In this document: positions 1-64,000 of the stretch, in pieces
Numbering within the stretch: position 1 is the stretch's first letter
How the letters are laid out: each line of letters opens with the position of its first letter
Virus record (IMG/VR): IMGVR_UViG_3300032007_000068
Location: 11,926 to 75,925 of that record
Direction: 5' to 3' (one strand)
Length of the DNA: 64,000 bases
Source of the DNA: a virus
Taxonomy: Duplodnaviria; Caudoviricetes
The notes under the pieces: generated by a model
The model's database searches: none
What the model saw: only the letters and a program-made list of their open reading frames with translations
What the model was told of the DNA's origin: nothing
Translations under genes and position numbers: made by a program

Positions 1-2
1 GA

Positions 3-425
3 TTTATTTTATTCAAAGAGGGCGAATAGCCTAAAACAATAGATGAGGGAAATTTTAATATATTCCAAGCAGCAATTAAAGAGGTTCTTTGTGTAAATAG
101 TATCTTCTAGGGTAAACACGTGGTATATAACCCCGCAAATAGTAAGGCTAAAGCAATAGCCGATAAATTAATGCGCGGGCGCCAGAAGGTGGCGGCGCAA
201 AAGTCGGGGTAGGAAGGCGGTAGCGTCTTCGTTTAGTATTTATCTATATTAACAGTGCGTGGTGTTTTAGCCGTATCTGAGTGGCGTTCGCTTACTCTGT
301 TCGCATTGTTTGATTTGATATAGAGGAACAATTTATTTATAGATTGGGATATTGATTTAAGGGTTCGTTTGGCAGGCGGAAGCCCAGATTCAAAAGTTGA
401 ACCCTGGACTAAAAACTTATATTAA
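3..425 (+). CDS. 5'-truncated hypothetical virion-module protein upstream of the tail tube gene (code 15)
   Basis: Frame 3 is open from the window edge to TAA 423-425 if four TAG codons are read as Gln: ...YNPANSKAKAIADKLMRGRQKVAAQK...WDIDLRVRLAGGSPDSKVEPWTKNLY. It is followed directly by the RBS of the next gene. Confidence 0.75.
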
Positions 426-439
426 GGAGGAAACACTAT

Positions 440-1591
440 ATGCGTTTTGGTGTTCGTGAATGCGCGGATGTTGTTTTCCGTGCTAAGGGCAAAATGAAGG
501 TTGGTAATAGAACCTTCTATAAAAATGAGCCTGTTTGTTATTTTGACACTTTAACGACTTCGGCCCTTGAGGGTGCTGCTACTACCGTGTATGCCACTGG
601 TGGACGCGGCGGTGCTCGTTTAATGGGTTGGGACGGTGAGCGTACTGTTACGTTTAGTATGACCGACGCTCTTATATCTCCCGAGGGACTTATGATTCTT
701 ACTGGTGCTGGCTTAATAGAAGCTTCGACTACTGCGCCTCTGTATGTCCATACTACCTCTCAGGTAGCCGCAAAAACCATTGGTACTGGTGCTGATGCTA
801 AGGTAATTGTTGAGCTTCCTCAGGTTGCTTGCTGGAGCCACTCTGGTGAGCTGGAAGCCCTTGAAAACGATGGATATGATTTTACTCAGCTTTATCGTGC
901 TGGCGCCGATATTTTCCTTATGCCGCTTCATAATGGTGAAGTCGTTTCTGCGCCTGTTATTCCGGCTCGCTCCGGTGTTTGCTATGTAATGGAGGACGGC
1001 AAGCCCGTTAAGACCCAGATAGTTTGCTATCCAAATGGCAAATCTCTTGCTGATGGCGATATCGTTCTTGTTGATTATTATGTTAAGAGAACTGGTAATG
1101 TAAAGCAGATTGATATTGAGCCTGATAAGTTCGGTGGTTACTTCTATATCGAGGCTAGCACGCTGTTCCGCGATGAGGCTACCGGTCAGGATATGCCCGC
1201 TGAGTTTATAATTCCGAAGGCTAAGGTCCAGTCTAACTTCACCTTTACGATGGCTGCGACTGGCGATCCTTCCACCTTCGATTTCACGATGGATGCTTTC
1301 CCTGACTATACGAAGTTTGATGGCGAGAAGAAAGTTCTTGCTTCTATTCAGATAGTTGAGGAAGTTGACGAGGATACTTCCGATGATGAGTATCGTAAGC
1401 ATATTGACCTTGCTTCCGGCCAGGGCGCTGTAACGACCAAGGTTGATAATGACCATCGTTCTATGTATGCTACTGCGAATGAGTTCGGTAAGCTCCTTGG
1501 TGAGCATCCCGCTCCTCTGAGCAATGATCCTGATAAGGCTAAGGACGGCAACGGTTACGTCTTTAATACCAACGTGGCTGACACTAATTAA
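440..1591 (+). CDS. Putative major tail (tube) protein
   Basis: 383 aa with an AGGAGG RBS. It lies upstream of the chaperone and tape measure genes, has a tube-like C-terminal motif (QSNFTFTMAATGDPSTFDFTMDAFP) and high-expression codon bias, and is followed by a terminator. It has no TAG; all 9 Gln codons are CAG. Confidence 0.7.
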   Translation: MRFGVRECADVVFRAKGKMKVGNRTFYKNEPVCYFDTLTTSALEGAATTVYATGGRGGARLMGWDGERTVTFSMTDALISPEGLMILTGAGLIEASTTAPLYVHTTSQVAAKTIGTGADAKVIVELPQVACWSHSGELEALENDGYDFTQLYRAGADIFLMPLHNGEVVSAPVIPARSGVCYVMEDGKPVKTQIVCYPNGKSLADGDIVLVDYYVKRTGNVKQIDIEPDKFGGYFYIEASTLFRDEATGQDMPAEFIIPKAKVQSNFTFTMAATGDPSTFDFTMDAFPDYTKFDGEKKVLASIQIVEEVDEDTSDDEYRKHIDLASGQGAVTTKVDNDHRSMYATANEFGKLLGEHPAPLSNDPDKAKDGNGYVFNTNVADTN

Positions 1592-1600
1592 AATCCTATT

Positions 1601-1636
1601 GAGGGAGAGATGATTAAATATCTCTCCCTCTTTTTT
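1601..1636 (+). terminator. Intrinsic terminator
   Basis: GAGGGAGAGA...TCTCTCCCTC 10-bp stem followed by TTTTTT. Confidence 0.85.
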
Positions 1637-1659
1637 GTTACGAGAGAAAGGAGGTAAGG

Positions 1660-3195
1660 ATTATTTCTATTGTTGTTCAATTAAAGCCATATGGAGAGAA
1701 TGAGAATGGGAAACCTCGTGTACAATTATCCAACTTGGTATATGTGCATTTAGAACCCGAAGATGTAGATTAGGATAAGATAACAAGTGAGATACCTTCA
1801 AAAATAATAAAATCTAATCCTGTTAATAAACTTGATGTTCTTTTAAAAAGCTATTTAAAGCGTCTAGGAAACACTGTCTAGGTCGGTTTATCCGCGGGGA
1901 CTAAAAGCTTATATTAGGCACTTGTAGATGGCACTTTTTCAGAGGAACAGATAGATAATTTGTTAAAAAATGTTGCTGTCTCTTTGAACAAAGAACTGCT
2001 AGAAAAGACAGATAATTTGTTAGAAAGTGCTAATAACGAGCCGCCAAAGACAATAGTATCTAATATAGTGGCTAATTTTGCTAGCTTTCGAGATAATAAA
2101 GACAATGAAGGTAAGAACTTGGCGGCTTTTTTTGATGCCATATATCAAGCAGTAGAAGAGGCTGAAGCATTAGAAGAAAATGATAAACAGGCTTGGGAGA
2201 CTTTTAAAGACGAATTTAAGACAAATATAATGAATGCTAAATCTGGAATGAAATTAATAGAATATAGTTCAACGGGCAGCAAGGTTTTTAGTAAAATAAC
2301 TCGAATTTTACAACGAGTGGCTAAGAAATATGCTGGCTTGCAGGGGGAATATAGCAACATCTCTTTGGCTGGTTCCTTAAACTATTTACTTAAAGGCCCT
2401 TTAGTAGGTGAAAAGAGTGGAGCCACGCGCGCTCTGAATTAGGTGCTTGGGGCTGCAGGACATAATATGGTAGAAATTATGGAAAAAAGCAAGTTATTTG
2501 TAAAATCAATAGGTTCTGACCCTAGCGACTCTACTAAAAAATTTCAGAAAGCAGACTATGAGATAACAGGAGCAACTATGAAGTACCGCGCTAGCATTGA
2601 TGGTACAGCTAAAAATCCAGTTATTTTATAGGAGTTAATTGGAAGCCTTAAGTAGCTAGATAATTTTAATTTGAATACTTAGAATTATGGTAACATTACC
2701 ATCGAACATAAAGGTAGTTTATATAATTTGATGTTACAAGAAGGGTATAGTGCCTATGCTGCGGCGAATATTATAACTCATTCGGATAAACAAGAGCCTG
2801 AGTTTTTCCCGCAGCAACTTCATTCTTTTTATTAGTTTTTATTGCGTAATTATCTTATTGATTTTTTGGCAGGACGAGAAGGGGAAAAAACAGTATTAAT
2901 GTTAGACGTTAATGGTTATAAATATCCTATTTTTTCAATTATAAAAGAATATATCAATACAATGAAAACCGATGGAAAATTTGATCAATATAATAAAAAT
3001 AATTTAATTTATATAAAAACCTCTATTCCAGATAATAAAAAAGAAGGTTCGCAATAGAACAATATTTAGGATGCTTTGGAACGTAGTAACGCTGTATTGA
3101 AGATAATAAATAAACTAATTGTGGAAATTAAAATGAATAGTCACAAATTGGCTAAATTAATTAGCAATTTACCTGGTCTTAAACCTTTGACCTAA
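1660..3195 (+). CDS. Hypothetical protein, about 511 aa (code 15; probable ATT start)
   Basis: Track fragments 1960-2442, 2443-2631 and 2842-3057 share a frame and are separated only by TAG. The frame is open from 1660 to TAA 3193-3195. AAGGAGG at 1648-1654 is followed by in-frame ATT codons at 1660 and 1663. Confidence 0.7.
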
Positions 3196-3215
3196 TTAAA
3201 AAAATATGGTATTAT
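3187..3215 (+). promoter_or_regulatory. sigmaA/sigma70-type promoter with extended -10
   Basis: TTGACC-17 nt-TATTAT with TG at -15/-14, upstream of the gene at 3251. Confidence 0.65.
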
Positions 3216-3250
3216 TAAAATATCAAAAGAGTAAAAGGAGATTGATATAA

Positions 3251-3778
3251 ATGTTATATAACGATTTAGAGCTGACTATTGCGATTCCCGAGCCTATAAC
3301 TATTACCATAGGCGACAAAGAAATTAAAGTAGTTCAGTATTTACCTATGGATAAAAAGATGGAGCTTATTTCAGATATTCTGTTTCTCGCTGTAGACCCG
3401 CAGACTGGAGTGTTTAGTCCCATGCGGACAGAAGTAGCTTTTTGCGTTAAGATGATGGACTATTATACTGATTTAGAGATGCCAACCGACCTGACCGAAC
3501 TAACTGCGGCATACGATGTGCTTGAAACCAATGGTATTTTCGACCAGGCGATTGGCGCCATCCCGCAAATAGAATATGATGATTTAACGCAGTATCTTGA
3601 AGATTGTATTGCTTCTGCTACTGCTTATAATACTTCCTTTGCGGGGGTACTCCAGGCTATGTCCAATGATGCGGGGACGCTGAGTACCGATATGGAAAAA
3701 CTAATGGAGAGTATTAAGAACCGTGAAGGTTTAGAGCTTTTATCTGAAATTAAGAATGCGGCGGGTAAAGAAGATTAA
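3251..3778 (+). CDS. Putative tail assembly chaperone
   Basis: 175-aa acidic protein with an AAGGAG RBS, located between the tail tube and tape measure genes (positional inference). Confidence 0.5.
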   Translation: MLYNDLELTIAIPEPITITIGDKEIKVVQYLPMDKKMELISDILFLAVDPQTGVFSPMRTEVAFCVKMMDYYTDLEMPTDLTELTAAYDVLETNGIFDQAIGAIPQIEYDDLTQYLEDCIASATAYNTSFAGVLQAMSNDAGTLSTDMEKLMESIKNREGLELLSEIKNAAGKED

Positions 3779-3807
3779 TTTATCAGCGATATTTTTTATT
3801 TAATATA
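3761..3807 (+). promoter_or_regulatory. Copy of recurrent 47-nt promoter-like motif
   Basis: GCGGGTAAAGAAGATTAATTTATC...ATTTTTTATTTAATATA. It shares AAGATTAATTTATC at the same offset with the copy at 24598. Confidence 0.5.
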
Positions 3808-3818
3808 GAGAACTAATG

Positions 3819-3846
3819 AAGGGTTTGAGTTTCTCAAACCCTTTTT
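3819..3846 (+). terminator. Intrinsic terminator upstream of the tape measure gene
   Basis: AAGGGTTTGAG-TTT-CTCAAACCCTT 11-bp stem followed by a T run. Confidence 0.8.
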
Positions 3847-3878
3847 CGCATATATTGAGTAAAAGGAGGAAAAATTTT

Positions 3879-6800
3879 ATGGCTATCCAACAATATGGTA
3901 TTAAATATCGTGTTGGTTTTGAAACCGATTAGGCTTCTTTATAGAAAACAGTAAATGAAGCTATAAGTGCTTTGTAGAAGATAGGTACTAACAGCTAGTT
4001 TGGTGTTGCTAAAGAATTATAGAATGCTAGTAGTGCGGCATATAAGCTAGGTAGTATACTCAAAAATTCCATTAATATGGATACCGGAAAGTTTGAGATA
4101 GATAAATTCTAGCAAAAATTATAGCAAAGCGGCATGACTTTAGAGTAGTATCGCGATGAGCTAGCTTAGTTAGGTCCGCAAGGTAAAAATGCTTTTGGGC
4201 AGGTTGCTGATGCTATTACTTCAGCCGAGTTACCAATGCGGCGTGTAAATACTTTATTAGACAAGCTCTGGGCTACTATGAAGAATACTATTAGGTGGCA
4301 ATTTACTTCTAGGGCTTGGATGACACTATTAAGTTCTATTAGAACTGCTTATTCATATAGCTAGGACTTAAATACAAGTTTAAATAATATTCGTATAGTA
4401 ACTGGGCATAATGCGGACGAGATGGCTAGATTTGCGGAAAACGCGAATAAGGCTGCCGCTAAATTAAATACTACTACCACTGAATATGCAGATGCTTCTC
4501 TTATCTATTTCCAACAGGGCTTCGATGATGCGGAAGTGGAACGTAGAACTGCTGTTACGATTAAGCTAGCTAATGCGGCCGGCATTTCCGCAGAGCAAGC
4601 ATCTTCGCAATTAACCGCTATTTGGAATAACTTCTCTGACGGTTCGGACAATCTGGAACGATATGCGGATGTGTTGGTTAAATTAGGCGCTACGACTGCA
4701 TCTAGTTCAGAAGAAATTTCCAAAGGTATGTAGAAGTTTGCGGCAGTTGCGGATACGGTTGGATTAAGTTATGACTATGCTGCCTCAGCTCTTGCTACTA
4801 TTGTTGCTGAAACGCGTACTAGTGCGGAAGAAGTTGGTACTTCATTAAGAACTATATTTGCTCGTTTTGAGAGTTTAAAGCTTGGAGAGACTCTTGAAGA
4901 CGGTGTTGATTTAAATAAATATACTGCGGCTCTTGCTTCTGTTGGAGTTAATGTACTTGACTCTAATGGCGAGTTGCGACAGATGGACGATATCTTAGAT
5001 GATATATTTAAGAAATGGCAAAATCTAAATCAAGCGCAATAGAATGCTTTAGCAACTACTGTTGCCGGTGTTAGACAGTATGCTAACTTTATTGCATTGT
5101 TTAAGAATGCTGATACTTTCTATCAGAATGTTGAAACGGCGCAAGGCGCTACTGGCGCTTTGCAAGAATAGGCTGATATATATGCTCAGAGTTGGGAAGC
5201 TGCGAAAGACCAGGTAAAAAATGCGGCTTAGGATATATATGATAGTCTAATTAACGCAGATTTCTTTATTGATTTTGATAACAACATTCTTGCTCCTCTT
5301 TTACACGGCATAGCCAGTGTTATAGATGGATTTGGTGGATTAAAGGGATTGTTACCCACTATTGCTGGTTATTTAACCATGATATTTGGTCCTCAAATAA
5401 CTAGCTTTATGGACAATTTTGCTTATAACCTACGAGTTATTTCTGGTATAGAGGCATAGAGGGCTAGAGATTTACAAGCTGAGGCCATGCAACTCAAAGC
5501 TGGCATGGCAGTTGACACTGGCGATACTACAGAGCAAGAGAGAGTTGACTTAGAAAACCAAGTTTTAAAATTAAAAACAAAAATTTTATAGACATCAACT
5601 CAATATTCAGAAGCATAGCAAGAAGACATTAGAACTTAGGCTAATTTAATTGATGAACTGATAGCCCAATGGAAAGAGGCAGCCAAGCAAGCTAAAGAGT
5701 ATGAGGATACGGTAGAATATACTAAATCAAATTTATCTAAAAAGGTTGAAGAAAAACTACCTCAAGCTTTACAAGCACAAGGTATCAAAGTAAAAGAAGG
5801 ATAGACAATAGCAGTACATGAATAGCTATCCAAAGATTATACAGGAGATAAATATTATACTCGTCCAGAAGCCTTGCAGGGATATAAGGGGCAATCTGAT
5901 AGTGATGTAACTTCTTTCTTTTTGGGCAAAGATACGGAAACAATTAAATAGTAGATTCAACAAGAGATTAATGTGATAGAAGAAGAATTAAAACAACTAG
6001 ATGGAATTGAGGTCGATGATGGTTATATAAAAGGGTTAAAAGCCAGTTTAAAAGAAGCCCAGGCTGATTTAGAAGCTTTAAATAATATTACGGTAATTCC
6101 TAAAATAGATGTTTCTTAGCTTGACTTAAAGGAAAGCGAGAAAATTCTTGAAGAAGGTTCAATATTAAATTTAAAGCTGAATTTAGAAGCTACAGACGCA
6201 AAGGGCAAGGTTGCCGAGATTTTAGGTAGTGTCGATAAATTGCAATCCTTGTTTAAATAGCTCGGTACACGAGAAGGCGGTTTAGAGGCTATTCGGCAAC
6301 AATTTGCACAATTGGATACATCAACAAAGTTAAGTAAAGAAGAAGCAGAGGCTTTGTCTGCCGAGTTTAAGCAATTAGGACTTAATCCTGACCAATTTGT
6401 CCATGAAGGAGATACAATACAACAGGTTTTAGACCAAATAAGCCAAGCTACAAAAGAGACTAAGACCGTAAGCGAGGAATGGATAGGGGCTTTAGAAAAA
6501 GTTGCTGGGACGGATCCTGATTTAAAAGGGCTTTTAGCTAATCTTAAACAAACTGCGGAAAGTAGTAGGTAGGCTGGACAAGCTAATGTAAACGCAGCCG
6601 GAGCTTATCATTAGGCAGCAAATGGAGTAGTAGTACTGGCTAAGAAAGCGGGAGAAGCTGAGAAGTAGGTAAAAAGTTTTTCATAGCAAACTACCATGGC
6701 TATTTAGGGTATTACTGCTGGCTTGGGCGCAGTTACTGCTTTTTCTTCTTCCATAAAAATACTAGGGGATTCTTCTGCGGACGCTACTGCTAAATTCGGC

Positions 6801-9800
6801 GCTGTTCGTTCAATGGTTTATTCTGCGATACCAGCGATTAATAGTCTTGGTAAAGCAATAGAAGGCATTAAGAATAAGACAGCTGTAGCCGGTGGTTGGA
6901 TAACTATTGTTATTACTGTTCTTGCCACTTTAATTTCTGTATTATCAAAAGCCGGTGTATTTAAAACACCTTTTGAAAAAGCTGCTGAATCAGTTAAGAA
7001 GTATAAAGAAGAATTAGAAGATTTAAATAATTCTATTGAGAGTAACGAAAAAGAACTTGAAACCATGCAGAAACGCATGAAAGAGCTAGAAGCTATTAAG
7101 GTTCCTAGTTTGGCAGAAGCTGAAGAATTAGAGAATTTACGCATTAAAAATAATTTATTAGCTTACTAGACTGAAGAATTAAAGAGATAGAGGAAAGAAA
7201 CTTAGAAGTTATTAGCAGCCGAACGAAAAAGAATGGCTGAATCTGGTTCTGATGCAATGTCTGAGGCAGTGCGGTCCAAGAGAGGCGGTTTCTTTGCTGA
7301 TGTTGGTGATTTTATAACTGGAAGTTCTAATGAGTCCCAAGCAGAAAAATGGGTTAGTCAAAAAGCATTTGCTAATTTTATGGAAGATTAGAAGATGGGG
7401 CAAGTCGAGGCTTATTGGGCTATAGATTCTGGCAAGTATAACAAAGAGATAAAAGCCGCGAGAGAATAGGCTTTATTGGAATTTAGACAAGAATTTAGAG
7501 AAACGGAACAAACTGCTTTACAAGATTTTCAAGATTATGTTGAATTATAGACAGAGCTGGGTTTAAAAATAGAAGAAGAGCAAGTTCAGCTATTGGCTAG
7601 TACTATGAAAGCGTATTGGCTTGAAGACTTTGAAACTGGTTATGTTGGTCCAGTTTTAAATGCCTTCTCTTAGAGTCATGGTGAGATTGTTGAAGCCTTA
7701 ATCAAAGGAACAACATTGTCCGATGAAGAAAAATAGCAGTTATTAACTAGTGGGTTAACGATAGAAGATGCGGCAAGCGCGATAGGTAATTTAAAAGAAC
7801 ATTTTAGATAGTTTACTGGTGGAGAAAGTTGGCTAAATAGCCTTTCTGCGCAAGAAATTAGTTATTTGTTAACTTTAGATTTAGACGATAAATCATTAAC
7901 CGATGCTTAGAAAATAATTGATAATTATAGAGGTGAGTTGGCCGCTGAAGTTGAGGCCGCTGGGAAGGTTTTATCTGCCTATAATAAGGCTAACCATTAG
8001 AGTATTTTGGATAAAATAGCTGCAACTAAAGATCTTACCGATAAAGAATTAGAATACTTGTAGGCATTAGAAAAAGAGTATGATTTATTAAATCTTTTAA
8101 GTGGCGATAGAAGTTCGGCGGCTTATCAAAGAGAACTATTTAACATTTAGAATATAGAAGAAGCAAGAGGGATTTTGACTCAAATTGATACCGTTTTAGA
8201 GCAAGGTGCTTTAGGTAAAGCCAAACATTTAGCTTCTTTATCTGAGCAACTTGAAACGGAAAGAGACAATAGAACCAACTTAGTTTTTAACGCAACTAAA
8301 ATGCATGGCCAAATTATCCAAGGCGATATTACTACTCCTTTATCTCAAGAACAAGAGGCAGCTTTATAGTATATATTGCCCGGGGTAACAAATCTTTTAT
8401 AGAGAAACGGGACTACTACTCAAGCGCAAGAATATATAAAAAAATATACAAGCGGGCTGTTTGATAATATAAATATGACCGATTTTGTAGAGAACATAAA
8501 TTAGGACCTGGATGCTGGATATACAACGGATGAAATTAATCAAAGAGCTACAGAAAGAATAAAGAGTTGGGTATCAGAGAGCGAAGAAGTTCAAAAATTA
8601 AAAACAGAATATCAAAAATTAAATGAAGAAATAGAGGATAGTACAAAAAAAGTAAATTAGTTAGAAGAAGATATTGACTCACTTGCCATTTCTAACATTT
8701 CCTTTAAAGAATTAGTAAAATCTGCGCAAGAGCTTGGTTCTTATTTAGCGCAAGATTTGGCTTCTGATATTGATTATATTGCTGCTCGTTTTGATGCTAT
8801 GAGCAAGGCTGATAAAATTTTAGCTTCTGGATTTACCGTTACTATAGATGAGGCTAAAGCTTTAGCTGAGGCCTATCCTGGCATTTTAGAAAGCTATGAG
8901 ACTACTAGTGATGGTTTAATAAAGATAGATGAAAAAATAGCAGAATCTGCTAAACAAACCGCTAAAACATAGATTGATGAAGATATTAAAGTAGCTTTGA
9001 GTAAGGCTCAAACTGCTATAAAATATTATGAAATATAGCTACAATTATATGATGATGCTATTACAGCCTTAAAGGAAAATCAAGATGATTCACAACAAGC
9101 TATTGAATAGCACGAAAAAGCAAAAAATGGGTTAGAAGAAAATGCAGCGTCTGTTTCTGCGGGGATTGCTAAAGAATTAGCAGATGATGTAATTGGTTTT
9201 TCAGACGATTCAACTAATGCGGCTATTATTGATGCAGAAAATTACGCTGACGCCTGGACTAGTTCTTATGCAGCGGTAGAAAAAGCATATTATCAATATG
9301 TAAAATCATATGAAGCTGGTCAGAAAGTTCTTGCTGCGGCGGATGAACAACAATGGCTTTTGGCTAGGCAACATTTAGGTGAAATGGGGCGTGTAACAGC
9401 TGCTTATCACTCTGCGGCCACTCTACAAAACAATGCCTTGGAAGGAGATTTTACTTTTGGGTTTAGTTCTGAAGAAGCATGGAAAAAAGCCATGCTATCC
9501 GACGACCCAGAGCTTCGCAAAACGGCTAGAGACGCAGCGATAAAATAGTATCAAGCGTTACGAGAAGGAGCTGCAAGTACTTTAGATATGTTGCGTGCCT
9601 ATGAAGGCGAACTAATGCTAAGGCAAGCGGGTACTTATAATACAGACAAGTCCAAAAAATCTGGTGGTTCTAAATCTGAGGCAAAAGAAAAAGAGGCTTT
9701 AAAATGGCAATTAGAGCGTTACCACGAAATCTCTCGTGAAATAGCTTATCAAGAGCGTCAAGTTAGCAAATTAGATAAAACTATTTCTAGAGCCTACGGC

Positions 9801-12647
9801 GCGAATAAGCTACAAGCGTTCGCGGATAAAGAAAAAGCTTTAAATAAACAGCTAGTCTTAGAGCAAGAAAAGCTTCAAGAAGCTAGTGAAAAGTGGCTCG
9901 AAGCTGATAAAGCGGCTTTAGAAGAGTTGGGTGTTGGAGTTTAGTTTGATGCGGGAACGGGCGAAATATCTAACTATAGTGAGATTATGACTGCGGCCGC
10001 CGATGCACAGTAGAAAGCTATAGATAAATATAATGCTTATGTTAAAGAACATCCTAACGCTACTACAGAAGAGCTGAAGAAATATCAAGAAGCGATGGAC
10101 GCAACTCAAGAGAGAATGTCTGATATTACCGATGCTATTAAGAATTACGAAGATAGCTTAACCAAAGTAGCTGAATAGCAAGAAAAAGTAGCAGAGATTT
10201 AGAGGTCAATAGCAGATAATAGATTGGCTGCTTTTGATGCCACATTGCAACTTAAATTAGATGTACAATCGGTTAAGGATGCTGTTAATGAATTAAATAA
10301 AGCTTTTATTCAAGCCAACGGTGATGTGCTAGATTATGGCGTAGACTTACTTGGAGCCAGAGAAAAAGATTTTGATGGGTTAATGACCAATATTAAAAGC
10401 AGGTTAGACTATGCTAAACAGTTAGCTTATGAATTAAAAAACCAAAAAGAAGAAACCGATGTTGCTAAAACAACTGAAAATCTTAAAAACACTATTTCTG
10501 AATTAATGTCAGATGCCAAATCTGCTTTAGAGTTTATCGCAGAATGGGAAAAGCTATATGCGGATGCAGTTAATGCGGCCATGGAACGATTTAACTGGTA
10601 TATTTCGCGGCTATCTCATAATAGCACGGTTGCTAGTACAATTAAAGAGCTGCTTACTCTTTAGGGCGTTACTAATAAGACAGCCGATGGATTCGGCAAG
10701 TTACAAAAGGTTTTACAAACCTAGCTCGATGCCGCTATTACCCAAGGTAAGCTTCAAAAAGATGCTTATGATTACTGGACTGCGCAGGTAGCTATCGCTA
10801 ATGAGAATTGGAACTCTGTAAAAGATAATGTAGACGATATTAACTATGACCGCTACAAGAATGATTTACAAGCCGTTATAGCATAGCAAGAAGCAGCCGA
10901 AGATGCTATGTTAGCTTCAGCGAAGGAATCTATGGAACTGGCTCGTACGATGTACGAGGAGTAGCTTGAAAGAGCTAAAATTGAGTTCGAATAGATAATG
11001 ACTGACGGTTCTAGTATTAGCGAATTACAAAAACAGTTTGACCACTTCATCGACGAAAATGAACGATACTTTGATGACGTTAATACTGCTTATCATATAG
11101 CAGATTGGCAAGCTAAGCTGCAGGCTGACATAGATAATACCACTAATGCGGCGCATAGGCAATAGCTACAGCTTCTTCAAGAAGAAATAGAAACTAGAGC
11201 TGAAGGCGGCAAATTAAACCAATATGACCTAGATATTCTGAATGCAAAGTACAACCAAATGCAAGCTCTTATGGCTTTGGAAGATGCCCGGAATAATAAG
11301 AATACTTTGCGGCTGGTGCGGGATAGCTAGGGCAACTGGAACTATCAGTACACCAACAACGCGGATGATGTAGCTGCATAGGAGCAAAAGCTCGCGCAAG
11401 CAAATAATGAGTATTACAATATTGCTAAGAAACAAACTCAAGATGTTACTAGCTAGATTATTTCATTATGGCAAGAGTGTGAGGATGAGATTGATGAAAT
11501 CTTTAAAGATTCTACTCTTACTGAAGAGGAGCGCAATGCCAAAATAGCAGAGCGTAAAGCCTATTACGCGCAGAAGGCCGTAGACTTAGAACGTGAAAAA
11601 AACCAAGCCATTGCAGATATGACTGCGGCGGCTACTGCGGCGGGCATTGAGTTCTCTAATTCTTATATAGCTAGATTAAGTGAAATGACTACAAAGAATG
11701 TTGATTTTGAAGCAAATTTAGATACTTTGTTAAACAAATGCTCTAATTATTATAATGACTTTTCTACTGTTGTTGCGGGGGTTGCCGAAGATACTGGTAC
11801 TAATATTAGTAGCTTAGATGGCTATACGAACAACTTAGCTGAGTCAACCCGCAACTTTGGCGATGACGCAAAGGAGGCTTGGGGTAAAGCAAAAACTGCT
11901 TTGGAAGAATATGCAGAAGTATTAAATGGTCTGGTACCTACTATGGAAATGGCTAGCCAAACTGCGAAAAATTTAAAAGTAACTGGCGATGCAGTCGCAG
12001 AAGCTACAGAATAGGCTAGCGGTTTAGGATACCACGATGAAATTGTATATGACCAATTAGGAGCTTATGCCAAATCTACGGGAGCTTCTACCGGTATTTT
12101 ACGATAGATATATAATGAACGGCAAATGAAAATTTCAGCTAATCCAGAATTGAGTAAGTATTCTATGTCTTGGGAAGAATTTTTACAGCATATAAATGGA
12201 TTAACTAAATATCAAGTTGGCAATATATCCGATGCCACTTTAGCTAAATTTAAAGATTGGCTTAATTTAATGGGGATTCAAAGCCTAGCCACTGGCGGTT
12301 ATACTGGTGATTTTTCAGATGGTAGATTAGCTCTGCTTCACGAAAAAGAACTAGTCCTTAATTCACAAGATACTAGGAATATTCTTACCGCAGTTGCCTT
12401 GACGCGCCAAATGGCAGCAACGCTTGAGGCAGCTATAGATGGTTCTGCGAACGCTGGCCTAGCTTTAATGCGGAGTCGCTTTGGTGAGCGTATAGAAATA
12501 CCCGCTTTACCCGGCGATCAATTAGAGCAAATGATACATATAGATCAAATAGAGTTCCCCAATGTGACCACTGCTTCAGAAATCCAAGAGGCTTTCCGCA
12601 ACTTAGCAGACAATGCGTCACAATGGGCTAGACGGAGGAAAAGCTAA
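3879..12647 (+). CDS. Tail tape measure protein, about 2922 aa (code 15)
   Basis: ATG 3879 follows AAAGGAGG. All + strand track fragments from 4422 to 12126 are in the same frame (position mod 3 = 0), and in the stretches read by hand they are separated only by TAG. It has a TP901-like core (GMQKFAAVADTVGLSYDYAASALATIVAETRTSAEEVGTSLRTIFAR), long Ala/Glu/Lys-rich helical stretches and a C-terminal LATGGYTG...LLHEKELVLN motif. It ends in TAA. Confidence 0.92.
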
Positions 12648-12667
12648 GGGGAGCGCAATCTCCCCTT
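12646..12667 (+). terminator. Hairpin after the tape measure stop codon (weak terminator or processing site)
   Basis: AAGGGGAG-CGCAAT-CTCCCCTT stem with no long U tract. Confidence 0.4.
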
Positions 12668-12695
12668 CCTCCAAGGAGAGAAAGGAGTTTTATTT

Positions 12696-15600
12696 ATGAA
12701 TGAAGTACAAGAACAAATCTATCGTGCTGTTGATATATTAGGCGATGCATTAAAAGATACTTTACAGTATGACCGCACCTACCCAGCTACCGTAACAGAG
12801 ATTGTAGACCCTCTCTTAGGGCAGTATAGAGTCAGGTATGAAAACTCTAATATACTAGCAAGGTCACGTAGCCTGAGTGATAAGTATCGTGTTAACGATG
12901 TCGTATTTGTCACTGAGCCAGCGGTGCATTGCGCTGACGTAGATACTAATTTTTATATAATTGGTAAAGTAAAGAACTCTGCGTTGGACGCGGCAGATAT
13001 TACAGCTTTATAGAATTATACTATTCCAGTTTCTACCAATTTATTGGAAGGTATTGTTCCAATTAATTATATAGATGGGAATGAGACAAAACAATAGAAT
13101 GGATTAATCGCCGGATGCGCGCCGTTGGCTCTTACCGCGGCGGTTACACCGCTTACTTGGGATGAGTCTTTTAAAATAACACCTATTATTAAATTAGAAG
13201 CAGAGTTCCGCACGGAACTCTAGTCTGAGCATGCCGCGGGCAATTATGGTCTACGCTTGAAGTTTAATAATAATAAGACTTATACGCTAGACTTATCGTC
13301 CTTTAATGGCCGGCCCTATGAATTTAATGACTGGGCGCCGCAATCAGCGTTCTTCGTTGTAGAAAAAGATATGAAGCTTACTAAAGTAGAGTTCTTTTAG
13401 GAAGGTATGGCAGTAGACAAGGTCTAGGATGCCGCTACTTTGAGCTGGAAAGAAAATACCACGGTCCCCAATCTATTTGTGCGGAATTTATCCCTTACTT
13501 TTGTTAATAAGAAAGATTTAACTCAAGAAGAGTATTATTTAGCTGTCTCAGCCCCGCAAGGTAGATATATAGATGAAAATAACTCTATTATCTTACAGGC
13601 TAGGTTATTAAACTATGGCGAAGAAGTTGCTCCTACTACTATTTAGTGGTATAAGAAGAATATCAATATAAAGAATAGTGAAGATGCGGGCTATGATATT
13701 AATTTAGGTGCGATGTGGGAAGCTTTAGAAGGCGAAATTGATACCACTTTAGCATTGGCTTATGTGGAAAACATAGATAAGTATTAGACTTATAAAGTAA
13801 GAGTTACTTATAATGGAGCTGGGTATTTATCAGATGAAATTTCTGTATAGGCTTTCTCTACTAACGCGAATGATTTTGAAATTGAGCGGAGGATGGTAAC
13901 AACTCAAGAAGAGCTATTTTTATCTCCTATGGGTGATGGTAAATGGGCTTCTTTGATTAATAATACATATACTATATTAAATAATGGCGAGACTACTAAT
14001 TCTATTTAGCCCGTGGATTACGGTATGTATTATGCCTATGTTAGCGGTATCGGTATCAAGAGCTATAATTACTAGTCACGAAAAGTAGTGATGGGTGATG
14101 TATCTGGTGATGTAAGTGTTATTTGGAGCGGTTAGACTTCATATTTATATAATGCATATGGTATGGTCGATGATTATACTATTACTGAAAAGGTGCGGCA
14201 GCTAACTGCTGCAATAAACTGGAATAAAGACAAACCAGCTAGTTATACTGTAGCTTGGGAGTATCCTACCGAAAATACTCTGCTAACTAAAGTAGCGGCT
14301 ATTACAGCAACGAACGCTGATACGGCTTCTATAAGTTATAATATTGCGTCAAGGTATAAAGAAAGTACGAATAATAAACTTATTTTGCGTATAGTAACTG
14401 CGGGCGATATTTATACCTTTGAAAAAGAGATTTTATTTGCGCGAAACGGAGACCCCGGCACTAATGGTACCGGATATCTGGTTTATGTGCGGCCGCAAGA
14501 TGAAGGATATCATTATCTAACTAATGATAATAGTATTATTTACGAGGTAACAGCTTATAAGAATGGTGAATTAACCACACCGAGTCAATGCGTCTGGACC
14601 GGGCATAATGTTAAAGCTACGGAGAATGGAGCCATTTGTACAGTAGAAAAATTGCCGGTTACTGCGGAATCTAAAAATGAGACTTTGTATGATGCTAATG
14701 ACGGTTGCTCTATTAAAGTTGCTGTGACTATTGATGGCTAGATAATTACTGCTTTTTGCCCAATTGATGTAGCTTTATCCAATGCCTCTATACCCAATGG
14801 GGTGGATTATTCTACTTTGCCTAGGTATGTGCAATACAATGCAGCGGGCTATAATCCTATTTGGGATAATTCTCCTATTGATGCAGATTTATCAAAACCA
14901 AACAATTTACTTACTATATCCAATGGTTAGATTGTTCCTATAAATACTTATAATTATAGTCGAGATGGGGCTAAAGTTGGCGCAGTAAATATAGATAATA
15001 AAGTTCGTCATTCTATTGTTTATTATCTCAATGTATATGGTAATGAAAATATTAATGGTTGGGATGGATAGGTTCTTATAGATAAAAAGAATAACTGTAT
15101 CTATGCGGCTTAGGTTGGAGCCGGTTATAAAAATAATGATAATGAGTTTAGTGGTGTGGTAATGGGTAAAGCCGCGCTTCCTGGAGAGACCGGTGATGTA
15201 CAAACTGGTTTATACGGTTTTAAGGATGGTGAAGCGAGATTCGGCTTTAGAGAAGATGGTACTGGTTTTATTGGAAAATCTGGAAGTAGAATTACATTAA
15301 ATGAGGATGGGCAAGCTAATATTACTTTACCTGATACTGGTTATATTTCTTTTGACTCTGGGGGTTTTGCGACAACTTCAAATTTAGATGCGTTGGCTTC
15401 AGATTTAGATGCGTTGGCCGAAGGCGAATATACCCCACCTAGTTCTACTTTTATTACTAAAAAGAAAATTCATACTCCAGAAATCTATAGTGGGAAAATA
15501 TATGGTGGCGAATTTTATGCCATAGATGGGGGCGATTCGCGTGCCATTATGAAACCAGACGGTTTCCGCGTACAGGTTTTGCAAGAAAATAGTAGCGGTG

Positions 15601-16004
15601 AAAAAGAAGTATGGTCTAAAATAAAAATAGGCGTCGCTAATAACGCAACCACTTGGAATGAGCCTTTTATTCGTATAGGCACTGGTTACGGCTAGCAAGG
15701 TGCCGCAGTGATAAAAAAGACAACGAGTAGTTTATTAATGGGGTTCGCTAAGTATGATGATAGCGCACCTACTAATTCGGGCGGGACTGGTTCAGACGTA
15801 AGTTCCACTAATCCTTGGGACAAAAATGAAAAATACACAAATACTTTACAAGCCGCAGAGGCGATTAGCGATAATACAATTGATAGTTCGGCATTTACTG
15901 GGTTACAATTAAAGAGTGGTACTGCTAATAAAATTGCGTTTTATATTAATGGGAATGAAGTGGCTGAAATTACTCCATAGGGTTTAACTGCGGTTTGGGG
16001 GTAA
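12696..16004 (+). CDS. Large tail/baseplate-region protein, about 1102 aa (code 15)
   Basis: Fragments at 12696, 13440, 14163, 15156 and 15708 are in one frame and joined through TAG, ending at TAA 16002-16004. It is beta-rich and lies immediately downstream of the tape measure gene. Confidence 0.75.
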
Positions 16005-16013
16005 TAATAAATT

Positions 16014-16697
16014 ATGGCAACTTATTTTTCTGGACTAAAAATAACTTAGAAACAACCTTATTCTAATGATGGTGGTAATTTTACAGTTTCATTTACTGCT
16101 AAAGCCGATGGGTCTTGGAAATTTCTAGTTTAGTCGGTAAAAGCTAATTCAGAGGGAATATATAGTTGGTATCTTAAATATCCTCCTAAAGAAGATGATG
16201 ATACTACTACTACTTCTGGAGAAACTTGTTCAGGAGATTTCTCTACTGATAAAGCTGGAGTAACATATAATGGCAAACTTGTTTTTACTACCACTGGGGG
16301 CGCCGTAGAAGAAGGAGCTATATCTTTTTATGTTGCCGTTCCTCGTCCTGCTACTTTTTCATGGGATACTGCGACTATAGGAAAGGGAGAGACAATTAAT
16401 ATTGTTATCACACCAGGGGGAGAAAAAAAACTAGCTCCACTTACTGCGGAGGAATGGAATAAATATTGTGCCAATGTTTAGGAAGTGGCAGAATATAAAG
16501 GGGTAACTCTTTCAAGTATGCCTACCGTATCTAGATATGCTACAATGGAAAAAGACACTATTAATAATATAATTAATAAATTAAGAACCATACCAGATAT
16601 TAATACTTCTAAAATACCGGCAATAGTAACTAAAGGTTAGCCTATTAAAGCTTCTACCTTTATCAGTTTGCGCGATGCAATTAATAGTGTTCCTTAA
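16014..16697 (+). CDS. Hypothetical tail-associated protein, 227 aa (code 15; absent from track)
   Basis: ATG 16014, MATYFSGLKITQKQPYSNDGGNF...IKASTFISLRDAINSVP, TAA 16695-16697. It contains several in-frame TAG. Confidence 0.7.
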
Positions 16698-16698
16698 T

Positions 16699-16728
16699 AA
16701 GAGGGGGAGAGTTAATCTCTCCCCTTTT
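16699..16728 (+). terminator. Intrinsic terminator
   Basis: GGGGAGAG-TTAAT-CTCTCCCC followed by TTTT. Confidence 0.75.
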
Positions 16729-16773
16729 GGACTAATATGAATAATCTTTTTATAAGATTTTTTATATTATATA
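16727..16773 (+). promoter_or_regulatory. Copy of recurrent 47-nt promoter-like motif
   Basis: TTGGACTAAT...ATTTTTTATATTATATA, located between a terminator and the next RBS. Confidence 0.45.
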
Positions 16774-16807
16774 GAACTTAAAATGAGTAAAAGGAGGTAA
16801 TTTAAAG

Positions 16808-19800
16808 ATGCCTTTAGCATTAACGCAAATTAATTATACTGTAGACGACCGATGCTGTAGCGTTAGAGTAACAAAGGTAAAAGCGCCCGCTGGCATACCA
16901 CGAGATTACTCTACAGTACCAACATATATGGTAGATCTAGAAGGGAAAGAAGTTTATACTGGACGTGCACCAGTAACATATACTACTGCTCCAGGCACAA
17001 ACAAAAGTGGCGGCGGCGGTGATGAACTAGCTATAATATAGGATGGCGAAGTTGTAGACAAAACCATAATAGAACTAAATGATGGTGAAGAAAAAGAAGT
17101 CATTTTTTCTAATATAAATCCTAATGCTTCTATCACTTTCCGCTTAACCACTTGGGATAATGTAATAAAAGCAATAAATTAGACACTGGCTTTACTTTAG
17201 CAAACTAATATTCCGGCTACTGCTCTTACACAAAAATTGGCTAATTATATCGTTACTTATAATAAGAATACTGGTCTGGTTAAATTTATAATAACTCCTA
17301 ATTTAAATTCTAACTGTAATTGGTTCCGTTTCCATCTAAGAAAAACTTCCGATAATACCAGTGATTTATTAAAAAATAGTGCGGTCGCCGATTCTTCTGG
17401 TCAAGTGTGGAAACAATCAAAAAATGGCGAAAAAGTTGAGTTCGAATTTACAATATCTAATCCGAACAATTCAGATCAATTTTATGCGGCTAATGTATAT
17501 TAGTCAGAAACAAAAGGTTACAAATAGGGAATTAATGCCGGCTTTTTGGGAGCGTATTACTTCCCCCGTAGTGCTAGCGATGATAGTATTACAACCAACT
17601 TACCTGGTAGGACCGAACCAGAAGATTTAACTACTGCTAAGTTTGTAGCTTCTGTATCTAGAATAAAAGAAAAAAACTCTACAAATTATACGGATAATTT
17701 TAATATTGACATAGCACCTCTGGATAGTAATAGTCACAGTTATCAAATTACAATTAAAGATAAAACAAATAATGTAACACTATAGAATAGAGGGACCGCA
17801 ACATCTTATACGCGTGAACTTCTTGGTGAAAATGATAAATCTATTATTCATCAAAATACCTATTATCTTGTTACGGTAACAGACAATGGCGTTTCATTAG
17901 GCACTTAGGAAATAATGGCGCCAGGAGTGGAGCTTAAGCTGGGCAGCTTTATCGTTCCAAAAGAAACTGTCTATTCTACTGGATTTTCTGTTGAAATAGC
18001 ACCTTATTCAGAGGATAACGAAACTTCTGATTGTCCGTGGTATTATATTGTGGTAGAGAAAGAAAATGATGATGTGGGGCTTTATACTAAAAAAGCCTGG
18101 GTTTCTTTGCCTTTTAATATAAATAATGAAGATAAAAAAATATATAATTACAACTCTACAATTAAAGTATTCTTTAACCACTTGGCTGCCGAAACTAAAT
18201 ATTATATCTCTGTTTACCAATCAGAAAAACCAAATATAGTTTATGGACTTCATGCTGGGCAATTAGAACCAGATTCAGAAGATACCTCGTCTGTCGTTAT
18301 ACCAAATAGTGGTAAACCTTATATTAATACGCCAAGCGTGTTAAGCCGTGGAGCAGAAGCAATAGCTGGATATCCTCTTATATTAGACTCCACTTCCCCC
18401 GTACATACTATTAAGGATAATTTAGATTTAACTTATCATTTATCCGCGGGGACTAGTGATGAAGATGTCTAGCATTTAGAAATTAAGGTTATGCGGCTTT
18501 CAAATAATAAATTACTGGGTAATAGCCCAGATGGTATTATTTATAAAGAAGTTAAATAGGACGAGTTAGGCGCCGTTACTATTTCTGCGGAAAAAGATTT
18601 AATTACTTAGGCTTGGGAACCTGGAGCTTTATATAAAATACAAATACGCTATGGGAGTGTGCCTTTAGAAGAAATTTTAGGGAAACCTTGGGTTTATGAT
18701 GCGGAATAGGTTAAGGCTTGGCGTGATAATAATTTACTATCTGAATGGTCTAATGTTCTGGTAGTAAAATACATTACTGGGTTTAACGCAGTTATTTAGG
18801 AATTTGCGGAGGAAGATAGTGCCTCTGCTTTGCACGTTTTATCCCAATATACTCCTACTTTTACTGGCATAGTCACCCCTCTGAGCGCCGCAGATAAAGA
18901 ACCAGTCACTCAATGTAAATTTGATTTATATGATGATAATGATAATTTACTTGAGACTTCTGACTGGATAGTTGGTAATGGCAATGACCCATATAGATTT
19001 AGTTACTTGTTTGAAGATTATACTATATATCAAATATAGTATTCATATAGAACTTTAAATGGTTTTGAGGGTTCTTCTGCTAAAAACTCTTTTGAAATCA
19101 TTATTAATGAATTAGAAGAATAGTTAGAAGGAGTAAGCCTTATCGCCACTTCTAAAGAAGAAGAATTTAATCGAGAAAGTGGAACTATTAGGTTATATTT
19201 AAATGGAGAAACTGACTTTACTGGTAGTTATGTATTAAGCAGAGCTAGCGAGGAAGATAACTTTCGCAGATATACTGATTTATAGGTTTATAATTGGTAT
19301 CAATAGAAAAAAGTAGAAGAATTGATCTTTACCGATTATACAGTTGAGAGCGGAGTTTTATATAGATATGCTTTCTAGAAGCTAGATGAAAGCGGCCTCC
19401 GCACCAGTTCAATCTTTTCTGACCTTGTAGAGATTAATTTAGAATATGCTTATTTGTATCGAGATGGGATACAACTAAAGCTTGAACTTGATAATAAGAT
19501 GAATAGCTTTAAACATACAGTATAGCGCACTAAACAAGATACTTTAGGTGGCCGCTATCCTAAATTCTTAGCTAATGGATATACTTACTATGCGGAGTTC
19601 CCTGTAACGGGATTAATTAGCTTTTAGGCAGATGAACAACAGACTTTCATCTCCCAAAAGCCAGATGGTATTTATGCTGGTACTAAATTAATCGCTCCGG
19701 CCCGCAAGTTTGAACAGCCCTGGCTCGAACAAAGAGTTTTAGATAACATTGTTGTTGAAACTGATGATAATCGTTTTGCTATTGATTATAGCTTAGGACA

Positions 19801-20722
19801 CAATAATTACTTCGTTGAGCGTAGATTTAGAGAGGCTGTAGAAAGTTGGCTTAATGATTTTAATTATAAGCTTTTCCGTTCTCGTAGCGAAGGCAATATT
19901 CCAGTTATGTTAATGAATCTTTCAATGACACCTAATGAAACTTTAGGACGTTTGATATATAGTTTTACTGCTACTGCTTATGAAGCATTTGAGTCTGCTT
20001 TAGAAAATTACTTTACTTATGGTATTTAGACCAAAGATGAGGCCATTTCTCTTCCCGAGTTAGCTGGAACAATGGAAGGTTTTGGACAATATATAGTGAC
20101 TGAAGTCGGTGAAGATGTTTATTCAGCTATTAGTAAAGCCATCGCAAAAACTAAGGTTTTAGATGGTAAATATAAAGAAAGTTTAACTGGTTTAACTTAT
20201 TTATCAATAGAACAGGCTGCGGATGCCAGAGGGCCATATTCTATTATTGTGAATGGTACTACAATTACCTAGCCGGAGGGCCGAAAGTATGTGGTAACAG
20301 AAAAAGTAACTTCTTTAATAGCTAATACAGCGGGATTAATTATTAATTATAAATGCGAGAAAGAATTAGTTTTAACGGAAGAAGCTAAAGTTATAGATAG
20401 CATGATTACGACGGTCCAATTTGGTCAAATAATATTAAACAATTCTATCTCTGATATAGTAGAATTAATTAAAGAACAAATAAACAAAGATTCAGGGTTA
20501 GAAAAAGAAGAGCTTGGCCGCATCACCTATCTAGCTATTACCGATACGGACCCAACCGCGCACATTACTATTAATGGTGCTGAAACTTATATAGTGGGAG
20601 AAACGTGTTAGTTTATTTTAGATAATCCGCCTATTACTATTACTTCTCTTGCTATTGACAAACCCGCAATTATTAACTTTAAGGTTACAAAGATAACTAC
20701 TAAATATTAGAAAGTGGGGTAA
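16808..20722 (+). CDS. Large virion/baseplate-region protein, about 1304 aa (code 15)
   Basis: Fragments at 16808, 17237, 17546, 17915, 18830, 20072 and 20291 are in one frame (mod 3 = 2) and joined by TAG, ending at TAA 20720-20722. It has beta-sandwich-like composition. Confidence 0.72.
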
Positions 20723-20726
20723 TTTA

Positions 20727-22907
20727 ATGAATTATTTAGATGATATAGAGTTTCTTGAACGAGTTGATTTAGTACCTCGTCGAGTACAATATGCTAAAAT
20801 TACTCTACTTGCTTTTGATACTGAACTGCCTATTAAAACAATAGAAGGATAGATTACTTCTGGTAATTTATCTGTCAATGGTGCTTCCGCAGTGCGGCGG
20901 ACTCTTACCTTATCTGAAATAGCTAGTGTGGAAAATTCAGATATTGAAAATTTAGAAAATGAAATTTCTTTAAAACGCAAAGTTAAAGTTGAAATTGGAT
21001 ATGAAAACCCCTTCGCCAACGAAGGGGTTTATCCAGATAAGATTTTATGGTTTCCTTGCGGAGACTTTGTACTCTCTTCCGCCAGCTTGTCCCGTTCTAC
21101 CTCTGGCTTCAATATTAGTATTAGCGGTAAAGATAAAATGTGTTTATTAGATGGAACTGCGGGAGGTGTGATACCTAGCTAGACTGCTTTTCACGAGCGA
21201 GCAATCTAGGTTAATGATAAATTGACCAAATATGAGTCACCAACTATCCATTAGATTATATATGAAGCTGTTAATCACTGGGGTGGTATTCCTGCGGACA
21301 AAATAGTAATTAGTGATATTGATGAAGAGGTGCGGATGCTAGTCAAATACATCGGCAGCGATCCTATTTACTTTAATGATGAATTTACTGCTTTTTCTAG
21401 GCAGCAAGGCGATTCTTATAAGAATGTAGTGGTAAAAGGAGAAGACGTGGGTTATAAAATGACTCCTTTTACTTATCCCGGCGAGCTCATACTCAAAGCG
21501 GGAGATACAGTAGTTACTTTATTAGACAATATCGTTAAAGTTTTAGGCAATTTTGAATATTTCTTTGATGTCCACGGGAACTTTATTTTTAGAAAAATTC
21601 GCAATTATTTGAATACAGCTTCTCCTTTAGAGGAATTAAAAAAGGCTATAGCCCCTGAGGAAATTGAAGAAGATGCTGAGGAAATTGAAGAAGATGCTGA
21701 GGAAATTGAAGAAGATGCTGAGGTTTGTTATATAAAAGATTATAATAACGAAAAATATTTATATGATTTAACTTCTCTTGATAATACTACTTAGATTACT
21801 TCAACTCCTAAATATGATAATATAAAGAATGATTATTATGTTTGGGGACAAAGACAAAATCCATCTGGAGCCAAAGTAGATATTTGTTATCATCTAATTA
21901 TAGATAAACGTCCTGAGAGAAATTACTTCGATAAGGATATATGCGGGGTAGTGAGTACTGCTGGCACTTTTGTTACATACACCGATGGTTTAAAGCTACT
22001 GCGGGAAGGCGATTTGGGTGATAGTACTTCTGTGGTGACAAATGGGCCGCTAGAACTTGAGATTTCTAATATTACCAAAATGCCATAGATTAATGAGTTA
22101 TTCGCTTATCAAGCCAGCTCCGACGATAAAGATGAAAACGTCTATAAAATTACTTCTATAGAAGAGGGGCAGAGTAAATGCAAAGCCAAGCTTATTCCAA
22201 CCTTTTGTAGGGCTCCCGCCATGAAGGACCAGCGCTTCGAGTGGAGGGAAGAGCTATATCGCCGCGCCTTACTCGCGCAATCCAATCCTTTAATTCTGGA
22301 AGACAACTATTATAGTTCTGAAATGCTGCGTTTTTGGCGCGAATTATATGACCCCCTTAAGTGGGGTTTGGAGAATCCATGGAACCCAATCGTAACGACC
22401 GCTAACAAGCGCAGATGGAATGAATTAAATTATTGGATAGATATGATAGATACTTCTTCTGCTCTTGGTAATTATTCTATTAATTCAATAGGTCGTCGGA
22501 CAAAAGTGGTTAATAATACTTCGCTAAATTCCATATTTAATAAGGAAGTGAATGATACTATTTTTATTCCAAGCGACATAAGCGAGGAAGAAAGAAATAG
22601 ATTGATTAAATTAGTACCTAATTACTTCTTCTTGAATAAAGCTAATTAGGATTTATTCACTATCAGTTCTACTGGCGCTAGCTGTTTTGATGAAATGCGG
22701 AATGCTTTATATCAATATTTAACTTATAATACTTAGATACAAATTACTTGTTTGCCTAAGTATTATTTAGAACCCAATAATATTATCCATATAGAAGATA
22801 TACAAAGCCATATTTCTGGTAATTACCAAATTACACAATTTAACTTGCCTCTAGCTTATAATGGCACAATGTCCATTACTGCTACAGAGGTTGTAGCAAG
22901 AGTATAA
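20727..22907 (+). CDS. Tail/baseplate hub-like protein (DUF5048-like C terminus), 726 aa (code 15)
   Basis: ATG 20727 with fragments at 20892, 21330 and 22221 in frame. The C terminus LPKYYLEPNNIIHIED...GNYQITQFNLPLAYNGTMSITATE resembles DUF5048-type phage tail proteins (recognised from memory, not searched). Confidence 0.65.
21655..21723 (+). repeat. In-frame perfect tandem repeat, 21 nt x 3.3, encoding (EEIEEDA)3
   Basis: CTGAGGAAATTGAAGAAGATG starts at 21655, 21676 and 21697, with a partial copy at 21718. Confidence 0.95.
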
Positions 22908-22924
22908 GAAAGGAGGAAGGAATA

Positions 22925-23184
22925 ATGGCAATAAAATAGACTTATATTTCCGATCAATCAAGCATACCTACAACCAATTTAATCACAGGAACCGCCACTA
23001 AAATAGGTATTTAGGCTTCTGCCGGTTCTAGTTTTCTATTAGATACATAGGAAATTAAAATTGGGCGTTCTGGGATTTATGAAATAGAAGGCGTAGAGAT
23101 AAAGGAAGTTAAATATCAAACAAGCGGTTCTCCCTTTATGCCTATTATTATAGATTATATTACAGAAGATGGGGTGACTAGTAT

Positions 23185-23188
<4 letters not shown>
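22925..23188 (+). CDS. Small hypothetical tail-region protein, 87 aa (code 15)
   Basis: AGGAGG RBS. MAIKQTYISDQ...KIGIQASAGSSF...IKIGRSGIYEIE. The TGA overlaps the next ATG. Contains 3 TAG. Confidence 0.7.
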
Positions 23189-24159
<971 letters not shown>

Positions 24160-24162
24160 TGA

Positions 24163-24594
24163 ATGGCTTTATTAAAAGGCTATGAGGGTAATAAAGCTAC
24201 TCTCGATGAAAATGCTACTACCCACGATGGGTATGTATATTTTGTTCACGAAACTGGCAAAACCAAGGGTAAGCTCTATACAGATGTAGGGGATACTCGT
24301 ATGGAAATTGCGGCCGGCGCTATCGTAGATGACGCTGGCGTAGAAAGGAAAACAACCCGATATACCACCACTTTAGCTGCCGTGAATTGGTCTAATGGCA
24401 CATATACTTATTCTAATACTAATTTAAAATGTGGAGACGGAACCATTCCCCCTATCATATCTTGCGTGAGTAATTAGAATGAATATAACTATATCACTTC
24501 TGCGACTGCGACCGCTGGTACTGGAATTACCTTTATGACTTTTCCAGTTCCTTCGAGCGATATAGAGATTGCCATTCTTGATTTCGGCTATTGA
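24163..24594 (+). CDS. Hypothetical tail fibre-associated protein, 143 aa
   Basis: Track ORF 24163-24477 extends through one TAG to TGA 24592-24594. Confidence 0.7.
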
Positions 24595-24597
24595 TTT

Positions 24598-24644
24598 TTG
24601 GGTCAAAAAGATTAATTTATCTTTTTAATTTTTTAAATAATATG
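24598..24644 (+). promoter_or_regulatory. Copy of recurrent 47-nt promoter-like motif
   Basis: TTGGGTCAAAAAGATTAATTTATC...ATTTTTTAAATAATATG, intergenic. Confidence 0.5.
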
Positions 24645-24667
24645 ACGAGGTAAGATACCAAATCTGT

Positions 24668-24701
24668 AATAGGGAGAGGTATATGCCTTTCCCTATTTTT
24701 T
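24668..24701 (+). terminator. Intrinsic terminator/attenuator in the leader of the fibre cassette
   Basis: AATAGGGAGAGG-TATATG-CCTTTCCCTATT 12-bp stem (one G-U) followed by TTTT. It is nested in an 8-bp helix AGGTAAGA (24648-55) / TCTTACCT (24701-08). Confidence 0.7.
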
Positions 24702-24724
24702 CTTACCTAGAAAGGAGATTGTTT

Positions 24725-26050
24725 ATGCCAATAAATGCAATTTTATCTGGTCAGAAAAATGCGGAAACGCTTTTTCCAGACTTTGATAAAATGACTCCAG
24801 TAAAAACCTTAACTTTTAATGTATCTTCCACTTCGACTTATGAGATAGGCCGCAGAAATAATTCTGGACTTGCCTCTGCCGCCGATTTTGATGAAACGAT
24901 TTTAATGCGTATTACGGTTACTGGTTCTAATATAGACCAAACTACTGATTTAATTATAAAAGGAAGCAAAGCTCTTTCCAATCCTATGGTTTATGCCTAT
25001 ACTAGAACGGCTAGCACGGCGAGCACAGCAACAGGAATTAAGTATTTATATTTTAGATATCCTTACGCTTTAAACAGCGGCAAGGATTGGCTCATTGATT
25101 TTGCGTGTAATGATAGTGCTGCGAGAGTTGTTACAGTAGAACTTTTTATGAATGATGCGGCCTGGGCCTGGAAAGAAAGCTTAGCTGCTAGTTCTTATAG
25201 TTCTAGCGATTAGAGCTCTGCAACTTTAACAGTTTATACTTATAGAGGATTAATTGCGCTTGGTACTCAAAATATTGTGGTTAGTAATGCTACAAATGCT
25301 GGTTATTTTACTTCTGCACAACCGGTTTTCGCGAGCGCAAATATGCCAGTATTGGGAGAAGCAGCGACAGACGTTTCTTTATTATATTTAAGTAATAATA
25401 ATAAGCTTTATAGAGTATCTAATAAAACTAAACCTATTAATCCCGAAGCTGGAATATTTTTATTATCGACCGCTGTTGCTTCTGGCAGCGCTCCTAATTA
25501 CAAAGATTTAAGACAAAAAACCGCTTGGACTACTTTAAATGGAGATTCTCCTACAAGTTTTAATGTTTTTGTCAAAGGAAGCCCTTTATATTTACGTTGT
25601 ACCTTAGACACTAATAATAATATTTTATCAGATGCTTATATAGATACCGCAATGCGAGCTGGATATACGTGGTGCTATATTGGGGTAGGTTCTAGTGCTA
25701 GTTCAATAAGTTTAGACACTAGCCATTGTATTTTCTTGACTTTAGATGAGGATGGAAAATTAACCCACATTAATGGTAAAGAAATTGCGACAAGCGGCAT
25801 TGAAGAGGGCCTCCCCACACTATCTAGCGCAGGAGTTTATTCTGCTATTGGTAGTAGTGTTACTACGGTAAGACCTATTGATAGTACTCCTACTTCTGGT
25901 AGTACTAACCCAGTATCTAGCGGTGGAGTTTATACTGCGCTTTAGAATATTCCTACCGTAGATGCTACACCTACCGCTAATAGTACGAACGCAGTATCAA
26001 GTGGTGGTGTATATGCTGCTATTATAGGTGCTATAGAGGGGAGCTATTAA
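24725..26050 (+). CDS. Tail fibre / receptor-binding-type protein, 441 aa (code 15)
   Basis: GAAAGGAG RBS then ATG 24725. Two TAG join the track fragments. It has two copies of the fibre motif D(S/A)TPT..STN.VSSGGVY.A near the C terminus. Confidence 0.65.
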
Positions 26051-26052
26051 TT

Positions 26053-27240
26053 ATGGCTAATCATAGTTCTTTAACTGATTTATTCACTGATATTGCTAGC
26101 GCTATACGTGCTAAAACTGGTGATAGCGGTGCTATAGTAGCTGATGCCTTTCCGTCTGCTATTGCTGCGATACCCAGTGGTGGTGGCGGCAATACGGATG
26201 CGGAAGATGGAATGATTACACGAACTCTTAGTGGTTCTTATGAAAATTCTAGAATTACTGCAATAGGCAATTATGCTTTTTTTCTTTGTTCTTAGCTGGC
26301 TAGCGTATCTTTTCCAAATGTGAAGAGTATAGGCAGTTACGCTTTTTCTGGCTGTTCAAACTTAACTTCTGTGTCTTTCCCGCAAGCTACCAGTATTGGC
26401 AATTACGCTTTTTCTGGCTGTTCAAACTTAACTTCTGTGTCTTTCCCGCAAGCTATCAGTATAGGCAGTTACACTTTTTCTGGCTGTTCTAAATTATCTT
26501 CTGTCTTTTTCCCGCAAGCTACCAGTGTTGGCAATTATGCTTTTTCTGGCTGTTCAAACTTAACTTCTGTGTCTTTTCCGCAAGCTACCAGTATAGGCAG
26601 TTACGCTTTTTCTGACTGTTCTAAATTATCTTCTGTCTTTTTCCCTTTAACGACTTCGATAGCAGGTAATGCTTTCGGTAATTGTATCAGTTTAGTTACA
26701 GCTAGCTTTCCTGCGATAACTCATATTGGCTCTTGGGCTTTTTATAGTTGTAGCCGGCTGACAAATATAAGCTTTTCTTCAGTAAAGGTTATCAGCAATT
26801 ACGCTTTTGCTGGTTGCAGTGCATTAGTTTCGGCTATTTTCCCAGCAGCGGCTAGCATAGGTGGTTCCGCTTTTAGTAACTGTAGAGTACTATCTGACAC
26901 CAGTTTTCCTTTAGTTCGCTATCTAGGGGTGGGGGCTTTTTTAAGTTGTATCCAATTATCTACTATTAGTTTGCCAAACGTGTCTATCATTTATTCATAT
27001 ACTTTTAGTAACTGTACCCAATTAATGGAGCTGCATTTAATGAGTACTAGTGTTACCCGCTTGGCTATTTCTAATGCTCTTAATTCTACTCCCATAGCAG
27101 GATATAGTACTATTACTGGTCAATATGGTAGTATATATGTGCCATCTTCTTTATATTCTGCTTATATTATATCTACTAACTGGACTTATTATAGTTCACG
27201 TTTTGTTTCTGTAGATACTGGTTTTGATAATGATATATAA
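26053..27240 (+). CDS. BspA-type leucine-rich repeat (LRR_5) protein, 395 aa (one TAG)
   Basis: About 12-13 repeats of 22 aa (xSIGxYAFSGCSNLTSVSFPQA) with a C-terminal YGSIYVPSSLYSAY...NW cap. Fragments 26053 and 26320 are in frame across TAG 26293-26295. Confidence 0.88.
26323..26652 (+). repeat. Five near-identical 66-nt tandem units within the LRR gene
   Basis: Units start at 26323, 26389, 26455, 26521 and 26587. Two variants (SNLTSVSF and SKLSSVFF) occur in the order A-A-B-A-B, with long identical DNA stretches. Confidence 0.9.
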
Positions 27241-27344
27241 CTAAAAATAAAACGGGTAGCAAAAGGGTCGCTCCCTATGTGAGATAATGCGCCATAACGC
27301 AAGCCGTTATTAATAAAATGATACTTTTATGGAGGTATTCTTAA

Positions 27345-28403
27345 ATGAAATTACAAATACTTGTTCCGCATTACCACGAAACGTCGGAAGTTATTTAGCC
27401 TTTACTTGATAGTTTAGCTATCCAATAGAATATTGATTTTCACAAATTGGGCGTAATTATTTGTCATGATGGCGAAGAACCAGAATATGGTATAGCTCCC
27501 AATGAAAATCAAAGTAAAAATATTGATCTAGAGAAAGATTATCCCTTTGAAATAAAACAAATTCATATCCCGCATTCTGGAGTATCCGCCGCGCGTAATG
27601 CAGCTTTAGATGCGGCGACCGCGGACTATGTGATGTTTTGCGATGCTGATGATATGTTTTATAACGCTTGCGGGCTTTGGATGATATTTAGGGAAATGGA
27701 AATAGGATTTGACTCTCTTGTTTCTATTTTTGTAGAAGAAAGTCGCATTCCTGAAGATATCCCAGGTAATCCGCAAATAGGCTAGCCCGCTATGAAGAAG
27801 GGTGATATTACTTATATCAATCATGAAATGGACAGCACTTTTGTTCATGGCAAAGTTCATAAGCGCAGATATCTTTTAGATTAGAATATTAGATGGAATG
27901 AAAAGTTAACTATCCATGAAGATAGTTTCTTTAATATTCTCTGCTAGAACTTGAGTCAAAATGTTAAATATTGTCAATCGCCTTTTTATCTTTGGAAATG
28001 GCGCGATGATAGCGTTTGTCGTCATGACCCCAAATATATATTAAAGACTTACCGTAATATGATTGATAGTAATGACGCTCTTGTTGATGAATTTACTAAA
28101 CGCAAAGTCAATGATAAAGCTATGTTTTATACTGGGTTTATGATATTTGATGCTTATTATACAATGAATAAACCCGAATGGATAAATCAAGAGAATAAAG
28201 AATATCGTGATAGTACGGAGTAGCGTTTTTCAGAATACTTCTTAAAGAGAAAGAGCATATGGGATAATATTAATTCAGCTGATAAAATGTTTATTTCCAA
28301 TCAAGTCCGCACTCGTTCCGTCATGGAAGGAATGCAGATGGAAGCTATTACTATAGATGATTGGCTTAAACATATTAGTGAGCTTGGAGGTTAGAATAAA
28401 TGA
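27345..28403 (+). CDS. Glycosyltransferase family 2 (GT-A fold), 352 aa (code 15)
   Basis: GGAGG RBS. MKLQILVPHYHE..., H.GVSAARNAALDAATADYVMFCDADD (DxD motif), IHED. Fragments at 27447 and 27951 are in frame. Confidence 0.88.
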
Positions 28404-28588
28404 TTTTACAAGAAAAATTTAAACTCGATGAGGGCGGTTGGACTTTAGTAAAGACTTGGTCTGACCGGGGAGTTTTAATTAAATAGATAGGAACTGGAGA
28501 TTTGTATGCGGAAGCTACAGACCCAGATTTTACTAATCGGGAGTATGAGGAAACTGATATTCCTATTGAAAAAGAGGGGGTTGAATAA
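28400..28588 (+). CDS. Small acidic hypothetical protein, 62 aa
   Basis: ATGA overlap with the GT2 stop. KTWSDRGVLIKQIGTGDLYAEATD...REYEETDIPIE. Contains one TAG. Confidence 0.65.
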
Positions 28589-28590
28589 TT

Positions 28591-29193
28591 ATGGCTGATG
28601 CTATAAAAACTTTTTTAACCGATGAAGGTCCGAAGCCAGTTGATTATACTGCGCTAGCTAATTTACCGACTATACCAAGTACAAGTGATATTAATACTTA
28701 GATAAATACTAAAATTGCTGCTAATTGTATTGGCTCTACGACAGATCATTATAGTACTTTATGGGCTAATTTATAGGCGTTACCCGATCCAATGTAGGCT
28801 TGTATAAGCTATAGCGCGAGCAATGGGTCTATCGTTTATTTTCCAGTAGTACGCTATAACGCGGGTCAATATACTTTCGCTGGGCATAAGCCAGCGGGAA
28901 CAGGATTAGATTATAGTACAATTTATGAATATTATTTGGGTTCGTCTAGTTTTACTTTTAGCAGTGTGACTACTTTTAATAAAATGGCCCTTAGTAATAT
29001 AACTGCTTCTGAAGTTGCTAATAATGATTTAGCATATCTTTATGACACGTCTGACTTTGCTGCAAAAAAAATAACTGTATCAGAGCTTAAAAATGTGTTT
29101 GGTAGTTCTGGTCCTAATATTACTACTTCTACTTCTGAGCCCACTTCTTCCGATGGCGCGGTGGGCGATATTTGGCTTGTTTATGAAGCCTAA
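28591..29193 (+). CDS. Hypothetical tail fibre-type protein, 200 aa (code 15)
   Basis: ATG 28591 is in frame with the 28936 fragment. C-terminal ITTSTSEPTSSDGAVGDIW motif, typical of fibre proteins. Confidence 0.6.
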
Positions 29194-29207
29194 GGAGTTG
29201 AGAATTA

Positions 29208-30296
29208 ATGGCAACTTATAATATTACTTCAATAAGTTTATTAGAGCGAGATTTGTCAGAGACTATTGCCGTGGGCGATATTTTAATTTGTCCTTATGAT
29301 AATTCTTAGGCCGAAGAAAAGATTACCTTACCCGTTGGTACTTATAAATTGGAATGTTGGGGTGCTTAGGGTGGTTAGAAAAATAATCAGTATCCTGGCG
29401 GGAAAGGTGGCTATGCTTCCGGAAATTTAAATCTTATAGAGAAATAGGCTTTATATCTCCATGTAGGCGGCAGTGGCAATAATGGTGGTCGAAATGGCGG
29501 AGGTAAGGCGATGGGCGTTGAGGAATATGGTGGGGGCGCTTCAGATATTAGTTTTCAAACAAAAAAGACTTTAGATAAAGATTATAGGTTTTCTCGCGTT
29601 ATAGTGGCGGGAGGTGGCGGCGGTGCGGCCCAGGGGCTTGCCGGCGGCGCGGCTGGCGGTATCACTGGCTTTAATGGTGATTATAATGGATTAGTTGGTA
29701 TGATAGGGTACGGCGGAGGCAATAATGAAATTTCCCCTAATACAAATGGTGTCGCTACCTATGCCGGGCTATCAGCCAGTTAGCCTAGTTCTTATTCTAC
29801 TTCTGGAGACAATTTTAATGGCTTCGGCTGGGGCGGCAATAGCGGAGCCGATAACGGCTATATAGCTGCTGGAGGCGGCGGTTGGTATGGTGGCTGCGGC
29901 GGCTATGCCGCAAAGCCTGCGCTTAGTAGAAGGTACGCCGGTGGCGGTGGCTCTAGCTATGTTTACACTTCTGCCACTGCGAGTGATTACCCGGTTGACC
30001 CAGCTGGCCTTATTAGTCTTTCTAGCGATAAATATTTAACCGATACCAGCATTATTGATGGAGACAGCTATAATGCTATGCTCCAGCCCGACGGAACTTA
30101 TGCCACTGGGCGAGCTGGAGACGGTTATATTAGGATTACAGTAATAGCATTAGCCACAGAGATCGGATATTGCAAAACTAGTGCTTCTACTTGGAGTCCC
30201 ATTGTTAAAGGATATTACAAGTATGGCGCATCGTCCTGGCAACCTATAAATAAAGGCTACACTAAAACCTCTTCAGGTTGGAAACAAATTTTCTAA
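29208..30296 (+). CDS. Glycine-rich domain virion protein (receptor-binding candidate), 362 aa (code 15)
   Basis: YKLECWGAQGG...GGKGGY...VIVAGGGGG...GGGWYGG...GGGGSSY signature of phage Gly-rich domains. TAG occupies the GAQGG Gln. Confidence 0.75.
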
Positions 30297-30320
30297 TCGA
30301 ACCAAATTTATCTAAAAATT

Positions 30321-30367
30321 TTTGGCAAAATCGGATAAAATGTCTTGCCAATTTTTCATATATAATA
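30321..30367 (+). promoter_or_regulatory. Copy of recurrent 47-nt promoter-like motif upstream of the holin
   Basis: TTTGGCAAAA...ATTTTTCATATATAATA followed by GAAAGGAG. Confidence 0.4.
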
Positions 30368-30385
30368 GAAAGGAGTGAGACAAGT

Positions 30386-30769
30386 ATGCAACAGTATATT
30401 AATATTTTTGTAGAGGTCTGTCTCATTCCCATACTAGCAGTATTAACTAAGTTTATTATCGACTGGTTAAACGCTAAACGCGAACAAATCAAAGAAACCA
30501 CTAAAAGCGATATAGCTGACCATTATATTGATTTAATTTATGATACCGTTCGGCGTTGCGTAATAGCTACTAATCAAACTTATGTTGAAACTCTTAAAAA
30601 AGAAAATAGATTTACTGCGGAAGCTCAATAGGAAGCTTTTCATAAGACTTTAAATGCGGTAATTGATATTCTTAGTTAGGACGTTTTAGACTATATAGTT
30701 GCTGCTAGTGGGGATTTGGAGACTTATCTCACTCAGATTATAGAAAGCCAAGTGGCTCTGGAAAAATAA
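30386..30769 (+). CDS. Putative holin (LL-H-like), 127 aa with two in-frame TAG
   Basis: One N-terminal TM helix (IFVEVCLIPILAVLTKFII), then a soluble domain with V.ATNQTYVETLKK...F and LETYLTQIIESQV. It sits at the end of the tail module. Confidence 0.6.
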
Positions 30770-30771
30770 AA

Positions 30772-30798
30772 AGAGAGCCCTAATTAATAGGGCTCTCT
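30772..30798 (+). terminator. Terminator-like hairpin after the holin
   Basis: AGAGAGCCCTA-ATTAA-TAGGGCTCTCT 11-bp perfect stem. Confidence 0.7.
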
Positions 30799-30859
30799 AT
30801 ATCTTTACTCGTCAAATGGCAAAATAGGCAATTTTATCTTAAAAGAAAGAAGGTTTTGT

Positions 30860-31237
30860 ATGAATTATTACAATGCGCCTATGGCACGATTTCCCACGAC
30901 CGGAGGACTTAAAGGTCATCCAGTCTCCTCGTTAGAGGAAGTTAGAGCTACTGGAATTGATTTTGACGGTTCCATCTTTTTCTTCCCCGACATAGCTAAT
31001 AATCGAATCTATACTAAGTAGATTAATATGGATGGGACTGCATCATTAAATATGTATGAACGAAAAGAAATTCCAGTCACTCCAACAACCGGAGATTATG
31101 TAACAAGAGCAGAATTAGCTGAAATAGTACAATCTTTTTAGAATTAGTTCGCGGCGCTTGCGCAACCGGCCGAAAAGCCAGCTTCTACTCCGGCACCGAC
31201 GCCCGCAACTACTAAAAAGACAGAATATAATTTTTAA
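30860..31237 (+). CDS. Six-gene operon, gene 1: hypothetical protein, 125 aa
   Basis: MNYYNAPM...PVSSLEEVRATGIDFDGSIFFFPDIANNRIYTKQINMDGTASLNMYE. The TAG codons read as Gln. Ends in TAA. Confidence 0.75.
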
Positions 31238-31250
31238 GGAGGACTAAATA

Positions 31251-31487
31251 ATGGGCTTTCAAGATATTGTACAATTAATTAGAGGAACGCAAGACCCCAG
31301 ACAATTAAGTTTGGACTTATTAAAATAGAAAATGGGTAATACCCCAATGGGAGAAAATCTTCTTGCTCTTGCTAAAGAAGGTAAGACGGAAGAGATAGAA
31401 AAAATCGCCCGCAACTTGTGTCAACAACGCGGAGTCGATTATGATAAAGAATTTAGCGCCTTTAAGCAATTAATAGGTGTTAAATAA
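31251..31487 (+). CDS. Six-gene operon, gene 2: small helical protein, 78 aa
   Basis: AAGGAGG RBS. MGFQDIVQLIRGTQDPRQ...KQKMGNTPMGENLLALAKEGKTEEIEKIARNLCQQRGVD. Confidence 0.75.
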
Positions 31488-31518
31488 TATATTATTATTT
31501 TAAAGGAGGAACATAAAT

Positions 31519-32409
31519 ATGTTCAACACAAACAATGGCTATAGTCTTTCTGATATAGCCGCAGTAACTCGTGGAAATGATGGCTTTGGCGGATTTGGAG
31601 ATGGTAATGGAGCTTGGTGGTTAATCCTGCTCTTCCTCTTCGCCGGTGGAGGCTGGGGTGGTTTTGGCGGTGGCTATGGAGGCTACGGCAACATGATGCT
31701 GGGTTACGACTTCCCATGGCTGCTAAATGGCCAAAATGCCATTAATGCTAACACCGATGATGGTTTTAATCACGCGGCGACTTAGTCTGCTCTTGGTAAT
31801 ATCTCTGGCGCTATTACTGCGGGCTTTGGTGACGTACAAAACGCATTGTGTAGTGGCTTCGCTGGAGTAAATGCTACTGTTAATGGCGCTCAGAATGCTC
31901 TTGCGCAGTAGCTTTATACCAACTAGATAGCTGACCTCGAACGCAGTTTCGCCTCTCAGACCGCTTCAACGCAGGGTATGAACGCCATTCAGGGCCAGCT
32001 GGCTCAGTGCTGCTGCGATAATCGTGCCGCCACGGCTGACTTAAAGTACACCGTAGCCACCGAGGCTTGCGCGGATAGGGCTGCCATTAATGATGCTCTG
32101 CGCGATGTCATTAGTGCTAATACCGCAAGCACTCAGCGCATTCTTGACCAGCTCTGCCAGGATAAGATTGACGCGAAAAATGATACTATTGCACAGCTGA
32201 GACAAGAGCTTCTTTACGCTCGTGGCCAGGCTTCGCAAGATGTCCAGACTGCTCGTTTACTCGCGGGGCAGACCGCAGAGGTAGATGCGCTTTATGACCG
32301 TTTAAACACTTGCCCGGTACCCACTACTCCAGTTTATGGTCGCACCCCTATCTTCACTTGCAACAATGGCTGCGGCTGCTCTAATGCCTATACTGGTTTC
32401 GTGGCATAA
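31519..32409 (+). CDS. Six-gene operon, gene 3: Gly-rich hydrophobic segment, coiled coil and Cys-rich tail, 296 aa
   Basis: Track fragments 31519 and 31978 are in frame through three TAG. Motifs: GAWWLILLFLFAGGGWGGFGGG, QLAQCCCDNR, CNNGCGC. Confidence 0.8.
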
Positions 32410-32423
32410 TTAAGGAGGATATT

Positions 32424-32846
32424 ATGGAGATTGTAGCTAATGCAATACAAGCCGTAGAACCTAATGCAGACGTATTATTTACTAACATATCGGTCTCTGG
32501 CTCCTCTAGTATAATATGGCGTATGGGTTCTGGCTTAATTACTTTAAGAGGTTTACCCAATGGGCAATGCAGAGCCAGATTTAGAATTTCTTTCGGTGCC
32601 AATATCGCAGTAGAAGAAACTGAAACTGTAGGTCCGATCTATTTAAGTATTGCCTTAAATGGAGAAGCTGTCCCTACCTCCAGGATGATTTCTACTCCAG
32701 CGGCGGTAGATGAATATAATAATGTATCTGCCGATATATATGTAGATGTCCCCATAGGTTGTTGCACTCAATTAAGTATTAAAAATACTGGTACTTTAAT
32801 CACTAATGTTTAGAATGCTAATTTAATCGCAGAAAGGGTGGCATAA
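32424..32846 (+). CDS. Six-gene operon, gene 4: beta-sandwich protein (BclA-C/C1q-like, inferred), 140 aa
   Basis: AAGGAGG RBS. The ORF extends past TAG 32811-13 to TAA 32844-46 (...VQNANLIAERVA). It shows alternating beta-strand patterning. Confidence 0.65.
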
Positions 32847-32848
32847 TT

Positions 32849-33385
32849 ATGGAACAATTAAAAAAGATTAAAGAATGTATGGTAGAAGAAGTTTATGAAC
32901 AATTAAACCATAACCTCGAACACGTTGATACCCATGAACTTGGAGAAGCTGTCGATATGATAAAGGATATAGCAGAAGCTATGTATTATTGTTCAGTCGT
33001 TGATGCTATGGAAGAAAGTTAGAAAGATAAAGACCAAGAACGCCGCACCGTATATTACACTGAGCGCATTTATCCTCCTATGTATGATGGGACGCGCGGC
33101 CGCAAACCCCCTGAAATGAACGACTGGGATACCGACCGCACTAAATCAGAAACGGACTCTTACTTGCGCGATGCCCGGGAGGGCCGCAGTGGCATGACCC
33201 GCCGCACTTATATGGAAGGCAAAGCCACTAAGGCTCCAAAGGAAAAGCAAATGAAGGAATTAGAACAATATGTCCAAGAATTATCTGTAGATATTGCAGA
33301 AATGATTAGGGACGCTACCCCTGAAGAAAAGCAAATGCTACAGAAAAAATTAACTAGTTTAGCTACTAAGATAGATAATGTTTAA
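32849..33385 (+). CDS. Six-gene operon, gene 5: helical hypothetical protein, 178 aa
   Basis: MEQLKKIKECM...ELGEAVDMIKDIAEAMYYCSVVDAME... is in frame with track ORF 33080 across a TAG. Confidence 0.75.
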
Positions 33386-33677
33386 AAGTAATGGAGAGAC
33401 TTGGATGATTATCCTAGTCTCTCCAGAACACCCTCATTTGCGACTTAAAAAAGGTGGCTATACCGCTGGTGTATGCGATGATGCTACTAAAACAATTTAT
33501 ATTAATGAAGAACTGCCATTGTCTTTTATGGGCAAAGTGTTGAGACACGAAATTGCCCACGCTGTATTATTTAGTCATGATGTGTTATTATCTGAACAAG
33601 ATGAAGAATTAATTGCGGACGTAGTAGCAAACTACGGACAAGAAATGATAGATATATTTAATAGGGTTACTATTTAA
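33378..33677 (+). CDS. Six-gene operon, gene 6: small HExxH zinc metallopeptidase-like protein, 99 aa
   Basis: G.C...TKTIYINE.L......VLRHEIAHA...EELIAD, which is zincin (ImmA/IrrE-like) spacing. Confidence 0.65.
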   Translation: MFKSNGETWMIILVSPEHPHLRLKKGGYTAGVCDDATKTIYINEELPLSFMGKVLRHEIAHAVLFSHDVLLSEQDEELIADVVANYGQEMIDIFNRVTI

Positions 33678-33694
33678 TAGTAACCCTATTTTTT
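33660..33694. terminator. Bidirectional terminator at the convergence of the late and early arms
   Basis: AATAGGGTTACTAT-TTA-ATAGTAACCCTATT perfect 14-bp stem followed by TTTT, between convergent stop codons. Confidence 0.85.
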
Positions 33695-33695
33695 A

Positions 33696-34217
33696 TTATG
33701 TCCAATCATTTGGATTAGCTTCAACCCGTGTTTCTTTAACAATAGGTGTAATCTTGTTAGCATAAATGCCAATACAAATCGCATCAGCTTCATCTTGTGT
33801 GCATTTTATATCAAACTAATTTGCAACCAACTATTGCGCAGCCCGCTTCTATTCAGCTCGTTGCTTGCCCCGGACCCCGCAATAACTTTTCCACACTGTA
33901 GAAGGAACCAGCGTGTACTCTATTCCTTCTTCTTTTGCTAATTCAATACATACGCCTAATACTTCTGCCAAAGCTTTATATGTTACTACATTATTTCCAA
34001 CGCTTGATTGTAATTGAATATCTTCAAAATATAAATGAGTGGGCTAAAATTCTGTTATAAATTTCTTTAAGCGATTGCGGATGTACATTAAACGAGCTGC
34101 TACATCTTCCTGCGCCACTTCAAATTTCCCGTATGTGATTAATGACTGTGTCTCTTGTTCCCAAATGGAGTAGCCAGTAATGCGAGAGGACTAATCTAAA
34201 CAAATAACCTTACTCAT
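33696..34217 (-). CDS. ruvC: RuvC-like Holliday junction resolvase, 173 aa (code 15; absent from track)
   Basis: MSKVICLDQSSRITGYSIW...YFEDIQ...WKS..G......K...DEADAICIG. Contains 5 in-frame TAG, including the Gln of the catalytic D-Q-S strand. Confidence 0.88.
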
Positions 34218-34776
34218 TGGTACTACCAAATCCACCAAAACGCTCGCCTTGGCTCTGGTCGTCGTCTACAGTGGTGTAGTTCATAATCACCGCATTTACT
34301 AATCTATCGCCTTTTTTAATCTGGATGGCGAAAGGAGAAAGATTAATAAGTGGTACGAATATTTGGCCCTCGTTCTCCGGATTATCTACATAGTCAGCAT
34401 CGATAGTACCAACCCCATTAGCGAGTATCAGCCAATCTTTGGTAGCAACAGAACTGCGGTTGGTAAGCATTAGCCATTGGTTTTTATCAAGATAGCACTT
34501 TATACCGGTGGGGACAAGAGTCGGTTTAGCTTTTTGTTCTTTGGCGGCGGTAGCTAATTCACTTAAAGTAAAAGGTTTAAGATAAGACCAATAATCAGTT
34601 ACTCTTTTACTTTCATAAGCCCAAATACTCAGTTTATCAAGTAAGTGTTCCATAGGAGGAATAACAATATCTTCCGCGGCTGCGAGGTCATACCCAGCTG
34701 AAGCCGAAGTGGCTCTAACTGGTAGAACCACTCCGGGGTCGTCCGCATATTTACTTACTACAGCGAAATGCGCCAT
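34210..34776 (-). CDS. dut: Trimeric dUTPase
   Basis: Motifs SAGYDL, RSS, GVGTIDADY, GDRL, RFGGFGST, with an extra segment of about 40 aa between motifs 1 and 2. Confidence 0.93.
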   Translation of the reverse strand: MAHFAVVSKYADDPGVVLPVRATSASAGYDLAAAEDIVIPPMEHLLDKLSIWAYESKRVTDYWSYLKPFTLSELATAAKEQKAKPTLVPTGIKCYLDKNQWLMLTNRSSVATKDWLILANGVGTIDADYVDNPENEGQIFVPLINLSPFAIQIKKGDRLVNAVIMNYTTVDDDQSQGERFGGFGSTNE

Positions 34777-35024
34777 TACTCATTATCTCCATAGTAAACC
34801 TGAACAGTTGACTCGGGCTCCTTCTCGTTGTTAAAGGCTATCGTCGCTGTAACTAACTGGTACTCTTCCACTATCTCGCCCTTCTCTTTAATATACTTAG
34901 TTGCATACTTAAATGAAATTAGCTCGCCATAGTCATTATGCGAAAGGGCCTCTCGAAGCTTTAACGCAGCCTCAACGGTCGGTACCCTATAAGTGTTAGT
35001 TACTTTAATTAAATATCCATTCAT
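34776..35024 (-). CDS. Hypothetical protein, about 82 aa
   Basis: Track ORF. The start is moved to ATG 35024, which follows GAGG. Confidence 0.65.
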   Translation of the reverse strand: MNGYLIKVTNTYRVPTVEAALKLREALSHNDYGELISFKYATKYIKEKGEIVEEYQLVTATIAFNNEKEPESTVQVYYGDNE

Positions 35025-35028
35025 TAGA

Positions 35029-35289
35029 TTATATCCTCTCAATCTTTAAATTTTGTGTTTCGTATAATTCCGCTTCTTGTTCGCGGATTCTGTTAGCCAG
35101 CTCGTCGAACATGAATTCTGGAGCCTGCAGCCGCAAAGTATCTTGCTTGTAGAAATTGCAGTATTGTGTAACTATCTTTACAAATTCTTCAGGGTCAGAG
35201 TTAATAGTGCCGCGCACTACTTCTCCATTATCTGCAATACAATAAACATCAGATTTTACATCAAATAAATTATATTTCACCGCAATCAT
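35029..35289 (-). CDS. Hypothetical protein, 86 aa
   Basis: Track ORF, translationally coupled to its neighbours. Confidence 0.65.
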   Translation of the reverse strand: MIAVKYNLFDVKSDVYCIADNGEVVRGTINSDPEEFVKIVTQYCNFYKQDTLRLQAPEFMFDELANRIREQEAELYETQNLKIERI

Positions 35290-35651
35290 ATTTCAATAAC
35301 TCCTTTATCATAAGGAAAAAACATAAATGCATTAACTTGATTTGTTTCTCTATTCTGTACCCAAAATTCAATATGGTCTTTTTCAACAACTTCTACACCT
35401 TTAATTTTACCAAGAGAGTCAAGTACTTCATACAATACATCTTCTATTGTTTCTTCGCCAAAGCCACGGTCCATTACTACTGTATAGTAATGCAATTCGT
35501 TATTTAGCAACATATAGAAAGTATTTCCAACTCCTCTCCAGAAATCATAGATGCCGGCTCGGTCGAACTCATTTCTAGTTATTTCTGGGAGGCTGGCATA
35601 AGAAGCTTGATTAACTTGATAAATGGTTGCAACATTAAGTTTATCTGCCAT
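35286..35651 (-). CDS. Hypothetical protein, about 121 aa
   Basis: Track ORF. The start is moved to ATG 35651, downstream of AAAGGAG and a sigmaA promoter. Confidence 0.65.
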   Translation of the reverse strand: MADKLNVATIYQVNQASYASLPEITRNEFDRAGIYDFWRGVGNTFYMLLNNELHYYTVVMDRGFGEETIEDVLYEVLDSLGKIKGVEVVEKDHIEFWVQNRETNQVNAFMFFPYDKGVIEI

Positions 35652-35684
35652 TTCAAGAACTCCTTTGTCTTTTTGTTTAATTAT

Positions 35685-35713
35685 ATTATACAATAAATTC
35701 AATATTAGTGCAA
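35685..35713 (-). promoter_or_regulatory. sigmaA-type promoter
   Basis: TTGCAC-17-TATAAT with TG extension. Confidence 0.65.
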
Positions 35714-36024
35714 TGTGGGACGCACAAAGGTGCGATAAAAGATTTTATATCAATATCTGCTAAGCGGTTGTCTAAAACAAGAGAGCGAATAAAGTCTCTC
35801 GGGTAAGGCTATTTTGATAAAGCAATTATCTACCACACTACACCAGCTTGCTCCCAAGCATTATGTGTATAACTTCGGTATAGAGGAGTAAAGTGATGCG
35901 CATAAAGCCATTCCTCAACGCGGGGTGTCCAATCTGCGATAATGATGGCCTAAATGCTCAAAGGATTTATAGGTTTGTCTTTATGGCATAAAGCACTTAA
36001 CTCCTCTTGATATTCAGAAGTCAT
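35686..36024 (-). CDS. Hypothetical protein, 112 aa (code 15)
   Basis: The ATG overlaps the nrdG end. The frame is open to TAA 35686-88 through 3 TAG. Confidence 0.55.
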
Positions 36025-36514
36025 TAGTTACATCTTCTTTCGTATGCAAATTCCAAATACGCTGATTGCGGGAGCCGCGCATTTTAAGTGTTATGTCCCG
36101 CTGATCTAGAATAAAGCGCCCATCTATTAAGTAATCTGCGCTCTCTAAGATGCGTTTTAAAGCCGGTGTTGGGTGATGACTTAATTCTTCCATCGTATAA
36201 CCAGACCAAATATAAATCTTTGTATTTGGTAACTCCTGTTTAACCTATTCAATTATTAAGGCTGTAAGAAACTGGTTTTCTGGACAGAGAGGCTCCCCGC
36301 CCATTATAGCGAGCGAGCGTTCTACTCCATTGGCCTATAAACCTTGAATAATGCGGTTCATCGTTTCTTGAGTGAACTCTTTGCCGCCGCTATATTGCCA
36401 GGTTTCTGGATTGTGGCAGCCAGCGCATCGATGCGGGCAGCCCTGGGTAAAGAATGAAAAGCTAACTCCAGGTGCTGCCGCAAAATCATTGGAGACAATT
36501 CCTGCATAGCGCAT
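36014..36514 (-). CDS. nrdG: Anaerobic RNR activating radical-SAM enzyme, 166 aa (code 15; absent from track)
   Basis: MRYAGIVSNDFAAAPG...FTQGCPHRCAGCHNPETW (CxxxCxxC)...GGEPL...IWSGYT...IDGRF...RGSRNQR. Contains 2 TAG. Confidence 0.93.
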
Positions 36515-39500
36515 TATTCCATCACCCCGACGTGCTTGGTTCTATCGTGTACTTCAGCTTGTTTGCCAAGATTAAATGCGCTAGTGTAGTCACCAGTTAA
36601 ATAACCCGTTACTCGACGTAATTGCTGGATATGGGTGCTGCCGCAGACAGGACATTTATCATTAAACTCACCTGTGTATCCGCATTCCAGGCAAGTATCA
36701 TTCGGTACATTTAAAGCAAAATACGGTATATCGTGGTCCATTGCGTAATTAACTAGAACTTCCAAGGCGTCAATGTTATTCTGCATGCCGCTAGGAAGCT
36801 CAACATATGTAATACAACCCGCATTAGAATATCCGGTTAGTTGACTTTCAATATCTATTTTATCAAAAGGCGAGATTTGGTGCCACACTGGAACGTGCAT
36901 GGAGTTCGTAAAGTACTCTCTATCACTAACATTAGGTATAATTCCATACTTCTTGCGGAAAGCTTTAAGAGCCGTATAGGCAAGATTCTCGGCCGGAGTA
37001 TAATACACTCCAAAATTAAGATGCTCTTGTTGTTTAAATTCAGCGCACCTAATATTAAAGAGCTATTCAATTTTCTTAGCGAGTTCCATTCCCTCTGGTG
37101 TAGTATGGTCGGTACCAATAAGGATTTGGAGTGCTTCAGCCAGCCCTAATTGTCCAATAACTAGCGTAAAGTGACGCATAACGCTCCGTACGGTCTTGCC
37201 ATCAAAGCCTATGCCTAAACCATTTTCATACATAAATTTTGCACTCTCAACAGGTTGCGAGCATATGTATTCATATCGTTCTATTAGCATATCTTTAGCT
37301 TCGTGGATTTTTTTATCAAGAAGCTCCATAAAAATTGCAATAGTTTTATCTTCTGATTTCTCAGTATAAGTATCCGCAAGTTCTTCTGCTTCCATCGCTA
37401 TAGTAGGCAGAATAATAGTGACGGGACAACAGTTTCCTCGGCCATCTTTAGTCTGCGGATTTGTGCCGGGGTCCGCGTTGATGTCGGCACCATTGCTGGT
37501 CCTACACCCCATTGTGCTAAAGTAGGTCTTCGGGTCAGTTGGGTCATAGCCCGCGTTAACTGACCAATCTACATTTGCGTAGTTGGGATAGAGGCGAAGC
37601 GCAGTAGATTTAAGAGCAAGTCTGTATAAATCATAGTTAGGTTCGCCTGGTTTGCGGTTGACCCCTTTCATACACTGGAAAATTCCACACCTTAATACCG
37701 TTCCTTTCGGAATACTTTAACACTCTTTATTTCAAGAGTCGGAGTAGACTATATCATCATCTATTAAATAATAGATGCAAGGCACTTCGATACATATCGC
37801 TATGTATCTACTCCCTCTCGGGATAGTCGTTAGACCTTATATTTAATCACACATAAACACTTTATCTTCACAAATAGTTTTTCCTTCTTGCATATAGCGC
37901 CAAAAAGTAGAAAGTGAATATCCATATGCCTGCGCAGCTTTTGTATAAGAAGGATAGGTTTCTAAAAGCTCTCCAGTTAAAGAATAAACTTTAATATTAT
38001 GTCCTTCTGCGTCACCAATTCTCTCATGGCGATTGTTGTAAGCATTATTATATGCTACTGTACACCATTCAAGATTTTCAACAGTATTATTAGAAGGATT
38101 TTCATCTTTATGATTTATAACTGGCAAATTGTTTGGATTAGGCAAGAAAGCTTCTGCGACAAGCCTATGCACGAATTGACGATTCTTCTTACCTGCTTCT
38201 ACCAATGTCACTCGCAAATGCCCATCCCGCGTAACCTCTGGAATTAAGAGACGTTCCTTATAGTGTCGTGGTCCAGTTGCAGTATTTATTATTCGATCAT
38301 TTGCTCGCACTCGACCGAGATTACTTACTGCATAATTATTATTATAAATATTTTTCCATATTTCTTCCATAGGATTTCCTCCTTCCTTTAAAGATAGTGT
38401 GTGTTAAATATCTTGGCACAGGATTGCCATATCTCTCTCTCTAATGTAAGAGACTTAGGGTTTCCCTGTTAGCAGAGATATCTCAATGATCATTTCCTAT
38501 CATATTTTATCTCCACACCCGCCTCTGGCGGTTCACCTTGTTTTCAATAATTATTACTAATTAAAGCCCCAGTAGTTTAGGGAAGATGCTAGTTTTGTGC
38601 AACTTACCGAGTCCCTCTATAGACACTTCAAGCAAGGCTTTTGTTACCATACGGCCCTCTATGAGAGTGCAAGTACCGTAGTTGATAGAGGTAAAAGGTA
38701 ACTAGTTCCCCGACCTGGACTGGAGTGTATTGAGGTTGTGCGCTAGGCCTTCCGCCGCTTGATGGATTTCTTTTTCAGTCATCCTTAAAGCATAATTATA
38801 AACTTTCGCGTCATATGCTTTCCATTCTGCATCTTCAATACTATAATCTTCTATGTCATCTAACATATAAGTAATCTCATAATCTATTTCATCAAGCGAC
38901 TTATTTTCTATATACTACCAGCCATCTTTGTAATGCTTAGCGAAGCTTTTCCGCACATATGGAACCATCGTCCAATCCAAATGAGTCGCAGATACGCCAC
39001 CAAACTACTAAAGGCTTTGGAGTTGGAATATGACCGCAACGAGCTGGAATGCTGTATTTACCGAACCGGCTGGCCGCACGTCGGTTTGACGGGTGTTAAA
39101 TCCTTCAGCCAGTAACTTGTCGAAAGGGATAGATAAACAGTTATGAGAGCCAACTGGGTATGCGCTTAAGTCATGGATATAAATTTCATTATTTTCGTGA
39201 TTGCGCCGCGCCATCGGAGACACGCAGTACTCCAAAGCGTACTTTTTCATTTGTAAATCACTAGCCGCTCCGACTCTACCGCCAAATGACCGCTCATCTA
39301 CGTTAGCATTTTGGTTCTCTACATCAGTAGCCTCGATTTTAGATTTTAGCGCTTCAATAAAATCATTCTGACTATTCCTCGCGGCTTCTCTTTTATAACG
39401 GTAACGGATATATGCCTTAGCTACATCTGGTCTTTCTGAAGCCATTAAAAATTGCTCGACTAAGTCCTAAATAGTTTCAACCGTAAGTGGAGTGGGATTA

Positions 39501-39658
39501 GCAAGAGCAACTAAGTATATTTCATCTGCTATATCTTTGGCAGTATCATCTTCATAAAGCTACCTATCAACTTCAATAAAAGCTTTATTTATTGCAGTAA
39601 TAATCTTCTCTTTATCAAATTCAATAATATCACCATTTCTTTTCTATATCAATACCAT
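36514..39658 (-). CDS. nrdD: Class III anaerobic ribonucleoside-triphosphate reductase, spliced join(39658..38579, 37689..36514), 751 aa
   Basis: N-terminal ATP cone (KRNGDIIEFDKEKI...ETIQDLVE), YIHDL...HNCL, SIFP|CGIF across the intron, MGCRT, C-terminal CxxC...CxxC and glycyl radical motif RRVTGYL. It contains several TAG. Confidence 0.93.
37690..38578 (-). mobile_element. Group I intron in nrdD (889 nt)
   Basis: Exon ends ...TTCCCT (U), and P1 pairs CCCU with GGGG. It contains a GCTAACAGGGAAACCCTAAG...GGCAATCCTGTGCCAAG core, R CTAACGACTATCC and S GATATAGTCT, and ends in G. Removal restores SIFP-CGIFQ in frame. Confidence 0.9.
37843..38370 (-). CDS. Intron-encoded HNH homing endonuclease (NUMOD4 + HNH)
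   Basis: MEEIWKNI...YAVSNLGRVR (NUMOD4); VHRLVAEAFLPNPNNLPVINHKDENPSNNTVENLEWCT...N (HNH). No TAG. Confidence 0.92.
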   Translation of the reverse strand: MEEIWKNIYNNNYAVSNLGRVRANDRIINTATGPRHYKERLLIPEVTRDGHLRVTLVEAGKKNRQFVHRLVAEAFLPNPNNLPVINHKDENPSNNTVENLEWCTVAYNNAYNNRHERIGDAEGHNIKVYSLTGELLETYPSYTKAAQAYGYSLSTFWRYMQEGKTICEDKVFMCD

Positions 39659-39685
39659 ATTTTGAATTAAACCTCCTTGGCACAA

Positions 39686-39723
39686 ATATGGATATACAAT
39701 TTCTTAGAACTGTATATCCATAT
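39686..39723. promoter_or_regulatory. 13-bp perfect inverted repeat in the nrdD leader
   Basis: ATATGGATATACA-12 nt-TGTATATCCATAT, between the promoter-like motif and the nrdD RBS. Confidence 0.6.
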
Positions 39724-39765
39724 ATAATGAAAAAACTTGTAGATTAATTATCCCAATGCGCCCGC
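39719..39765 (-). promoter_or_regulatory. Copy of recurrent 47-nt promoter-like motif upstream of nrdD
   Basis: Minus strand GCGGGCGCATTGGGATAATTAATCTACAAGTTTTTTCATTATATATG, which aligns without gaps to the 3761 copy. Confidence 0.4.
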
Positions 39766-40301
39766 AATCCATTAGCAATATATTCGACGATAGCTTCAAA
39801 CTCTTCTAAAGAATTATTGAACAAGAGCGTATAAGTAATATCACTCAAATCTGCGAAGTCAGCTTCATCGGTGCCAAAACGCCGTATAATTTCGTATACG
39901 TTAGGTTGTTCTTCCCTATTTAGCTGCCGCAAAAGCCGTGCTTTATCATTGGCTACTAAATAAATAGTAATTAACTCAATATCACGACGTTCCATTAAAT
40001 TGCGGACGCCATTTGGGCTAAAAACTCCAATATTTATCTTGTCTGGTGATAGAGTATGCGCGGCTGTGCCATAATGCCAGTTATTAAAAACGGTTTGTTC
40101 TAGTAAGTCAGCCGCCGCGAACTCTTCTTCGGTTACAAAGAAGTAGTCTCGTCCTTCTTTTTCATTGGCTCTTGGTGGGCGGGTGGTGCAAGAAATTAAA
40201 GCGTTAAAGTAATGTGGCATATAACTAACCACATTCTTTAACAAAGTATCTTTGCCGCACCCGGCTTTCCCCATAATTGCTATAATTTTATATTTCTGCA
40301 T
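39744..40301 (-). CDS. gmk: Guanylate kinase-like protein
   Basis: P-loop GKAGCGKDT, ISCTTRPPRANEKEGRDYFF, NWHYGT. The probable start is ATG 40301. Confidence 0.85.
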   Translation of the reverse strand: MQKYKIIAIMGKAGCGKDTLLKNVVSYMPHYFNALISCTTRPPRANEKEGRDYFFVTEEEFAAADLLEQTVFNNWHYGTAAHTLSPDKINIGVFSPNGVRNLMERRDIELITIYLVANDKARLLRQLNREEQPNVYEIIRRFGTDEADFADLSDITYTLLFNNSLEEFEAIVEYIANGLRAHWDN

Positions 40302-43300
40302 CTTCTTCCTCTTCTCCTGGTATTCGTTCACTTCTTAATTGTAAATCTCCATTTGGCAGAATACCATCAATTTTATATAATTGGTGCATACCACTTGCGG
40401 CGTATTTTTTAGGGATAAAATTATCACCACGACGGATACCTTGTATTAATATCATTTGCCCCTTATTAAACCAACTACGCTCTAGAACAGTTTTACTACC
40501 ATCTTCGTTTTTGCGGAATATTTGCCTATCAAATAAAGCGAAATATTCTTTTCTGAACTTAACAGTAACTACTCCATCTGTGGTTAATAAAGAAACATTT
40601 CCCTTATTTTTATCTTTTGCTATACAAGTGCCTATAATAAAACTTAATTTATAAATAGGAACAGTAAAATCACCGCGCTTAAAAGTTTTTTCTACAATAG
40701 GCTCTTCTGGTAATTTATTAAAGGGGACAATATTATATTTGCGGGTGTTGGTATCTTTAAGTTCATGGTCGTGATAATAAAAACATAACGCATCCATTTC
40801 CCAAGCGGAAAGATTGCCGCGTCCTTTATATTTATTCCAATCGCTCATAAAAATGGTTTCATTTAAGCTATCTAAAACGGCTTGTGGGTCTGCCTTTATC
40901 CAGGCTCGAAATACATCCATATATGATTGATATACTTTATCCCAAGCTTTAATATCTAAATACATATTAGTATTATCAGTTTCTAATAAAGTGTCACAAT
41001 CTATTTTTGCAAGAAAATCTATAGCGCGAGTATCTAATTGATATTTATTAGCTCGCATTGAGTGCTTACACTCTACTTTTAAATACTTATTAAATTCATA
41101 TACCCGTAAAGCCATTTGCTGTTCTTCTGTATCTTGCGGGAGTAGCCCATATCGTATTAAACCTGGCATATTTTGAAGCGTTACACGCGACTTTTTATCG
41201 CACGTATGCCAAATAAATTCTACCAAAGTGCGCGCCCTGTCTTGAAAGCTATCAAAAGCACCGCCCTTTATAAGCATTATCATAGCTGTTTTATTAGGTT
41301 TTACTTTTTCGTAAAAGTCTAACCAAGATGAATATGGACGATTTTCTATGATACTTTGAACTACTTCTTCTCCCACGTTGCTAATACCTTTTAAACCATA
41401 TAGTATTCGGTTATGTGCAACTTCAGGGTAAAATGTATAACTTGACTCGTTGATATCAGGCGGATAAATGGTAACACCCGCCGCAATCATATGCCCCATA
41501 GCTTGTGCCATTTTTCCGTATTTAGCACCTTTGTTGTTAGCATCTTCGAGTTCACCGCCACCAGAGTTAGCTATGAGACAAGCACAATTCCAAAATATTA
41601 TCGGAAATCTAAAAGCGAGATTCATTTCTTGTAGGCCTACGAGCGAATAAGCTAGGCAGTGAGAACGGTTAAATGAGTATCCGCGTTGCGGAGCAAGCAG
41701 AGTTTCCCATACATAGCGAACCAATGCGGGGGAACAACCCTTTTCTTTTGCGTTGCGGTAATACGTCTCCTGACACTCATCAAATAATTTTCCGATTTTC
41801 TTAGCTAGCGCCTTGCGACATTGGTCAGCAAAGGTTAACGTATTGCCACCTAACCGTTCGTCTTGGACTAGGCTCATGAGCCCTTCTTGGGACTCACACA
41901 TCCCGTCTGTGCAGGCGTCATGGTGAGATAACCAACTGATTTCATCGGCAGTTAAACCCGCCTGCCGCATTTCGTTGTACCATTGATTAATATCTCGTCT
42001 ATATCTTGCCCACATTTGGAGTGGTTGTTCAGCGCCTTTCTCTGGAGCCATTAGACGAATAACTGAATTTAAAACAGTTAGGTCATTAAGATTTTTTGGT
42101 TTAATTAAAGCTATACCTTGAATACCACTTTCTTTTTCCATCTGAAACAAATCCTGAATTTCATGGTTCCAAATCATCTGCCACATTTTAGGGTCTTTGC
42201 GCTCTAAGTTGTATATACCTATTGTTTTTTCGTATGTTTCTTTTAGAGTAGCGCCAGGTTTTATATAATTTTGTTCGATGAGTAGGTCTAAACACTGGTG
42301 AATCTTATCAAGGCAGTTTACCGAAAGAAGGTCTATCTTAATCAAACCAGCAGCCTCAGCGTCGTGTAACTCATAACTAGTTACTACGTCGCCATTGGGC
42401 GCCCGCATTAAGGAAGTAGCATTCGTGAATGGCTCATCTACAAAAATTACTCCACCCGCGTGTTCTCCCACTGAACAAATTACGTATAATCTAACATTTC
42501 TGTTAGTACTGACTATATCTTAACTCTATTCATAAATGAATAGACAACACCCGTTTCGGTTTTCATGCGCTTCGTTGCCTAAAACGCAGGTACGTATTAA
42601 TAGTACCCCTACTGGCAGCTTAACCTGCCATAGTCGATACAGGCTCATTTTCGATCTTTTGGTCTAATAGGATAGATGCGGTCTTTCTCATAGTAATTTT
42701 TACCGGAATTAATTCTAGATACACAAGAAGCATCACAAGAAACCAAATTCGCTATTTCTTTATTATTTAATTGATTTTCTTCTAGTAGCTATTTAATCCA
42801 TTCAGCTTTTTCTTTAAACTTTTTTTGTTCTTTGGTTTCTGGCCGAATAGGATAAGTTAAATTTGGCTATTTATTATGACGTCCCATATTAATTGCTGAA
42901 ACTTGTCCAACGTTAGTATTAGTTAATTCGGCTATTTCAGTATTTTTATATCCTTGTTGTAATAAAAGAATAATCTCTTGTATCTATTCTTCAGAAAGGA
43001 AATTTTTATTATTTGTTCTAATAGGATATTCATTATCGTTTAATAGTCGATATTTTGTACCAGCATTAATTTGATTTACCGTACTAGCAGAGATATTAAA
43101 CTATTTAGCTATTTCTGTTTGAGGTATTACAGTAGTTTGTAACATCATAATGATTCCTTGCGCCTATTCTTTTGATAAAGAACAACGTAAATCCCAATAA
43201 TTTTCATTGTTTTTTCGTTTCTATCCACCAATAGTTAAATTATATCCATTTCCATTTTTCACATAACTATTTTTTTCTTTTATCCAAAACTATTCTCGTG

Positions 43301-45421
43301 CATCAAGCTATTCTTTATCTTCTACTTCTTCTAAAATTACTAATTCAAAATTATCAATGCCGTATTCTCGTATTTTTTGGTGAAACAGGCAACTATAATC
43401 TGAAGCTTTTTCATGTGTAGCACCAGATAAATGTAAACGATGCCGTTCTTTTAATGGCATAGTAGTTTGTCCTACATACCACTTATTATTAGTTTTGTTC
43501 CTATAGCCATAAATATAATTCATAATGCTATCATCTCCTTCATATTATGTGAAAATGTTAGCATCTCTTTTAAACATTTTTGACCAAAAGTTCTAAAAAG
43601 TTCCCACGGAATTACCTTGCCTTTAAAAGTTTAGGTTTTCCCGTTAGCATATAAAAATTTTATATACCCCTAATTATATATTAGGTAAGGGTGTTTGATA
43701 GGACCAATCTTATAGTGATCCCTCTATTTCACTAGCTACTTGCCACAACTCTTTATATTCTTTCATTGCTTGAACAAAAGGCGCAACAGGTTTAAATCCC
43801 TTTTCTTCATCACCGTAATAACATTCGTGTAAAGTGCGGGTTTGGCCTCTGTCTGCGGGGACGAGAGAGGCAATATACAAAGATATATCATTATCTATTC
43901 CCAAACCTCTCGCCGCGGTCTGAATTGCGGATTTTGCTTTCTCTGTATGGAAAGTAATAACATTGGCTACTCTATCTTCGCCATAATAGTCTTTTAATGC
44001 TTGTAGTACGATGGGGCGACGGGCTGACTCTATATCGGTGTCAATGTCAAGTACGCTGACACGGTCAGGGTTGAGAAACCTCCACGCATAAGTTCGTGTC
44101 TCCTCCCAGAGAGGATTAATCTGTATGACATCCAAGATGTACAGTAAAAGGAAACCTACCCCAGAGCCTCTACCCGGTCCTACTAGCGTTCCTGCGTCCC
44201 AACACACTTGAATATTATTTTGAAGGTTTAAAAAGTAAGCTGACCATCTTGCGTTATTAACTTCTGAACTTTGCCAAGTGGTTTCAAGATTATTATTTAA
44301 TTCATTATATATTTCTGGAGCTTGTAATCTTTCATCAGATAATAATTTGTCAACAATAGCAAGAGCAAGAACTCTGTCACTTTGATGCGGAGACTCATAA
44401 AAAATTTGTAATTGCGGGATGCGCTGGAACCATACTTTCTCTATTGCTGTAATATTTGGAATTTTCCATTTTAAAGCTGGGATTTTTAAAGGTTTTAATA
44501 AGCTATAATCTTCACAACTGCTACGAATTGTTAAAATATTCTCATAGGCTTTATTAAGCTGCTCTTTTGTAAAGTAAGGAAAGTAACTTTCAAGTTCCTC
44601 TGTACCCATCATATAAGTAGAGGCATAAAACTCGTCGACTTCCCTTTCTCCTTCTTGCGCGGTTAGGAAAGCTTTATGAATGGGGCGGTCGGTCTTGCGC
44701 AGATAATGGCTATCAGTGGTTATGATATATGGAATTTTTAACTGATTAGACAGCTCCACTAAAACTTGGTTAACATAAATTTGGTCGCTATTATAAGAAG
44801 GTTGCATTTCTAAATAAAAATTATCTGTGCCAAAAATAGATTGCATCCAAGTACACCAAGTCATAATATTATTCTTATAATCTACAGCTTCTTGTCCCTG
44901 GAGTGTTTTTAATTTGAGAATTTTAGTAGCAAGAAATCCGCCTAGACAAGCGGTACTGCCAATTATATGGCCCGGGTTCGTACCAATAATTTCTTCTATG
45001 TCTTGGTAATAAGTAGGAACCCGTGCCATATTAAAAGATTTATAGGAACGAAGAAAAGCTCTGGTAGATAATTCCCGCAGTTGCTGATGTCCAACAGCGT
45101 CTTTAGCCAGAAGAATAAAGTGGAAATATTTATCTTCACCGCGCACGTAGTTAGAAGCGTCAAGCCCATCCCGCACTAGATATATCTCATTTCCTAAGAT
45201 GACTTTAAAATCTGGGTGCTCTTGTTTAATTTTTGTATAGTATTGTTCTACTTTTATATGGCTACTTAAACATTCATGCTCGGTAATTGCAATAACTTGA
45301 TGCCCCAATTCAATCGCATAGTCTATTAATGTATTATAACGATTAATACTATCTCGAAGGCGTGTATTGCTATAATCTGTGTGGTTCAGTTATGAAGACT
45401 TCCTGGATAAGGTATCTTCAC
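40288..45421 (-). CDS. dnaE: DNA polymerase III alpha-type (family C) polymerase; exons 45421..43718 and 42482..40288, with a 5-nt insertion at 45387-45391
   Basis: PHP domain (YPGSLHN/HTDYS, AITEHE, GNEIY, TTDSHY), GRGSG, FLNPDRVSVLDIDTD, EGL|ICSVGEHAGG across the intron, KIDLL, YSFNRSH, GIRRGD OB fold. No in-frame TAG in the two long exonic ORFs (532 and 727 aa). Confidence 0.9.
42645..43523 (-). CDS. Intron-encoded GIY-YIG homing endonuclease with three C-terminal HTH-like repeats, 292 aa (8 in-frame TAG)
   Basis: MNYIYGYRNKTNNKWYVGQT...R...H...FELVILE...E...GYNLTIGG, then three IA...S.IN.G...YPIR modules. It is open to TGA 42645-47 only under code 15. Confidence 0.85.
43541..43587 (-). 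promoter_or_regulatory. Copy of recurrent 47-nt promoter-like motif inside the dnaE intron, upstream of the GIY-YIG ORF
   Basis: Minus strand TTGGTCAAAAATGTTTAAAAGAGATGCTAACATTTTCACATAATATG, then AAGGAG. Confidence 0.5.
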
Positions 45422-45623
45422 TTGGCATTCCCCCTTTCAACTCTTCTGCGGCAGCCTATTCCAATAAATTCATATTAGTAGTATCGGTTTTGCAAGTATG
45501 GCGATAATGGTTCCAGACTTCCCAGAAATTATGCTCACTTAGCCACTCATAAGACATCTAATTCAAAGAAGGAAAGGGTTCCATAGAATCAGCAAAACTA
45601 TTATCTGTCCCAAAAATACTTAT
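45390..45623 (-). CDS. Small hypothetical ORF, 77 aa (probable ATA start), overlapping the dnaE start
   Basis: A promoter and GGAGGGG are followed by in-frame ATA. The frame is open through 2 TAG to TAA 45390-92. Confidence 0.45.
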
Positions 45624-45653
45624 GTTCTTCCCCTCCTTTTTTTATATAATAAT

Positions 45654-45682
45654 ATTATAACATATTTACTGAACAAAATCAA
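45654..45682 (-). promoter_or_regulatory. sigmaA-type promoter
   Basis: TTGATT-17-TATAAT with TG extension. Confidence 0.65.
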
Positions 45683-46329
45683 CTTGCTCGATGTATCCAA
45701 TGCATGAGAGGTGGGAAACATCCATAGTTAATTAGTGTTTTATTCCACACCAGCCAACAATATGCCTGCGCGGAAGAGCCAGCGGGTTTTTCGCCGTTCT
45801 TCCAACACTGTATTCTATCAATATATTGATAGATCTCACTTGGTGGCTCTTTCGCAAAGATATTTTTATATCTGCTGGCTCCTTCAAGAGCCTGAGTACG
45901 GCAAAGCACAATCAGCTTTTCTTGAGCAATTTCAAGAGCACGAATAAGAAAAGGTTCAAGTGTTGCATAAGGCGGATTCATAATGATTATATCTGCTTTA
46001 TCTATAGGGTAATTATCACCTAAAAAGTCTAAATCGTCGCCATAAAGCAATATTGCTTCATTTGAGTGATAACCGCGGTCTTGAACATCCGTCCCCGTTG
46101 GCTGAGGACACTTATAGTTATTGGCATTAAGATATTGAAGAATGCCGTTCATCATATGACCACCACCAACACAAGGCTCAAGTATACTTTTATTGGAAAA
46201 GTCATACTTTAACGTATTTAATATATTGGTTACTTCGTTAGTGGGAGTAGAATAATAATCCAATTCTGCTCTTTCTTTATTATTTTTTTTATAAGAGTTA
46301 TATAATCCTTTGTTGGTATATTGTCCCAT
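45679..46329 (-). CDS. N6-adenine (amino) DNA methyltransferase
   Basis: DYYSTPT, ILEPCVGGGH (SAM-binding), IIMNPPY (catalytic). Confidence 0.85.
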   Translation of the reverse strand: MGQYTNKGLYNSYKKNNKERAELDYYSTPTNEVTNILNTLKYDFSNKSILEPCVGGGHMMNGILQYLNANNYKCPQPTGTDVQDRGYHSNEAILLYGDDLDFLGDNYPIDKADIIIMNPPYATLEPFLIRALEIAQEKLIVLCRTQALEGASRYKNIFAKEPPSEIYQYIDRIQCWKNGEKPAGSSAQAYCWLVWNKTLINYGCFPPLMHWIHRAS

Positions 46330-46330
46330 C

Positions 46331-47068
46331 TTATGCTCCTTTGTATTTATATAACCTTTCTACCGCCTTGAAAGTATTATCTTTCCCCGCAGTCCTTTTA
46401 CACTCTCGCTCCCATATTATTTCAAAATCTTCTGGAGCGGTTTGTTCAGAGATAAAAACTGAATTACAACTGCTTAACTCTCGTACCCAATTCCAGAAAT
46501 GCTCATAATCCATACGGGGTTCGCTGGCGTAGCCGTAAAATTTAGTGTTCGCATATGGCGGGTCTAAGTAGATTACAGCACCAGTTGTGCTAGGGTCAAG
46601 TTCCCAATAATTTTGACATTTAAAAATAATACCCTTTAAGTTAGGCGCTTGCTTTTCCATATTACGATAAGCTTCTTGATAATAATTGCGGGTACTAGAG
46701 TTCTTCGCATAGCCTCTAGGAAAACCACCATTACTAAAGCTAGCAAAAAATTCAATAGCACCAACATCAGCAAGAGACATAGTAGTCAAAGGTTTCCCGT
46801 CTTTTACATAAGCTTTGCCTTCATCCCACATTTCTCTATTACCATCTTTTGGAAGCGCTGAAAAATCAAGAGCTGCTTGATTTAAAAGAGCTATTAAAGT
46901 TTCGCTGCGGTCATAGCCATATCTATTATCACAGTTTATTTTATCTATTATATTAGCTCCACCAACAAAACACTCTATATAAGTATTTGTTTTTGTTTTA
47001 TCTATCTCGGCCTGTAAAATTGGAACAATGTATTTGGCAAATTTAGCCTTACTTCCCATATAAACCAT
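46331..47068 (-). CDS. Dam-like (D12 class) N6-adenine DNA methyltransferase
   Basis: YMGSKAK, ECFVGGANI, IYLDPPY, VFISE. Confidence 0.88.
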   Translation of the reverse strand: MVYMGSKAKFAKYIVPILQAEIDKTKTNTYIECFVGGANIIDKINCDNRYGYDRSETLIALLNQAALDFSALPKDGNREMWDEGKAYVKDGKPLTTMSLADVGAIEFFASFSNGGFPRGYAKNSSTRNYYQEAYRNMEKQAPNLKGIIFKCQNYWELDPSTTGAVIYLDPPYANTKFYGYASEPRMDYEHFWNWVRELSSCNSVFISEQTAPEDFEIIWERECKRTAGKDNTFKAVERLYKYKGA

Positions 47069-47080
47069 AACTTATGTTCC

Positions 47081-47218
47081 TCAAATAGACTTAGCAATCG
47101 AAGCTTCTGATTTAGTAATAGTCCGATCGGCTATTGAATAAAGCATATCTTTGGCGGCATCTGCATAAAAATTATAATTATTTTCATGATACTGATAATT
47201 CGTGGTAATAAGTGCCAT
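47081..47218 (-). CDS. Small hypothetical protein, 45 aa
   Basis: ATG after AAGGGG and a promoter, ending in TGA just upstream of the MTase. Confidence 0.4.
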   Translation of the reverse strand: MALITTNYQYHENNYNFYADAAKDMLYSIADRTITKSEASIAKSI

Positions 47219-47248
47219 TTTTAAAACCCCCTTATACTTTCTATAAAT

Positions 47249-47277
47249 ATTATATCATATTTTCTATTAAAAGTAAA
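47249..47277 (-). promoter_or_regulatory. sigmaA-type promoter for the MTase operon
   Basis: TTTACT-17-TATAAT with TG extension. Confidence 0.6.
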
Positions 47278-47304
47278 GAGAGAGACATTTAATTTATCTC
47301 TCTC
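47278..47304 (-). terminator. Terminator after the helicase gene
   Basis: GAGAGAGA/TCTCTCTC stem, followed by a T-rich tract on the minus strand. Confidence 0.6.
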
Positions 47305-47308
47305 ATTT

Positions 47309-48514
47309 CTATATAATCACTAATCTTTTTGCCGCTCGTGTTATGCCGGTATATAGGTAGCGTTGCCGCTCTTCCTTTCCACGAGGCCAATGCGGTTCAT
47401 CGAACAGCAAAACCTTATCCCACTCTGATCCTTGCGCCTTCCAGACTGAAATGGCGTAACCGTAATTTAAATGGTGCGGTGGATTTTCTTCTAGCTTTTT
47501 CTTTATCCAATACTCATTTTCAGCGGTTAAAGCTGGAGCCTCTGTTAAAATTTCATTATAATCGGCGATTACACCTTGAAAAATTTCTTCATCGTCACCT
47601 ATTAAATTACATTGAAAAGTGGGTACTACTATAGCTTCTGAGTTATTGCCACAACTAAAAGGTGGATATACTTTTTCGCCAATAACATAATCTTGTAACT
47701 TACTAATAACGCCATTGGTAAAAGGATTACCGCTTGAAGACGAGACATCCCAATCATTATTTAAATTAATAAGCTTATCTCCAATTTCTGGCATTTCTCC
47801 ATAACCCAATTCTGCTCTACATAAACGATTTAAGACCCTACGAGTAGAATGAGTAGCACATAAAATTTCATCTGCCCAAGAACAAACACCATTGTTAATT
47901 TCATTTGCGGGCAGAAAACGTACTTCTTGTCCTTCTGGTTTATACTGATATAGAGGTTTCCCGTTTCTTATAAACATAGATAATCGTATGATTTCGCTTT
48001 CTTGCGCTTGCCGCATTACTTCATCGAGAAATATATGCGGGTTGTCTAGGACGTGATTGTCTGGGTCTTCGCCTTTTTTATTGGGGATAGGACTAAGTTG
48101 TGCTGGGTCGCCGCACGCGATAATATAGATTTTATATCGGCATAGCGCATCCCACATTTTCTTTGGCAACATAGAAACTTCATCAACAACCACTATTTTA
48201 GGTTCGCCTTCTAAAGTAGGACGTTTGGTATAAATAAAACGTCCATTGGGTAGTTGTTTAGAATAATAAATGAGTTTATGCGCCGTAGTAGCATTAGGGC
48301 AGCCCTTATTTTTTAATACGGTAGCTGCCTTACCCGTATAGGCTATGTAACGGACGTCTTTTTCTGGGTCAACACCCAAAGCATCTATAATAAAACGCAC
48401 TAAGGTAGACTTGCCCGTTCCGGCATACCCGGCTATTACGGTGTACTTTTCTCGCTATTTGCATCGCTCGACCGCAATCCGTAGTCCTTCAGCTTGCTTA
48501 CGAGTCAATTCCAT
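47309..48514 (-). CDS. SF1B helicase (RecD/Dda-like), 401 aa (one TAG)
   Basis: The N-terminal extension MELTRKQ...IAGYAGTGKST (Walker A) is reached through TAG 48455-57. Other motifs: VVDEVSM, GDPAQL, YAISVWKAQGSEWD, YTGITRA. Confidence 0.9.
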
Positions 48515-48821
48515 CGGTTGGACCTCCATAATAATTAAAAGCACTATAAGGATAAGCGGTCGTACAAGGACGAATTAATGTTGCAATAATCTCTTTAGGA
48601 GTGCCGTATTCGATATAACTTATATTACATCTATGGCCTTTACCTGAAGAACGAGCGGGGTATATTCTCCAAATATCTTCATTATCACAATATAGAGCAA
48701 TATTAGTTTTAGTTGCTCGAATCTTAGTTCCAATATTAAGATTTTCATAACCTCGCTGCATCTTTTTTAACAACTCAAAAGCTTGGTCTTTATTTTCATA
48801 ATACCATATAATACCAATCAT
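48498..48821 (-). CDS. Hypothetical protein, 107 aa
   Basis: Track ORF, coupled to its neighbours. Confidence 0.6.
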   Translation of the reverse strand: MIGIIWYYENKDQAFELLKKMQRGYENLNIGTKIRATKTNIALYCDNEDIWRIYPARSSGKGHRCNISYIEYGTPKEIIATLIRPCTTAYPYSAFNYYGGPTDGIDS

Positions 48822-49574
48822 TTAATTCACCCCGCGGAAGTAATTATAAGCAATAGCCGCACAATTTTGGCGCGCACTATAAGAACCGCTCCCACAACGC
48901 TCATAGACCTTAGCAAATGCCAGCGCAACTTGGCGAGGATCGGTTAATTCAAGAAAATCTTGATATGTAAAGCCAGATTTATAAACTTTTCCATACACCG
49001 TAAATTCATATTCCATAGTTTCCATTAAGAAGGCTATTTGCATTGGCGTATCCGCACCTTGCACATCTGGATAATATTTGCGGCTCCACTGAGCTAAACC
49101 ATAATGCCCGCCAGATTTACTATATAAAAGTGGATTAATATCAAGGGTTTGCCCCGCCGTTTCAACCATAAAATTACCAAGTAGTCCAGCGACAACGGCA
49201 TCAGATAAGTTATATGACTTTAAGAGTATCCATACCCGCGTGGCGTCCGGGTATTCTAGTTCTTTCGCTTCCCAGACCGCCCGCAGCTCTGTTTGCAAAG
49301 TATGGTATTCGTGGCGAGCATTTTCAGCAGCCCACCATGCTTCTTTAGCTGTTTGAATAATAATATGGTCGTCGGTATATCCCAAAGCCCGCGCGGCCTC
49401 GGCCATAATATGAGCATTTTCTTTTCGCTCTTGCTGCTCTGTAATTAATAGTTCTAATTCAATATAATCTTCGTATGAATATGGAGTTGCCACTTCAAGT
49501 GAAGCGGCAGGAACTACAGACTGGCAGCCGCATAATATTAATACTAATAAAAATATAATTATCTTTTTCTGCAT
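48822..49574 (-). CDS. Exported (lipoprotein-like) protein with a C-terminal phage tail lysozyme-like domain
   Basis: Signal peptide with lipobox LILCGC, a coiled-coil middle region, and a C-terminal AGLLGNFMVE...NP...GLAQW...QIAFLMET...AFAKVYER pattern (Phage_lysozyme2-like, recognised by motif). Confidence 0.65.
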   Translation of the reverse strand: MQKKIIIFLLVLILCGCQSVVPAASLEVATPYSYEDYIELELLITEQQERKENAHIMAEAARALGYTDDHIIIQTAKEAWWAAENARHEYHTLQTELRAVWEAKELEYPDATRVWILLKSYNLSDAVVAGLLGNFMVETAGQTLDINPLLYSKSGGHYGLAQWSRKYYPDVQGADTPMQIAFLMETMEYEFTVYGKVYKSGFTYQDFLELTDPRQVALAFAKVYERCGSGSYSARQNCAAIAYNYFRGVN

Positions 49575-49583
49575 ATATTCTCC

Positions 49584-51323
49584 TTAAAAGTAATATTGTT
49601 GGCGGTTAGTAATTTCATAATCTTCAATAATAATTTGCGGAGTAATGGTATTGTAATATTTATTAGTGTTACAACGTCCTACTAAAGTTATATAAACACA
49701 GCCAGTTTCGCTATATAATTCCTAATATTCCTCATATGAGGATTTAAATTTAATAAAGGCTACTCCATTTGGTAACTGAATTTTAATAGCTGGTTTTTTA
49801 TCTGGTGACATTAAAGTAAGTTTATCTGCGGTAATAGGTAAATTTTCTACTGCCACATAAGGCTCACTAATTTCCTGACCCCATAATGCCTTAGCATTTC
49901 CTATTGCTAAAATATTATCGGGAATTAAGTCATCTTGATGCCATACAAAGTCTACACGGTATATTGGTGCAAAATGAATATTAGCCAATTCTTCATCAGC
50001 ATAGTTAATAAATAAATTAATATACTCATCGGGGAAAGCTGTACCGAAAGCGTTTGGATGCCCCTCCGCATACAGACTAAATCCGCTATCACGAACAAAT
50101 TGACGAAAATCTGTTAGGCTGCCTTGCTAATAGCCTCGCGCAGAGCCAGACCAAAATATCTTTCCCTCTTCATCGAAGGTAGGAGAAAGTAAACAAACCG
50201 GCCGTTGGTATTTAGCCATAAGTTTGTTAGCGATTAGTCCGGTGATACCCTTGTCATAAGTTTCTATCATCTTGATAACTAGTACTTTATGCTCTAAAAG
50301 CTAGTCTCGTGTGATTAAAGCCTCAACTTTCTCAACCATTTCATCCTGTTCTCTTGTTTGACGGTTTTTAATATTAATACAAGTACGAACAGCCTATTCT
50401 ACCCTACTTTCTAAAGTATTTGACATACCCCTTTTAGTAGAAGGGATAAGTTCATCTGCTTTCCAAGTTAAAAATGACTCAAACAAAAGTAGTTTCTCTG
50501 CCATATTTCCTACACGGGTAACTGCATTAATATAAGGTACAATGTAAAAAGCTACGCCAATAGGCGTTAATTCATCACCTAATGAATATGAGTTTCTTTC
50601 TGCCATAGCCGCTATAAAAGGATTGCGGATGCTATTCAAGCCAGCCTGTATTAAATAGTGAGTTTCTAAATCTCTCGTATCCATCATATCAGCTATGAGC
50701 CCCAATGCAACTATATCACTGAACTGAGTAGCTAGTTCATCGCCACATAATTCATCTATATATTCACATAATTTATAAACAATACCTACTCCACTTAGCG
50801 ATTTAGTAGGATAGTCGCACAACTAATTATTAACAACGCAAGCGAAAGGACTCACATATTCAGCCTAGTGGTGGTCAAGCACTAATACTTCTACGCCCTC
50901 TTTAGATAAAGCTTCATGAATTTCATAGTCGTTGCTGGAACTATCGGGCGCTATTACTAATGCGATATCTCCATCTATAACTAGGTCGTGTAAACCATGG
51001 GTTTTTCCTTCGTGCGTATAATAAGTAAAGTTTCCTATGGCGCTAGGAAACCGAGCATAAATATAGTTTAAAAGGAGCGCAGCGCTAGTATATCCGTCGC
51101 AATCGCTGTCTATGCATATCATAATTTTACTTTCCGCAGAAATGTGCTTAAGTAAAAGTGCTGCCGCTTCTCTAATATTATCTAATAGAATAGGAGGCAA
51201 ATCATCATCACGAGTAACATTTAAATACTACTTAATTTTATCCTTTTCTATGCCTCTATTGGTTAATACCTATTCTAATATCGTATAATTTTCATTTCTT
51301 GGATTAATTAACTTATATTCCAA
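49584..51323 (-). CDS. recJ: RecJ-like DHH single-stranded DNA exonuclease, 579 aa (code 15)
   Basis: DSDCDGYTS, DHH, LSGVGIVYK, ALGLIADMM, GHPNAFG. Track fragments 50865, 50394 and 49722 are joined by TAG. TTG start at 51323. Confidence 0.88.
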
Positions 51324-51331
51324 AATATATC

Positions 51332-52441
51332 TTACCTCCCTGATGGCACTATTCTTGTTTGTAATAATTGCTCAAAGACTTCTTTGCCGCAATCAGTGGG
51401 AGAAGCCTTATAGGGGGTAATCATTTCTTTATCAAATATGGCGGTAATTTTTATAGTTTTATTATATTTATCATATAAATTAATTAATTTCTTTTTTAAT
51501 TGTATAAATTCACTATCTGAGTTCCCTAATGCTTGGAATTGACGGTCAAATGCTAATACCACTTCTTTAGCTCCGCACTTCTTCAATAGTTCTATATGAT
51601 AACTAGAAACATTACTTCCGCAGCAGGCTACAGAAATATCTTTATCATAACCGTAAAAACTACTAAATTGAAGGCAGCTCTTCTCCGATTCTAGCAAAAT
51701 AGCGACTTGCGATTTACGAATATTGTCTTTGGAATTATTAAGGTTATATAAATTCATAGAAAGAGGATGGCTATATTGGATACCATTAATTAATAATGGA
51801 CGATATTTACCATATCTCTCGCCATCCTCTATAGATAAAGTACGTCCTCTAATACCAACTAACCTGTTATTAATGTCGTAATGAGGAATTGTAATTTGGT
51901 TATCACCGGGGTAATACCCGATGTGATTATGTAAACTTACTTCTCTTTTTATACCTTCTATTTCCCACCGAAGAATGCGGGGATAGGAGAATTTATCTAG
52001 TATTGCCGCGTCGTATTCTGGCAATATAATACCTAATTGAGCTCGTTTACGATTAAACTTGTGACGTCGAAAAACTTCCCAGTCTAAAAGTTCTTCTGTG
52101 TCAATTATTGAAGCTTGACCTTCGAAACCGAAGTAGCGTGCAATGTAATCCATTGCGTCATAAAGCTCCCAAGTCTCTTCTTTTTGTATTTTAGCTATTT
52201 TAATTGCCAATTCAAATATATCAAATGAACCAGAGCAGCCAGTATAACAAACAAAAAGTTTAGTACTTGTATAATAATATAATTTGCGCGACCCCTCAAG
52301 AGGTGGGTTATGACAAATTGTACGACTCTTTATTCCGAAAGAAGTGTACTCTGGCTCCCCGCCCCATAATTCTAAAAGGTCATAAATTTGAGTAATCTCT
52401 AATTTACTTTTTAATTCATCCTTATTATAGTATCTCGACAT
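51332..52441 (-). CDS. DNA primase (Zn-binding + TOPRIM)
   Basis: TICHN...CYTGC zinc-binding region, ITIPH.....LVGIRGR, LYNLN, ESEKS, AFDR. Confidence 0.85.
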   Translation of the reverse strand: MSRYYNKDELKSKLEITQIYDLLELWGGEPEYTSFGIKSRTICHNPPLEGSRKLYYYTSTKLFVCYTGCSGSFDIFELAIKIAKIQKEETWELYDAMDYIARYFGFEGQASIIDTEELLDWEVFRRHKFNRKRAQLGIILPEYDAAILDKFSYPRILRWEIEGIKREVSLHNHIGYYPGDNQITIPHYDINNRLVGIRGRTLSIEDGERYGKYRPLLINGIQYSHPLSMNLYNLNNSKDNIRKSQVAILLESEKSCLQFSSFYGYDKDISVACCGSNVSSYHIELLKKCGAKEVVLAFDRQFQALGNSDSEFIQLKKKLINLYDKYNKTIKITAIFDKEMITPYKASPTDCGKEVFEQLLQTRIVPSGR

Positions 52442-52607
52442 CAATGACCGGCTCCTTAATGCCGAATGACTCATTGATTACCTTTAGTACATAGTCCTTA
52501 GCCGAGCCAACTTTGTCTTCGCCCTTGCGGGTTGCAGCAATACTATCATAGAATTTACGATTAAGCTGATAAATAACTCCGTTACCTTTTCTAAAACCTT
52601 TAGCCAT
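52425..52607 (-). CDS. Small hypothetical protein, 60 aa
   Basis: AAAGGAG RBS, located between the helicase and primase genes. Confidence 0.55.
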   Translation of the reverse strand: MAKGFRKGNGVIYQLNRKFYDSIAATRKGEDKVGSAKDYVLKVINESFGIKEPVIDVEIL

Positions 52608-52621
52608 AAGTTTTATCTCCT

Positions 52622-54193
52622 TTAAAATTTATGTGTAGTTTCCCAAGGGGCTGGGTCATCTTCTACAATGACTTTAATATCTTCGATTGGCAACAGCTGG
52701 TGCCGCCAATCCGTACAAAACTGCGGTTCAATGCGACACGTACCTAGGTCTGCCGCACACCACAGATAAATTCCTTTATATGCACCTCGTCTGTTTTTAT
52801 AAACGGACAACTTAATATTAGGCATTCGGAAGTGCGGGTTACCTGCTACTATGCCTTCTATTTTCACCAAATCATCATTGGTGGGTGTTAGAAGAATCAT
52901 ACCTAGGTCTGCTCGGTCCGCGATGCTCTTCGCACCGCGCAATAAGTTCTGGTCTGGCGTTTCAGAATCTTGATAAGACGAATTTAACTAAGTCGCAGTT
53001 AAAATAAAAATTCCATACTTATTAGCCAAATCTTTAAGACGAGCCGAAAGCATGAACAAGATGTTATCTTCACGAAGTCTAACTCCACCACTTTTATGAG
53101 TTATCTCTTCCAGAATTTTTAAGCTAGTTTGTAAGTAGTCAAAAGCTACATATTTGACGCCATTATCTCTAATATGTCGTTTGATTTTATTTTCGACATC
53201 TTGAAGTGAAAAATCTGGCAGTTCCTCAATCCATAACGGGCTATTTTGCAAAATCCGCGCGGCTTCTTTTACTCTTTCTAGTTCATCATCTTCATAACGA
53301 CCATCAAGAATATGCGTTTCGTTTACATTAGATAAAAAAGAAAGCATCATAGTCTGAACTTCACTTTTATCTTGCTCTGTAGCAATAAACAGCGTAGGTT
53401 GTTTTAAACCATTGGTAATCCAACCCCAATCATTATGATAAATGCGGTCACACGCGAAGTTGCAGGCATCCGCAATCATAGAACGAGTTTTGCCCGTTCC
53501 GGTGGCAGCTGACCTTAAGTAGAGCTTACGTAGCCTTGCGCCACGAGTAACAGTATTAATTAAAGGCCCATATAGCGGAATACCAATTTCTGGGTGCTTT
53601 TGTAAGTCTGTTATTAATTCATTGATCCCATCGCCAGCTTGATAAGCCATACCTAAATCATCTTCCGCAAATTCTCCACGAATAGCATCAATTCTTAAAT
53701 CAACAGCCTTAGCTATGTCTAACAAAGTAGCTTGATCTATCCAATCTTCTTGCTCTTGCTTCTTTTTGGCGTCTAATATATTAGTAGGGTCATAAAGAAA
53801 ACTAACATCTACGCCATAATTATCATAAGCCCGCAGTAAAGAAAACTTTTTTAATCTATTATAATAATAATTAAAAGTATCTATATTTGCTAACTCAGAA
53901 GCCTCAACTAAGTATTCAATACCTTTATTCTGTTGAAAAATTGCATTAAATTTTGGTCTATTGGCAAGATAATCTATTATCGCATCAATAGTCACTTTAC
54001 TATTATTTAGATGCAAATTATACATAGAGCCAAATACTATTTTATGGAAATCTTCAACAAAATCTTTTTCAGTTATAGAGTATTCATCTGTGTTATCTAA
54101 TATTGTTGAATTATTGAGTACACAGCCTATTACTTGAGTTATAGCGGCGACATCTACATAATTATTCTTTGCCACTATCCTATGCCTCCTCAT
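52622..54193 (-). CDS. dnaB: DnaB-like replicative helicase, about 520 aa (single TAG at 52988-52990)
   Basis: SAATGTGKT (Walker A), FIATEQ, FDYLQ, ILTAT[TAG]LN (motif H3 Gln), LRGAKSIADRAD, KNRRG. A GTG at 54175 is an alternative start. Confidence 0.92.
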
Positions 54194-54707
54194 CTAAAAA
54201 TGTAAATTGAGGTCGTAAGTGCCGCATAGGTTTTCTCAAAGGATTAATAATATGAACCTCTCGCACTTGCGGAGCGTCTGTCTGTTGTGCTTGTTGGTTG
54301 TGTTCTCGCGCCATTTGTACAGCAACCCAGTAAGCTTGTGCATCATCATAAATATATTCAACGATACCAATACCGCCTCTAGCTTGCTCTATTGACCCGT
54401 TTTTTATTTCATACCAATATTTTAAAGTTTTATAAATGCCTTTATAAGTTTTACCTTCACCTAAATACTGTCTTACTTGTTGATATATACGAGTAGCTAA
54501 GGTATCTGTTTGAAATAATTGCTTCATATAAGCATACATTTCTTCTTCCTCTTGTTCTTGCGCGGAGGCTTCTCCAGTTGCGCAAGCTGCGTGGGCATAA
54601 CGGTTCTTTATCTTGACCCATTCACAATCTTCTCGATAGAAACTTTTCCCACAATACTTGCATTTTACCATTGGCTTTTTTGCTGCTATGAAAAGACCTC
54701 CTTTCAT
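54180..54707 (-). CDS. Hypothetical protein with an N-terminal CxxC...HxxC zinc finger
   Basis: CKYCG...HAAC. Located directly upstream of the helicase. The best RBS spacing favours ATA 54689 as the start. Confidence 0.65.
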   Translation of the reverse strand: MKGGLFIAAKKPMVKCKYCGKSFYREDCEWVKIKNRYAHAACATGEASAQEQEEEEMYAYMKQLFQTDTLATRIYQQVRQYLGEGKTYKGIYKTLKYWYEIKNGSIEQARGGIGIVEYIYDDAQAYWVAVQMAREHNQQAQQTDAPQVREVHIINPLRKPMRHLRPQFTFLDEEA

Positions 54708-54720
54708 ACTCTATATAAAT

Positions 54721-54749
54721 ATTATACCATAAATCTTTATAAAAATCAA
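54721..54749 (-). promoter_or_regulatory. sigmaA-type promoter
   Basis: TTGATT-17-TATAAT with TG extension. Confidence 0.65.
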
Positions 54750-54785
54750 ATAGAGGCTACTTTTAATAGTAACCTCTATCTTTAA

Positions 54786-57026
54786 TCACTTTAATAATTC
54801 TTTTAGTTCACCCAAAATAAGGTCAAGTTGCTCGCATTGAGAATCTGTACAATCACTAACCTTTTTACCTTTACCTAAATACCTATCAACAATAGAAGTA
54901 ATTCTCATTCCATTTGATTGATTAGCGGTCATAAGTTTGCCCACCAGATCAGTAAATTCCTCTTTCATCGCTATAAAATCATAAACCTTAGGTTCTGCGA
55001 TGGGAGCTTCACGCTGGTCTGTGATATATACTCCACCATATTCGTCAGCCTCTGTCTCGATAGCGTCATTAACCGCACGAACAAGAGCATTATAGTCAAG
55101 TGGAATTTCATTTACTATATTTTTAAAGCGGCTGCCGCAATCAATAGAGTTATCAAGAGAACGAATGTATATTTTTCTTTCTTTCGATATTTCGTCTAAA
55201 GCGGCATATAAATAAAGGTCTGCCATATCTTTCATTATATTATTTAATGAAGTCTGCGCGGTCGGCACTATCTGGTTATATTCCGTACCGTCCTTGCGCT
55301 TAAAGGTTTTATCTTTATCATGACTTATACAAACTAAAGAATAACCAAGCTGGGTTATCGTTCTCATACAATCCTGTAATTCGGTTTTGTACTTAGACCA
55401 GCCATTATTAGTCCAACCACCATCACCTATAGAGTCAATACCCAGCTGACCGCAAATGTATTTCTCACAGAGCGCGCCGGCTAAATCAACCGTATCAATA
55501 ACTATCGTCTTAAAACGCTCTTTAACTTCGGGCTTTTTTAGTTCACGTATTACTTCTTTAAACTCGCTCCACCGCGTAATGTCCTAGACCATTACACCGG
55601 GCAACGCATTATATCCTTTTTCGAATGCCAGTATCAGCGCTTTAGGAAACTTGCTGCACAGTGTCGTCTTACCCACCTTCAATTTGTTATCCTAAAAGTT
55701 TTTTATCTTTTAGTTCTTACATTTCCTATTAATGTAAGTTCAGCATATCTTTTCATCTCTAATCCAGAGATGCGTAGTCTCGTGGGATTTTATTTCTTTT
55801 TTAGAATTTCTTCAAATTTATCTTTTTTGCGTTTTAGAAAAAGAGTATTAGGAGTATATAAGATATTATATATATTTTTGGTAGCATTGGTACTATACTG
55901 AATTACATAAAGAGGACTATTTACACGTTCTTGCTTTTGGATATTCACTTTAGGTATCTGGTATGCTTCATACAACCAATCTACTATCCATTGCAAAATT
56001 TCTCTTGTGGCTGAACAGACTTGCCAACGCAAAGATTTATTCGATATAATATAATTTATTGAGCCGTCCCCATCAAAGTAGCCTCTGATATAATCTATCC
56101 AATATTTTTTTTCTAATTTATCTGGCGGTGTAAGCGTAAAGGTTTTTTTGGGAGTAATATTATATTTAGCAAGTTCATTTTTAACGATTTGAGAGGTAAA
56201 GGTTAATTTTGAAACGGAAAATCCTTCTGCGGTTATATAATCATCAATTGGACGACCGCCAATGATATTTTGTATTTTTTCTAATATTTCACGATCAATA
56301 GATGAAAGTCCCAAAGAAATATCATTTCTATCCTTTGAGACGCTCCCATCAGAAGCTAAAAAACCTAATAAATATGCCATATTGGCTGACTGTTCTAAGA
56401 AGAAAGCCTCATTTACATAGTATTTCCGTTGATTTTGTGGCAGAGTTTTCATAATATCTGCATGACTACGATAAATACCGAGTTCTTGCAATACTCTTCG
56501 TAAAGAATCTTCTCCACAATGGACAGCTTCTATACAATCTTTTGTCGTCCCGCCGGTGCTATAAATGGAATAAATTAATTCTTTTTCTTCTTGCGTAAAT
56601 ACCCTTTTGCTTGCTTCGTTGCTCTGTCCTGTTCTAAGTACTCCATACCCATGAGGTATATCATATTTATCTAAAATAGCAGCAACCCAAGAATTACGAT
56701 GATGATATTTTCTAGCTATTTTAGATATACATATTTTATTAACTGTATAATCTTTAATTACATCTTCTTCTATTTTTTCGATATTCAATCCGAACATCCT
56801 TTCTTCTAAAAAAGTTTATTTATCCTATGCGTTGCGCGTGGCTAAATTTTTGCATCTAGCCTTCCGCTCTGATTCCCATCTCAGGGTTCCAGCTTTTTAC
56901 TACGTTGTAAACACTAATCGCTTAGTGAGTGGCCAAGGTTTTAGCCGCTCCGTATAAGTAGGTAATAAACCCGGATAAATCTCGGCTCACCCGGTGCGGT
57001 TCAATTGCCATTAGATTAATTGCCAT
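54786..57026 (-). CDS. P-loop AAA-family ATPase (phage recombination/replication, AAA_24-like), spliced join(57026..56943, 55679..54786), 325 aa
   Basis: MAINLMAIEPHRVSRDLSGFITYLYGAA|KVGKTT (Walker A split by the intron), AFEKGYNAL, TIVIDTVD (Walker B), ISHDKDK. One TAG at 55584-86. Confidence 0.85.
55680..56942 (-). mobile_element. Group I intron in the Walker A motif of the AAA ATPase (1263 nt)
   Basis: Exon ends GCGGCT (U), and P1 pairs GGCU with GGCC. It contains an AAAAGCTGGAACCCTGAGATGGGAATCAGAGCGGAAG core and a variant P7 GCATA/TATGC (CAACGCATAG ... AAGATATGCTG), and ends in G. Splicing restores GAAKVGKT. Confidence 0.85.
55790..56797 (-). CDS. Intron-encoded LAGLIDADG homing endonuclease with N-terminal HTH repeats
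   Basis: AYLLGFLASDGSV and YIRGYFDGDGSI motifs, plus YYVNEAFF. No TAG in 335 codons. Confidence 0.92.
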   Translation of the reverse strand: MFGLNIEKIEEDVIKDYTVNKICISKIARKYHHRNSWVAAILDKYDIPHGYGVLRTGQSNEASKRVFTQEEKELIYSIYSTGGTTKDCIEAVHCGEDSLRRVLQELGIYRSHADIMKTLPQNQRKYYVNEAFFLEQSANMAYLLGFLASDGSVSKDRNDISLGLSSIDREILEKIQNIIGGRPIDDYITAEGFSVSKLTFTSQIVKNELAKYNITPKKTFTLTPPDKLEKKYWIDYIRGYFDGDGSINYIISNKSLRWQVCSATREILQWIVDWLYEAYQIPKVNIQKQERVNSPLYVIQYSTNATKNIYNILYTPNTLFLKRKKDKFEEILKKK

Positions 57027-57076
57027 AGTAATACTCCTTTCAACTTAAATTAATACAAGGATATTATATCCTTGTA

Positions 57077-58027
57077 TTAAAAGTTGTAAACGGGCTTTTT
57101 AGCACCCGTAGTAGGAGTGGCTGCGGCAGCCGGGATAGCACTGCCCTTAGAAGCGCGATACTCATCCTGGCGCTTCTTAATGTCGGCAAGAGTAATCTCA
57201 CGCTTGGCAAGTGCCTCAGAAAGCTCTGCCGCAGTTATAGTCTCAGCATCATCCCAAACATAAGGTTCTGCCGCGGCCCAATTAACTACAAAATCGCGAT
57301 GGGAACTCTTAACTTCGCGCACAGAGGGGTCACCAAATGCGCTCTCTTCCTCATAGGTGCGGACAACGGTCTGATTTACCTCAATACCACGAAGTTTTGT
57401 GAATACAGGGTTCTTGCCGCTAATCTCAAGGCCCTCAAAATAGCTAATGGCACCAGGGTGATAAACAGAGAAATCGTAAGGCAGGGGAGCGCCTCTGAAA
57501 TTGAATATATACCCAAACAGATTAAGGTACTCAGGAGTATTCTTTTCCTCGTTTGCCTCAAAATGAGTTGCCTTGGTAATAACCATATCAACTTCAAAAA
57601 TAGCACGCTTATTCTCGTCAGCAATAAGCTCAGTCTCTGTAATGCTATGAACAAAACCGCCCTCATTGCGGCGAGCGCTTACCAGCTCTTCGACCCCATT
57701 ACGGTTACTATAAAACTCATTAAGGTCAAGGGCAGTATCTATACGCACAAAGCCTGGATTGCCCGACATAACAGTACCAATCTTACCATCAATAATAGCC
57801 TTCAGCGTATTGAATGTAGCATTGGGCTTACCCTACGCAGTCACCGCAGTTACATAAGTAAAGTGGACCGGTACAATATTCAGCTTTTCATTGTCTGTTG
57901 CTACACTAAGAGTACCAGAAATAAATTCTACGCCTGGAGTCTTAGCCTAGGCGCCAGTTACTTTCAGCTCCAGCTTGCTCTCATATACCCAACCTTCAAG
58001 ATGTACATTATTCTTCATTTTCTGCAT
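57077..58027 (-). CDS. Putative single-stranded DNA-binding protein, 316 aa (two TAG)
   Basis: MQKMKNNVHLEGWVYE..., reached through 2 TAG. It has beta-rich OB-like halves, a flexible C terminus ending in an aromatic residue (YNF) and high-expression codon bias, and sits in the replication cluster. The function is inferred. Confidence 0.55.
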
Positions 58028-58082
58028 AATCGTCAAATCTCCTTTTAAAAAACTTAAAATATTCTCTGAATTTTCTAAAATT

Positions 58083-58111
58083 ATTATATCATAAATTATC
58101 AATAAGCGCAA
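58083..58111 (-). promoter_or_regulatory. sigmaA-type promoter
   Basis: TTGCGC-17-TATAAT with TG extension. Confidence 0.6.
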
Positions 58112-59086
58112 TTAGGCGCCGCCACGAGTATTGTTCAAACCAATATCGCGTGTTTTATAAAAATCTATGTAATAACTTTCTCGTTCATTTAATTTTAAAG
58201 GTGGAACTTCTTCCAATATTTCGAAAGTAAAGTTCTAAACCCCGTATTCTTGCATCGCTCTATATAAAGCATTTGAAGCAGGAGCAAAAGCTAACCCGGC
58301 TTTAATGTGTTGAGTCCACCGAGTTTTGATATCAACAGACTAACCAACATACATTTTCCCATTAGACAAACAAGTAATACGATAAATACCGCTTACTTTA
58401 TTTGCGGAAGTAAAAGTATGTGAAGCTAAAATATCAAAAGCGGGTTTAAAATAAACACTCCATAACACTTTATCTATTGCGTCTTTATGTGTTAATTGAA
58501 GTTGTATATTTCGTAATATATTAACGTCCATTTCATCAGTTTTAGATAATGCTAAACGCCAATAATCCTACTCCGCTGCTATCTTTTCTTGACGAGCTTT
58601 TTCTTCTATGTATGCCTATTGTTTAGCTTGCAAGTCTGCCACTTTTGCTTCTTCTTGGGCTTTTTCATCAAGAGTAGCCAACAATAGAGAACGATAACGA
58701 CTTTGCTCCTATTCCCATAACTATCTTAAATCAGCTATAGCCTCTTGATATTTAATATCTGCTTGTTCTCCTGCTTGTGCTTTTATATTTTCAATTTCTT
58801 CTTTGGCATCCCGCGCTTGCGTTTTTAAAACTTCAGTCGTGCGGCGGGTAGACTCTAAAATACGTTCCTATGCAACAACTAAGTTTTTAATATTAGTTAC
58901 TTGCTCCTGTTTCTCACTATATTCTTTTTTTAATGCTTCGTTCTGCTGAATAATTTGGGTATTTTCTTGTTCTATGGCTTCATTGCGGGAAATAATTTTA
59001 TATTTTTGCTATTTATATTGATGATTCTAATATAGCAGTATTCCCGCAACTATAAATAAGAAGCCGCAAATAAGGTATATCCACAT
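58112..59086 (-). CDS. N-terminally membrane-anchored coiled-coil protein with a C-terminal GIY-YIG nuclease, 324 aa (code 15; mostly absent from track)
   Basis: MWIYLICGFLFIVAGILLY (TM), then a Q/E/K-rich coiled coil, then SGIYRITCLSNGKMYVG[TAG]SVDIKTRWTQH...FTFEILEE...LNERESYYI...GLN. Confidence 0.85.
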
Positions 59087-59126
59087 AATAAAAGAAAAGG
59101 AGGAGTTATGGCTCCTCCTTTATAAA

Positions 59127-59414
59127 TTACTCAGCGGCCTTCGGAGTCTCGGGCATATCGTCCGGGTCAATCGTAACACCAACATCAGTAAGCTTCAGAA
59201 GCTTAATAGCGGTATGCGTGCCATCAGCATTCTCTACCTCGGCGGGGACGCGAACACCCCAGCCCTTCTTCTGCCAAGAAGTGAAACTACCATCAACCTT
59301 GCGCTTGTCAAGGTCAAGAGCGGCAGCAACGTCAGCAGCGGTGAGGTCCTTATCCATATTGTCCCTCAGATAAACAAAAATCTTCTTAGAGTTCTCGGTC
59401 ATAGGCTTTCCCAT
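59127..59414 (-). CDS. Small winged-helix DNA-binding protein
   Basis: SKKIFVYLR...LTAADVAAALDLDKRKVDGSFTSWQKKGWGVR...KLTDVG wHTH pattern. Confidence 0.6.
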   Translation of the reverse strand: MGKPMTENSKKIFVYLRDNMDKDLTAADVAAALDLDKRKVDGSFTSWQKKGWGVRVPAEVENADGTHTAIKLLKLTDVGVTIDPDDMPETPKAAE

Positions 59415-59441
59415 AATAAATTTCTCCTTTAAAATAAAATA

Positions 59442-59654
59442 TTAGTTTTCTTGTTCGGCAAGCGCCTTTTGTACTTTAAGGTCAATCTCACCCATAATTT
59501 CAATGCCATTAGGCAGACAACCTAACATACCACTTAATTGGAGTATCCGATTTTCTGCTTTGGCTTTTTCTTCCTTCGTAGCCGAAGGATTTTGATGGAT
59601 TAATTCTAGCTCAATAATCTGCTAAGCTAGCTTGTTAATCTACTTTTTATTCAT
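59442..59654 (-). CDS. Small hypothetical protein, 70 aa (two TAG)
   Basis: ATG downstream of a promoter and AAAGGA. MNKKQINKLAQQIIELE...; ends in TAA. Confidence 0.6.
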
Positions 59655-59687
59655 TCGTAATTTCCTTTACTCTTGAATTATGTATAT

Positions 59688-59716
59688 ATTATAAAATATT
59701 TTTTATTTTTTTTCAA
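59688..59716 (-). promoter_or_regulatory. sigmaA-type promoter
   Basis: TTGAAA-17-TATAAT. Confidence 0.6.
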
Positions 59717-59747
59717 CTGCTCAAGGTCATTACTTGCGGATAACAGT

Positions 59748-60866
59748 TTAAAAAATCTCGCTAATGCGGCATTCAGAAGCATTCTTATCGTCACGCCAAG
59801 CGCAAAATACTGGATGCCGCAAGGTGTGTTCTTTGCGGTCAATAGACATACATCTAAGTGAAACTACTTTACCAACAAATGCTTCAGGATTATCTCCCAT
59901 CGCCTCTCTATCCTCATCGGTAAAACCAGATGATACAGTACCTAACTCTATAAGCTGGCCTTTATCATCATATGCTCCAATGCCGATAGAAGTGTGCCAA
60001 CCTAACGCATAAGGTTTAGTAACCGGTTCCCATCCCTCTATGCCATATTGGCTTGTCAAAGCTAAGACAGTCCGTTCATCTGGCTGTAACCGTTTTTCCC
60101 AATAAGGCCAAGTTTTCACTTCTTTCCCAGTATATTCACGAGTTGCGGGAATAGTACGGGTGCACACTAGGTCTATGGTATCCATTTGCTTAGCTTTCAT
60201 CGTCTCTCGGGCTGGTCGCTTTCCGGGCGTGTAAATACTCTCATATTTCTTTAGCACCATCCCCTCTTCGCCAGCCCGCAGAGCGTTGGCTATAGCCGTG
60301 TCTATATCCTCGGTTACGACATCAGCTAATTCTAAAAACGAATACTGAGAAAAGTTATTGGTTTCCCAAATTTCTTTAAGCTTTTGATATCTATCCCAAG
60401 CTCCTATATTAATCATATTTATGCCATTATAATAAATCATATCGTGACAATAAAAATGAATAGGATTATTCTTTTGTCTTTCTATTGCTTTTGCGGGAAG
60501 ACAACCCATTATAGTAGTAACATTTTTACTAGTCCCACCCGGGTAGTAAATTTCACCAACAATAATAGTATTAGGGGGAAGAACATCAAAAGCCTCAATA
60601 ATATGTGGAATATTAGCAGATTTTTCACTTAAAAGTCCAGTAACTGTTGATACCGTGCGCCCAAATAAATAAGTATGATGAAGCGTCTTGACCAGCATAT
60701 AACAAGCCCCGTCCTTTTTAAGCTGAGCAAAATATTGCCCACTCGCGCAAGCGTCTGCCAACTCAGTAGGTTTAGTTGGTTTCCATATGAGGCCAGGAGG
60801 TATCATTAACTCCCCAGCCTCGGGATATAACTGTTCTACTTTTCCTTCGTCAAAGTATTCATTCAT
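59748..60866 (-). CDS. ATP-dependent DNA ligase
   Basis: KxDG (QLKKDGAC), IVGEIY, EEGMVLK, MKAK, GTVSSGF, LRHPVF. Confidence 0.92.
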   Translation of the reverse strand: MNEYFDEGKVEQLYPEAGELMIPPGLIWKPTKPTELADACASGQYFAQLKKDGACYMLVKTLHHTYLFGRTVSTVTGLLSEKSANIPHIIEAFDVLPPNTIIVGEIYYPGGTSKNVTTIMGCLPAKAIERQKNNPIHFYCHDMIYYNGINMINIGAWDRYQKLKEIWETNNFSQYSFLELADVVTEDIDTAIANALRAGEEGMVLKKYESIYTPGKRPARETMKAKQMDTIDLVCTRTIPATREYTGKEVKTWPYWEKRLQPDERTVLALTSQYGIEGWEPVTKPYALGWHTSIGIGAYDDKGQLIELGTVSSGFTDEDREAMGDNPEAFVGKVVSLRCMSIDRKEHTLRHPVFCAWRDDKNASECRISEIF

Positions 60867-61014
60867 CTACAGATACCTCGTCTAGTTTATCTAATAAGGT
60901 TTGAAGAATAAAACAGGCAGTAGTAAATTCGGTAGTATTATTTATTAAATAGTCTCTAAATCCATCACTTAAAATAAAATGTCGAACATTGTCTAAATCT
61001 ACTTCTACATTCAT
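60859..61014 (-). CDS. Small hypothetical protein, 51 aa
   Basis: ATG after AAGGTGAG. Its TGA overlaps the ligase start. Confidence 0.5.
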   Translation of the reverse strand: MNVEVDLDNVRHFILSDGFRDYLINNTTEFTTACFILQTLLDKLDEVSVDE

Positions 61015-61066
61015 TTTTCTCACCTTCTATAAATATTATATAATATTTTTTTTATAAAGTAAAATC

Positions 61067-63436
61067 TTAAAATTTGCTCGCACTGACTATGGTATTGGTT
61101 TTAAGTAGAATATTACCCTGTGAATTTCTTCCTATAAGGGGTAACTCTTTTACTTCAAGAGCAATAGAGCTTTTGTCTCCGCTAATAAATATATGGTCTT
61201 TATCATTTACTGCGAAGGCAGTTTGCACTTCGCCGCTATAACCTACTAAGCCTCTGCTGGCTCGTGTTTGGGTATCATATTCAGTTAATAGAGTTCGTTT
61301 ACCCAAACCAGAAGAAGAAATATATAGCAACTCGGTATCCGTCGCGCGCAGCGGCCGCATTGCTACAACGTAGTCATCCTCTTTTAACGCTATGCCCTTT
61401 ACTCCTTGCGCAGCGCGGGAAGACACGCCAAAGCTGGTTGAGGATACTCTAAGAGTAAAGCCTTTACGGGTGATAATTACTATTTCTTCATCATTTACAA
61501 AATCTACGGCTACTAAGCTATCTCCATCTTTAAAGTTGATAGCCGTAATACCAGAACGCTTAGTGGATAAGAAATCGCTAAACAGAACTTTCTTTGTAAT
61601 ACCTTTTTTAGTAGTAAAAATAATATACTTATAAGGATTATTTTCGGCAAAAGTAGCATAAGCCATAGGAATTTCTTTATTTTCCAATTTAACTAATTCA
61701 AGTAAAGAAACTCCTTGCGAGACATTATTACCTTCTGGTATATCCGCTACTTTAATACGGTACATTTTACCCGTAGAAGTAAATATCATTAGCGTATCTG
61801 CGGTAGTGGTGAAACAAGAGAAGGCAGTAATTTGTCCAGCATTTTTAACGCCGGAGGTATTGCGGCGGGCAGTCTTGAAAGCCGATTTGGGGATGCGCTT
61901 AATTAAATGATTTTCAGTAACAACAACCGCAACATCCTCAGGAACGAACTCTACTACCTCTTTAGCCTTAGAAGTATCTTCAATGTCTACCAGTTTGGTG
62001 CGGCGTGCATCTCCATAGGTATCCCGTAGCCAAGTAATTGTGGTTATTAATTGTGCAGTTCGCTTATCTTTTTGAGTTAATAATTCTATACATTTAGCAA
62101 TAATATTGTATTTTTCTTGTAATTCATTATTCAATTCAGTTTTATCTATACGAGTAAGCTTGCCCAATTTCATATCAAGAATGGCATTAGCTTGAATTTC
62201 ATCAATAGCAAGGAAACTCATGAGTGCAACTCGCGCCGCTGCTCGATTATTAGACTGCTTAATCAATGCTATTACTTCATCAATTTTATCTACTGCGGCG
62301 ACTAACCCCTCCAGGATGTGTGCTCTTTCTTCTGCCTTTTGTTTATCAAACTCGGTTGCTTTTATTAGAACAGTCTCTTGATGGTCAATATAAGCTTTTA
62401 AAAGCTGTTTCATATTAAGCAGTTTAGGTGTTCCATTAACAATAAAGTTCATATTATAAGAAACCGTTGTCTGCAAATCGGTTAATGCAAATAATTTATT
62501 TAATACTTTATCAGTAGAAACTTTAGGTTTAATAGAAAATACTAAACGATTTTGTCCAATACTAGATTCATCCACAAAATCATCAATTAATTCATCAAAA
62601 ATATCTACATTTTTTTCTATTTGTTCTCTAATTTTATTGCGATAAGTGCGATAAGGGATTGTTGTAAATATAATCTTATTATCGTGAATTTCATACTCTC
62701 CTCGTACTTTCAGAGAAGTAGAAGTTTTACCAGTACTATATGCTTTGCGGATTTCAGATTTGTTAATTATGGTTGAAGGCAAAGGAAAATCTGGGGCTGG
62801 CATTTCTTCAATAATTTCGTCTATAGTTATATCACCCTGCCGCAAATAACGGATTGCAGCGTTGCAAACCTCTGTTAGATTGTGACAAGGGGTAGAATGA
62901 GCCATTGATACGCCTATTGTTTGGCGTCCGTTGCATAGAGCGTTGGGGAATAAACCTGGCAGCACTACCGGTTCCATAAATTCACTATTATATGTTTCTT
63001 TAAGTGGAACGACATTCTTTTTAAAATCTCGCATCATTAAATCCGCGTAAATAGAGGGTTTGGCCTCCGTATATCTAGAACTGGCCACCATGTCATTACT
63101 TTCTTGGGTACCTAGCGAACCTTGTCCAGTAATAAGCGGATACCGCATCAGATATGCCTGAGACATTTTACATAATACACCATAACAGCTAGCATCGCCG
63201 TGGAAATAGCTGGTAGCTAGCGTCGAGCCTACCAGTGCTTGGCACTTTTTAGTCTTGCTTTTGCTATCCATTTTTAAATAATCTTCCATTGTCCAGAGGA
63301 GCTTGCGCTGCGCGCTTAAAAGGCCGTCTTCGGCAGAGGGTATGGCGCGGTCAGTTAGTACTTCAGAGCTATATACTAAAAAATTATCTCTTGCTTCATC
63401 GCATAAATCAACTTCTGTAATAAAATTGTCAGCCAT
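61067..63436 (-). CDS. gyrA: Type IIA DNA topoisomerase subunit A (GyrA/ParC-like)
   Basis: YSSEVLTDRAIP...DGL...QR, YFHGDASCY, ASSRYTE (catalytic Tyr) and a C-terminal beta-pinwheel. The GyrA box is degenerate. No TAG in 789 codons. Confidence 0.92.
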   Translation of the reverse strand: MADNFITEVDLCDEARDNFLVYSSEVLTDRAIPSAEDGLLSAQRKLLWTMEDYLKMDSKSKTKKCQALVGSTLATSYFHGDASCYGVLCKMSQAYLMRYPLITGQGSLGTQESNDMVASSRYTEAKPSIYADLMMRDFKKNVVPLKETYNSEFMEPVVLPGLFPNALCNGRQTIGVSMAHSTPCHNLTEVCNAAIRYLRQGDITIDEIIEEMPAPDFPLPSTIINKSEIRKAYSTGKTSTSLKVRGEYEIHDNKIIFTTIPYRTYRNKIREQIEKNVDIFDELIDDFVDESSIGQNRLVFSIKPKVSTDKVLNKLFALTDLQTTVSYNMNFIVNGTPKLLNMKQLLKAYIDHQETVLIKATEFDKQKAEERAHILEGLVAAVDKIDEVIALIKQSNNRAAARVALMSFLAIDEIQANAILDMKLGKLTRIDKTELNNELQEKYNIIAKCIELLTQKDKRTAQLITTITWLRDTYGDARRTKLVDIEDTSKAKEVVEFVPEDVAVVVTENHLIKRIPKSAFKTARRNTSGVKNAGQITAFSCFTTTADTLMIFTSTGKMYRIKVADIPEGNNVSQGVSLLELVKLENKEIPMAYATFAENNPYKYIIFTTKKGITKKVLFSDFLSTKRSGITAINFKDGDSLVAVDFVNDEEIVIITRKGFTLRVSSTSFGVSSRAAQGVKGIALKEDDYVVAMRPLRATDTELLYISSSGLGKRTLLTEYDTQTRASRGLVGYSGEVQTAFAVNDKDHIFISGDKSSIALEVKELPLIGRNSQGNILLKTNTIVSASKF

Positions 63437-63447
63437 TCTTTACCTCC

Positions 63448-63999
63448 TTAATCAAAGTTAAAGCCAAGCTCTTTGGCATTATCATATATATACTGTTTCC
63501 TTTTTTCTACATTGGTCCCCATAAGCGTGTTTAACAGTTCGGTACAAGCAACCGCATCGTTAATTGTAATGCGCTTATATCGTTCGTTTTCAAAGCAGAC
63601 TTTTCGGAGGTCGGCTGGGTTTAATTCTCCTAAGCCTTTAGCCCTGAGTACCTCATAGCCAGAGGAATGCGTCCGCTTGTATTCGTCCATTTCCGCTTCG
63701 GTATATAAATATTCTTCTTTCCCTTTGTTACGAATAATATATAGAGGCGTAATGGCTCGATATAGCCGTCCGTCTTCAATTAGCTTCCGCATATAAGTGT
63801 AGAAGAAAGTGATGCAAAGAAGCTCGATATTAGCACCATCACTGTCAGCATCACTGACGATTACAACGCGGTTAAAATTCATTTTAGCTAGGTCAAAAGT
63901 ATCCTTATAACCAGCCCCTATAATTTTTATAATATCACTAAGTTCTTGATTACTAAGAACTTTACTCTCATCTTGTTTTAAAACAGAAAGTATTTTTCC
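63448..63999 (-). CDS. gyrB: Type IIA DNA topoisomerase subunit B, C-terminal part (5'-truncated by the window)
   Basis: GKILSV, DADSDG (TOPRIM), KGLGELN. Confidence 0.9.
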   Translation of the reverse strand, partial: GKILSVLKQDESKVLSNQELSDIIKIIGAGYKDTFDLAKMNFNRVVIVSDADSDGANIELLCITFFYTYMRKLIEDGRLYRAITPLYIIRNKGKEEYLYTEAEMDEYKRTHSSGYEVLRAKGLGELNPADLRKVCFENERYKRITINDAVACTELLNTLMGTNVEKRKQYIYDNAKELGFNFD

Positions 64000-64000
64000 T

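Follow-up and report, generated by a model that had tools for sequence, protein, structure and literature searches.

A probable short translational bypass at codon 11 of a phage dnaE gene

How does a phage make its replicase when the gene, 11 codons after its start, runs into a stop codon inside the first metal-binding motif of the PHP domain and then continues 5 nt out of register? The question is raised by the dnaE gene in a 64,000-nt stretch of viral DNA (the window), part of a 75.9-kb linear IMG/VR virus record that is 46% complete and comes from bovine gut or rumen samples. The late genes of this phage read TAG as sense: the total covered by ORFs of 600 nt or more rises from 21.7 kb under translation table 11 to 54.4 kb with TAG as sense. 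As the first-pass annotation had stated, dnaE itself is free of TAG; its two exons stay open with table 11, in contrast to the TAG-rich late genes. Its neighbors encode an SF1 helicase, two DNA methyltransferases, and a dNMP kinase. The sole polymerase gene found in the 75.9-kb record (46% complete) is dnaE, and none of polymerase family A or B was detected there. The GenBank phage collection contained no similar DNA, and no tRNA genes were detected within the window.

All features described here lie on the minus strand. A Shine-Dalgarno sequence, AAGGGGG (45430..45436, identified from the sequence), is separated by an 8-nt spacer from a GTG start codon at 45421, from which the initiating frame reads GTG AAG ATA CCT TAT CCA GGA AGT CTT CAT AAC TGA. 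The 11 sense codons (MKIPYPGSLHN, 45389..45421) are homologous to the N-terminus of intact relatives, and the last of them is AAC (Asn, 45389..45391), the putative take-off codon. Directly after it stands UGA (45386..45388), which would occupy the A site at take-off and which shares its last base with a second AAC (45384..45386), the putative landing codon; the next codon, CAC (45381..45383), at which decoding would resume, is the second His of the H-x-H motif by alignment with relatives. The downstream frame reads TAA (45392-45390) CTG AAC CAC ACA GAT TAT AGC, that is, a stop followed by LNHTDYSN, stays open to 43710, and carries PHP and DNA_pol3_alpha domains. The junction can be written CAT AAC/TG/AAC CAC (slashes enclose the bases between take-off and landing triplets), with the downstream DnaE 5 nt out of register and the 5 undecoded nt equally well given as 45387-45391 or as 45384-45388. 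Once they are dropped, the motif LHNHTDYS is restored, matching the contiguous N-termini of the first 20 IMG/VR relatives. Both the initiating frame with its Shine-Dalgarno sequence and this restored motif had been described in the first-pass annotation, and both hold, the former on rereading the sequence and the latter on comparison with intact relatives. Reading TGA as sense is ruled out as a rescue of the initiating frame, which meets TAA 18 codons later, and an out-of-frame ATG (45428-45426) lies 1 nt from the Shine-Dalgarno sequence, ends at the TAA at 45392-45390, and offers no route into the main frame.

Beyond the junction, the remainder of exon 1 (43718..45383, assigned by frame and domain matches) encodes the PHP domain and the first part of the polymerase core, and exon 2 (40288..42482, assigned by domain matches) encodes the rest of the core, the finger, and the HhH region. 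They are separated by a 1235-nt intervening sequence (42483..43717), inserted after EIEG, which contains an ORF for a GIY-YIG homing endonuclease (42645-43523) in which 8 TAG codons stand in frame. U is the last base of the upstream exon and G that of the insert; an Rfam search of 39500-46500 returned nothing, including no group I match, and the insert stays untyped by Rfam. Because strains X3, X4, and L113 lack this insert and nevertheless keep the 5-nt break, the break is independent of it.

The 5-nt break is genuine and common to circulating strains. We compared Logan contigs with positions 40000-46500 of the window. Contigs from the source sample (X1) show 0 differences and cross the site without gaps. 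In two separate studies, contigs with 27 substitutions (X3 record 15, spanning 43719-45437) and 64 substitutions (X4 record 22, spanning 43728-46362) likewise have no gap at the site. A fourth DNA data set supplied locus L113, with a 99%-identical protein from a 32-member cluster. The 5 nt are thus ungapped in four independent data sets, from strains that have diverged by 1.6-2.6%. No indel variants at the site were seen in the contigs of four runs, a form of data that can hide rare variants. A contig from a library filed as RNA (X9 record 30, 45221-45421) also has 0 differences and keeps the 5 nt, with DNA carry-over possible; the contigs of this library cover the site and say nothing on transcription, strand, or level.

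The strain comparison also indicates that the gene is maintained. L113 and the window are identical over 45283-45702, and these 420 nt around the site are invariant in the window's own lineage. Across exon 1 they differ at 40 sites in 38 codons, with 32 synonymous and 6 conservative non-synonymous changes. Given this excess of synonymous over non-synonymous codon changes, we conclude that the downstream frame is under purifying selection.

Related phages include both intact and broken forms of the gene, the comparison that the first-pass annotation had pointed to as informative. Among the first 20 IMG/VR relatives, which are at most 67% identical, the N-terminus is a contiguous M..YPGSLHNHT[DE][YF]SN; nearly all of 80 metagenome loci have the contiguous motif as well, and about 50 distinct intact relatives carry YPGSLHNHT[DE][YF]SN in one frame. 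Among 240 database proteins, many gene calls have odd N-termini, and the underlying DNA shows either miscalled starts or frame-breaking inserts. In total, breaks of 4-10 nt were found in 15 further loci; they are of eight kinds, and all fall within the first PHP motif, at one of three codons. After the Asn codon there are two kinds: a 5-nt break, CAT AAT/TG/AAC CAT, in L118, identical in site and kind to that of the window, and a 4-nt break, CAT AAT/T/AAC CAT, in L132-136, L139, and L142. The take-off codon is AAT in L118 and L132, and the landing codon of L118 and the L132 group is the same AAC as in the window. After the second His codon there are again two kinds, one of 5 nt (CAT/TG/AAT ACT) in clade A, formed by L031, L114, and L115 (62-74% identical to one another), and one of 7 nt (CAC/TAGC/CAA ACT) in L029. 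The Ser codon precedes the remaining four: 7 nt as TCT/TAAC/TCT in L030 or TCT/TAAA/TCT in L116 (84% identical), 7 nt as TCT/TAGC/TCA in L120, 8 nt as TCT/TGACG/TCA in L041 or TCT/TAGCG/TCA in L131 and L141, and 10 nt as TCT/TAGAGAA/TCT in L119. The DnaE of L118 is 63% identical to that of the window, belongs to a non-sister lineage, and has many synonymous differences flanking its break.

Three exclusions define this set. The candidate L032 (P0067) proved to be an intact gene with a miscalled TTG start, and given this miscall, proteins starting MI[DNE]YA.. or MSNQ.. were left out as evidence of breaks; L117 (P0081) was left out as chimeric upstream of the site. A search of IMG/VR with a degenerate DNA pattern for the window-type break gave three chance matches only.

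The eight kinds share one layout. A stop codon immediately follows the last conserved codon in all eight, and a hop restores the exact family motif in every one. In six, the triplet before the resumption codon specifies the same amino acid as the take-off codon (Asn/Asn or Ser/Ser); the other two match at two of three bases (CAT to AAT and CAC to CAA). Within kinds, the stop changes only to another stop (TGA in L041, TAG in L131), whereas the base of the spacer is not fixed (TAAC in L030, TAAA in L116). Break sizes of 4, 7, and 10 nt occur alongside sizes of 5 and 8 nt, and because these are different frame classes, no single direction of frameshifting explains them all. By rough estimate, the chance per case of an immediate stop is about 0.07 and that of a landing triplet for the same amino acid at most 0.06, so that stops in 8/8 kinds together with matches in 6/8 are very unlikely for random indels.

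A second shared property is a potential hairpin, absent from intact genes, that joins the start codon to the take-off site. In the window (45392..45421), a 5' arm GUGAAGAU (45421-45414) that includes the start codon pairs with GUCUUCAU (45399-45392); there is an inner CCU/AGG stem, the predicted energy is -10.0 kcal/mol, and the take-off codon follows immediately on the 3' arm. The upstream frame folds in this manner in 15 of 15 gapped loci: the 5' arm starts on or beside the start codon, and the 3' arm stops 0-3 nt short of the last base of the take-off codon. The pairing of the start region with the 15-18 nt that end at take-off amounts to -8 to -15 kcal/mol in gapped loci, versus means of -4 to -6 kcal/mol for the same pairing in 34 intact genes; that of the window is stronger than in all 34 intact relatives at its site. 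The position of the pairing follows the position of the break: kinds broken at the Ser codon pair there and not at the Asn/His site, and the Asn/His kinds do the reverse. A test independent of start-codon assignment gave p = 2e-4, 8e-3, and 8e-5, values that are optimistic, as some of the loci are close relatives. L029 shows a compensating change, from AAG/CUU to AAC/GUU. From these patterns of pairing, the hairpin may well be a dedicated stimulatory signal for a hop. The internal AGGAAG of the window was not counted as a signal, being a product of the conserved Pro-Gly-Ser codons that also occurs in intact genes.

The short upstream frames, for their part, evolve like coding sequence. Between L030 and L116, the 16 codons of the upstream frame show 5 synonymous changes and one Thr/Ser exchange, and between L031 and L114 there are 2 changes, both synonymous. 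The Tyr-Pro-Gly codons of the window, L118, and the L132 group, which lie in the hairpin loops and not in the stems, vary only synonymously. Part of this conservation could be at the RNA level, because the hairpin constrains the codons of its arms. At the protein level, the H-x-H spacing is invariant in 174 intact relatives, whose motif is identical to the LHNHTDYS that a hop would give, and 13 broken lineages retain every other invariant His, Asp, Glu, and Cys column of the PHP domain; since those ligand columns are kept, we conclude that the PHP metal site is still under selection and requires the upstream His.

The best reading of these sequence comparisons taken together, and probably the correct one, is a stop-hop, a programmed form of short translational bypass, at codon 11 of dnaE. 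A stop-hop from AAC over UGA to AAC had been put forward in the first-pass annotation, and the comparative data favor it, both through the same break in L118 (AAT/TG/AAC) and through the seven other kinds that share the layout. Ribosomes would start at GTG 45421 and make MKIPYPGSLHN, at which point peptidyl-tRNA(Asn) would sit on AAC in the P site with UGA in the A site. The anticodon would then release, the mRNA would slip 5 nt forward, and the tRNA would re-pair with the next AAC, with decoding resumed at CAC. The product would be a single DnaE chain with an intact LHNHTDYS and the predicted junction YPGSLHNHTDYSNTR. The likely driver is the hairpin. When the P site reaches the take-off AAC, its 5' arm would already have emerged from the ribosome and its 3' arm would still be inside; refolding of the hairpin could then draw the 3' arm, and the mRNA with it, forward during the stall at UGA in the A site. 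Ribosomes that do not hop would terminate after 11 codons, which would cap the amount of replicase at a cost of only 11 codons per failure. The hairpin would also bury the start codon, and the two features together may keep replicase synthesis low, in line with the first suggestion that the site could act as a throttle on the replicase. The sequences show that the break is real, that it is conserved under selection, that its layout recurs, and that it goes with a hairpin; from this we infer the hop itself, the role of the hairpin, and the efficiency and purpose of the hop. Some observations sit awkwardly with a hop: two kinds would land with a mismatch (CAT to AAT, CAC to CAA), the 11-residue nascent chain is too short for a nascent-peptide signal like that of gene 60, and the low efficiency of synthetic stop-hops fits poorly with an essential replicase.

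The most serious alternative, although an unlikely one, is that the upstream frame is a leader ORF. Termination at UGA would then be followed by a restart at the overlapping CTG (CUGA) or elsewhere, yielding a DnaE that lacks the first or both PHP His residues; re-initiation at CTG had been listed early on. Stop and start codons do overlap in several loci, as CTGA in the window and as TTGA in L118, in clade A (L031, L114, L115), and in L041, and the start-codon hairpin could equally be a leader-type control of initiation. However, a canonical start adjoins the stop in only 3 of 9 break forms (among the 8 kinds), and there is none such in L030, L116, L119, L120, L131, or L132. Moreover, a leader peptide has no reason to keep YPGSLHNH(T/S)(D/E)YS mostly through synonymous changes, or to duplicate the junction codon. 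The conservation of all remaining PHP ligands argues that the motif is still part of the protein. Re-initiation is disfavored on these grounds, namely the scarcity of canonical starts, the coding-like upstream frames, and the conserved ligands.

More doubtful still is a single-step frameshift at a shifty stop, which would have to be +2 or -1 for the window and +1 for breaks of 4, 7, and 10 nt, and which would add 1-2 residues within H-x-H or beside it. Frameshifting is classically stimulated by a stop in the A site, and the two frames overlap by at least 1 codon in every case. Nevertheless, there is no slippery sequence, and the P-site tRNA lacks pairing at +2, -1, and +1. The products, HNNH or HNLNH, would destroy the H-x-H spacing, and the codon that would be added is not conserved (AAC in L030, AAA in L116). 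Frameshifting would also need separate mechanisms for the different break kinds, whereas one hop covers them all.

We consider it very improbable that the gene is dead or dispensable, or the phage defective, with the 5 nt a plain frameshift mutation and another polymerase relied upon. A 46%-complete record does leave room for a second polymerase, and no relative at 69%-99% identity was found. Against this, the break occurs in at least 4 samples from different studies and years, with a 32:6 ratio of synonymous to non-synonymous changes downstream; its layout recurs in lineages 62-84% identical to each other; and stops in 8/8 kinds, with matching landing codons, are unlike random indels. The null mutation initially entertained is therefore disfavored, by purifying selection as well as by the deep conservation of the same breaks. 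Least probable of all is removal of the 5 nt at the nucleic-acid level, by a micro-intron, by RNA editing, or through a minority DNA variant with an unbroken template: the U before and the G at the end of AACUG, and the large mobile insert elsewhere in dnaE, are suggestive of it, but 5 nt are too few for a self-splicing intron (a group I intron needs a catalytic core, P3-P8, of some 200 nt or more), no common ends are seen among the eight kinds of break, the RNA-library contig keeps the 5 nt (DNA carry-over possible) with no indel variant in the contigs of four runs, and the intron remnant or assembly artifact that had been raised at the outset is rejected by the presence of the break in four data sets and the RNA-filed library and by its several frame classes.

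To our knowledge, efficient natural bypassing is limited to very few systems, namely T4 gene 60 and its homologues, yeast mitochondrial inserts, and a Streptomyces phage candidate. Our literature searches found no description of bypass in dnaE. With T4 gene 60 the dnaE breaks have in common that untranslated bases interrupt a replication-related phage gene, that a stop and a matching landing codon come after the take-off codon, and that an mRNA stem-loop 5' of or at take-off is implicated. In place of the 50-nt gap of gene 60, dnaE has gaps of 4-10 nt (5 nt in the window), with no room for a take-off stem-loop such as the 5' part of the gene 60 gap forms. A tunnel signal of the KKYK type, about 25-30 residues back in gene 60, would not fit into a nascent chain of 11-18 residues. 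The dnaE site falls right at the beginning of its gene, and the start codon is part of the hairpin; dnaE itself is a different gene with no sequence relation to gene 60. In T4 gene 60, pairing of the exiting mRNA has been proposed to drive forward movement (bioRxiv 10.1101/2024.12.09.627546), and short matched-codon counterparts of such bypassing have long been expected by the field (PMC5009743).

Parallels are also found among short hops. Where a stop lies between matched codons, hops can take place in E. coli, among them out-of-frame ones of +5 and +6 (Weiss et al. 1987, reviewed in PMC5009743). The layout of those synthetic stop-hops is identical to the one described here, with re-pairing of peptidyl-tRNA a few bases downstream; they are low-level, artificial, and without dedicated signals, whereas the dnaE cases are natural, conserved, and coupled to a hairpin. 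In Streptomyces phage terminase genes, gaps of 7-10 nt (with Hau3 as the candidate) have been proposed to be bypassed (PMC10732093). These are also natural gaps of similar length, in which a conserved junction argues for a hop over a frameshift, with a 5' stem-loop and a Shine-Dalgarno-like element as the signals put forward. The terminase A-site codon is, however, a rare sense codon (UUA) tied to host development and not a stop, and three genes only are known, as opposed to many lineages and three sites in one motif for dnaE. The mitochondrial byps of Magnusiomyces capitatus (PMC5009743) resemble the dnaE breaks in being many independent, frame-breaking, mobile-DNA-like inserts that accept 2/3 matches, and differ in their length (27-55 nt), their presence in many genes, their unassigned A-site codon, and their mitochondrial translation. 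Frameshifting by +1 of the prfB type does not fit, as the window needs +2, -1, or +5 and has no overlapping re-pairing; the Shine-Dalgarno sequence of prfB lies 3 nt upstream, whereas the AGGAAG of the window lies 7 nt upstream.

The distribution of the breaks speaks to their origin. A tree of the 240 proteins requires at least 11 switches between the gapped and the intact state, and on it the gapped lineages are interspersed with intact ones. An HNH gene lies directly upstream of dnaE in L031, L114, L119, L131, L141, and L041, much as mobA, of an HNH homing-endonuclease cassette, lies by gene 60; the same HNH gene also adjoins intact dnaE in L019, L020, L051, and L052. The window, unlike T4 gene 60 and mobA, has no adjoining endonuclease gene, its upstream gene being a DNA methyltransferase, and no endonuclease remnant was found in its 257-nt upstream spacer. 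A supposed likeness of ORF 45456-45557 in the window to the HNH C-terminus of relatives had no tblastn support. On balance, we think it fairly likely that the stop-led gaps of 4-10 nt in the first PHP motif belong together as a natural family of minimal bypass elements that is separate from T4 gene 60. The hairpin would be their whole signal, and they would have been repeatedly gained, lost, or moved, sometimes together with an HNH homing endonuclease, while also serving as a gate on the replicase.

These findings have a practical side in annotation. Gene callers shorten or misstart these polymerases, with internal codons given as starts in many database entries, and metagenomic phage replicases are consequently misannotated in a systematic way at this site in the PHP motif. 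If the stop-hop is real, then 5 nt, an 11-codon chain, and one small hairpin would constitute the simplest natural system in which to study what makes a ribosome release and slide along its message, and would provide a direct test of whether folding of the exiting mRNA drives its forward movement.

Within the window, TAG is read as a sense codon in the late and structural genes (3816-33385, plus strand), one ORF of 2943 aa at 3816-12647 on that strand alone containing 65 such codons, while the minus-strand replication genes at 34000-64000 are mostly free of TAG. Counting TAG as sense raises coverage by ORFs of at least 600 nt from 21.7 to 54.4 kb. No suppressor tRNA gene was found in the 64-kb window.

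Several relatives carry, immediately upstream of dnaE, a gene for a 200-234-aa HNH endonuclease that reaches as far as the start of dnaE or overlaps it (for example, L031:252-953, L119:2-601, L131:2-346, and L019:2342-2971). This gene adjoins dnaE both in loci with a short stop-led break in the PHP motif (L031, L114, L119, L131, L141, and L041) and in loci where the motif is read in one frame (L019, L020, L051, and L052). Public collections contain many dnaE gene calls that begin at an internal codon (MSNQRLRD.., MIDYAIELG.., MGHEV..; proteins P0005, P0009, P0014, P0047, P0087, P0201, P0214, P0232, and others); some of these result from miscalling of a non-ATG start, and additional breaks may lie behind others. 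One further locus, L117, consists over positions 1-480 of unrelated GC-rich sequence up to ..GG|TAACTCCAATTTACGT, from which point dnaE homology begins; the scaffold is probably chimeric, with the join at the break.

Comparison with L113, a DNA data set from a near-identical strain encoding a 99%-identical protein, reveals no differences across the 420 nt flanking the dnaE start (45283-45702), versus 2.6% difference over dnaE exon 1. Part of the upstream methyltransferase gene (45970-46143) is strongly diverged, with indels, and by its sequence looks like a swapped segment.

Farther into dnaE, after EIEG, the window contains an intervening sequence of 1235 nt (42483-43717, minus strand), bordered by U as the last exon base and G as the last base of the insert; an Rfam search of 39500-46500 gave no match for it. 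It encloses a GIY-YIG endonuclease ORF (42645-43523) with eight TAG codons, even though the host gene is early and TAG-free. Contigs from X9, a Logan data set filed as an RNA library, cover the intervening sequence almost completely (42519-43699, depth 5-9), with only patchy cover of the dnaE exons. The excised RNA could be stable, or the pattern could simply be due to chance and DNA carry-over.

The insert is absent from L113 and from the strains in X3 and X4 (Logan contig data sets from unrelated studies), and the 15 exon bases adjoining it show an allele difference (LICSV versus LVCSI). These same three strains carry a different dnaE interruption at about 41640-41668 (minus strand), where the window is continuous; the L113 copy spans about 270 nt (L113:3933-4204). 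Mobile dnaE inserts therefore differ among near-identical strains.
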